Positions 1 through 33,206 of a stretch of 33,206 nucleotides of DNA are shown here, one piece after another (position 1 is the first letter of the stretch; each line of letters starts with the position of its first letter). The translations under genes were made by a program, and so were the position numbers. This DNA is from an uncultured virus (IMG/VR IMGVR_UViG_3300030101_004641) (taxonomy: Duplodnaviria; Heunggongvirae; Uroviricota; Caudoviricetes): IMG/VR virus record IMGVR_UViG_3300030101_004641. One strand, given 5' to 3'. Below the pieces are notes generated by a model. It saw nothing but the letters and a program-made list of their open reading frames with translations. It ran no database searches and was not told the origin of the DNA.

Positions 1-93
1 AAGAAAGTAAATAAGACTAGAGCAGTAGTTTCCATAGAAAACAAACTACATGACTACAATGTTCCATTTGCACTAATCGAGGTGAAGAACTAA
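1..93 (+). CDS. 3' end of a hypothetical protein (truncated by window start)
   Basis: Frame 1 is open from base 1 (KKVNKTRAVVSIENKLHDYNVPFALIEVKN*); TAATG overlap with next ORF. Confidence 0.6.
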   Translation, partial: KKVNKTRAVVSIENKLHDYNVPFALIEVKN

Positions 94-302
94 TGAAACA
101 AGACGTATTACAGGATATTGCCTGCCTATCTTTGATGAGGTCAGGAGGTCAAAAGTGGAAAGATGATTGTCTTAAAGCTATTGAATTAATTAAACAAGGC
201 ACTTTTGATGCTGACCTTGAAGAATTTACTCAAGGTAGTGCTGACATTGAAACAGTATCAGATTACATAATTCAAAAAATTAGGAGAACTAACAATGCAT
301 GA
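93..302 (+). CDS. hypothetical phage protein
   Basis: 69 aa; GAGGTG SD upstream; coupled to neighbours. Confidence 0.75.
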   Translation: MKQDVLQDIACLSLMRSGGQKWKDDCLKAIELIKQGTFDADLEEFTQGSADIETVSDYIIQKIRRTNNA

Positions 303-510
303 TTATTTAAAAGAAATCTATTTTGATTATTGTCTTAAGAATGATATGCCTAAGCATTCTGAATCTGCTCCACATAAAGGTTATTTATCAGCAGATGATC
401 TCTTATGCAGTAATTATCAATTGACTAAATCACAAGTATCTTGGATAAAAAATTACATAAGATTATGGAACATCCTTGAGGATACATGGTTAGAAGAGGA
501 GCAAAACTAA
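295..510 (+). CDS. hypothetical phage protein
   Basis: 71 aa; AGGAG SD; overlaps upstream stop. Confidence 0.75.
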   Translation: MHDYLKEIYFDYCLKNDMPKHSESAPHKGYLSADDLLCSNYQLTKSQVSWIKNYIRLWNILEDTWLEEEQN

Positions 511-758
511 TGCAGATTACATCTAAAAATGGCTGTATGGTCATTGATTATTACCCAGTTATGACTCCTACTAAAAAATTATTAGCTAATTATCGTTTAA
601 GAGTTTTAACTTTTATTGGGCAAACTCAAAACAAAGAATTAATTTCTGAAAAAGAAATGATAACTGATAGAGATTTATTAACTAAGGATGGTTCTTTTAA
701 AATTTCCTGCCAGACAAATCGCCCACCACAACTTATGACATTTACGGAGGTCAAGTAA
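510..758 (+). CDS. hypothetical phage protein
   Basis: Track ORF 486..758; start moved to TAATG overlap at 510 with GAGGAG SD. Confidence 0.75.
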   Translation: MQITSKNGCMVIDYYPVMTPTKKLLANYRLRVLTFIGQTQNKELISEKEMITDRDLLTKDGSFKISCQTNRPPQLMTFTEVK

Positions 759-940
759 TGTTTATTCAATCAACAGAAAAACAAGGCACCTTTAGAGCCT
801 GCGAAGAAGGTCATAAATTACTAAAACTAATTGATGACATGGGATGGGATTACGATAGATTCTCATCATCAGGACAAGAAACATATGACAAAATTTGCAA
901 AATTATAGGTACTCCAGAGGAGGATTTAACCCATGCCTAA
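758..940 (+). CDS. hypothetical phage protein
   Basis: 60 aa; GGAGG SD; TAATG coupling. Confidence 0.75.
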   Translation: MFIQSTEKQGTFRACEEGHKLLKLIDDMGWDYDRFSSSGQETYDKICKIIGTPEEDLTHA

Positions 941-1190
941 AACAAAATCAAAACCACAAACTTGGGAACAAAGAATCTCAAAACAATTAGTCGGAAGAAA
1001 GATCGTAGAAGTGCGATGGATGACTAAGAAAGAAGCTGATGAAAACTATTGGGATTATCAGCCAGTTCTATTAATACTTGATGATGGAACAGCCCTCTGC
1101 CCTATGTCAGACGATGAGGGTAACAATGCAGGGGCATTGTGTCACCTTGGCGGTGAAGAAGAAACTATTCCAGTAATGAGGGAAAGATAA
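933..1190 (+). CDS. conserved-looking hypothetical phage protein
   Basis: 85 aa; GAGGAGG SD; LVGRKIVEVRWM...LDDG...SDDEGN.AGAL pattern. Confidence 0.8.
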   Translation: MPKTKSKPQTWEQRISKQLVGRKIVEVRWMTKKEADENYWDYQPVLLILDDGTALCPMSDDEGNNAGALCHLGGEEETIPVMRER

Positions 1191-1423
1191 TGGATTCAAA
1201 AATAAGAGACAAAATTTTGCACAGATGTGAAATCCTTAGATACATGGGGGATGATGGTATTTCTTGCATATATGACCAACTACCCGATGATGAACTCATG
1301 GAGGACTGTGGATGGGTCTTGGATAAGGCTCATGATGATTTAGATCAGTATCAATTCCAAGTTACTAAAAAGATCATTAACGAAGCTCCTAAGAGAGCTA
1401 CTAGTAAAGATATGTGGAGCTAA
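1190..1423 (+). CDS. hypothetical phage protein
   Basis: 77 aa; TAATG coupling. Confidence 0.75.
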   Translation: MDSKIRDKILHRCEILRYMGDDGISCIYDQLPDDELMEDCGWVLDKAHDDLDQYQFQVTKKIINEAPKRATSKDMWS

Positions 1424-1425
1424 TC

Positions 1426-1650
1426 ATGACTACTTACAGAATTACTTGTAAAGAGGAAGTCATCTTCGTAAAAGAAGTAGAAGCTAACTCAGAGGATGAA
1501 GCAAGAGAAAAGCTTAATAACGATGTCAATGATTTTAAAACTTTCAAAGAATGGACAGAAGCTTGGGAGATAGCTGATATTGAAGAAAAAGAATCCCATA
1601 AAAAGACATGGGCAAACACATTCCCTACAAGAGGAGTAAGACCAAAATGA
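1426..1650 (+). CDS. hypothetical phage protein
   Basis: Track ORF 1414..1650; likely start 1426 (GGAG SD); Y.I......VEA.SEDEA motif common in small phage proteins. Confidence 0.75.
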   Translation: MTTYRITCKEEVIFVKEVEANSEDEAREKLNNDVNDFKTFKEWTEAWEIADIEEKESHKKTWANTFPTRGVRPK

Positions 1651-1814
1651 AACAAGACAAAAACTTTGAGCCATTAAATGAAACAGAAATGGACTGGCTT
1701 GCACAGCACAGATTCGATCTCTATTACAGCCTTAACGTGGATGAGATGTATCCAAAGGATCAGGAAATCTTTAGGTCAATCAGTGAAAAATTAGAAAAAT
1801 CAGATAAATCATGA
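1647..1814 (+). CDS. hypothetical phage protein
   Basis: Track ORF 1608..1814; start moved to ATGA overlap at 1647 with GAGGAG SD. Confidence 0.7.
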   Translation: MKQDKNFEPLNETEMDWLAQHRFDLYYSLNVDEMYPKDQEIFRSISEKLEKSDKS

Positions 1815-1930
1815 AAATTTCTAATCGCACAAGAGCCTACAACAGCTACGAAAAAAGTCTTTGGTATGTTTATACCCTTCAACCTGGGTATCAATTGTTA
1901 CATGGCTCTTTTCCCCGCCACCACTATTAA
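1811..1930 (+). CDS. small hypothetical protein (39 aa)
   Basis: ATGA overlap; MKISNRTRAYNSYEKSLWYVYTLQPGYQLLHGSFPRHHY* fills the gap between ORFs. Confidence 0.45.
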   Translation: MKISNRTRAYNSYEKSLWYVYTLQPGYQLLHGSFPRHHY

Positions 1931-1940
1931 TTAATTAACT

Positions 1941-2474
1941 ATGCGACCTTTACGATGCCATTTATTAATAGGACAGCCCGCAAGTGGTAAGTCTTATTTA
2001 GCTAAGGAATTAGCACAACATTTAAATGCTGATATTCTCTCTACAGATCAAATTAGATTCTGGTTATATGGAGATGAAAATGTACAGGGAGATTGGCATG
2101 AAATAGAACAGGTTTTATTTGAAAAAATAAATCAAAATTTATCTAGAAATAAATCATTTATTATTGATGCCACTCATGCTAAATCAGATTGGAGAACTAG
2201 ATGGACTCAGGAAGAATTCAGTAAGCCTATTCACTGGGTAGGTTGGTGGTTCGATACATCTAGAACCATGAGTATAAAAAGGAACAGCACTAGGAGGAGA
2301 GTAGTTCCTAATTATGTAATCATTAACAACTGGTTGGAGTTACAAAAGAATCCACCGAACCTTACTGAGGGTTTCAATAGGATATATAGGTTTGACTCCA
2401 CTCTAAAATCTGGTATAAAGAAGTTCCAATCATTTATTAGACAGGAGGTTAGCCTATCATGCAAAACCAGATAA
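1941..2474 (+). CDS. P-loop kinase (AAA_33 / polynucleotide-kinase-like)
   Basis: Walker A GQPASGKS, STDQIR, IIDATH, and R..R.R.VP lid motif. Confidence 0.85.
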   Translation: MRPLRCHLLIGQPASGKSYLAKELAQHLNADILSTDQIRFWLYGDENVQGDWHEIEQVLFEKINQNLSRNKSFIIDATHAKSDWRTRWTQEEFSKPIHWVGWWFDTSRTMSIKRNSTRRRVVPNYVIINNWLELQKNPPNLTEGFNRIYRFDSTLKSGIKKFQSFIRQEVSLSCKTR

Positions 2475-2734
2475 ACCCAAAGTTTATTGAAGTACTGGTG
2501 AGAGAGTCTTTCGATTGCTTTCAAAGAGGAGATATAGATGATGCTAAGTCTCTATTGATATCCTTCTTGCAACAATGTGAGCCTGTACTCATTCCTTATT
2601 TTGAAAGATCAAAAAGGGAATTAAAAGAAATGCATTACATCAGAAAACATTCTGAAGATCCATCTGCTGTATTTTCAGCGGATGTAATTATTAAATACTT
2701 TGAACGAAAAGGAATCACTCATGAATTTAAATGA
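2459..2734 (+). CDS. hypothetical phage protein
   Basis: 91 aa; AGGAGG SD. Confidence 0.7.
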   Translation: MQNQINPKFIEVLVRESFDCFQRGDIDDAKSLLISFLQQCEPVLIPYFERSKRELKEMHYIRKHSEDPSAVFSADVIIKYFERKGITHEFK

Positions 2735-3470
2735 AGCTAGAGCCAAGATTGCAAAGGTCTTAAGGCTAGAAACATCAAGTAACTCAGGAGAAGCTGCTAA
2801 CGCTGCTTCAAAGGTCGAAGAGTTATGTAAGAAGTATGGACTAACAAGGGAGCAAAGTGAAGGCTATGACCCCCAGGTGGACGAAATTATCGAATTTCCA
2901 TTCGGTCGTACATACATGAAAGCTAATGTTCCAATTAACTATTTAATTGGTGCTGTTTCTAAATACTTTAATGGTCAAAATATTGTTATTCCTCTAACCG
3001 ATCAGTTTGGTTATCCTACTGGTAAAAAAAGAATGCAAGTAATTGCATCTAAAGGTAATAAAATTCAAATCGAATTATATCTTGATTATTTAATTCACAC
3101 TATGAATAAATTAGCTGATAAAGCTAAGAAGTCTGGAGCATGGGGAACAAAAGTATCAACATATAAATCAAATTGGAAGAAAGGATTTGCACTAAAAGTT
3201 GCTGAAAGATTAATTTTTATGAAAAAAGCACAACAACGTGTAGGTAAACCAGAATTAAATCAACCTGCATTAGTTGTTGTAAATAATAATTCTAAAGAAC
3301 AGAAAGCAAGTTTAGCTTTTTTAAATGAAAAGTATCCAAGAAGAAGAAAGACAAAACGTAGTCGTTCTTACGGAGAAGGTTATTCTCATGGGGTACAGGC
3401 AGGAGAATCTGTAGGACTTAACAAACAAACTAAAAGTTCTAAAAATACACTACAATTAACTAGCGGTTAA
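2721..3470 (+). CDS. DUF2786 domain protein
   Basis: N-terminal KIAKVLRL..S.N.GEAANA..K..EL..KYGL; C-terminal GY..G..AG.SV.L; ATG 2721 is in frame with track ORF 2700. Confidence 0.8.
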   Translation: MNLNEARAKIAKVLRLETSSNSGEAANAASKVEELCKKYGLTREQSEGYDPQVDEIIEFPFGRTYMKANVPINYLIGAVSKYFNGQNIVIPLTDQFGYPTGKKRMQVIASKGNKIQIELYLDYLIHTMNKLADKAKKSGAWGTKVSTYKSNWKKGFALKVAERLIFMKKAQQRVGKPELNQPALVVVNNNSKEQKASLAFLNEKYPRRRKTKRSRSYGEGYSHGVQAGESVGLNKQTKSSKNTLQLTSG

Positions 3471-3527
3471 TTACGTGACCTTGGAAGTCCTTAAACTCAT
3501 CAATTGTTCACTTTACTCATTAAATCA

Positions 3528-3986
3528 ATGACAACCAGCAATCGCAAAACAACTGAAGAAACAGCTACAAAAAGAGAACTCTTTGACAAACCTGTACAAA
3601 GACAAACTAATGTAACTAAAAAATCAGTTATTTCCGATCCAGAAGTCTCAATCAATGACAGATTAGAATTATTGGCTGAGCTTACTGCATTAATTAAAGA
3701 TACAAAAAGCAAAATTGAATCTGTAAAAGACACATTCAAAAATGATTTAATATCTTTCTTAGATAATGCAGATGATGATAGACCTATGATCACTCACAAT
3801 ACAGATAAGAATAAAAAAGTCTATCTCCAAATAAGAAAAACATATCAGTATGAAGAGAAGCTTGCTCTTAAAGCTGAAAAAATTAGAAACTTACAACAAG
3901 ATCTAAAAGCTGAACAGGAGAAAGCTGTCCGTTATGGTAAAGCTGAGTTAGTCAAACAAGACTTCAGTGTAGTTTTTAAGGGGTAA
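3528..3986 (+). CDS. hypothetical coiled-coil protein
   Basis: Track ORF 3504..3986; first ATG at 3528. Confidence 0.75.
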   Translation: MTTSNRKTTEETATKRELFDKPVQRQTNVTKKSVISDPEVSINDRLELLAELTALIKDTKSKIESVKDTFKNDLISFLDNADDDRPMITHNTDKNKKVYLQIRKTYQYEEKLALKAEKIRNLQQDLKAEQEKAVRYGKAELVKQDFSVVFKG

Positions 3987-3988
3987 TA

Positions 3989-4333
3989 ATGTTATTTCCA
4001 GTAAAAACACCACCAGAAGTATCTGACTTTGGCTCTTGTGCTATCACAGTAGGACTCTTAGACGTTCCCCAAGAAATATGGGAGCGTCTATTAAGTCGTC
4101 ACTTTAAGGGAGACTGGGGCGATCTATGTGATAGCGATAAAGCTACTAATGATAGAGCCTTCAAGGAAGGTAAAACACATTGGATGTATTCCGTCTACAA
4201 GAATGCTTACAAAGGTAAAGACATTTGTATAGAGACAAATGGCTACAAATTACCAAGAGAGGTAATGGATCTTTCTAATCATAAAGTAGAAGACTACAAC
4301 CATACAGTGATTATGTTTCCATCAGAACGCTAG
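3989..4333 (+). CDS. phage/plasmid-associated hypothetical protein (GDWGDL family)
   Basis: LLSRH..GDWGDL...D...N..A...G....S.Y and C-terminal T.IMFPSE motif. Confidence 0.8.
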   Translation: MLFPVKTPPEVSDFGSCAITVGLLDVPQEIWERLLSRHFKGDWGDLCDSDKATNDRAFKEGKTHWMYSVYKNAYKGKDICIETNGYKLPREVMDLSNHKVEDYNHTVIMFPSER

Positions 4334-4340
4334 TCATTCC

Positions 4341-4374
4341 AGGGGGTTTGAAGTTTTTCAAATCCCTTTCTATT
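4341..4374 (+). terminator. strong hairpin, possible terminator or processing site
   Basis: AGGGGGTTTGAA-GTTT-TTCAAATCCCTT stem (G-U pairs on + strand) followed by a weak T tract, intergenic. Confidence 0.55.
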
Positions 4375-4398
4375 AATCACTTTACTAACACCAAAACA

Positions 4399-4860
4399 AT
4401 GCCTAAAACTAAGAAAGAAAAATGGATTGCAAAAGAAAATGCAAGACTTTTAAAAATACATCATGATTATATAGATAAGCATAGAAGGAATGAAGATATC
4501 ATTACAAACAACTTATGGCAGATAGGTTTATTACATTCATCTGTTCGAACACTAACAAATCAATATTGTTTCTTTAAAGATCATGATTTTGATGATGATC
4601 AAACTGAAATAATATCTGCCTGTGTAGGAGAGTGTAAAGATCCTTACAAACCTGAGAGCACTATCTATCATGAGATTAAATTTGGAATGAGAATTATTAG
4701 AGAGGAACAGGAACGATTATCTAATAGAGTATATGAATTACGTCAGGAGTTGAAAGAAAGAGGTGATATAGGAGATTCATATAAACTATATCTTCAAGCA
4801 TCTGATGAAAAAGTTTTATCTAAAAAGTATGATGAATTAATTACAAAGGAGGAAAAGTAA
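4399..4860 (+). CDS. hypothetical phage protein
   Basis: Track ORF 4348..4860; first ATG at 4399, downstream of the hairpin. Confidence 0.75.
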   Translation: MPKTKKEKWIAKENARLLKIHHDYIDKHRRNEDIITNNLWQIGLLHSSVRTLTNQYCFFKDHDFDDDQTEIISACVGECKDPYKPESTIYHEIKFGMRIIREEQERLSNRVYELRQELKERGDIGDSYKLYLQASDEKVLSKKYDELITKEEK

Positions 4861-4982
4861 TGCACTTTTTAATAGGCATAGCTTGCGGAGCATCTATTCT
4901 TTATTACTTCTATCTAATGGCTAATTTTTTAGATTTAAAAGCAATTAAAAAACGTAAAAGAAAACTAAGGAGGAAAAAGTAA
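4860..4982 (+). CDS. small membrane protein with basic tail (40 aa)
   Basis: AAGGAGG SD, TAATG coupling; MHFLIGIACGASILYYFYLMANFLDLKAIKKRKRKLRRKK*. Confidence 0.7.
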   Translation: MHFLIGIACGASILYYFYLMANFLDLKAIKKRKRKLRRKK

Positions 4983-5152
4983 TGACAACTAAATCATGTA
5001 ACACAGAACAACAATGGGCTTGCAAATTTGATGATTGGCTTCAGAATGAGTATGAGTTTACTCAAGAAGAAGTTGATGAGTTACAGGCAGACAGAAAGCG
5101 ACAAGTCAGACGAGAAACTTCTCAGAAGACTTTTAACAGAAGAGATGCCTAA
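4982..5152 (+). CDS. small hypothetical protein (56 aa)
   Basis: AAGGAGG SD, TAATG coupling; MTTKSCNTEQQWACKFDDW...RRDA*. Confidence 0.7.
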   Translation: MTTKSCNTEQQWACKFDDWLQNEYEFTQEEVDELQADRKRQVRRETSQKTFNRRDA

Positions 5153-5585
5153 AGAAGATGCAAAGAAGATAATCAGTCATGTTTTCAGCGATTTAATCAA
5201 ATGGACATATGATGATGCTTTTTTTCACCTTACTGAAATTTTTAACTTTACTGATGAGGAATCAGATCAACTTATAAAAGAGTATGACATTTTGTCCTCC
5301 TCCACCAAAGAAGTTATTATGCACACCCCACCAAGCTTTGAAGCTACAGCTGCAAGAGATCTAGATGATTACAAATCTAATCTATGGCAAGCCAGAAAAA
5401 TACTGGTAAATGCTAAGAAATTAATCTCAGCAACTGCTCTTACCAGAAGAGATTATCCTAGTCAGATAGCCTTCGAGGATGCAGTAGTCAGAAGAGCTGA
5501 ACTACAAGCAAATTTTCTCAATATAACTAAATATATTGATGATCACTTAGCATTTGTAAAAAATCACACACAGCCTGGAAAATGA
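5145..5585 (+). CDS. hypothetical phage protein
   Basis: Track ORF 5028..5585; start more likely ATG 5145 overlapping the previous stop. Confidence 0.7.
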   Translation: MPKEDAKKIISHVFSDLIKWTYDDAFFHLTEIFNFTDEESDQLIKEYDILSSSTKEVIMHTPPSFEATAARDLDDYKSNLWQARKILVNAKKLISATALTRRDYPSQIAFEDAVVRRAELQANFLNITKYIDDHLAFVKNHTQPGK

Positions 5586-5791
5586 AATTAAAAGAACTTT
5601 TACCAGAAAATGTATTTGAATTAAAAGAAGATTCATTACCAGACACCACAGATGCAGATCCTTGGGGAAAGGTAATGGTATTTAGAAAAGATGTAGGTTG
5701 GACAGTTATTTATTTAGAGTCTGTTCAGCAATTTTATAAACATCTTAATCACACACATTGGACTTATACACCAGAGATTCCCCATGAATAA
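5582..5791 (+). CDS. hypothetical phage protein
   Basis: 69 aa; ATGA overlap; P...DAD..G.V....GW....THW pattern. Confidence 0.75.
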   Translation: MKLKELLPENVFELKEDSLPDTTDADPWGKVMVFRKDVGWTVIYLESVQQFYKHLNHTHWTYTPEIPHE

Positions 5792-6077
5792 AAAAGAATA
5801 CTCTTATGTAGTTATTTCTATTTCAGATAACTTACAGGAGATACAAGGAGTTTATCGTTCTACTGAGGCAGCATGTCTTGGAGCTAGGTATGCGTTGGCT
5901 ACTTTATTTCCGAAACATGGAGATGAAGTAAAGATCATAAGATGTGAAATTATCTCTACAGAGGAAGCTTTATCCAAAGTAGAAAAAGTAGAACCTAATC
6001 CTAATCCAGACATTTTTGATAAATGCGAGGATGGTTTCTGCCCCATGCCCACACAATTAACACAAGAGGTATCATGA
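5784..6077 (+). CDS. hypothetical protein with C-terminal CEDGFCPMP motif
   Basis: 97 aa; overlaps both neighbours. Confidence 0.7.
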   Translation: MNKKEYSYVVISISDNLQEIQGVYRSTEAACLGARYALATLFPKHGDEVKIIRCEIISTEEALSKVEKVEPNPNPDIFDKCEDGFCPMPTQLTQEVS

Positions 6078-6547
6078 CTAAAAGATCAACTAATGAAGAA
6101 AAACAATTACGAATAGAAAGAGCTGCTGATTTACTTGCAGAAGGTAATCAACCAAAGTTTGTAGTAAAAATGCTTGCCTCTGAATTTAACGTATCTCTTC
6201 AGATGGCTAGAGACTATGTGAGAGAAGGTAAAGAAGTAATGATTAATGATATTAATCCTAAAGATCGTGCCTTTATGTTTGCACAGGCATATAACAGTGT
6301 CTTACAAGACAGATTAGATGCAAGGGAAGCAAACAATCTTAATGTTCAATCTGGATCAACTAAGAGTTTAATTAAACTTGTAACATCAGTAACCACATTA
6401 GATCAGGTAGGATCTTGGGATAGTGCAAAAGAAGCAGAAGATAATTATTTATTCAAAAATTTCTCAGAAGTTAAAAACAAAAAAGTTAGGCATAGTGATT
6501 TAGATGCACTAGATAGTTTAACTGACAACACTGAAATTCCTTTTTAA
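6074..6547 (+). CDS. putative helix-turn-helix protein with acidic IPF tail
   Basis: ATGA overlap at 6074; RIE.A.DLL..G...V...LA.EFNVS...A..YV HTH-like segment. Confidence 0.7.
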   Translation: MTKRSTNEEKQLRIERAADLLAEGNQPKFVVKMLASEFNVSLQMARDYVREGKEVMINDINPKDRAFMFAQAYNSVLQDRLDAREANNLNVQSGSTKSLIKLVTSVTTLDQVGSWDSAKEAEDNYLFKNFSEVKNKKVRHSDLDALDSLTDNTEIPF

Positions 6548-6549
6548 CT

Positions 6550-6741
6550 ATGACAACTGCACAAGAATTTAGAAATCAAGCTGCTTTAACTCATCACGCT
6601 AGTAGAATAGCTGATGCTCTTGAAAGAATAGCAACTGTATTAGAGAGTAATGTCAATGTAAATATTGACCATGCTCATATTGATCAGATAGATCATAACC
6701 ACGTTGAGGGAAAGATACATACTCACGAAGACAAGTGGTAA
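6550..6741 (+). CDS. small cyanophage-type protein with His-rich C-terminus
   Basis: RIADALERIA..LE followed by IDHAHIDQIDHNH...HTH. Confidence 0.75.
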   Translation: MTTAQEFRNQAALTHHASRIADALERIATVLESNVNVNIDHAHIDQIDHNHVEGKIHTHEDKW

Positions 6742-6745
6742 CTAC

Positions 6746-6936
6746 TGGGGCGGAGGATGCCAAATTCATCGTTCTTCATACTGCTTTGATTGAACAGAAG
6801 AAACTGCTCGGTCTATGTGGTTTCCCGACCATCTGTCAATCATGAGATTTAGGTTCCCATCGAGGAGTAATAGTGGCACCAAGGGTTGAGAACTCCCATT
6901 CATGACTATTGCTAAGTATGATCTCGTAAGACCCCA
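6746..6936 (+). ncRNA. candidate structured RNA (~190 nt), family unknown
   Basis: Nested helices: 6746-6750/6932-6936, 6776-6782/6915-6921, 6787-6798/6832-6842, 6810-6813/6827-6830, 6866-6874/6905-6913; GC-richer than its surroundings. Confidence 0.55.
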
Positions 6937-6965
6937 AACAACTTTAATCCTTACACTTTTTAAAC

Positions 6966-7214
6966 ATGGACACATTTAAGTACAACATCAATGAAAGAGT
7001 TAAAGAAAGAAACTCTAATCGTATTCATGGCGGATATGTAAATCATTATGGTAAACATGAACTAATAAAAACTAGACGAGGTGTTGTTAAAGGTAGAAAT
7101 ATTAAAAAAAATAGTGTGGGAGCTAAAGTTACTTATTATCAAGTTCAATGGGATAATCAATCAAGACTTACAGAAATCCAGGCACACAGAATAGAACGTG
7201 AGGAAGCTAAGTGA
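6966..7214 (+). CDS. hypothetical protein, SH3-like pattern
   Basis: FKYNINERV...G.V...YY.VQWD pattern; 82 aa. Confidence 0.7.
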   Translation: MDTFKYNINERVKERNSNRIHGGYVNHYGKHELIKTRRGVVKGRNIKKNSVGAKVTYYQVQWDNQSRLTEIQAHRIEREEAK

Positions 7215-7429
7215 GAAAAAGAATTTCTTATGTAATCTGCCCTAAATGTGAAGTTTATACATTTCAAAAAATATTATTTACAAGAGTGCATGAAGATCAC
7301 AGAATCTTAAGAAAAAGATGTTGTGAAAGTTGCAACCATAAATGGAATACTATTCAACAACCAGAACAAACAGTAGATGATATTACTGAGAGAAGTTTTT
7401 TAGGAGGGGGGTATGAATCCTATAATTAA
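7211..7429 (+). CDS. NrdR-like zinc-ribbon protein (no ATP cone)
   Basis: CPKC...TR......LRKRCCESCNHKWNT resembles the NrdR N-terminus CPxC...SR...RRRRECxxCxxRFTT; GTGA overlap. Confidence 0.75.
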   Translation: MRKRISYVICPKCEVYTFQKILFTRVHEDHRILRKRCCESCNHKWNTIQQPEQTVDDITERSFLGGGYESYN

Positions 7430-7446
7430 AAATTAAAATAAAAATA

Positions 7447-7527
7447 ATGTTAATAGTTCTTGGAATACTTCTGACTCTAGGTTTGATAGGGATTGTTGTA
7501 TTAATGAAGATATACAACCCACATTAA
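7447..7527 (+). CDS. 26-aa single-TM micro-protein
   Basis: MLIVLGILLTLGLIGIVVLMKIYNPH*. Confidence 0.5.
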   Translation: MLIVLGILLTLGLIGIVVLMKIYNPH

Positions 7528-7562
7528 TTTACTTTCGTTTTTGCCGTTTTACTTTCGTTTTT
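7528..7562. repeat. 15-bp perfect direct repeat TTTACTTTCGTTTTT x2
   Basis: Copies at 7528-7542 and 7548-7562 (20-bp period). Confidence 0.9.
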
Positions 7563-7626
7563 AAGGGAGGGGTGTAAGAACCGTACCAGTTAACTAAGCA
7601 TATAATTTTTATATTCGGTTAACCGT

Positions 7627-7872
7627 ATGAAACTAGAAGAAGCTTGTCATTCATTAAAACTTGAATGTGCGTTGAGAGATCTTGGCTTTGTTGATGTGGG
7701 TTGGAGATGTGTGGCTCATGCAGGCATTTTCTTTGTACAACCTATAGGATTACCAGATGATCCAGAAGGAGATCTTTTAGGATTCTGTTTATCAATTCCT
7801 GCTACAAAAAATCATAAGATTGTAAGAGTTATATCAACAGCTAAGAAAGCATTGGATTTTGCTATAGGTTGA
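7627..7872 (+). CDS. cyanophage-type hypothetical protein
   Basis: 81 aa; LEEACHSLKLECALRDLGFVD.GW motif. Confidence 0.75.
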   Translation: MKLEEACHSLKLECALRDLGFVDVGWRCVAHAGIFFVQPIGLPDDPEGDLLGFCLSIPATKNHKIVRVISTAKKALDFAIG

Positions 7873-8952
7873 TTATCTAACATCTTTAAATGAATGTCTT
7901 CTTATAATATCTCGACCTTGATTTACTAAATCATCAGCAGCTAATAAATCTCCACTGTCTATTACATCTCCATATAAACCTTGGAATATGTTTGCCTCTT
8001 CTATGTTACCTACGGCTTTCATTCCATTTACAATATTGGCTACTTTGTGTTCTAAAAAATGTTCTGCTTGGGCTCCAGGGGTATAGTTGCGTAATTCTTC
8101 ATCTTTTAAATTCATGTTTTTAGTATGTTCGTGTAAATTATTTGCATGATTATATTTTTCTGTGTGTCCATAATCAATAAACTGTAATTTATTTGTGGAC
8201 GGATCATATACAGTATGATCTTGTCTTGGGTCTTTGTATCTATCTGTGCCTAAATCAGTGTGTACAATTCCTCTATCAGCTAATTGTAATTGAGCTTTTG
8301 ATACAGCTAATCTATACTTTTGATTTTCTTTTTTTAATTCTTCAGAATTTTCATTATTATTTAAATTTTTTACATAATTTTGTAATACAACATCTTTACC
8401 TCCTAATTGGCCAAGAGTATTTATTCTGTCCATTTCAGTAACTTGATGTCTTGGATCTACTGTTCCATATCTATTATCAAATGAGCGAAGTATCTCCATA
8501 GGTACTTCATGTTTATAAGGAAGATTAGTGACAGAGTGAATTCTTGGGGCAACTCCCATTTCAACTGCTTCTAATTGTCGCTGTATTTCATTATCACCAA
8601 ATTGTTGTCTATTTATCGTGTCTTGTCTTTGTACTTTTAAAATTCTTTGTGGATCTCCAGGTTTTTCAAAGACAGCTCCATATGCTCCCTCTCCCATAGG
8701 TTTATATTTGTCATACATATCAACAAAACCTTTACCATATAAAGCAGTAAGTGCTTCATCTCTCATAGGTTTATATTCTTTTTCATTGTCTGGTAAGAAA
8801 AAGTCTATACCAGTATTCTTGGCATTATGAATTCGAGCTAAGTAACTACCAACAATATCCCTCTCGCCTGCTTTTCTACCCATCACTCGTGACATTTTAT
8901 AAATGCCAGATTCTGGATTCATATATTTTCTAAAAAATTCTTCTTCGTTCAC
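7873..8952 (-). CDS. protein-kinase-like fold protein
   Basis: Gly loop GEGAYGAVF, beta3 Lys (ILKV), candidate alphaC Glu (DNEI), catalytic HTDL, Mg-binding FIDYG. Confidence 0.8.
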   Translation of the reverse strand: MNEEEFFRKYMNPESGIYKMSRVMGRKAGERDIVGSYLARIHNAKNTGIDFFLPDNEKEYKPMRDEALTALYGKGFVDMYDKYKPMGEGAYGAVFEKPGDPQRILKVQRQDTINRQQFGDNEIQRQLEAVEMGVAPRIHSVTNLPYKHEVPMEILRSFDNRYGTVDPRHQVTEMDRINTLGQLGGKDVVLQNYVKNLNNNENSEELKKENQKYRLAVSKAQLQLADRGIVHTDLGTDRYKDPRQDHTVYDPSTNKLQFIDYGHTEKYNHANNLHEHTKNMNLKDEELRNYTPGAQAEHFLEHKVANIVNGMKAVGNIEEANIFQGLYGDVIDSGDLLAADDLVNQGRDIIRRHSFKDVR

Positions 8953-8992
8953 ACTTGCATTAGAATATTACTATATATTTTAAGTTAACTAA

Positions 8993-9187
8993 ATGAACGA
9001 AATAACTATTTTTATCTATTTATTGTTCTTTGCTGGAGTCTCAGGTGCTACCTTTGCTTTTACTTGGAGAATGATGACATTAACTTTAGATGACTTTACT
9101 AAGGTTAGAAAGATACATCCAGAGTTAGAAGATGTAAAACCTGGAGAAGAATTACTTGTTTTTAAGGTCGAAGAAGAGGCAGATTAA
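8993..9187 (+). CDS. DUF2973-like small membrane protein
   Basis: N-terminal TM helix, then HPEL...GEELLVF. Confidence 0.7.
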   Translation: MNEITIFIYLLFFAGVSGATFAFTWRMMTLTLDDFTKVRKIHPELEDVKPGEELLVFKVEEEAD

Positions 9188-9196
9188 AATACTAAA

Positions 9197-9709
9197 ATGG
9201 CAAGTAAAGTAATTAAAGACAATGATGGAGTAGCAATTGTAGAAGGCACTCCAGAGGCAAGTCTAATAAAAGACTCCAAAAAATTTTTTAATGCACCATT
9301 ACCAGAAAGAAAAGCTGGAGATAAAATAGTAGAAGCCGGCCTAGCTCAAGCACCTCAAGACCAAGCAAGTTTTAAATTAGTATCTAGAGATTTGTCAGCC
9401 GGTAGTGGTTCAGGTCTAGATCGGAGAATCATAAATACTAGAAAGCCTACAGCTGAAGACTTAAAACAAATGAATAATCCGCCAACTAGTGATCCCGTGC
9501 CAGTATTAGAGACTTTGAGAGAAGGATCTAAGTTTGCAGAGCCTGCTATGGAATCAAATGTAAAAGAAAAGACTCCACAAGAAACAGAACCAAGAAGAAA
9601 AGAAGCTGTAAATAAAAGTAGAGAATTTAAAAGAGCAAGATTTATAGAAAGATCTGCTGGAGAACAAGCAGCTACTCAAGGTAGTTTTATATCAACTCTA
9701 AACAATTAG
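9197..9709 (+). CDS. hypothetical, largely disordered protein
   Basis: 170-aa ORF, charged and Pro-rich. Confidence 0.7.
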   Translation: MASKVIKDNDGVAIVEGTPEASLIKDSKKFFNAPLPERKAGDKIVEAGLAQAPQDQASFKLVSRDLSAGSGSGLDRRIINTRKPTAEDLKQMNNPPTSDPVPVLETLREGSKFAEPAMESNVKEKTPQETEPRRKEAVNKSREFKRARFIERSAGEQAATQGSFISTLNN

Positions 9710-9764
9710 GAATAAATGAAGACAAAGAAGAAAAAGGTGTTTTAATATAGTAAACACCTATTGT

Positions 9765-10040
9765 ATGAATTTACATACTGTATTTTTTATGAAAATTAAA
9801 GAAAAAACAGATTTAAAAAAACATCACGCAAATGTTTTAAAAAAACTGGATGGATTATTAAAAACTATAGATGGGTTAAGAGAAGACCCTATATTTATAG
9901 ATACTATTCATGGAGAACAAGAGTTAAGTCTTGACCAGACAATAGAACTATTTAATGGAATTAGATCTCATTTCGTGGCTCCAAATAGTCCACAAGCAAA
10001 AGAACCTGGTTTCGAAACTAACTCTTTTGATGTATCATAA
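9765..10040 (+). CDS. hypothetical protein
   Basis: 91-aa ORF; start could be the second ATG. Confidence 0.65.
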   Translation: MNLHTVFFMKIKEKTDLKKHHANVLKKLDGLLKTIDGLREDPIFIDTIHGEQELSLDQTIELFNGIRSHFVAPNSPQAKEPGFETNSFDVS

Positions 10041-10062
10041 GTAAACACTTTACATTTTTATT

Positions 10063-10239
10063 ATGTACAACCAAGGACTTAATCGTAGACATCAACCTTT
10101 TGTTGATAATCATACTAACCATCACACAAGACTTAGGTATGAAGTTTACAATTCTATGGCAAACGCAGATTATCAATATGGGGCAATAGCATCTCAGTTT
10201 TTATCTACAAATTATGATGACTTCTTTGTAGAATATTAA
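10063..10239 (+). CDS. small hypothetical protein (58 aa)
   Basis: MYNQGLNRRHQPFVDNHTNHH...DDFFVEY*. Confidence 0.55.
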   Translation: MYNQGLNRRHQPFVDNHTNHHTRLRYEVYNSMANADYQYGAIASQFLSTNYDDFFVEY

Positions 10240-10388
10240 ATTTTATAACAGACCTTTTCAAAAACCCTTACCATTGCTACGTTGAAGTTCCAGACCTCAG
10301 TAACAGCAATGGTTTTCTTATGCACAAATGCTTGTACGATGCAAGTATATCTACTACATAATAAATTACGCAGATAAAAAATAAACAA

Positions 10389-10559
10389 ATGGAAGACAGT
10401 GCAAACAACAAAAAACAACTTGCATGGGCAGTGCTATCAAAGTCCACTGGTGGTGGTTTAAGTCAAGTTATTAAAGTTACTAATTGTGTAGAAGCAGATG
10501 AGACAGTAGCCGATCAGCCAGATTTATTTTATAAGTCAGGACCTTTCTATATAAGTTGA
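10389..10559 (+). CDS. small hypothetical protein (56 aa)
   Basis: MEDSANNKKQLAWAVLSKS...YKSGPFYIS*. Confidence 0.55.
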   Translation: MEDSANNKKQLAWAVLSKSTGGGLSQVIKVTNCVEADETVADQPDLFYKSGPFYIS

Positions 10560-10606
10560 AATTCTCATAAAATTCGCTACCGTTGCATAAGATAGTTAAC
10601 AACTTA

Positions 10607-10804
10607 ATGAACCCTAAAATAACTGCTTACTACGTTTTTATTCATGACCATAGGATAGGCCCTCATGCTCCACAATTTGATAACATGGATGACGCAGAGA
10701 ATTTTGCTAATTCTATGAGGGCTATAACAGAATGCGTAGTGAGTGAACCAGTACCAATGGTTATGACAGAAGAAGTCAAAACTAAACTTAATACTGGTGA
10801 TTAA
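10607..10804 (+). CDS. hypothetical protein
   Basis: Track ORF 10583..10804; first ATG at 10607. Confidence 0.65.
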   Translation: MNPKITAYYVFIHDHRIGPHAPQFDNMDDAENFANSMRAITECVVSEPVPMVMTEEVKTKLNTGD

Positions 10805-10845
10805 TAATTTTTATGCTAAGGTGGCTTTAGGACTTTTAAAATGTA

Positions 10846-11094
10846 ATGGCAGTTGTAGTGAGCGTTTCCGTACCAGATGATTTAAATGCTAAATGGAAAC
10901 AATCTGACCTTAAAATAAGTCCATCACAGATATTTCAAATTGCCTTAGAAACACAGCTTGATGGGAAAAATAAACATCTTCAGCATTGGAGCTCCAGAGC
11001 ATTAGCAGCTGAGAAAAAATTAAAACTATTTAAACAAGTATTAGATGCAAATGAATTAGATATCAAAAAGTTTTCTTACTTTGAAAATACATAA
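10846..11094 (+). CDS. ribbon-helix-helix (CcdA-like) DNA-binding protein
   Basis: VVSVSVPDDL...K...ISPSQIFQ.AL pattern. Confidence 0.65.
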   Translation: MAVVVSVSVPDDLNAKWKQSDLKISPSQIFQIALETQLDGKNKHLQHWSSRALAAEKKLKLFKQVLDANELDIKKFSYFENT

Positions 11095-11130
11095 ATAGAG
11101 TTACAATATAATTAATATCTTGATAACGAT

Positions 11131-11325
11131 ATGAAAGTTGTGATTACTCCTTCTTTCCCACGAGAGTTAGACTCTTCGGAAATGCTTATAGTGCGAGATA
11201 TATTTGATGATTTAAAAGAAGAGAGCTTAATTTCTGCATCAATGAATATTTCTGAATTTAAAGAGCTTTGTTTTCAAAGAGGGTTAAATGATTATAGAAA
11301 AGATTTAAGTATGACCAATTGTTAG
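11131..11325 (+). CDS. hypothetical protein
   Basis: 64-aa ORF. Confidence 0.6.
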   Translation: MKVVITPSFPRELDSSEMLIVRDIFDDLKEESLISASMNISEFKELCFQRGLNDYRKDLSMTNC

Positions 11326-11369
11326 GTACAGATAGAATATAAAGATTAGTAAGTAAGTTTGGGGAAAAA

Positions 11370-13325
11370 ATGGTTAAAGGTGATTTCTTTAGTCCTATTG
11401 GATCAAGTTTCAATGGTAACAGTTTTAACACAAACGACGATACTGAAATAGCTGGATTTTTTAGTAGAAAAAAAGAAATACCAAGTAAAAAATTTAAAGG
11501 AATAAAAGGAATAACGGCAGAAAAGGATGCTATAAACTCACAGACCTATAGAGATATGGGTGATGAGAGTATGGCAGATACTTTTAGAGAAAAATATAAT
11601 ATTGATCCAAGAGATTATTTAAATTTACAGAGTAAAAAATTAACGACACCTTCAGGTATTGATGAGGGTAAAATTGCAAGTGCTACTTCAGATCTGGATG
11701 GGCTTCTTGCTTCTCAACAAGACTATCAATTTGATAGGGTTTATGATACAGAAAAGACTTTTGATGTCTATAAGTCTCCAGAATTTAATCAGTATCTTAA
11801 AAAAGGTTATGGTTTTACTACGGAAGACAGAGAATTTAAAAGGTATCCCGGTCATATAAAACGGTTATTAAAAGATAGTTTTTTAGATGAAAGTCCTCAA
11901 TATAGAAGAGATAATCTGATAAATAAAGCTCCTGAAGAAGGTAATATTCTTCAAAGAGTAGGAGATTTTTTAGGTAAAGCCTTTACAGGTCAACCAGTAC
12001 AAGCAGGAACACTTACAGATAATCAAGATACCAATTTTGGAATTTCATTTACTCCTGATAAAGACGATACATCTGTAGGATTTGATCAAAAAATAACCTC
12101 AGATCCAAAAACAATGACCGCTGGTGAGATAGGTGAAGCATTAAGACCTAGTAATTTATTTAAATATAAAGACAAATTTGGCGTATTTGATGATCCAGGA
12201 TCTCCACTAGATCGTCAAAGAGAAGAAAATAAGCAAAAATTACAGACAAGTTTTACTTCACCGATAGTAGGTAGACCTACCACAGTTGAAGAATTAGGGG
12301 CTGCGATGAGGGAGAGAGCACGATTAAGAAATGAAGCATTTAAAAGAGGAGAGTTTGAAGGATTAAAATCAGCAGACGTAGATAGAACAAAAATATCAGC
12401 AGAAGATCGTGCAAAAATGGCACAGGTTGATTCTTCATTAGGTAATGTACTAGCTCAATCATTCAACAGACTTACAAGTCCATTTGGAGGTCCTCAACTA
12501 TCTCTAGAAACAGTAGGAGATAGGCAATTAAGACTAGCAACAAGTGAACTAAATAAACCAAGTTTTAAGCAAAGTGCTGAAGCTCGTCAGTCACTAGGCA
12601 TTACTATTGACCAATTAAAAGCTAGAAACCTTCAACAAATACGTGCTAATGCCCTAGCTAGAAATCAAATATTTCAAGCAAAACAAGAAGACTTTAGAAT
12701 AAAAAAAGCAGCTGATCGATTAGCACGAGATACAGGAGCATTAGATTCAAGTTTCGCTGGTGTCCGTAACAGAGGATTTAGGAGTGATCGCTCCTCAATA
12801 TCAACAGGATCAATAGGTAGAAAACAACCTAAAGTAAAATCACCGATGGCTGCTGGTATGGGTGATGGGGCTGAGAGGGCAAGAGCTTTAGCAAAAGCAA
12901 GAAATGCGAAGAAAAAAGGTTTTGGAACAGGAACAACAAGTAATACGAGCTCAACAAGTAGTGCTAGTTCAACAGGTGATAGTTCTACACAATCAGGTAT
13001 TAATACAAGTAGAAGTAGAAGAAGAGGTAGTAAAAAAAGTAGTGGTAAAAAAGGTGGTGGCGGAGGCGGCGGCGGAGGCGGCGGCGGTGGCGGCGGCACC
13101 GGTGGAGGCGGTGGATCTACTAGTGGCGGTGGATCTACTAGTGGCTCAGGTAAAAGTGGCGGTGGAATAAATCGGAGTAAATATAGAAGAAGAAGTAAAA
13201 GAGGTAAGAAGAAGTGCGATATAAGATGTAAAGTTAATATTTCATTACTTACAAGTATGAATTTAATGCGTGATGACTTAGCTGATGTAGCATACTTTGT
13301 AAAGGAATTACAAGAGATTAATTAA
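11370..13325 (+). CDS. large low-complexity protein with poly-Gly/basic tail and S74-like terminal motif, possibly virion-associated
   Basis: 651 aa; Ser/Thr, Arg/Lys and poly-Gly tracts; ends CDIRCKVNI... Confidence 0.8.
   Translation: MVKGDFFSPIGSSFNGNSFNTNDDTEIAGFFSRKKEIPSKKFKGIKGITAEKDAINSQTYRDMGDESMADTFREKYNIDPRDYLNLQSKKLTTPSGIDEGKIASATSDLDGLLASQQDYQFDRVYDTEKTFDVYKSPEFNQYLKKGYGFTTEDREFKRYPGHIKRLLKDSFLDESPQYRRDNLINKAPEEGNILQRVGDFLGKAFTGQPVQAGTLTDNQDTNFGISFTPDKDDTSVGFDQKITSDPKTMTAGEIGEALRPSNLFKYKDKFGVFDDPGSPLDRQREENKQKLQTSFTSPIVGRPTTVEELGAAMRERARLRNEAFKRGEFEGLKSADVDRTKISAEDRAKMAQVDSSLGNVLAQSFNRLTSPFGGPQLSLETVGDRQLRLATSELNKPSFKQSAEARQSLGITIDQLKARNLQQIRANALARNQIFQAKQEDFRIKKAADRLARDTGALDSSFAGVRNRGFRSDRSSISTGSIGRKQPKVKSPMAAGMGDGAERARALAKARNAKKKGFGTGTTSNTSSTSSASSTGDSSTQSGINTSRSRRRGSKKSSGKKGGGGGGGGGGGGGGGTGGGGGSTSGGGSTSGSGKSGGGINRSKYRRRSKRGKKKCDIRCKVNISLLTSMNLMRDDLADVAYFVKELQEIN
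13053..13166 (+). repeat. GGN codon tract with an 18-bp tandem duplication
   Basis: Poly-Gly run; GGCGGTGGATCTACTAGT x2 at 13107-13142. Confidence 0.9.
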
Positions 13326-13348
13326 TCTTTATCTCTTAGGAGGTTGGT

Positions 13349-13495
13349 ATGAGTGGAGATGTAGGTTTACAAAATGAACCAATTATTTTTTATTGTGAGG
13401 AAATGACCGAAACAAAATTAATTCTTTTAAAACATAAAAAAATTAAGATCAAACTTTATAAAAAAGTTATGAAAAACATAGATAAATTAAAATAA
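13349..13495 (+). CDS. small hypothetical protein (48 aa)
   Basis: AGGAGG SD; MSGDVGLQNEPIIFYCEEMTETKLILLKHK... Confidence 0.65.
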   Translation: MSGDVGLQNEPIIFYCEEMTETKLILLKHKKIKIKLYKKVMKNIDKLK

Positions 13496-13513
13496 TTAAA
13501 GAATTAAAAAAAA

Positions 13514-13666
13514 ATGCCTCATAAAATGGAAAAAGTTATGTCTGAATTTAAAGCAGGCAAACTTAAATCAGGGGGAGATAAGACAGTAAAGAAAAGAAAA
13601 CAGGCAGTAGCTATAGGTCTTGCTATGGATTACAAAGCACACGGAAAAAAATCGAAAAAAACTTAA
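13514..13666 (+). CDS. DUF6496-like basic protein (50 aa)
   Basis: KMEKVMSEFKAGKLKSG...VKKRKQAVAIGL. Confidence 0.7.
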   Translation: MPHKMEKVMSEFKAGKLKSGGDKTVKKRKQAVAIGLAMDYKAHGKKSKKT

Positions 13667-13669
13667 CTT

Positions 13670-14248
13670 TTAGGCTAAATTATAATTTACAATACATCTA
13701 GCGGTGTTTTTACATTGTTGTGCTGTATGATATTGTCCTCCATCAAAAAGAACCACTCTTCCTTGTTTAGGTGTTACTTTTTGTTTAATAGTATATGTAT
13801 CTGATTCAGTTCTTTCGTTATATATAACAGTATCACCATCACTAGAAACTACATAATACAAAACAACGGTATGTTCAAATCCTTCATCAAGATCTATATG
13901 AGGAGTATCATCTTCTTTACTTTGTAAATTTAAAGGGAATTGCATAAAAGACCTACCCTGTAATATTTTTGCCGTAGGCATATTTAAATAATGACAAGCA
14001 TATTGAAGCATCGGTGTAAACAAATCATGAAAATCGCTAATAATATCACTTGAATTGTCGTCATTAAACTCTACATATACGTGCGAAAGTCCTGGACGAC
14101 CTTGATTCCCATCTTCGTAAGCAGCAGTAACATCATCAATGTAGTACCAAGGAAAAAGATTATCTCCCATAAGATTATCTTTAATTTTTTCCTGATATTC
14201 AAGATCTATAAAATCATCAATAACTAAAATTTCACCTTTGCCAATCAT
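13670..14248 (-). CDS. 2OG-Fe(II) oxygenase superfamily protein
   Basis: HxD (PHID), LYYV..SDGDT, PKQGRVVLFDG..YH, terminal R. Confidence 0.85.
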   Translation of the reverse strand: MIGKGEILVIDDFIDLEYQEKIKDNLMGDNLFPWYYIDDVTAAYEDGNQGRPGLSHVYVEFNDDNSSDIISDFHDLFTPMLQYACHYLNMPTAKILQGRSFMQFPLNLQSKEDDTPHIDLDEGFEHTVVLYYVVSSDGDTVIYNERTESDTYTIKQKVTPKQGRVVLFDGGQYHTAQQCKNTARCIVNYNLA

Positions 14249-14297
14249 GACATTCCTCTTTTATTCTTGACCATATATTATATATAGTATCTAAAAA

Positions 14298-14444
14298 CTA
14301 TTTATTTTTCCTCCTTAATGTAGCTTTATTTACAGCCTCCGATCTTTTTGTTTTAGATGTAAGAGTGCCTTTTGACACGTCAACAAATCTCGGTAAACTT
14401 TGTGTGACTTCTTCTTTTAATAACTCTGTATTAGGTCTTAGCAT
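14298..14444 (-). CDS. small basic protein (48 aa)
   Basis: MLRPNTELLKEEVTQSLPRF...EAVNKATLRRKNK*; overlaps the upstream stop. Confidence 0.55.
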   Translation of the reverse strand: MLRPNTELLKEEVTQSLPRFVDVSKGTLTSKTKRSEAVNKATLRRKNK

Positions 14445-14733
14445 TTTTCTTCTTAGTTTTTATTTTTTGTTGCTCAATAAATTTACGATAAACAGAGGCA
14501 GCTCCTGTTTTACCAGCAACTTTTGCTCTCTGCTCCATAGCTATAGCAGCTTGAGTTTTATGAGCATGAGTTCTATTACTCTTTCTTATTTTCGCAACAC
14601 TTAATGCAGCTGTTCTTTTGTCTTTAAATCCAAGACCTTTTATAGTTCCCTTCGGATTTTCATCTGTATAAAGGTCACTGTGTTTATCACTCTTTGCAGG
14701 TTGTCCTTTTTTTCTAGGTATGCGAGCAGCCAT
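14431..14733 (-). CDS. Lys-rich conserved viral protein
   Basis: HSDLYTDENPKGTIKGLGFKD...HKTQAAIAMEQRA. Confidence 0.8.
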   Translation of the reverse strand: MAARIPRKKGQPAKSDKHSDLYTDENPKGTIKGLGFKDKRTAALSVAKIRKSNRTHAHKTQAAIAMEQRAKVAGKTGAASVYRKFIEQQKIKTKKKNAKT

Positions 14734-14945
14734 TACTTCATACTTTTAGCTGCCTTTTTACTAGCCATTTTCCTAGCTTTTCGAGCTTTATCTGTGTTCT
14801 TTACAAACTGTTTACCTTTTCTACTTTCTCTTTTCTTTTTATCGTCTGTTTTTTTTCTTTCTGCTTTTGACATAGCAGCCCATGCAGCCTCTGGTAAATA
14901 ACGAGAGGTGCTTTTTTTACCTTTTTTTATAGCCTTATCTGCCAT
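14733..14945 (-). CDS. DUF5872-like protein, C-terminal half
   Basis: RYLPEAAW..MS..E...TD.KK...S.KGKQFV.NT. Confidence 0.75.
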   Translation of the reverse strand: MADKAIKKGKKSTSRYLPEAAWAAMSKAERKKTDDKKKRESRKGKQFVKNTDKARKARKMASKKAAKSMK

Positions 14946-15078
14946 TTTTCTTATTCCTTTTATCTACGTTTTCCATAACCTTAAGAATCTTTTCAAGTCT
15001 CACAGCCTGATTTTTATGAGTTCTAGATGCTTTATGTAACTCACCTATAATTTTTTTTATTTTTGGAGTTTGATGCAT
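14935..15078 (-). CDS. small basic protein (47 aa)
   Basis: MHQTPKIKKIIGELHKASRTHKNQAVRLEKIL...; fills the operon gap. Confidence 0.65.
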   Translation of the reverse strand: MHQTPKIKKIIGELHKASRTHKNQAVRLEKILKVMENVDKRNKKNGR

Positions 15079-15080
15079 AA

Positions 15081-15503
15081 TTAACAGTCCTTGATAGGTC
15101 CTCCAAATAGCCAAGCATCACATGTTCTAGCACTGGCACATTTAAATTTAAACAACTGGCAATAACCTAAATCAGCTCTTTCTTGAACATCGTAGGGGTC
15201 AGCTGCTTTTGTTTCATTTATGCCTTCAATAATACAGTTAATTATTTTTTCTGTTTGATCAAATGCTGAACAATTTGCACATAAAGATGTCTTTACTGTT
15301 TCGACATTACTTTTCCATAGCTTTGCTTTCTTTTCCCAAAATCCTGGATCTGGATTAGCAGGGTTTAAAGGACCATAACCAAATTTTCTTATGGTGTAAT
15401 TTCGGTTTTTAATGTTCTCATCAACATCTTTTGTAGCAGTTGGACAAGATTCACCAACCTTACTTGCTGTTTTGTTGAGAAGGATTACGACTTTAGTTTT
15501 CAT
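15081..15503 (-). CDS. Cys-rich protein, HiPIP-like cysteine pattern
   Basis: CANC..F ... GYCQLF ... TCDAW. Confidence 0.7.
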   Translation of the reverse strand: MKTKVVILLNKTASKVGESCPTATKDVDENIKNRNYTIRKFGYGPLNPANPDPGFWEKKAKLWKSNVETVKTSLCANCSAFDQTEKIINCIIEGINETKAADPYDVQERADLGYCQLFKFKCASARTCDAWLFGGPIKDC

Positions 15504-15512
15504 TCTTATATT

Positions 15513-15764
15513 CTAATCTTTCTTCTTTTTCTCATACTCTTTTCTGGTCATCCATTTTTCTTTACCCCATCGTTTAAGATCCTTTTGTTTCTTACCCTTA
15601 CCTCCTTTATAACCTCCTCCTTGAGCTTTATATTTTTGTGCTACTAACTGTGCTTTTCTAGCTGACCATTGACCTGGCTTACCACCTTTAGATCCAGCTT
15701 TGACCTGATTAAATATTCTTTTTCTCAGAGCAGGTTTAGTGTATTTTGAATCGTCTTGTGCCAT
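15513..15764 (-). CDS. DUF5872-like protein, N-terminal half
   Basis: YTKP.LR......AGSKGGKPGQWSARKAQL....YK..GGGY...Q..L..W..EKW.T. Confidence 0.8.
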   Translation of the reverse strand: MAQDDSKYTKPALRKRIFNQVKAGSKGGKPGQWSARKAQLVAQKYKAQGGGYKGGKGKKQKDLKRWGKEKWMTRKEYEKKKKD

Positions 15765-16045
15765 TAAAATCTATTTTGAATTGGCTCTTTATTAAGAATA
15801 ACAGGGGGAATACTATCAGAATAAGATCTTGAAACTTCTCTCATATAGTGAGGATTGTTCATCTCAAATTTAGGTTCATTCTTTCCTATATATGACACTA
15901 CAAAATTACATTTATCTGACTTTTCTTTTTTTTGTGGTTGAAAAGGATCTGCTAATCCAGCTGTTACCATTGAATAATCATTATACATATTCGAATATTT
16001 CACAGGAAAACTTGGATAATATCCTAAAGAACCAGCAAATCTCAT
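15764..16045 (-). CDS. hypothetical protein
   Basis: 93 aa; TAATG coupling. Confidence 0.7.
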   Translation of the reverse strand: MRFAGSLGYYPSFPVKYSNMYNDYSMVTAGLADPFQPQKKEKSDKCNFVVSYIGKNEPKFEMNNPHYMREVSRSYSDSIPPVILNKEPIQNRF

Positions 16046-16455
16046 TATGACATCATAGATTTTGTAAATTTACTTAATAACTCACGCTCAGTATTTTTTG
16101 AACTCTTTTTATCATTTGGATCAAAAGGGATTACAGGTATTTCCATGAAGTTTGGTCTATTATCTACACCTTTGTCTCCATATTCTTGATTAAATTCTTC
16201 TTTAGTTCCCTGAAATTCTCCAGGCATTTTAAAGTTAAAAGGATTTATTTGATTTTTTGAACGTCTATCAAGCACATCCTTTATTACTTGATCTGCATTA
16301 TCTCCTAAATTTTCTTTAGGCATCTTACCACTTAGGACCATATCAACTAAATCATCCATAGATGCATCTCCAAAAGGTACATCTCCCGCTGGTGCATCAG
16401 GATTTACATGATGAGCTAAGATTTTGTTGCTTATAAAATTATCTAAAAATTCCAT
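16045..16455 (-). CDS. hypothetical protein
   Basis: 136 aa; TAATG coupling. Confidence 0.7.
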   Translation of the reverse strand: MEFLDNFISNKILAHHVNPDAPAGDVPFGDASMDDLVDMVLSGKMPKENLGDNADQVIKDVLDRRSKNQINPFNFKMPGEFQGTKEEFNQEYGDKGVDNRPNFMEIPVIPFDPNDKKSSKNTERELLSKFTKSMMS

Positions 16456-16658
16456 TACCTACCCATTTCCTTCATGTTTTGTAGAAACTGAGCCACTCGT
16501 TGTAAAACACTTGTCTTTGTATTTTCCATTTGTTTTTGCCCTAATTGTTGATCACCTGGGCTACGCATAGATAGACTTCCAATTGAAGGATTATTAAAAG
16601 TTTGTCCATTCATTTTACGTAGGTTGTCTTCGTAAGACTGACTTGTAGTGCCTGGCAT
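16455..16658 (-). CDS. hypothetical protein
   Basis: 67 aa; TAATG coupling. Confidence 0.7.
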   Translation of the reverse strand: MPGTTSQSYEDNLRKMNGQTFNNPSIGSLSMRSPGDQQLGQKQMENTKTSVLQRVAQFLQNMKEMGR

Positions 16659-16683
16659 TGTTATTAATGATGTTTGTTCAATT

Positions 16684-16914
16684 CTACGCTAGATAATTAC
16701 TTAAATCATTGTTATTATTTTTTCTCTCAGTCTCTATAAAATTCTTTAAAAAATTTAAAGTTTTATCTAACATGGCAACATTATCCATCCTAAGTTCCTC
16801 AGCAGCATCTCTTTTTCTTTTTTCAATCATATATTTTTCTTTCCCCTCATCGTAACTAACTCCGGGTCCAAAATCTAATAATTGCTTGTAAAAAATTCGT
16901 GAATCTGGATCCAT
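16684..16914 (-). CDS. hypothetical protein
   Basis: 76-aa ORF heading the minus-strand operon. Confidence 0.65.
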   Translation of the reverse strand: MDPDSRIFYKQLLDFGPGVSYDEGKEKYMIEKRKRDAAEELRMDNVAMLDKTLNFLKNFIETERKNNNNDLSNYLA

Positions 16915-16965
16915 GTTTCAAATATTTTTTTTAAATACTATTTATTTATTTTACTTTGTATACAT

Positions 16966-16996
16966 AAAAAAAGACCCTAGGCACCACCCTAGGGTC
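16966..16996 (-). terminator. intrinsic terminator downstream of psbA
   Basis: Perfect 9-bp stem GACCCTAGG/CCTAGGGTC, 6-nt loop, T7 on the minus strand. Confidence 0.85.
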
Positions 16997-17040
16997 GATT
17001 CACTTTACTTTGCACACACGCACATGGGAGAACCATGTAC
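16966..17040 (-). ncRNA. candidate ~75-nt sRNA or structured psbA 3' UTR
   Basis: Hairpin 17022-17038, single-stranded linker, terminator; TTGATG-N18-TATAAA just upstream. Confidence 0.35.
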
Positions 17041-17073
17041 CTTTTATACACTAGCGGTTATAAACCCATCAAG

Positions 17074-18165
17074 TCAACCTATTGCAGGAGCAGATAGAGC
17101 AACTGATGTAGATTCAGCACAAGCTAGATCAAGAGGGAAATTGTGAGCATTTCTCTCATGCATAACTTCAAAACCTAAGTTAGCTCTGTTAAGAACGTCT
17201 GCCCATGTAGGAACGATCTTACCGTTTGTGTCCACGATAGATTGGTTGAAGTTAAAACCATTTAAGTTAAACGCCATTGTGCAGATACCCATTGAAGTTA
17301 GCCATACGCAAACTACAGGGAATACTGCTAAGAAGAAGTGAAGACTTCTGCTGTTGTTAAATGAAGCGTATTGGAAGATTAAACGACCGAAGTAACCATG
17401 AGCTGCAACGATGTTGTATGTTTCTTCTTCCTGTCCGAACTTGTAGCCATAGTTTTGTGACTCAAGACCGGTTGTTTCTCTGATTAGAGATGAAGTTACA
17501 AGTGATCCATGCATAGCAGAGAATAATGCTCCACCGAACATTCCAGCTACACCAGCCATGTGGAATGGGTGCATAAGAATGTTGTGCTCAGCTTGGAATA
17601 CAAACATGAAGTTGAATGTACCAGAAATACCTAAAGGCATTCCGTCAGAGAAAGATCCCTGTCCAAATGGATAAACTAGAAAAACTGCGAAAGCTGCAGA
17701 TACTGGTGCAGAGTATGCAACACAGATCCAAGGACGCATTCCTAATCTGTAACTAAGTTCCCACTGTCGTCCCATGTAAGCTGAGATACCGATGAGGAAG
17801 TGAAAGATGACCAATTGATATGGTCCGCCATTGTATAGCCACTCGTCAACTGTGAGGGCTTCCCATATTGGGTAGAAGTGGAGTCCGATTGCGTTTGAGC
17901 TTGGAACGACTGCTCCTGAGATGATGTTGTTTCCATATAAGAAAGAACCAGCTACTGGTTCACGAATACCGTCTATGTCTACAGGAGGAGCTGCTATGAA
18001 CGCAATTATGAAGCATGTCGCTGCTGTAAGTAGGCAGGGGATCATTAAAACACCAAACCAACCAACATATAGTCTGTTGTCTGTTGATGTTACCCACTCA
18101 CAGAAGGACTGCCAACCGCCTAACAACTCGGAGTTTTTCCGACGCTGTAGAACTGATGATGCCAT
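17074..18165 (-). CDS. psbA: photosystem II reaction centre protein D1
   Basis: Unmistakable D1 sequence ([22 protein letters not shown] [38 protein letters not shown]); no intron. Confidence 0.99.
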
Positions 18166-18188
18166 AATAGTCCGTTGTAATGAATATT

Positions 18189-18223
18189 AAAAAAGCCATC
18201 TGCGATGACTTAACATAACTATA
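18189..18223 (-). promoter_or_regulatory. putative psbA -10 box and 5' hairpin
   Basis: TATAGT (18218-18223) followed by AAGTCATC-GCA-GATGGCTT stem and a T run. Confidence 0.45.
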
Positions 18224-18251
18224 CAATACAGATGTCTTGGATTCATGACAT

Positions 18252-18273
18252 AAAAAAGAGGGATAAAACCCTC
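18252..18273 (-). terminator. intrinsic terminator of the DUF4278-like gene
   Basis: GAGGG-TTTTAT-CCCTC followed by T6. Confidence 0.7.
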
Positions 18274-18296
18274 AATTTTTCAGTGATAATCACGAC

Positions 18297-18449
18297 TTAT
18301 ACAGATGTCTTCTCGTCTTTATTTCTGATTTCGTAATGATAAACAGAACCACGATAAACATGAGTATTTCTGCCTGGAACTCTGACTAATTTATCATTGT
18401 CTTTGTCCCTTTTTTGATAGGCAATACCACGATAAGTAAATTTTTTCAT
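18297..18449 (-). CDS. DUF4278-like small protein (50 aa)
   Basis: MKKFTYRGIAY...VYRGSVY..., two YRG..Y repeats; has its own promoter and terminator. Confidence 0.75.
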   Translation of the reverse strand: MKKFTYRGIAYQKRDKDNDKLVRVPGRNTHVYRGSVYHYEIRNKDEKTSV

Positions 18450-18473
18450 AGGTCATACCTTGAAGACACTATT

Positions 18474-18501
18474 ACTATAACATTTTTGTATCAATTGCTA
18501 C
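18474..18501 (-). promoter_or_regulatory. NtcA box next to an extended -10 promoter
   Basis: GTA-GCAATTGA-TAC (18488-18501), 8 bp upstream of the -10 hexamer TATAGT (18474-18479), which is preceded by TGn. Confidence 0.7.
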
Positions 18502-18554
18502 CGTTTATGAAGATACATTAAATATTAAGAAAACATTAAAATATCTTATATGTC

Positions 18555-18593
18555 AAAAAGAATCCCCTCTCTGTTGTTCAGGCAGAAAGGGGA
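18555..18593 (-). terminator. intrinsic terminator closing the candidate ncRNA
   Basis: 11-bp stem 18563-18573/18583-18593 (G-U only on minus), then TTCTTTTT. Confidence 0.7.
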
Positions 18594-18866
18594 AACCAAT
18601 TTTAATTACAAACTAAATTTAGAACCTAGACGTACTAAATTTAATCGCCTGAGTTAACTACTCTCAGTATCACAATTACTAGGAGGTAGCTGTGAATAAA
18701 TACATATTGGCAAGAAAAGTCTAAAAGTAAGACTTTAGTTAACAATATGTAATAAAGAGGAGTCGCACCACCTCTGTTCCTTGGCAATGCGATCGTTTAC
18801 TGGATGTAAGAAACAGTAAAAATTACATCCTCCTCTGGGGCTACCACTGTTCTTCTTCGCCCCTGT
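18555..18866 (-). ncRNA. candidate multi-domain structured RNA (~310 nt, or two RNAs)
   Basis: About ten helices in an ORF-free interval ending in a terminator. Confidence 0.55.
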
Positions 18867-18903
18867 CCTATAATAATATTAATAATTAAATTTACCACCC
18901 CAA

Positions 18904-19134
18904 GTGACAACTGTTTTTAAACCAAAATTGATTGGTAGTGTTGCCGTTGATTCTGGTATTATTTCAGTTATTGATCCTGTTCACATAAAAGTAGATAATG
19001 GTGGCTCAATTAGATTACCTAGTTATAATTTGTATACATCTATAAACACGGAAATTGGCGATGGCGAATACAACATCTACGAATGCAGAGATGACAAAGG
19101 AGGACTTCGAAAAATCATTATTGATATCAACTAA
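18904..19134 (+). CDS. DUF4241-like hypothetical protein
   Basis: IG.V.VDSG.I...DP ... IGDGEY.IY motif; GTG start. Confidence 0.65.
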   Translation: MTTVFKPKLIGSVAVDSGIISVIDPVHIKVDNGGSIRLPSYNLYTSINTEIGDGEYNIYECRDDKGGLRKIIIDIN

Positions 19135-19144
19135 AACAGCTGGG

Positions 19145-19393
19145 ATGGATCCTAGAGAAAATTATCGTCAGTGGTTAAGAAACACATTGCATGCTGTTCT
19201 AGATGATGCGGTTAAAGGAGATGAAAGTGCTAAAAACTTTGTAAGAACTGCAATTAGTAGTTTATGTTTATGGTCAAAAGAAGAAGATATAAAAATTAAT
19301 TTTGATGCTTGGATTTGGCCTTATATTGATCTTTTGGAAGAAGTGAAAAAGAATCAGAGTATCGACACTGCTCCGTGTTCAATAGAGGATTAG
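19145..19393 (+). CDS. hypothetical protein
   Basis: Track ORF 19055..19393; likely start ATG 19145. Confidence 0.65.
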   Translation: MDPRENYRQWLRNTLHAVLDDAVKGDESAKNFVRTAISSLCLWSKEEDIKINFDAWIWPYIDLLEEVKKNQSIDTAPCSIED

Positions 19394-19865
19394 CTGGAGT
19401 TTTACCTAGAACTTCATAGTTTTTCCACACAGGATCATTGGCATGTGGTGGTCTATGCCAAAAAAATATTTTTTTATCATAATCAATAGTCCATTCAGGA
19501 TGATACCTATGCCATCTACTCCAAGCTTTAAATTGTTTCTCTGGATCACCAGATGTGCAGTCTAGGAATATACAATCTCCAGGTTGTATAATCCATCTGA
19601 GTTTCAACACTTCTTCGAAACCTTTCTTAATAGTTTTTAAACCAGATTTCCCTATCATTTTATTTTTTATTGATCTACATCTTTTATTTTTTCTCTTCCA
19701 ATACCAGTCATTTAACTGACGATTTGACTGACCAACGGCAAATCCAACATTCCACACCCAAAATCCTTTTTTAAATTCTGACAATGGTTCAAAAAATATT
19801 TTACATCTTTGACCCTCGACAAAAAATGTAGAGGTAGTAAACTTTCTCCGAATAGACTTTTTCAT
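19296..19865 (-). CDS. hypothetical Trp/Lys-rich protein
   Basis: 189-aa ORF in AT-rich DNA. Confidence 0.7.
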   Translation of the reverse strand: MKKSIRRKFTTSTFFVEGQRCKIFFEPLSEFKKGFWVWNVGFAVGQSNRQLNDWYWKRKNKRCRSIKNKMIGKSGLKTIKKGFEEVLKLRWIIQPGDCIFLDCTSGDPEKQFKAWSRWHRYHPEWTIDYDKKIFFWHRPPHANDPVWKNYEVLGKTPANPLLNTEQCRYSDSFSLLPKDQYKAKSKHQN

Positions 19866-19866
19866 A

Positions 19867-20151
19867 ATGGAAGAATTATTAAAGATGATTCAACAAGATC
19901 CTGAGCTATGGAACATTGTTGAACAATTAAAACATCAAGAACAAGAGCCAGAAGAATTTTTTGAAAGTGTTGCAAACATGTTTGCTGTTGAATTCGAAGA
20001 ATTACATAAAACAGATTTGAAAGATAAACTTTCTGCTCTTTTCGGTGGACTACCAAAAAAAACATACATCATGGTTCCTGCTCTTCTTCATGTAGCACTT
20101 GATATGTTTCTATTAAAGTCAACAATTAATGAAGAGTCAATAAGGGATTAA
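19867..20151 (+). CDS. hypothetical protein
   Basis: 94 aa, upstream of the polymerase. Confidence 0.7.
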   Translation: MEELLKMIQQDPELWNIVEQLKHQEQEPEEFFESVANMFAVEFEELHKTDLKDKLSALFGGLPKKTYIMVPALLHVALDMFLLKSTINEESIRD

Positions 20152-20153
20152 TT

Positions 20154-20381
20154 ATGCAATTTGGATATGTTTTATGTGATCCTAAACGATCAAAAGTTCT
20201 TGTACTTACGAAACAAAACCAAGTAGAATTTATTACAACCAAAAACAAAGATAATATTAATAAAGCTTTTTGTTTAAGAGACATGTCTTCAATAAAATCT
20301 TTATATTATGCACTAAAAGAAAAGAAATTAGTTGACAACCTTGATATAGTGAATATCCAGGAACTTTATAGAAAAACGTAA
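20154..20381 (+). CDS. hypothetical protein
   Basis: 75 aa; TAATG coupling to the polymerase. Confidence 0.7.
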   Translation: MQFGYVLCDPKRSKVLVLTKQNQVEFITTKNKDNINKAFCLRDMSSIKSLYYALKEKKLVDNLDIVNIQELYRKT

Positions 20382-22216
20382 TGTTAAGGTTCGTATTTGA
20401 CTGTGAGACTAATGGTCTTCTCCATGAATTAGATACTGTGCATTCCTTAGTTTTAAGAGATATAGATTCTGGTGATGTCACAAGTTGTTCAGATCATGAT
20501 GGATACGAGCCTGTAGAAAATGGTCTTTATATGCTTTCACAAGCGGATTTACTTGTAGGACATAATATTATAAATTTTGATTTTAGAGCTTTAAAAAAAG
20601 TTTATAAATATTTTAAATTAAAAAAAGATTGCAAAATAAATGATACGTTAATTGTTAGCAGAGTTCTTTCACCTGAAATGGAACCTGTTGATGAATCAAA
20701 GTTTTCACATATACCTTCTAAATATAAAGGAAAACACTCATTAGCTGCTTGGGGTGAGAGATTAAACGTGAAAAAAATAAATTTTGAAGGGGCTGATAAA
20801 TACGAAGAAAGATGGGATATATGGTCAGAAGAAATGCAAAAGTATTGTGAGGGAGATACATTAGTTTCTTTAGAACTTTTTAATTATTTCCAAACTCAAT
20901 TTTTAGATCCAAGATGTTCATGTTTAGAACATGATTTTGCCAGAATAATGGCAAGACAAGAGTCATTTGGTTTTCCTTTCGATGAAAAGAAAGCTTTTGC
21001 ATTAGTCAATAATTTAAAAACAAGAAGAAGAGAGATAGATGACGAATTACAATCTGTATTCCCTCCAATATCAGAAGAAAGATTTTCTGAAAAAACAGGT
21101 AAAAAATTAAAAACAAAAGTCACACAATTCAATCCAGCATCTAGAAAACAAACTTATGAAAGATTAAAAGCTAAATATCCTGAAATAAGATTTGCTCATA
21201 CTCAAAAGGGTAACGTCAAATTAGATGATGATGTATTAGACAAGTTAGGTAAAAAATATCCTGAAGCTAAATTATTATCTGAATATCAAATGTTAAATAA
21301 AAGATTAGGTCAAATATCGGAAGGCAAGGAGGCTTGGCTAAAGCATAGTCAAAAATATGGTGATGGACGTATTCATGGATCAGTTATTACAAATGCTTGC
21401 GTGTCTGGAAGAGCATCTCATCGGGGTCCAAATGTAGCCCAAATTCCGAGAGTGGGTCAACCATATGGTGCAGAGTGTAGATCTTTATTTTATGCCCCTC
21501 ATGGATGGAGACAAGTTGGGTGTGATGCATCTGGTCTTGAGTTAAGAGGACTTGGTGCTCAACTTGCTTATTTTGATGATGGAGAATATGCAAAATTAGT
21601 TAGTATGCCAGGTTTCGATATTCATACTCATAATGCCAAATTGTTTGGAATATATGATGGTCAAGGAAAAATAGAAAAACGGATAAGAGAACAAGCAAAA
21701 ACACTAATTTACGCAGTTCTGTATGGGGCTGGGGCACAAAAATTAGGTACTATTCTTAATCCAAGTTTAGGACAACATGATCAACAAGATTTAGGAAGAG
21801 AAACAATTGACACGTTTTATAAAAATTTACCAGCGATTAAAAAATTAAAAGATAAAGTTGATGAACGAGTAACAAAAAGAGGTTACTTAATTGGTATAGA
21901 TGGTAGGCATTTACAAATTAGATCAAGACATTCAGCTTTAAATCAATTGTTACAGTCAACTGGAAGTCTATGTGTAAAAAAAGCAACGTGTATTCTCTAT
22001 GAGGATTGTAAGAATAATCATTTAAGATGGGGAATCCATTATGCATTCGTGGCACATATCCATGATGAGATACAAGCCTTAGTAAAACCTCAACATGTTA
22101 GCCTCTACAGTAAACTCGCAGTGGATTGTTTTCGAAAATCAGGAGAGTATTTTAAATTACGATGCCCTTTGACAGGGGAAGTAAATGAAGGAAAAAACTG
22201 GATGGAGACACATTAA
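20381..22216 (+). CDS. polA: family A DNA polymerase, T7-like, with 3'-5' exonuclease
   Basis: ExoI FDCETNGL, ExoII GHNIINFD, ExoIII YCEGD; motif A DASGLELR, motif B REQAKTLIYAVLYG, motif C HIHDEIQ. Confidence 0.95.
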   Translation: MLRFVFDCETNGLLHELDTVHSLVLRDIDSGDVTSCSDHDGYEPVENGLYMLSQADLLVGHNIINFDFRALKKVYKYFKLKKDCKINDTLIVSRVLSPEMEPVDESKFSHIPSKYKGKHSLAAWGERLNVKKINFEGADKYEERWDIWSEEMQKYCEGDTLVSLELFNYFQTQFLDPRCSCLEHDFARIMARQESFGFPFDEKKAFALVNNLKTRRREIDDELQSVFPPISEERFSEKTGKKLKTKVTQFNPASRKQTYERLKAKYPEIRFAHTQKGNVKLDDDVLDKLGKKYPEAKLLSEYQMLNKRLGQISEGKEAWLKHSQKYGDGRIHGSVITNACVSGRASHRGPNVAQIPRVGQPYGAECRSLFYAPHGWRQVGCDASGLELRGLGAQLAYFDDGEYAKLVSMPGFDIHTHNAKLFGIYDGQGKIEKRIREQAKTLIYAVLYGAGAQKLGTILNPSLGQHDQQDLGRETIDTFYKNLPAIKKLKDKVDERVTKRGYLIGIDGRHLQIRSRHSALNQLLQSTGSLCVKKATCILYEDCKNNHLRWGIHYAFVAHIHDEIQALVKPQHVSLYSKLAVDCFRKSGEYFKLRCPLTGEVNEGKNWMETH

Positions 22217-22347
22217 TTATCGTCACTTTTGACAACTCCATTTTTCAGGACTTCAACACATCGAATTACACATTCACTACCACTATCCTGTGTTGAACAG
22301 GATGATATACATTCGAAATATAAATCAATAGGATCTTTTGTTTGCAT
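22213..22347 (-). CDS. small twin-CX3C protein (44 aa)
   Basis: MQTKDPIDLYFECISSCSTQDSGSECVIRCVEVLK... Confidence 0.65.
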   Translation of the reverse strand: MQTKDPIDLYFECISSCSTQDSGSECVIRCVEVLKNGVVKSDDN

Positions 22348-22414
22348 ATCAACACTTTACACCCATGCATATTAAAAATACATTGAGTACAATTTCTTAA
22401 AACACAAATTTATT

Positions 22415-22780
22415 ATGTTTAACAAACTTTTATTGGCAGGTGCAGCTTGCTGTAGTCTGTCAGCTCCTGCTTTCGCAGGCTTCTATTTAAATGGTGAATT
22501 CAACCAGACAAATGTTGGAAGTGAGTGGAATGGTAATGGCATTGACCTTCATGTCGGTTACGAAGATTCAGTGGGAGAAAAGGGTTCTTACTACTTACAA
22601 GGTGGACCTTACATAGATAACGCTAAAGATGCTGACTCTGAAACAAGATTTTCAGCTAAAGTTGGCGGTGGATATGACTTCAGACCTAATACAAATCTAT
22701 ATGGTGAGCTATCTGTAGTTACAAATGATACAACAGACAACACATGGGGTACAAAACTAGGGGTCAAATATAATTTCTAA
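22415..22780 (+). CDS. small outer-membrane beta-barrel-like protein (picocyanobacterial/cyanophage type)
   Basis: Signal peptide ending APAFA, alternating beta strands, terminal GTKLGVKYNF. Confidence 0.8.
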   Translation: MFNKLLLAGAACCSLSAPAFAGFYLNGEFNQTNVGSEWNGNGIDLHVGYEDSVGEKGSYYLQGGPYIDNAKDADSETRFSAKVGGGYDFRPNTNLYGELSVVTNDTTDNTWGTKLGVKYNF

Positions 22781-22798
22781 ATAACACCTTATTTCTCA

Positions 22799-22830
22799 TA
22801 GGTCAGTACTTTTTGTGCTGACCTTATTTA
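22799..22830 (+). terminator. hairpin/terminator
   Basis: AGGTCAGTAC-TTTTT-GTGCTGACCT then TATTT. Confidence 0.65.
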
Positions 22831-22843
22831 CATATAAAAGTCT

Positions 22844-23059
22844 ATGTCCAACCAAGAAATACAAGAATTGATTGATCAATCTATTGCTATTGCAATAAAC
22901 AGGCATAATCGCAACGCTTCAATGATTAGTGCCACATTAGGATTTATATTTATGGGAGCTTTCGCAGATGGTTTATTTAGAGTTTTAGGAGTAATCCCAC
23001 CATTTATGGATATAGATGTCAGTATTATTACTCAGCTTTCAGAAAAACTTAGTATTTAA
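22844..23059 (+). CDS. cyanophage-type small membrane protein
   Basis: ID..I..HNRNAS.IS..LG...A.ADG...LG.IPPF. Confidence 0.75.
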   Translation: MSNQEIQELIDQSIAIAINRHNRNASMISATLGFIFMGAFADGLFRVLGVIPPFMDIDVSIITQLSEKLSI

Positions 23060-23379
23060 ACTCCTTTATAAAAATTTTGAACTTTTATTTTATCTTCTGT
23101 AGTGTAAGGACCAAATCCTTTTTTGCCATACTGACGCATAATTGATTGATACACATCGTCAGGTAAACCTGCAGGATTATAAGGATTAGGAAATCCTCCT
23201 GCTAATTGTTGATCTCCTTGATTACTTAGAAAATTATCAACTCTCTCTGTAGTACTCATTTTATTAAGCATGTCTTTAAATTTATCTTCATCGCCACCTT
23301 CTTTAATTTTTTTTAAAAAGTCTTGAATATCTCTAGATTTATCATTTGTTGAGTTCATCATAATACTTAACAGAAACAA
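23056..23379 (-). CDS. hypothetical protein
   Basis: 107-aa track ORF; true start probably the ATGATG near 23361. Confidence 0.65.
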   Translation of the reverse strand: MFLLSIMMNSTNDKSRDIQDFLKKIKEGGDEDKFKDMLNKMSTTERVDNFLSNQGDQQLAGGFPNPYNPAGLPDDVYQSIMRQYGKKGFGPYTTEDKIKVQNFYKGV

Positions 23380-23436
23380 ATACTCTCTTGTAATCCTAAG
23401 ATATGTGAGTATTATAAATTCACCGCAATTAAGCCT

Positions 23437-23601
23437 ATGAAAACTAAATTAAAAAAACAGAGTAAATTAGAAGACATGACAGATGATGAACTTCTAAAAT
23501 TACAAGATGGGTTTCTACAACTACGATCACATGCTACTCGTGGATTAGAAAACATTGCAAAAATTCAACAAAGTCGTTTAGAAAAAAGGTTTCATTCATG
23601 A
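23437..23601 (+). CDS. small hypothetical protein (54 aa)
   Basis: MKTKLKKQSKLEDMTDDELL...; ATGA overlap with the SSB gene. Confidence 0.65.
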   Translation: MKTKLKKQSKLEDMTDDELLKLQDGFLQLRSHATRGLENIAKIQQSRLEKRFHS

Positions 23602-24302
23602 ATAACATCACAATTTGTGCAAAATACAAAGGTGACACAAAAACTGAACGTGGTTTAAGAACCATGTTATTTGAAATACCTTCTCCTGCTAGTAAAAAAC
23701 CAATAGCAATCCCTATTTATTTAATTCCAAGTTTTGCAGCCCAAGATACTTGTGCCGCTGGTAGATACGCAGAAGGCACTCATATAATAATTAACGGACG
23801 ATTATATCCTCATCCAGAAGACGGAAAGATGTATGTAGTCCCCACTCAACCCCTAGAGAGCCTAAAAATGCCTGTAAATTTAAATCAAGTAAATTTAGGT
23901 GGATCAATAGGTTATATTGGTGAGCAAAGGCGTGAAGATGCATTTAACTTTGGAATTATGGTGCAAGCACCTCCACAAAAAAGCATAGGTCACACTTGGC
24001 AAGATAGCCTTGGTTTTAAAGTTGAGAGCTGGGGTGATGATGCTGAAAGAATGAAAAAGTTTTTATTCGTAGGTAGAGCAATTTCACTCGGTGGTACCTT
24101 AAAATTTGAAAGTTGGATTGATCGAGATGGTAATCAACGGCAGAACTACAAAATTAGAGTGCGTTCAATGCAATATTCATTCTTTGGTAAAAATCAAAAA
24201 ACACAGGAATCCGAAAGAGAGATATTAAATACTGTTAAAGAGATTGTTAAGGAAAATAAAGATAAGACACATGAACCACTAGCCGATGATGTTCCCTTTT
24301 GA
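23598..24302 (+). CDS. ssb: single-stranded DNA-binding protein (probably tandem OB folds)
   Basis: F.VESWG..AE....L..G..I...G.L..ESW.DRDG..R and acidic DDVPF tail. Confidence 0.8.
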   Translation: MNNITICAKYKGDTKTERGLRTMLFEIPSPASKKPIAIPIYLIPSFAAQDTCAAGRYAEGTHIIINGRLYPHPEDGKMYVVPTQPLESLKMPVNLNQVNLGGSIGYIGEQRREDAFNFGIMVQAPPQKSIGHTWQDSLGFKVESWGDDAERMKKFLFVGRAISLGGTLKFESWIDRDGNQRQNYKIRVRSMQYSFFGKNQKTQESEREILNTVKEIVKENKDKTHEPLADDVPF

Positions 24303-24361
24303 TAGTCTAGATAAGTCGGTTAGTCCGACTATTTAAAAACTTTGAAATTATTCGACCAATT

Positions 24362-25279
24362 ATGTCTGTATTAGACCGTTTTAAAGATACTGAAAAGTAT
24401 CCACGTCAAATGCGTGAACTAGGAATGCTGATCATTCTTAATAGAAGATCAAATCCTGGAATCTTTTTGAAAGATATTCATGCTGATAGATGTGGATGGT
24501 TCGGTAAACCCTCCCAACTACCTGATGCTGAGCACACGCAAGAGGAATTTGGTGACAATGGAAAACTAGAAGATGGAATTTTATTTAGAACTCCACGTCT
24601 AGTAATTCTTCGTGGTGGTTACAAAGATGATCCTACTTTTGTAGAAAACAGTGCAGAGAAAGGTGCTATTGAAGGACTTTACTCTGATATGAGTCATCTA
24701 TGGGATGTTTGGGCACAAAACAACCCAGACAAAGCACCTCCATATAGAAGAAGACGCTTAGTTCTTTGTTATTTAGTAGATTCAAAAGGAGCACCTCTCC
24801 ATAAAAAACCATTAATACTTTCATTACATGGAGGAGCAGCTAAGATTTTATGTCAACGCTACGCTCAATTCTTAGAACAGCTAGAAGTTGCTTATTCAAA
24901 TGCAACTGGTGATAAAGCTGCACAAGGATTTGGTGGTAAGATGTGTGCCTCTGTAATTTGGACTCCAACTTTTGGAAGTGAAAAATATGGAGAGACAAGA
25001 AAATCTGACATCGCTGTACCAAAGTCATGGGTTATACCTGATGAGGATACAATCCTTAACTTCTGGCCGCAGAAAGAATCTCTTATAGATGATTATGAGG
25101 ATGTTTATGAAACTTGTCCACCTGAAGTTTATGCTCAGAAATTCTTCAAGCAGTGCGAGCGAGAAATTGGAATTAATGCCCTAAAACCAGGTGTAGACAT
25201 AACCAATGCCGTTTTACCAGCTGCTGATGATCTAGGTCAAAAAGATGAAACTGGTGCTCTTGTAGGTGGATTAAGCTAA
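24362..25279 (+). CDS. replication-module protein, tentatively DUF5895-like
   Basis: 305 aa; L.YLVD..G.PLH..PL.L...G motif; located next to SSB. Confidence 0.6.
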   Translation: MSVLDRFKDTEKYPRQMRELGMLIILNRRSNPGIFLKDIHADRCGWFGKPSQLPDAEHTQEEFGDNGKLEDGILFRTPRLVILRGGYKDDPTFVENSAEKGAIEGLYSDMSHLWDVWAQNNPDKAPPYRRRRLVLCYLVDSKGAPLHKKPLILSLHGGAAKILCQRYAQFLEQLEVAYSNATGDKAAQGFGGKMCASVIWTPTFGSEKYGETRKSDIAVPKSWVIPDEDTILNFWPQKESLIDDYEDVYETCPPEVYAQKFFKQCEREIGINALKPGVDITNAVLPAADDLGQKDETGALVGGLS

Positions 25280-25299
25280 GTTTTTTCAATATTATTTTG

Positions 25300-25334
25300 G
25301 CAGGGAGACTTTTTGTAGTTTCTCTGCTTTTTTT
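25300..25334 (+). terminator. intrinsic terminator
   Basis: GCAGGGAGACT-TTTTGT-AGTTTCTCTGC then T7. Confidence 0.85.
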
Positions 25335-25413
25335 ATGATTTTTTTTGCTTTATTTCTGTCAGTACAATTATCTGCTTTATTTATTAACTTAATTAGTCTG
25401 TAATTTGTATTCA

Positions 25414-25662
25414 TTAATTTAAAGTAAATTTTGTAATTTTATCGTCACTTTCTAAATCAACTAATCTTTTACATAATGCTCGTATAAGTGCTTGTTTATG
25501 GAGAATAATTTTTAGTAATTGTTTAGAAGCTATCCTTAAATGTTCAGGATCTTCTAATTTTTCTAAGTCTTTACCAACTAAAGTCATCACAAATTCATCC
25601 TCTAAAGTAGGTTCTGTTTCTTCAGGATCAATAGAAAGTTCTACAAGTTGATAAGATGACAT
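25414..25662 (-). CDS. nblA: NblA-like (phycobiliprotein degradation adaptor) protein
   Basis: TLEDEF.M......E...D.E.LR.....LL......Q..IR.L two-helix pattern. Confidence 0.55.
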   Translation of the reverse strand: MSSYQLVELSIDPEETEPTLEDEFVMTLVGKDLEKLEDPEHLRIASKQLLKIILHKQALIRALCKRLVDLESDDKITKFTLN

Positions 25663-25696
25663 GATATAAGGCTTTTTTACTATTCTACTTCAATTA

Positions 25697-25724
25697 TTGA
25701 CAGCAACCGTAAAGCCTATACAAT
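25697..25724 (+). promoter_or_regulatory. sigma70-type promoter
   Basis: TTGACA-N16-TACAAT, ending 21 bp before the ATG at 25746. Confidence 0.7.
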
Positions 25725-25745
25725 TTAAACGATTAGATTTTTATT

Positions 25746-26348
25746 ATGGCTGACCCATTAACATATGAGCAATTACTTGAAAATAAAAAATTAATAGATA
25801 GTTTACTAGATTCAAAAACTATAAATGAAGAGGATAAAAGAGAATTAGAATATATTTGGAAATCACTAGAATCACGAGAAGAATCAAAGTTTGATGCAAT
25901 TATTTCTTTAATAAAAGATTGCGATAAACAAATTACAAGTAGAAAAAAAGATATAAATGAATTACAAAAAAATTTAAATTACTGGGAAAATAAAAGAAAA
26001 ACTATTATTAACATTATTAAGACTGCTTATGAAAAAAACTTAATAAGTTCAATGCCAACAGGTAATAAATATCAAGCAACAATTAAATCTGTAAAATCTA
26101 AAATAGTAGATAACTTTAAATCTTGGACGCAAGAAGAAAAAAATAAATTTAGTTTATATAAAACCACTACGATACAAAGATTATTTGATGGCTCCACTGT
26201 CGATTGGAAAGAGGAGCTGTTACCTGATAAAGAACAACTTAGAAAATTAATGACTGAGGATCCCCTTACCGCCCCTACAAAAGTAAAATTAGTGCATAGA
26301 GTATCTTTAACGTACAACCTCAGAAAAAGGTTAAGAAAAGGTATATAA
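25746..26348 (+). CDS. Siphovirus Gp157-like protein
   Basis: E.K.D.I...IK ... I.EL......EN.. coiled coil and C-terminal PDK..L motif. Confidence 0.65.
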   Translation: MADPLTYEQLLENKKLIDSLLDSKTINEEDKRELEYIWKSLESREESKFDAIISLIKDCDKQITSRKKDINELQKNLNYWENKRKTIINIIKTAYEKNLISSMPTGNKYQATIKSVKSKIVDNFKSWTQEEKNKFSLYKTTTIQRLFDGSTVDWKEELLPDKEQLRKLMTEDPLTAPTKVKLVHRVSLTYNLRKRLRKGI

Positions 26349-26397
26349 AGTTGATTTTATATTTACTCTTACTAAAATAATAAAAATTCTAATTAAA

Positions 26398-26541
26398 ATG
26401 AACAAAAAAGAAAAATTTAACAGATTTATAGAAAACGCTGCTAGATCTATAGAACCAATGTCTTTAGGAGAAATTATTAAAAGACAAAAAGATGCAATAA
26501 AAGAGGGAACTCTTGAGAGCTACAGTAATTTTGATAGATAA
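26398..26541 (+). CDS. small hypothetical protein (47 aa)
   Basis: MNKKEKFNRFIENAARSIEPMSLGE... Confidence 0.5.
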   Translation: MNKKEKFNRFIENAARSIEPMSLGEIIKRQKDAIKEGTLESYSNFDR

Positions 26542-26616
26542 TTATTTTATTTTTGTATTTTTACTATAAATTTTTGGATATAGGGCAGTTATCCTAAAGT
26601 TACTCAAAAATATAAA

Positions 26617-26856
26617 ATGGTGAGTACAAAGAACTTTAAGTATCGTGGACAAGCGAGTGAAATTCTTGAACCGATTATCTTTTCTGATTATGAAATTAAA
26701 AGTTTAAAACATGGTAATACTGGGCATGTTTTATATAAATTTCCTAGTAAAAATCATAATTGGGAAGACTGCTGGACGAGTAATCTTCAAGAGGCTCAAG
26801 CTGGAGTTACGAAATATCTACAAAACTTAAAAAATAAAAAGGATAAATTTAAGTAG
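26617..26856 (+). CDS. hypothetical protein
   Basis: 79-aa ORF. Confidence 0.7.
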   Translation: MVSTKNFKYRGQASEILEPIIFSDYEIKSLKHGNTGHVLYKFPSKNHNWEDCWTSNLQEAQAGVTKYLQNLKNKKDKFK

Positions 26857-26888
26857 AAATAAATTAGAATCAAGCTGTACAAAAAATT

Positions 26889-27155
26889 ATGTTAGTGACA
26901 ACAACGCCCAGTATGACTAAACTTATGGATGACTTAGCTAAAAATATTCATAAGCATCTTTATGAAGTTTCTACTGAGTTTGAAGGTAATCATTTTGTCT
27001 TAACTCCTATTACTGATGTGGTTAAGAAATTTGATAGAAACCACAGAACAATTCAAAGACGGATCAATGCTTTGAAAGACGAAGGTTTACTTGTGCCAAT
27101 CATAAAGAGAAACACAATAACCTTATATCAAATATTTAACACGGAGGAACAATGA
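26889..27155 (+). CDS. winged helix-turn-helix protein
   Basis: ITDVVKKFDRNHRTIQRRINALKDEGLL plus wing. Confidence 0.75.
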   Translation: MLVTTTPSMTKLMDDLAKNIHKHLYEVSTEFEGNHFVLTPITDVVKKFDRNHRTIQRRINALKDEGLLVPIIKRNTITLYQIFNTEEQ

Positions 27156-27463
27156 CAACAAATGGTAATCCACGCCAAGATCCTTATATTGAGCATCTTG
27201 ATTTTTTAGTTTCTTCTTTTACTGATAATGGTAAATCATTAAGAGGATTTACTATGAATCCACAAGAACTAGCAATTACTATGTTGACAGCAGGTTTATT
27301 AGCTAATTCAAAATTAATGATCAGCCCAGATGATGCTATTAAGTCGGCATTTGATATTCATAAAAGAATACAAGGTCATGTAGCAAACTATCAAAATATA
27401 CAATTTGCTGCAAAAATTGAAAATGCTTTTAATGAAAAACCACCTGAAGTGGAACACGATTAA
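27152..27463 (+). CDS. hypothetical protein
   Basis: 103 aa; GGAGG SD; ATGA overlap. Confidence 0.75.
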   Translation: MTTNGNPRQDPYIEHLDFLVSSFTDNGKSLRGFTMNPQELAITMLTAGLLANSKLMISPDDAIKSAFDIHKRIQGHVANYQNIQFAAKIENAFNEKPPEVEHD

Positions 27464-27511
27464 AAACGAAAGTTAAGAGGCGGTATCCTCCTATCAGTCT
27501 TAAATACTTTT

Positions 27512-28330
27512 TTGGATTATAGATCTCAAGGTGATACAAGAGTTTCCATAAATGGATCACGTCACTATAAAACACCTTATGGTGCTTTACCCTCTGTAAC
27601 CACTATCTTGTCTGAAACATCAGGAAGTAAAGCAGCTTTAGAAAGATGGGCTAAAAAAAATCCTGGAGGTAGAGAAGCTGCTGCAGCTAGAGGAACAAAA
27701 GTTCACTCTCTAATGGAGGATTATTTATTAGGTGTAGATAGAGAACCTGAGATAAAAGATCCAGAAATAGCTGCTTTTTGGAACGGATTACCAGATAATC
27801 TAAGTAAATTAGAAAATGTTTTATGGGCGGAAAACCCTGCTAACATTGATGACTATGCTTGGTGTAAAGGATCTGATGGTATATCAAGAGTATGGCATCC
27901 TGGTTTTCATGAAGGTAAAAATTTTGGTTGGGCAGGGGCTCCAGATATTGTTGCTGAGTACAAAGGCAAAATTATTTTGGGTGATTTAAAAACTAGCACT
28001 GGACCGTACTATTCTCAATGGCCTGATTCAAGTACGCCAAAAAATGAATATGGTAAAAAACGAGCTGGTTTTATGAAATATCAAAAATGTCAATTACAAT
28101 TAGCTGCCTATGCTTTGGGATTAGAACATACTATTAATGTAATTCCTGAACTTTGTATGACTTTTGTTGCTACAAAAGAAACTTCTCAGGTTTTTGTTAT
28201 ACAAAGAAGAACTATCGAAAAATATAAAGAAAAATGGAAAGCTACTGTAAAAAAATATTATGAAGTAATATTACCAGAGAAACAACAGCGTGAGATTGAA
28301 ATGTTAGGTATAGATGGCGATGAGATGTAG
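27512..28330 (+). CDS. PD-(D/E)XK exonuclease
   Basis: PSVTTILS, AARGTKVH..ME, AGAPD, DLKTS, QLAAY. Confidence 0.88.
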   Translation: MDYRSQGDTRVSINGSRHYKTPYGALPSVTTILSETSGSKAALERWAKKNPGGREAAAARGTKVHSLMEDYLLGVDREPEIKDPEIAAFWNGLPDNLSKLENVLWAENPANIDDYAWCKGSDGISRVWHPGFHEGKNFGWAGAPDIVAEYKGKIILGDLKTSTGPYYSQWPDSSTPKNEYGKKRAGFMKYQKCQLQLAAYALGLEHTINVIPELCMTFVATKETSQVFVIQRRTIEKYKEKWKATVKKYYEVILPEKQQREIEMLGIDGDEM

Positions 28331-28492
28331 ACAAAGATAAAAACCTATGCATAATAAATTAAATATAGGAATCAGCACATTTAGTGCGTAAATAGAAAGA
28401 AAATAGAAAATTTTCCTATATATAGGGGTTCCGCTGTTAGAAATAGAAGCTAACCTCTAGATGAATTATCTAAACATACAGAAAAGCAAATA

Positions 28493-31057
28493 ATGTCAAA
28501 AGCTTCTCAAGAACCCAATAATCATCTCAAAGCAGGACAAATCAATTTTGATTTAATACCTAGGGATTGGGCATTGACACCATTACAAGGTAAAAGAGCG
28601 TATATTGCAGGTTGGACATCACAACCCTACACAATAGATGAAATAAAACGTGAGTTTGATCAGGGAAAGGCAACAGGTATAGGTTTAATAACAGGTGTTT
28701 GGTCTAACAAAGGAGGTTTAATTTGGGTAGATATTGACGGGCCAGAGGCTTTAAAAGATTTAGAGGAGTTAGCAGGAGCTCCCTTATCAGCTGCATTTCC
28801 TCCTACCTTAACGATCTCCTCTGGTAAAGAATCAAGGCAACGTATGTTGTTTAGTATTCCAGCAGAAAAACTACCTTTGATACCAGATAAGGCAACAATA
28901 AAAATTGGAATTCCTTCTTTTGAAATTTTATTTAGATCAAGGCAAGGGGCTATCATGGGAAGTCACCCAGAGACTAGCGGATATTTCACCACGCCTCATG
29001 GTGGCTTTGAATATGCTAAGAACCCTCCTGAACTCCCACAGTGGCTTTACGATGCAATTGTAAAAGCATACCCACTAAATAAATATAAAAAACCTATTAA
29101 GGAAGGAATATTAACCCAACAAGTAAATATTGATTATGAAGAAGATTCGGAGTATCAACAAGAATCTTATATTAATGATGCAAAAATTTATTTAGATCAT
29201 CTTAATTTAGAAAGAGCACAAGAATATGACTCATGGGTAAAGGTCGGAATGTGTTTAAAACAAATTGATGATACTTTACTTTCAGAATGGATTGACTGGT
29301 CAAAGCAAGCAGAAAATTTTGAGGAAGGTGCTTGCGAAAAAAAATGGAATACCTTTGAAGTAGTTGATGGAGGTCCTAACCCAGAAAATCATTGTGGACT
29401 TCATCATTTAAGAGCAATGGCAAAAGAGGATGGATATGTAGATATTGGTGGATTTGTCGTTGAAAGTGGTAAATCATTAAAAGAAAAAGCCAAAAAGTTA
29501 TTTGAAAATGATAATTCAGTTCCTGTGAATGTTGTTGACGATGTACTAAATGAAATACTAGGCCAACCTACTAATAAAGAATTAAGAGAAGTTTCACAAA
29601 AAATACAAAATAAAAGTAAACCAAAAACACCACCTGCATCTGAACTCTCAGAACATGTAACACCAATGGTAATTGAGTGTGGTTGGAGATATGATCCTAA
29701 ATATGATACCTTTATGTTCTACCAGTCCTCTAAAGGTACTTGGAGAAGAGAGGAATATAGAACAGAGTATAAACATTTTGTACAAGACTTATTTTTAAGA
29801 GAAAGTATACCTACACCAAGTGGCTTTACCTCACATCTTTTATCAGATGTTGTAAATCTTACACAAGCATATATTACTCAACCATATTGGAATGATGATC
29901 CTGATAAGTTAGCTTTCAGAAATGGTGTCCTAGAAATGAGCACAGGAGAGTTTTTAGATCATGACCCTGAGCATTATTTAACTTGGGGTTTAGATTTTGA
30001 TTATGATCCTCAAGCAGACAGCGGACCTATTATTGAATGGTTGAAAAAAACTCAATATGGTGATTTAGAAAGAGTTCAAGTATTAAGAGCATGGTTAAAA
30101 GCTTGTTTAGTCGGTAAAGGCCATGAACTACAAAGATTCTTAGAAGTAATAGGACCTGGAGGTAGGGGTAAATCAACATTTGCTAATCTTTGCTGTGCTT
30201 TGGTTGGTAATGGTAATTATGCTAGTACAACATTAAATCAATTAGAGCAAAGTAGATTTGAAATTGCTTCAATAAAAGGAAAAAGATTAACTTTAATAAA
30301 TGATTCAGAAAGATATGGTGGTTCTGCTCAAATTTTTAAAGCTTTAACTGGAGGAGATAATCTAAGATTTGAGGAAAAAAATAAAAATGTTGGTGAACCA
30401 TTTGTATATACAGGAATGGTTATGGTCTGTGCTAATGAACCAATTCAAACAACAGATAATACTTCTGGTTTAACACGAAGGAGACTAACTGTTGAATTTA
30501 ACAGACCATTATGGGATAAAAATTCTGAAGCAGTGGAAATGATAAAACTTGAAAATGGTGAAGTAAATGGCTTATGGAAGAGTTATTTACCAGGCTTAGT
30601 TAATTGGGTTTTAGAAATGAAAACACAAGAAATGCGTGAATATTTATTAGATACTTATGAGAAAGTAAAACATTTAAAAGGTGTAAGAAATAATATTTTA
30701 CTTACAAGTAATAATTTAGTTGAATGGTTACAATCAGAGGTGGTTCATGATGATAAGGCCGTATCTGCTGTAGGTAAAAAAATTCCCGCTTCAAAAGAGT
30801 CAAAAGAAAGATATTGTAATACTAATTTTCATCTCTATGCAAGTTATTGTTCGTATTGTGAAGACACAGGATCAAAACCAGTAGGGCAAAAAAGATTTAT
30901 AGCTCTTCTATTAGATTGTTGTAGAAATCAATTAGGACTTAAAGAGATAAAACAGTTTAGTCAAAAAGGTAGACCTTTCATTAAAGGTTTGGCAATAAGA
31001 AATTCAGATGTGAAATATAAAAATAAAGAAACTATATTACCAGAAAAGCAGTCATAG
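28493..31057 (+). CDS. primase-helicase: Prim-Pol + PriCT-2 + D5_N + SF3 helicase
   Basis: W.LTP...K, IGL.TG, VDIDG; Y..W.KVGM.L...W.DWS; F.NG.L...TG; Walker A GPGGRGKST, Walker B LINDS, motif C MVCAN, arginine finger RRRL. Confidence 0.9.
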   Translation: MSKASQEPNNHLKAGQINFDLIPRDWALTPLQGKRAYIAGWTSQPYTIDEIKREFDQGKATGIGLITGVWSNKGGLIWVDIDGPEALKDLEELAGAPLSAAFPPTLTISSGKESRQRMLFSIPAEKLPLIPDKATIKIGIPSFEILFRSRQGAIMGSHPETSGYFTTPHGGFEYAKNPPELPQWLYDAIVKAYPLNKYKKPIKEGILTQQVNIDYEEDSEYQQESYINDAKIYLDHLNLERAQEYDSWVKVGMCLKQIDDTLLSEWIDWSKQAENFEEGACEKKWNTFEVVDGGPNPENHCGLHHLRAMAKEDGYVDIGGFVVESGKSLKEKAKKLFENDNSVPVNVVDDVLNEILGQPTNKELREVSQKIQNKSKPKTPPASELSEHVTPMVIECGWRYDPKYDTFMFYQSSKGTWRREEYRTEYKHFVQDLFLRESIPTPSGFTSHLLSDVVNLTQAYITQPYWNDDPDKLAFRNGVLEMSTGEFLDHDPEHYLTWGLDFDYDPQADSGPIIEWLKKTQYGDLERVQVLRAWLKACLVGKGHELQRFLEVIGPGGRGKSTFANLCCALVGNGNYASTTLNQLEQSRFEIASIKGKRLTLINDSERYGGSAQIFKALTGGDNLRFEEKNKNVGEPFVYTGMVMVCANEPIQTTDNTSGLTRRRLTVEFNRPLWDKNSEAVEMIKLENGEVNGLWKSYLPGLVNWVLEMKTQEMREYLLDTYEKVKHLKGVRNNILLTSNNLVEWLQSEVVHDDKAVSAVGKKIPASKESKERYCNTNFHLYASYCSYCEDTGSKPVGQKRFIALLLDCCRNQLGLKEIKQFSQKGRPFIKGLAIRNSDVKYKNKETILPEKQS

Positions 31058-31103
31058 CAGTAGACATAAGAAATATTTATACCTTATATAGGCAATATTA
31101 AGT

Positions 31104-31142
31104 TATGTAAACTTGTGTTACAAAGTGTAACATTGTTAAAAT
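31104..31142 (+). promoter_or_regulatory. hli operon promoter with HLR1-like (RpaB) repeats
   Basis: Minus-strand octamers GTTACACT-N2-GTAACACA-N2-TTTACATA (31104-31131), next to TG-n-TAAAAT (31134-31142). Confidence 0.55.
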
Positions 31143-31164
31143 ATAAAGAAGATATAAATACCTA

Positions 31165-31356
31165 ATGACAACAGTTACAGAAAGTGGCGGTCGCCAAAAC
31201 ATCTATTCAGTTGAACCTGTCACTGATGTTGACCCGAATTATCAAGGCTATCCAGAAGAGGCTGAAAAAGCCAATGGACGCTGGGCAATGATCGGTTTTG
31301 TAGCTTTATTAGGTGCTTATTCAACAACAGGTCAGATTATTCCTGGCATTTTTTAA
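31165..31356 (+). CDS. hli: high-light inducible protein
   Basis: AEKANGRWAMIGF...TGQIIPGIF. Confidence 0.95.
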   Translation: MTTVTESGGRQNIYSVEPVTDVDPNYQGYPEEAEKANGRWAMIGFVALLGAYSTTGQIIPGIF

Positions 31357-31376
31357 ATTAAAACCCCTTTTTTATC

Positions 31377-31484
31377 ATGACTCCTGAAGCAGAAAGATTT
31401 AACGGCTGGGCAGCAATGCTTGGATTCGTAGCAGCAGTTGGTGCTTACGCAACAACAGGTAATATAATTCCTGGAATATTCTAA
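31377..31484 (+). CDS. hli: high-light inducible protein (35 aa)
   Basis: MTPEAERFNGWAAMLGFVAAVGAYATTGNIIPGIF*. Confidence 0.95.
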   Translation: MTPEAERFNGWAAMLGFVAAVGAYATTGNIIPGIF

Positions 31485-31597
31485 TGAATAATAAAGATAT
31501 ATTTTTTAAAGCACAAGGACGAGCAGCAATGATGGGTTTCATCATTATCTGCACAGTTTATGGCTTAACAGGTCAATTAATTCCAGGCTTTGTGTAA
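31484..31597 (+). CDS. hli: divergent high-light inducible protein (37 aa)
   Basis: MNNKDIFFKAQGRAAMMGF...TGQLIPGFV*. Confidence 0.85.
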   Translation: MNNKDIFFKAQGRAAMMGFIIICTVYGLTGQLIPGFV

Positions 31598-31740
31598 TGG
31601 ATATTCAATCTTATTCTAAACCAATCGAAAAGCAAAAAATAATTGCTGAAAGATTAAATGGACAATTAGCAATGTTAGGTGTTGTTGCTGCAGTTGGTGC
31701 TTACCTAACTACAGGTCAATTAATACCTGGATTTATTTAA
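31597..31740 (+). CDS. hli: high-light inducible protein (47 aa)
   Basis: AERLNGQLAMLG...TGQLIPGFI*. Confidence 0.95.
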   Translation: MDIQSYSKPIEKQKIIAERLNGQLAMLGVVAAVGAYLTTGQLIPGFI

Positions 31741-31907
31741 TGGGATTTGAAGATCCTTATTCAATCCCCTCTTCTATGGCAGTACTATGGGTTTTATATC
31801 CCATAGGCTCTCTAGTTTTAATAGAACTAATACTTAGAGCTATCGACGATGATGATGATGATCAAGGCGGTGGCGTTATGTCTCCTGTTTATCAACCAAT
31901 ACGATGA
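31740..31907 (+). CDS. small membrane protein with DDDDDDQGGG motif (55 aa)
   Basis: TAATG coupling; TM helix then poly-Asp-GGG.M.P. Confidence 0.8.
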   Translation: MGFEDPYSIPSSMAVLWVLYPIGSLVLIELILRAIDDDDDDQGGGVMSPVYQPIR

Positions 31908-31978
31908 ATCACATTCTTTTCACAATCTTAATTTCACTTTATCTTCTTACTAATGCTGGTTCAGCGGTATTTGCGTGA
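31904..31978 (+). CDS. 24-aa hydrophobic micro-protein
   Basis: ATGA overlap; MNHILFTILISLYLLTNAGSAVFA*. Confidence 0.6.
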   Translation: MNHILFTILISLYLLTNAGSAVFA

Positions 31979-32076
31979 GAAAAATTTTTTACAGTCCCTA
32001 TTACTCATTATTTGAGTTTTTTTTCTTTGTTATTGTTGGTACAATAGCGGGAATGAGTGGCCTGTTAGAAGTATAA
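31975..32076 (+). CDS. 33-aa hydrophobic micro-protein
   Basis: GTGA overlap; MRKIFYSPYYSLFEFFFFVIVGTIAGMSGLLEV*. Confidence 0.6.
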   Translation: MRKIFYSPYYSLFEFFFFVIVGTIAGMSGLLEV

Positions 32077-32110
32077 ATAATAAAATTAAAATAGAAATAC
32101 TAATACTTTA

Positions 32111-32242
32111 ATGCAAACTTATAAATTGAAAAATTTACCTTTTTTTACAGAGGCTAAGTTAATTTTAGAAAATAAAAAAAATCAAACAAAAGACACTAAT
32201 CAAAAATGGTTTAAAGGCAGTAAAGATAGAGGTCTGAAATAA
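32111..32242 (+). CDS. possible small protein (43 aa)
   Basis: Open frame MQTYKLKNLPFFTEAKL...; no other support. Confidence 0.3.
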   Translation: MQTYKLKNLPFFTEAKLILENKKNQTKDTNQKWFKGSKDRGLK

Positions 32243-32244
32243 TT

Positions 32245-32586
32245 TTATTTATTGTGTTTATGCTGAGGATAATCTTTTTCCATAGCTTTTTTAGATAAAT
32301 TAGGTCTTGCACCACCACCTTCATGTCCGTGAGCAATCCCTAATTCGTGTAATCTAGAATGCTCTTTAATTTCATCTCTTAAATCTTTACCACCTTTACC
32401 AAAAGTCATATAAATACCATAAATCATTAAAAATAAAACTAAAAATCCAAGAAAAACAGCAAAAGCAGCTCCCTGTCCTAAATGTCCATGAGGTATTAAA
32501 GTATCATTACAACGTGCGATTTTATCTTGATCAATCCAAGTTCCTGGTAAAGTATAAACAGGAGGACATGATAAGAAATAATTCAT
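32245..32586 (-). CDS. psbN: PsbN-like protein with N- and C-terminal extensions
   Basis: TM helix followed by YGIYMTFGKGGKDLRDEIKEH (PsbN: Y..Y..FG..S..LRDPFEEH). Confidence 0.7.
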   Translation of the reverse strand: MNYFLSCPPVYTLPGTWIDQDKIARCNDTLIPHGHLGQGAAFAVFLGFLVLFLMIYGIYMTFGKGGKDLRDEIKEHSRLHELGIAHGHEGGGARPNLSKKAMEKDYPQHKHNK

Positions 32587-32786
32587 AATTTAGCTATTTT
32601 TAATTGATTTTTTAAATTTGTCCAAGAACCTTCTGGAGCTTCTTGTAATGAATTTTCTATTTTAAAAATAAAAAGAAGTCTATGATTACTTGTTTCAAGA
32701 TCATAGAGGTCATCCATCTTTTCATATAATATTTGACTTATTCTTAAATGCAAAGCTAAATGCCAGCAAACCACATTAAACAGCAC
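32583..32786 (-). CDS. hypothetical protein
   Basis: ATGA overlap with the psbN-like gene; start uncertain (internal MDDLY likely). Confidence 0.45.
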   Translation of the reverse strand: MLFNVVCWHLALHLRISQILYEKMDDLYDLETSNHRLLFIFKIENSLQEAPEGSWTNLKNQLKIAKL

Positions 32787-32810
32787 GATTTTAAATTTTA
32801 TTTAATATTA

Positions 32811-33206
32811 CTAAGCAGCTTTTAATGCTGCAACTTCTGTTTCTAATGTTTCTACTTTAGTTTTTAATTCTTTAATTGCAGCAATACAAACTGGAATTAA
32901 TTCTTGGTGTAAAACAGCAAAGTACTCTGTTTTATCATCACTGTCGTCATTCATAGAATTAGTTTGTTCAACACATTCTGGATATACCTCGTTTACAGAT
33001 TGTGCCGTAATACCAAGATGAACTGTTCCATCTTTATCATTATTCCATTTATATTTCCAAGTATCAATTTTTACAATATCTGTTAAAGCATTAACAATAT
33101 CTGAAACTTTTGTTTTTAATCTTATATCTGACATACTTCCAAAAGAAGTTCCCCCATTACTTATAAACACTCCACCGCTAATTCCTCCATTACCTGGTGA
33201 CGTTCT
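32811..33206 (-). CDS. tail fibre/spike C-terminus with peptidase S74 intramolecular chaperone (truncated by window end)
   Basis: SDIRLK, Y.W, G.TAQ.V....PE.V, terminal coiled coil AAIKEL...VETLE; frame is open to the window end. Confidence 0.9.
   Translation of the reverse strand, partial: RTSPGNGGISGGVFISNGGTSFGSMSDIRLKTKVSDIVNALTDIVKIDTWKYKWNNDKDGTVHLGITAQSVNEVYPECVEQTNSMNDDSDDKTEYFAVLHQELIPVCIAAIKELKTKVETLETEVAALKAA

Follow-up and report, generated by a model that had tools for sequence, protein, structure and literature searches.

Several bacterial small RNAs (sRNAs) carry C/U-rich loops that pair with Shine-Dalgarno (SD) regions, among them S. aureus RNAIII and RsaE/RoxS, and the cyanobacterial Yfr1 carries a ACUCCUCACAC motif of the same C/U-rich, SD-pairing kind. 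The manA RNA motif (RF01745) occurs in marine metagenomes and in cyanophages. The regulatory RNAs of phages are poorly known, above all those of uncultured marine phages. In marine picocyanobacteria, units that combine Yfr6/type 2 glutamine riboswitches with genes for DUF4278 (IF17-like) proteins have been described (PMC6212724, PMC2864571).

The locus considered here belongs to a stretch of 33,206 nucleotides from an uncultured virus (IMG/VR record IMGVR_UViG_3300030101_004641), referred to below, at its full length, as the window. A sequence-only reading of the window had flagged a chain of hairpins at 18555-18751 and proposed that its minus-strand transcript is an sRNA displaying an anti-SD loop. 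The hairpin chain was found to be a real minus-strand RNA domain, and a 108-nt RNA core beside it is the most solid new feature at the locus. On balance, the flagged stretch appears to be the lineage-specific 3′ domain of a minus-strand non-coding RNA of ~310 nt, a reading to which we give slightly better than even credence. The new core RNA adjoins photosynthesis (psbA) and nitrogen-control-type genes (DUF4278/IF17-like, NtcA site, glutamine riboswitch), as set out below.

Genomic setting

Besides psbA and a gene for a family A DNA polymerase (Table 1), the window encodes a primase-helicase, an SSB, an exonuclease, and further phage genes. Searches with blastn and megablast revealed psbA as the sole DNA-level match to cultured phages, the DNA polymerase reaches no more than 43% identity with those of isolates, and the IMG/VR relatives are contigs of 69-87 kb, one of which carries terminal repeats. 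From this we conclude that the window belongs to an uncultured cyanophage of ~80 kb.

The flagged element sits in a 454-bp intergenic gap between divergent gene blocks. The leftward block beside the gap consists of a 50-aa DUF4278-like gene followed by psbA, and the rightward block opens with a conserved 76-aa gene at 18904. A TYRG-type small ORF is present at the DUF4278 position in the relatives. According to PMC6212724, DUF4278 proteins are IF17-like, and GTA-N8-TAC is an NtcA site, whose position near a -10 box means repression, as for gifB. In the window, GTA-N8-TAC lies 8 nt before the TATAGT box, the spacing given for the left block being 7-8 nt, and the TAnnnT box of this block precedes the DUF4278 start by ~25 nt. 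The same GTA-N8-TAC element was found downstream of the RNA core in 25 of 35 relatives. Judged by its sequence, the element before DUF4278 is an NtcA-type site in a repressor-like position.

Glutamine riboswitches were found upstream of DUF4278 in relatives, belonging to Glutamine-II in L001 (996-1053) and L056 (1019-1077), and to the Glutamine riboswitch family in L020 (4237-4317) and L076 (444-501). Neither family (RF01739, RF01704) matched the window at Rfam gathering thresholds, or at E ≤ 10 over 18150-19000, and the DUF4278 leader of the window is short.

Terminator-like hairpins were observed between the DUF4278 gene and psbA (18258-18273 and 18193-18211), as was a second TATAGT box (18218-18223, minus); psbA may have a promoter of its own. 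Elsewhere in the window, positions 31165-31907 hold a tandem array of three to four short ORFs, the ends of which are repeated (direct repeat families D1 and D2) and whose repeated peptide we take to resemble high-light-inducible proteins. A weak PsbN-like match (PF02468, E 7e-4, below cutoff) was seen at 32245-32586 (minus), and a gene for a cyanophage outer-membrane-protein-like beta-barrel (PF24653, E 2e-32) lies at 22415-22780. The GC-skew minimum at 18-19 kb was rejected as evidence for an origin, as it tracks the switch in gene orientation and is not independent of it.

Table 1. Features of the intergenic RNA locus and neighbouring genes, in window coordinates
Feature	Position	Strand	Basis or remark
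psbA	17074-18165	minus	
DUF4278 (IF17-like) small protein gene	18297-18449	minus	weak matches: PF14105, E 9e-4 (below cutoff); phrog_5049, 6e-5
Putative DUF4278 promoter: GTA-N8-TAC 18488-18501, -10 box TATAGT 18474-18479	18474-18501	minus	sequence
Intrinsic terminator, 9-nt loop, U tract 18555-18563	18555-18593	minus	fold, own scan, 16 variants
H4, long AU hairpin	~18611-18646	minus	MFE fold; only the window and L230
H3, 5-bp hairpin, lineage-specific	18649-18667 (18649-18653/18663-18667)	minus	MFE fold; relatives differ
H2, hairpin with loop CUCCUA (18680-18685)	18670-18695	minus	fold and 16 tail variants
H1, long AU-rich hairpin, then UUUAUU	18701-18751	minus	MFE fold, wobble in variants
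Pseudoknotted RNA core, 108 nt	18756-18863	minus	covariance model R1, covariation
Core helix P1	18756-61/18831-36	minus	
Core helix P2	18762-67/18788-93	minus	
Core helix P3	18802-09/18823-30	minus	
Core helix P4	18837-41/18859-63	minus	
Core loop-loop pseudoknot, 6 bp	18812-17 with 18846-51	minus	
Symmetric -10 box TATAATA	18869-18875	both	TATAAT on plus (76-aa gene at 18904), TATTAT on minus
Family A DNA polymerase gene	20381-22216		

The conserved RNA core

The core is laid out as three junction helices and a 5′ hairpin, the loop of which kisses the loop of P3, and it contains unpaired bases that are invariant. Many compensating changes are seen in the alignment for the four helices and the pseudoknot. 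Among 35 distinct sequences, 90.9% of the cells at core pairs are paired; shuffles give 69.3%, and sliding the partners gives 49.4% or less. Changes on both sides were found in 28 of the 33 pairs. Covariation, which the sequence-only reading had proposed to examine, is present in the core beside the flagged stretch. Because the nested helices guided the fitting of the alignment, the fairer tests are the slid controls and the pseudoknot, which lies outside the model, is paired in 99.5% of the cells, and covaries at three of its six pairs.

Covariance model R1 matched 25 of 48 sources, as well as 34 of 80 further viral loci, which had been picked by a loose motif. In all five near-complete records of 69-87 kb, the core is present in one copy per record. 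Among cellular genome contigs, the best model score was 25.7 bits, taken over the first 80 of at least 120 pattern matches. A cmscan search, also suggested earlier, returned no Rfam family at gathering thresholds across the whole window; at E ≤ 10, no matches were obtained over 18735-18890 and just nine sub-threshold, chance-like matches over 18150-19000. ARAGORN found no tRNA or tmRNA, and none of the titles listed from the literature on cyanophage small RNAs and pseudoknots pointed to a description of this RNA. The core is a new, well-supported structured RNA without an Rfam 15 model, found throughout the cyanophage lineage; the comparison is with Rfam 15, and the more than 10,000 candidate viral RNAs reported in PMC10690425 stand outside it.

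Folding of the hairpin chain

The helices listed in the sequence-only reading were reproduced in the minus-strand minimum free energy (MFE) fold of 18555-18751. The energy of this fold is -59.7 kcal/mol, compared to -35.7 ± 4.1 for 200 dinucleotide shuffles (z = -5.9), none of which was as good, and the plus-strand fold is weaker (-54.2, z = -5.1). H1 has an outer stem, 18701-18709/18743-18751, which encloses a second one, 18716-18722/18730-18736, and it holds the invariant UUGCCAAUAU at 18704-18713. H2 is built of a stem, 18670-18675/18690-18695, and an inner 3-bp stem. The display of ACCUCCU that had been proposed for H2 holds in part: the loop is real and its open part is CUCCUA, but the A and the first C are paired in the inner stem. 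When the 319 nt from the predicted start to the terminator were folded together (z = -5.1), the core helices and H1-H4 formed separate domains, and the core helices agreed with those derived comparatively. In minus sense, UUGCCAA occurs twice, in the P2 loop of the core (18781-18787) and in the UUGCCAAUAU motif of the tail; it may be a repeated binding site.

The terminator predicted at the end of the chain is present at 18563-18593. Its stem (18564-73/18583-92 with a closing pair) comprises 11 bp, has four G-C pairs at its base, and is followed by AUUCUUUUU. On the minus strand the U tract comes directly after the stem, and on the plus strand no U tract stands directly behind it. The consensus terminator scan skipped this hairpin, since it allowed a maximum loop of 8 nt and the loop here has 9, and our own scan found it. 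The stem is kept in all 16 tail variants, and its 5′ strand varies solely between C and U opposite G, which amounts to wobble on the minus strand alone.

Variation of the tail among relatives

With the polymerase as anchor, 47 related loci were gathered, and ~50 related contigs were compared overall. The gap was found to consist of three parts. The right block (18752-18880) was detected by nhmmer in 24 of the 47 loci, and sequence search recovered the left block (18460-18545) from fewer loci. Of the flagged middle, L005 alone has the whole, L004 has a part, and L001 has just the terminator. Because the left and right blocks are adjacent in L002, L026, L024, and L017, the hairpin chain is an insert in one sub-lineage.

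In L056, the polymerase of which is 90% identical to that of the window, the same terminator directly abuts the core, there is no tail, and on its far side the terminator meets the stop of a convergent ORF of 63 aa. The slot between core and terminator is occupied in L001 by a manA RNA (RF01745, 1685-1876, minus; 172 bits) on the same strand, with a convergent ORF beyond the terminator, and L199, L203, and L204 carry manA in the same slot, as judged by sequence likeness to L001. In L001, manA thus lies inside a terminated non-coding transcript and not in a 5′-UTR, which bears on the function of manA. The tail of the window gave no match to manA, either at the gathering threshold or at E ≤ 10 over 18150-19000. 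The CCUCC at the 3′ end of the L001 manA was considered as a displayed anti-SD sequence and rejected, as it is paired in the closing helix of manA.

Different small ORFs with a common upstream region were observed in L056 (1301-1492) and L001 (1175-1636; both plus, in locus orientation), where they are convergent with the RNA and, as insertions, separate the DUF4278 promoter from the terminator. Their site looks like a moron-type cassette slot.

A metagenome scan with a terminator 16-mer yielded ~20 related loci among the 120 listed, most of the others being chance matches. The H2-type module was found in 16 loci, including the window, L004, and L005; these variants are close relatives of modest divergence, and L230, being 99% identical to the window, is not independent. 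Free variation of the loop in homologues, named in the sequence-only reading as a refuting outcome, was not seen for H2: CCUCC is present in 16 of 16 and the loop CUCCUA in 15 of 16, with the stems changing. The hairpin is predicted with CUCC unpaired in every variant, with the inner stem changing from UAC/GUA to GC/GC, and H2 is the sole tail hairpin kept across all 16, H1, H3, and H4 being replaced by other hairpins in relatives. Upstream of H2, UGCCAAUAU is nearly invariant, and variants with a different hairpin in the place of H1 keep it nonetheless. A search of viral contigs with the exact H2 24-mer gave no matches. Within the tail, selection acts on H2 (CUCCUA), the UUGCCAAUAU motif, and the terminator only; H1, H3, and H4 are interchangeable and probably have a role only in folding or stability. 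The series of tails (none, hairpin chain, manA) reveals the selected parts and supplies natural experimental controls.

Strand, transcription start, and expression

In their plus-strand reading, helices P3 and P4 together with the pseudoknot contain 28 A·C compared to 1 G·T among 659 non-gap cells. These A·C combinations are G·U pairs on the minus strand, and the core RNA is, therefore, minus-sense. For H1, the 95 cells of five window-type variants, read in minus sense, comprise 82 Watson-Crick pairs, 11 G·U, and 1 A·C, and the changes proceed stepwise through C-G, U·G, and U-A. The earlier argument that G-U pairs favour the minus strand holds, and is strengthened by the wobble asymmetry of the relatives in the core, H1, and the terminator. 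The proposed minus-strand RNA is borne out by this asymmetry, by the polarity of the terminator, and by the conserved upstream -10 box and core.

In 34 of 35 distinct relatives, the RNA strand has a TAnnnT box that ends 5-8 nt ahead of the first helix. As a symmetric element (TAnnnTA), this box also occurs on the plus strand in 33 of the 35; in L113 and L013 it is missing from the expected place on that strand. By its sequence, it is a candidate promoter of the minus-strand RNA that would also serve the divergent plus-strand gene. The RNA would start at ~18863, and core and tail would be co-transcribed. Metatranscriptome contigs from relatives ~85-93% alike covered the core in four of four runs (three studies) and the terminator in three of the four, although such contigs show neither strand nor ends and may reflect DNA carry-over. 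The chain (18597-18738) was covered in none of the four runs, the contigs of which stem from relatives with other tails, so that this gap does not speak against expression.

The CCUCC loop

From the likeness of the loop to the 16S anti-SD, the sequence-only reading had proposed an sRNA that shuts down SD-led mRNAs, the loop being complementary to the AGGAGG sites of the early genes. AGGAGG was found upstream of only 3 of the 69 predicted ORFs in the window, and a 4-mer SD core upstream of 18 of the 69. When the H2 seed was paired with the 69 start regions of the window, its best energy was -16.5 kcal/mol, compared to a mean minimum of -15.1 for shuffled seeds, and shuffled seeds equalled H2 in best energy in 44 of 200 cases and in mean energy in 79 of 200. 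The start regions that paired best were those of the ORFs at 13349 and 2459. Given the scarcity of SD sites, pairing no better than that of shuffled seeds, and close relatives without the chain, a global shut-down of SD-led mRNAs is unlikely.

The conservation of the loop, while the stems vary, argues for a sequence-specific role. The C/U-rich loop of H2 might serve, like the C-rich loops of other sRNAs, as a seed that pairs with a purine-rich, SD-like site in one or a few mRNAs, a suggestion that we put forward tentatively and regard as possible, though somewhat unlikely. If the CCUCC loop is such a seed, the phage would be using a known bacterial sRNA principle.

Proposed mechanism and alternative explanations

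In the reading favoured here, that of a single minus-strand RNA made of core and tail, transcription would start at ~18863, just past the symmetric -10 box held in common with the divergent plus-strand gene, and the RNA would first fold its conserved 108-nt core. The transcript would then traverse H1-H4 and stop at the terminator, with its U tract extending to 18555. The H2 loop might act as an mRNA-specific seed, and not as a general blocker of ribosome sites, and the predicted terminator would insulate the NtcA-type promoter of the DUF4278-psbA genes.

It is conceivable that the core acts as a leader, either riboswitch-like or bound by a protein, with the terminator as its expression platform, so that read-through controls DUF4278 and psbA and the chain is a spacer. 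The core begins at the predicted transcript start, and has a junction, a pseudoknot, and invariant unpaired bases; in most relatives, a DUF4278 gene comes next on the same strand; the terminator comes no more than 5 nt after the core in L056 and L105; and the first strong terminator of many relatives lies beyond the DUF4278 ORF. An ORF follows the core in L014, and most of the distant relatives show no clear terminator between the core and the DUF4278 promoter. By eye, the 5′ strand of P1, CAGAGGAGG, could also pair with the 5′ strand of the terminator, forming an anti-terminator. However, no ligand is suggested, an ORF on the opposite strand separates the terminator from DUF4278 in L001 and L056, and those two loci, like L020 and L076, have a separate glutamine riboswitch before the gene. 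The leader explanation is weakened because DUF4278 has its own conserved promoter, shielded by the terminator, and we judge it unlikely. About equally improbable, in our view, is a tail that forms a separate small RNA, comprising H2-H4 and the terminator and starting near UUGCCAAUAU (~18712) from a promoter in or after H1. A terminator-like hairpin with a U tract parts core and H1 in 4 of the 16 variants (L187, L210, L264, and L290), and the tail of these would need read-through or a promoter of its own; UUGCCAAUAU, close by on the upstream side of H2, hardly varies, and in the window, TTGTTA-16 nt-TAGACT ends ~7 nt before this motif. Against this, the other tail types do not preserve the spacing of the -35 and -10 elements (12-19 nt, by eye), the terminator of L056 belongs to the core alone, and the wobble evolution of H1 is of the RNA type, which indicates that H1 is transcribed.

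The chain has also been considered as a feature of the DNA itself, such as an origin, a cruciform, or a recombination scar, or as a neutral insert at a recombination hot spot, in either case without a function of its own as RNA. The slot between the core and the DUF4278 promoter is highly variable, holding ORFs, manA RNA, hairpins, or nothing, and the site lies between divergent gene blocks near replication genes. Yet H1, H2, and the terminator show strand-specific wobble and compensatory changes, the loop of H2 is invariant with changing stems, and a bias of G·T to one strand is not expected of DNA hairpins, which leaves this explanation less probable than either of the preceding ones. The sequence-only reading had itself offered a plus-strand alternative, in which AGGAGG leads a 10-residue peptide (MNKYILARKV) and the hairpins are its antisense or leader. 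AGGAGG-N5-GTG, with its good spacing, and the 10-codon frame at 18692-18724 do exist on the plus strand, and L004 has a similar start (VYKFILAK). However, the GTG is GTT in 8 of the 16 variants, the frames behind a kept GTG differ in length (4, 10, 13, or more than 20 codons), a plus-strand promoter is not apparent, a terminator stands between the left block and the ORF, and the wobble pairs fit the minus strand only; a coding function is hardly credible.

The single-RNA reading can be widened to one of a scaffold with exchangeable cargo, to which we assign a low probability. The ~80-kb cyanophage lineage would then carry a single-copy RNA composed of a core, possibly ligand- or protein-binding, and swappable 3′ modules, expressed from a bidirectional promoter. 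In the window, the CCUCC loop would mimic the 16S anti-SD and capture SD-like sites of host or phage, and in a sister phage the module would be manA. If this is true, the anti-SD effector proposed earlier would be one of the warheads carried by a modular phage riboregulator.

Comparison with known RNAs

Like the sRNAs with C/U-rich loops, the phage RNA has an apical C/U motif that is complementary to GGAGG, together with further hairpins and an intrinsic terminator, and this motif stays constant as the stems change. Unlike those sRNAs, it has no target predicted above chance and a single copy of the motif, and this motif is placed in the variable 3′ part, behind a conserved, pseudoknotted 5′ core. 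No similarity, by Rfam sequence or model, connects the phage RNA with these sRNA families.

A likeness to the Cyano-2 RNA (RF01702) was seen in L010, where the first hairpin of Cyano-2 can be aligned with that of P2 in the core, on the strand concluded here for the RNA, although the score of 19 bits (E 0.0078 for a search of 251 nt) is far under the gathering score of 40 and the remainder of the model is unmatched. In the window, no match to Cyano-2 was obtained at E ≤ 10 over 18735-18890. As in the picocyanobacterial units, the neighbouring gene in the window is a DUF4278 gene with GTA-N8-TAC at a repressor-like position; unlike the glutamine riboswitches of those units, the core and tail lie upstream of the DUF4278 promoter, and match neither riboswitch model. 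Whereas the tail of the window is a simple hairpin chain, and not the multi-stem fold of manA, the manA RNA of L001 fills the corresponding slot, flanked by the core and the terminator known from the window and in the same orientation.

Follow-up and report, generated by a model that had tools for sequence, protein, structure and literature searches.

ROOL and GOLLD are highly structured orphan RNAs borne by phages and prophages, sometimes beside tRNA genes, and large phage RNAs of this type have been reported to multimerise through loop contacts. Few structured RNAs of phages have known functions. For marine cyanophages and metagenomes, two earlier studies place the structured RNA PhotoRC-II (RF01717) upstream of psbA (PMC2864571; PMC9602691), and the former describes the manA RNA (RF01745), a marine and cyanophage structured RNA that is ligand-orphan and lies before photosynthesis genes (PMC2864571). 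The phage RNA pRNA of phi29 has a three-way junction and two complementary loops (in part after PMC4201828). Here we analyse a structured RNA encoded on the minus strand of a 33,206-nt DNA stretch from an uncultured virus (IMG/VR record IMGVR_UViG_3300030101_004641, its full length being called the window below), which we judge, at slightly better than even confidence, to be the product of a single-copy, stand-alone small-RNA gene of an undescribed family, acting in trans and not as a riboswitch.

The 108-nt core of the RNA is shown by covariation to consist of a 5' hairpin, P1, followed by a three-way junction in which P2 closes P3 and P4 (Table 1). Both the 121-nt stretch around it (z of -2.98 on the plus and -2.62 on the minus strand) and the whole 456-nt spacer (z of -3.9 and -4.5 on the two strands) fold more stably than their shuffled counterparts, and the structure is accepted as real because comparative evidence, rather than fold energy, proves pairing. 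Among 100 homologues collected by loop pattern, standard pairs occupy 97.7% of cells, a share that falls to 81.8% after shuffling and to 46-52% after sliding of the partners; compensatory changes mark 24 of the 29 pairs. A second set, anchored solely on the upstream protein gene, comprises 80 loci, 69 of which carry the RNA downstream on the same strand; here pairing holds in 96.6% of cells, and compensatory change is seen at 32 of 37 pairs, among them five of the eight between the P1 and P3 loops (L1 and L3). The family comprises 146 distinct sequences, with covariation in four helices as well as in the pairing of the loops, and the alignments establish that the RNA is real, strongly conserved and folded. 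An independent pattern drawn from the P4 loop returned 33 loci, four of them true copies and all on contigs already known, and each of five phage records examined carries exactly one copy. That the RNA is encoded on the minus strand is shown by a conserved run of U-G, U-G and G-U pairs in P4 (of 101 rows, 94 have U-G and 85 have G-U), since read from the plus strand such positions would become A-C mismatches. Each of the six reading frames is interrupted by stop codons in 53-93% of the 146 distinct copies, which shows the stretch to be non-coding at the level of its sequence.

Table 1. Features of the RNA locus, in window coordinates; sequences of minus-strand features are written as RNA or DNA in the 5' to 3' direction of the transcript.
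Feature	Position	Strand	Basis
-10-type box TATTAT	18870..18875	-	TANNNT before P1 in homologues
RNA core: P1 hairpin and three-way junction P2/P3/P4	18756..18863	-	R1 covariance model, 138.4 bits; pairing in homologues
P1 GGGGC (18863-18859) / GCCCC (18841-18837), 17-nt loop L1 GAAGAAGAACAGUGGUA (18858-18842)	18837..18863	-	5/5 pairs compensatory
Loop-loop helix, L1 side GAACAGUG, with L3 UACUGUUU 18818-18811	18845..18852	-	Covariation, gene-anchored set
P2 5' strand AGAGGA, with UCCUCU 18761-18756	18831..18836	-	Compensatory AAGGGG/CCCUUU, GGGGGG/UCCCCU
P3 GGAUGUAA (18830-18823) / UUACAUCC (18809-18802), 13-nt loop L3 UUUUUACUGUUUC (18822-18810)	18802..18830	-	8/8 pairs compensatory; 99% of cells paired
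Loop-loop helix, L3 side UACUGUUU	18811..18818	-	Covariation and duplex energy
Junction strand J3/4 AGUAAACGA	18793..18801	-	Unpaired in consensus, variants seen; family consensus ~RGNRA-NYG-A
P4 UCGCAUUGCC (18792-18783) / GGUGGUGCGA (18772-18763), loop L4 AAGGAACAGA (18782-18773)	18763..18792	-	10/10 pairs compensatory, wide set
Variable 3' extension with more hairpins	18593..18755	-	Spacer fold; only in the window's clade
Likely intrinsic terminator CCCCUUUCUG-loop-CAGAGAGGGG, then AUUCUUUUUG	18553..18592	-	Sequence and spacer fold

Beyond the four helices, covariation shows that the large P1 loop and the P3 loop pair with one another over 7-8 bp. In the 57 distinct sequences of the gene-anchored set the eight pairs of this L1-L3 helix are formed in 98.9% of cells and five of the eight are compensatory, with exchanges such as C-G in 29 and U-A in 27 sequences, G-C in 37 and A-U in 16, or A-U in 41, C-G in 8 and G-C in 5. 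Neither the search model nor the gene-anchored alignment encodes the helix, and the mean duplex energy of the paired loops is -8.2 kcal/mol versus -4.4 kcal/mol for shuffled loops. The pattern would be equally well explained by pairing within one molecule or between molecules. The linker between P1 and P2 measures just 0-3 nt in many clades and 6-10 nt in others, and C18762 is a junction base between P4 and P2. Of 100 copies from the clade of the window, 96 also carry in L4 a heptamer G-R-R-R-Y-R-G complementary to the CUGUUUC of L3, and the heptamer covaries with L3 in sequences of the L280 type; this pairing is not counted as a feature of the family because L4 is unrelated across its wider membership, and L4 could be a clade-specific alternative partner of L3.

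The locus had been singled out beforehand from its sequence as a switch-like RNA domain, and much of the pairing then proposed coincides with the covarying fold. The GGGGC/GCCCC hairpin (18837-18841/18859-18863) is P1, the helix between GGATGTAA (18802-18809) and TTACATCC (18823-18830) is P3, and the long-range pairing of AGAGGAG (18756-18762) with CTCCTCT (18830-18836) is P2, all three with strong covariation. Two further helices had been suggested as competitors, and their segments are indeed present, but all seven pairs of TTTACTG (18796-18802) with CAGTAAA (18814-18820) form in just 35 of 100 homologues and all five pairs of AGAGGAG with the local CCTCT (18771-18775) in just 29. Of the suggested choice between a pseudoknot and exclusive folds, a pseudoknot-type interaction survives in the form of the L1-L3 helix, whereas mutually exclusive helices are not conserved. 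The minus-strand segment GGUGCGACUCC, read as resembling a tRNA T-arm, exists as described; the likeness does not hold, the segment being the paired and covarying 3' strand of P4 and P2. In L008 the same region reads GGUGGGGUUACCCC, having changed together with its pairing partners. A tRNA-like identity was accordingly rejected: ARAGORN reports no gene in the window, Rfam no tRNA, and GGUGCGACUCC is engaged in pairing. Helix P4 and the L1-L3 helix did not figure in the original prediction. Its placement of the module at the 5' end of a ~310-nt ORF-free stretch upstream of a boxed gene, annotated here as DUF4278, and psbA agrees with our annotation, and covariation, whose absence was named there together with that of expression as refuting a function, is present in both homologue sets.

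The 5' end of the transcript is marked by a candidate promoter. A TANNNT hexamer begins 16-10 nt ahead of P1 in all 57 distinct copies of the gene-anchored set and is apparent in nearly all of 115 upstream sequences of the first set, and it is retained irrespective of whether the DNA upstream belongs to a gene pointing away or to the tail of an ORF in the same direction; the -35 region shows no conservation in these upstream sequences. We infer that the RNA has its own, active promoter and that transcription starts at G18863, the first base of P1. At the other end, the hairpin listed in Table 1 is likely to be the terminator of a transcript of ~310 nt in the window. The intervening 3' extension is absent in compact relatives and, by alignment, replaced or missing in L002, L003 and L008, and a scan located the same terminator hairpin 12 to about 130 nt past the fold in 16 relatives. 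A terminator adjoins the fold directly in L003, L063 and L117, and a hairpin with a U-run was read by eye after the fold in L322 and L320; terminators that adjoin the fold would give an RNA of ~150 nt. A strict scan of 143 distinct copies detected terminator-like hairpins no more than about 160 nt past the fold in just 25, which implies that in most compact copies transcription would continue into DUF4278-psbA. Relatives of the core are present in metatranscriptome contigs from four studies, which show neither strand, ends nor RNA origin, and one of these contigs extends 37 nt upstream of the presumed start.

The Rfam search named in the original prediction, which had called the element undescribed, returned no Rfam 15 family at gathering score in the window; at E<=10, the interval 18400-19000 gave eight rows, all at chance level and outside the fold, and no family covered the motif at the RNA in 40 relatives' loci. 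Among 50,697 phage records searched with blastn, neither the spacer nor the core had anything beyond chance matches (E>=1), and the exact loop pattern has no match in 185,579 species genomes. With R1, which recovered five of five phage records as a positive control, no copy was found in 80 cyanobacterial psbA loci or in 156 picocyanobacterial genomes, namely five whole genomes and 151 from the family to which G002 belongs, L204 being a locus of that genome (Prochlorococcus marinus MIT 9302). The loop motifs are absent from four supplementary files of a catalogue of 8,495 RNA candidates from IMG/VR, files that do not extend to its alignments and models (PMC10690425). The RNA is thus new relative to Rfam and may be among the unnamed candidates of that catalogue, with which it was compared by loop motifs only (PMC10690425). 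Its carriers form a lineage of uncultured ocean phages with genomes of about 60-85 kb, to which the window belongs. Complements of L1 and L3 occur elsewhere in the window at chance frequency, and no target emerges from them.

A DUF4278-like (IF17-like) ORF, often with psbA next, follows the RNA on the same strand in 82 of 111 copies with enough flank, within 150 nt in 61 and further away in 21. The same arrangement is met again in divergent clades that lack psbA and fits a cis-regulator, yet a gene order kept inside a single phage lineage accounts for it as well. The other 29 copies have no DUF4278 ORF within the available flank, and in 12 of the 16 loci inspected among them only opposite-strand, convergent ORFs lie beyond the RNA (L322, L282, L293, L296, L307, L315, L344, L320, L331, L337, L283 and L318). 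Opposite-strand genes directly follow the RNA in L063, L071, L035, L064 and L042, the DUF4278 ORF of the first three lying only past these intervening genes, and L068 has a variant copy with a tRNA after it, as well as an ORF that is transaldolase-like as judged from its N-terminus. Between the fold and the DUF4278 start codon lies a promoter-like block with two GTA-N8-(T/A)AC boxes and a TATAGT-type -10, which ends in a ~20-nt leader with a Shine-Dalgarno sequence. The window's psbA, 93-94% identical to Prochlorococcus psbA, starts 691 nt past the L1 loop, with DUF4278 and two hairpins in between, and many relatives have no psbA nearby. Other RNAs share the spacer: a Glutamine-II riboswitch immediately precedes DUF4278 in 7 of 20 relatives and in L100 (8 of 40 loci overall), in addition to the new RNA, and a manA RNA lies 50-200 nt downstream of the new RNA in 6 of 20 relatives. 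The upstream protein (189 aa, phrog_38455) matches no Pfam family; its AlphaFold model (pLDDT 83) gives weak Foldseek resemblances (E>=0.013) and VIA Z scores of at most 6.3 to an RNase E subdomain and to GNAT acetyltransferases, and we assign it no function because these resemblances fall below the tool's caution line. Its homologues in T7-like cyanopodoviruses sit in the tail/core module, without the RNA.

These data are compatible with a model where transcription from the RNA's own TATTAT box would begin at the first G of P1 and, in the window, end at 18592-18553, releasing an independent, trans-acting structured RNA of ~310 nt. The loop-loop helix would lock this RNA into a compact shape, which may offer to a protein or RNA partner the GAAGAA purines of L1, invariant and single-stranded, together with J3/4 and the run of U in L3. 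The RNA would not be a metabolite-sensing leader, the DUF4278-psbA unit having a boxed promoter of its own and, in relatives, a Glutamine-II riboswitch.

The original prediction had proposed a riboswitch- or ribozyme-like module. A riboswitch, with the fold as an aptamer heading a long leader and with read-through or translation of DUF4278 and psbA set by a metabolite that reports nitrogen status, for instance glutamine or 2-oxoglutarate, is a reading that we consider unlikely. The frequent and close same-strand position of DUF4278, also in clades lacking psbA, speaks for it, as does the typical presence of glutamine riboswitches in front of cyanobacterial DUF4278 genes (PMC6212724). The three-way junction, tertiary loop contact and conserved junction bases are aptamer-like, most compact copies have no terminator between RNA and gene, and the sequence of L003 would allow the P2 3' strand CUCCUCU to pair with the terminator next to it, on that hairpin's 3' arm. 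Such a leader is hard to reconcile with the copies that lack DUF4278 or face only convergent ORFs, with the opposite-strand genes that separate the two in L063, L071 and L035, or with the conserved promoter-like block between fold and start codon; past P2 there is no conserved expression platform, terminator or anti-Shine-Dalgarno sequence, and relatives with a true Glutamine-II riboswitch at the DUF4278 start still keep the new RNA 400-900 nt upstream. Together with the -10 box of the RNA, these observations weaken the riboswitch reading. A DNA-level element, in which inverted repeats of a divergent promoter region, operator array or origin mimic RNA helices, seems to us scarcely credible: the window's spacer does lie between divergent genes, with a plus-strand TATAAT (18869-18874) before a 76-aa ORF, but G-U keeps the helices paired on one strand only, the compensatory changes in 32 of 37 pairs extend to the loop-loop helix, and the RNA is retained where the 76-aa ORF is absent.

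The ambiguity of the L1-L3 covariation leaves room for an RNA that assembles with itself, the loops pairing between molecules to build closed head-to-tail rings, chains or filaments, as pRNA of phi29 does on the portal, that might serve as a multimeric scaffold in replication, packaging or another process, for a phage machine encoded in the surrounding replication module. We regard this as quite improbable. In its favour, the 0-3 nt linker of many clades would, by rough geometry, make a coaxial intramolecular kissing complex awkward, and, like pRNA, the RNA is encoded by a phage in single copy behind a promoter of its own and combines a three-way junction with two loops that are complementary and covary. 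Against it, no sign supporting multimers was found, the molecule may instead fold on itself compactly through a sharp turn, the phage has a family-A DNA polymerase and primase and not phi29-type replication machinery, no Rfam family including that of phage pRNA matches, and the topology differs from pRNA in that the 5' end is a hairpin outside the closing helix. Lower still do we rate a catalytic or processing element, be it a self-cleaving ribozyme, an RNase substrate splitting upstream transcripts from the psbA cassette or a replication primer RNA. Its complex fold with invariant unpaired bases and its position inside a replication module (primase, SSB, exonuclease, family-A polymerase) would suit such roles, and the tRNA directly after the RNA in L068 would bring RNase P processing; against them, no ribozyme family of Rfam 15 matches, GC skew tracks gene orientation only and marks no origin, and no cleavage site can be deduced. 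The junction, which we take to be unlike the hammerhead core, also counts against a catalytic reading. A stand-alone, trans-acting RNA is the reading we retain.

This RNA would add an undescribed family to abundant uncultured marine and aquatic phages, some of which carry a near-Prochlorococcus psbA. In relatives its spacer also holds manA, Glutamine-II, psbA and the IF17-like gene, which resembles a glutamine-synthetase-inactivating factor; the spacer would thus be an 'RNA island' where the control that phages exert on the host's nitrogen status and on photosynthesis is linked, and the co-occurrence with manA shows it to be a hotspot for several independent RNA modules. An RNA of ~108 nt with near-invariant loops is readily testable, and R1 can be used to annotate the phage lineage in ocean metagenomes.

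Comparison with described systems places the RNA near several of them. Like PhotoRC-II it is a marine-phage structured RNA upstream of psbA; PhotoRC-II abuts psbA, whereas the new RNA lies at least 690 nt upstream with DUF4278 in between and also occurs without psbA nearby. Identity with PhotoRC-II was rejected, RF01717 staying below gathering (39 bits) in the window and being absent from the 40 relatives' loci; as a positive control it scored 44-64 bits before psbA in four of five cyanomyovirus-type loci (P-HM1, S-SSM7, AG-345-P14 and AG-345-E02), in which R1 has no match. manA is a separate, 192-nt family missing from the window. With purine-class aptamers the RNA shares a closing helix with two arms, a tertiary loop contact and conserved junction bases, but its contact joins an extra 5' hairpin to P3 and not the two junction arms to each other. 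Its frequent position upstream of a DUF4278 gene recalls the glnA and Glutamine-II riboswitches (PMC6212724), from which it differs by the missing model match, its putative promoter, the lack of a conserved expression platform and its co-occurrence with genuine Glutamine-II. ROOL and GOLLD, also phage-borne and structured and matched in the L068 copy by its adjoining tRNA, are several-fold larger, none of them matches, and multimers of the new RNA are only a possibility. To pRNA, finally, it is similar in being phage-encoded, single-copy, apparently under its own promoter, in a size class of about 120-170 nt and built on a three-way junction, and the test for two loops of covarying complementarity was positive. 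The loop helix of pRNA spans about 4 bp, compared with 7-8 bp here, and the new RNA carries one loop on a 5' hairpin, is encoded by a phage with a family-A polymerase, primase, SSB and exonuclease, and has no Rfam match. Should it nevertheless self-assemble, cyanophages would have an equivalent of phi29 pRNA or of particles that RNA alone builds by self-assembly, and no earlier RNA of this kind would be on record for the phages that infect the dominant phototrophs of the ocean.

All the complementary segments named in the original prediction lie where it placed them, and three of the helices they form (P1, P2 and P3) show compensatory changes in relatives, bearing out a structured RNA (a 5' hairpin, P1, then a three-way junction of P2, P3 and P4). 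Six IMG/VR loci were retrieved with the 76-aa ORF adjoining the site (18904-19134, plus); in their alignment about 18753-18875 is almost invariant and the flanks diverge, being replaced outright in two of the loci, with the substitutions inside the helices again compensatory. A more distant copy, at locus L008, carries compensatory changes in four helices, one of them overlooked in the prediction. Relative to dinucleotide shuffles, better folding is found for a 121-nt stretch (z -2.98 on the plus and -2.62 on the minus strand) as well as for the gene-free 456-nt spacer 18450-18905 (z -3.9 and -4.5 on the two strands).

Searching with the pattern of both loop sequences (L1 and L3) matched 16 viral contigs, gave at least 117 matches in metagenome contigs and none in 185,579 prokaryotic species genomes, and yielded at least 112 distinct cores. 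With the variant architectures of L068, L114 and L142 left out, 108 of 111 usable cores were aligned, and RNAalifold returned 25 pairs, 18 with compensatory changes. The covariance model R1 was built with 29 pairs; on the 100 sources re-aligned after removal of 11 near-duplicates it gave a single strong match each (42.8-138.4 bits) and one marginal extra. A second R1 match in L035 (1566-1684, minus; 14.8 bits, E 0.076), some 450 nt away from the genuine one, is probably due to chance. Standard pairs fill 97.7% of 2913 pair cells in this first set, as against 81.8% in column shuffles (0 of 500 reaching the observed value) and 46-52% with slid partners, and 24 of the 29 pairs show changes on both sides. 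The two exclusive helices originally proposed did not hold up, since no more than 35 and 29 of 100 homologues form all their pairs, nor did a supposed tRNA T-arm, whose segment belongs to P4 and P2 as their paired 3' strand and covaries; ARAGORN finds no tRNA in the window.

Because the loops formed part of the search pattern, the invariance of L1 and L3 in the first set is uninformative. For a second set, 14 homologues of the upstream 189-aa protein were aligned and 80 viral loci fetched by protein alone; R1 matches 69 of them (42-133 bits), always downstream and on the protein's strand, and the 11 loci lacking the RNA carry a shorter, T7-like-phage type of the protein. Across 57 distinct sequences of this set the two loops covary, as GAACAGU/ACUGUUU, CAAU/AUUG, CAGC/GCUG, CCAU/AUGG, CUAC/GUAG and GAGCGAU/AUCGCUU. 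The loop-loop interaction is outside the R1 model; counted as an additional helix, it comprises 8 pairs, 98.9% paired and 5 of them compensatory, and the whole structure including it is 96.6% paired with compensatory changes in 32 of 37 pairs. The analysis shows a non-coding RNA fold, conserved and carried on the minus strand, whose loop-loop helix covaries. Of 100 copies of the window's clade, 96 have an L4 complementary to L3, which could provide a local alternative contact there; this complementarity is not a family-wide feature.

Coordinates of the RNA, its surroundings and other RNAs found in relatives (window positions unless a locus is named)
Feature	Coordinates	Strand	Remark
P1	18863-18859 / 18841-18837	minus	
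L1	18858-18842	minus	
P2	18836-18831 / 18761-18756	minus	
P3	18830-18823 / 18809-18802	minus	
L3	18822-18810	minus	
J3/4	18801-18793	minus	
P4	18792-18783 / 18772-18763	minus	
L4	18782-18773	minus	
Loop-loop helix	18852-18845 with 18818-18811	minus	covariation, second set
-10-type box	18875-18870	minus	TANNNT position before P1
Intrinsic terminator	18592-18553	minus (RNA strand)	
Promoter-like block	18474-18540	minus	common to relatives, e.g. L008, L015, L304
Adjacent boxes before DUF4278	GTATCTTCATAAAC 18516-18503; GTAGCAATTGATAC 18501-18488	minus	
TATAGT	18479-18474	minus	8 bp after second box; short leader next
DUF4278 ORF, 50 aa	18297-18449	minus	Pfam E 9e-4, below curated cut-off
psbA	17074-18165	minus	
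Family-A DNA polymerase	20381-22216		
manA RNA	L095 1733-1924; L065 1675-1866; L040, L044, L058, L104		
Glutamine-II	L003, L045, L065, L074, L094, L095, L100, L104		

One-sided changes are all A-C on the plus strand and G-U on the minus strand, so that the RNA is read from the latter, as conserved U-G, U-G and G-U pairs in P4 confirm in the first set; among 146 distinct copies, 53-93% have a stop codon in any given reading frame. In all 57 distinct second-set copies a TANNNT hexamer, TATTAT for the most part, begins 16-10 nt ahead of the base that opens P1, and a -10-type hexamer is visible in nearly all 115 first-set upstream sequences. It is kept both where the 76-aa gene diverges upstream and where a co-directional ORF ends there. 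From this we infer that the RNA has its own promoter and that transcription starts at P1, which the hexamer of the window would place at G18863. Many clades carry a semi-conserved GCAYAT-like element some 8-12 nt before the -10 box (for example AAGCACATAG-N5-TATTATA), possibly a lineage-specific promoter element, at a position where no -35 box would be expected. At the other end, the intrinsic terminator predicts a transcript of about 310 nt in the window, the length originally proposed. This hairpin directly adjoins the fold in L003, and, by a strict scan, 25 of 143 distinct copies have a terminator-like hairpin no more than about 160 nt past the fold. The terminator sequence, CCCCUYUYUG...CAGAGAGGGG, is met again between other flanks in relatives and RNA-library contigs, as a terminator module that is shared or mobile would be. 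Antisense to the 3' extension, plus-strand 18678-18724 holds a strong Shine-Dalgarno sequence, AGGAGG, and a GTG-started 10-codon mini-ORF (18692-18724) that is kept in L001 and L006. Contigs assembled from four metatranscriptome runs, belonging to four studies, hold core relatives, although contigs cannot prove transcription, strand or ends.

By its genes, which also include primase, SSB and exonuclease, the window is phage-like, and its psbA is 93-94% identical to that of Prochlorococcus. The RNA is present once per phage record in five of five records of 57-82 kb (CheckV completeness 70-96%) and in none of the isolate phages of the collection searched; searches of 80 cyanobacterial psbA loci, 5 whole genomes and 151 genomes from the family to which G002 belongs (G002 holds locus L204 and is titled Prochlorococcus marinus MIT 9302) give no R1 match. 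The usual order on the RNA strand is the 189-aa gene, the 76-aa gene (opposite strand, in about two thirds of loci), the RNA, the DUF4278 ORF and psbA. The 189-aa gene (phrog_38455; 19296-19865, minus), at 69 of 80 loci the best genomic marker of the RNA, starts 1 nt from a divergent 94-aa ORF (19867-20151, plus), overlaps a 112-aa plus-strand ORF at its 3' end and is the sole minus-strand gene inside a plus-strand replication operon; the protein model (pLDDT 83) gives weak GNAT-like or RNase E-subdomain-like matches only (Z<=6.3).

Downstream sequence of 450 nt or more is available for 111 distinct copies; a DUF4278-like ORF begins within 150 nt of the RNA in 61 and further off in 21, with none in the available sequence of the other 29. 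Such frequent adjacency (82 of 111) would suit a cis-regulatory element, which we nonetheless consider unlikely. Where no DUF4278 ORF lies nearby, only opposite-strand ORFs follow in 12 of 16 inspected loci; L304 and L312 have a DUF4278-like ORF after all, missed by the first pattern, in L295 the RNA is followed at about 30 nt by a 202-aa ORF in the same direction, and in L291 only by a short one. A hairpin and U-run, read by eye from sequence, follow the fold in L322 and L320, and opposite-strand genes come directly after the RNA in five further loci (L063, L071, L035, L064, L042). In the variant copy of L068 (1489-1682) a UUCG tetraloop replaces the P4 loop and P2 is weak; a tRNA gene follows directly and then an ORF that looks transaldolase-like from its N-terminus read by eye, so that the RNA is also found outside the psbA context. 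Since the putative promoter is conserved in all contexts, since convergent ORFs alone follow in those 12 loci and opposite-strand genes in those five, and since DUF4278 comes with a promoter block of its own, to which relatives add a riboswitch, we lean slightly towards a stand-alone, trans-acting structured small RNA. The L1-L3 pairing might also be intermolecular, in a pRNA-like assembly, given that the covariation fits pairing within one molecule or between two alike and that the P1-P2 linker is only 0-3 nt in many clades; we hold this to be quite improbable.

Copies with a close DUF4278 ORF share a conserved block between fold and start codon (window 18540-18450), consisting of a TCTTAA(C) direct repeat with a spacing of about 11 bp, two GTA-N8-(A/T)AC boxes and a TATAGT-type -10 box, and ending in a leader some 20 nt long that carries a Shine-Dalgarno sequence. 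The boxes would lie near -42 (first) and -27 (second); NtcA represses cyanobacterial gif genes from promoter-overlapping sites. We take the TTAA repeats of this putative promoter block to resemble cyanobacterial Pho boxes. In longer-spacer relatives the gap contains a manA RNA at 6 of 20 loci, and the phage DUF4278 is immediately preceded by a Glutamine-II riboswitch at 8 of 40 (7 of 20, plus L100); with both found between the RNA and psbA, the spacer is a structured-RNA hotspot, and the Rfam search finds neither in the window itself. The 50-aa ORF just upstream of psbA is conserved across the lineage, and DUF4278 marks IF17-like glutamine-synthetase inactivating factors, the cyanobacterial ones being typically preceded by glutamine riboswitches (PMC6212724), so that this ORF may allow the phage to disturb nitrogen assimilation in its host.

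The comparison with Rfam 15 proposed in the original prediction returns no family at gathering in the window, nor any at E<=10 around the site, and riboswitch, ribozyme and tRNA models do not match the RNA. No description of it was found in the literature searched on PhotoRC-II, DUF4278 and cyanophage noncoding or small RNAs. The loop motifs are absent from four supplements of PMC10690425, a 2023 catalogue of 8,495 unnamed IMG/VR candidate RNAs; the catalogue may contain the RNA among them. PhotoRC-II (RF01717) is ruled out, its model being silent in the window and in 40 relatives' loci; as a positive control it matches in P-HM1, S-SSM7 and two single-cell viral contigs, where R1 gives no match. 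PhotoRC-II directly adjoins psbA in these controls. No pRNA model matches the RNA either; what it shares with phi29-type pRNA is a pair of loops whose complementarity covaries.
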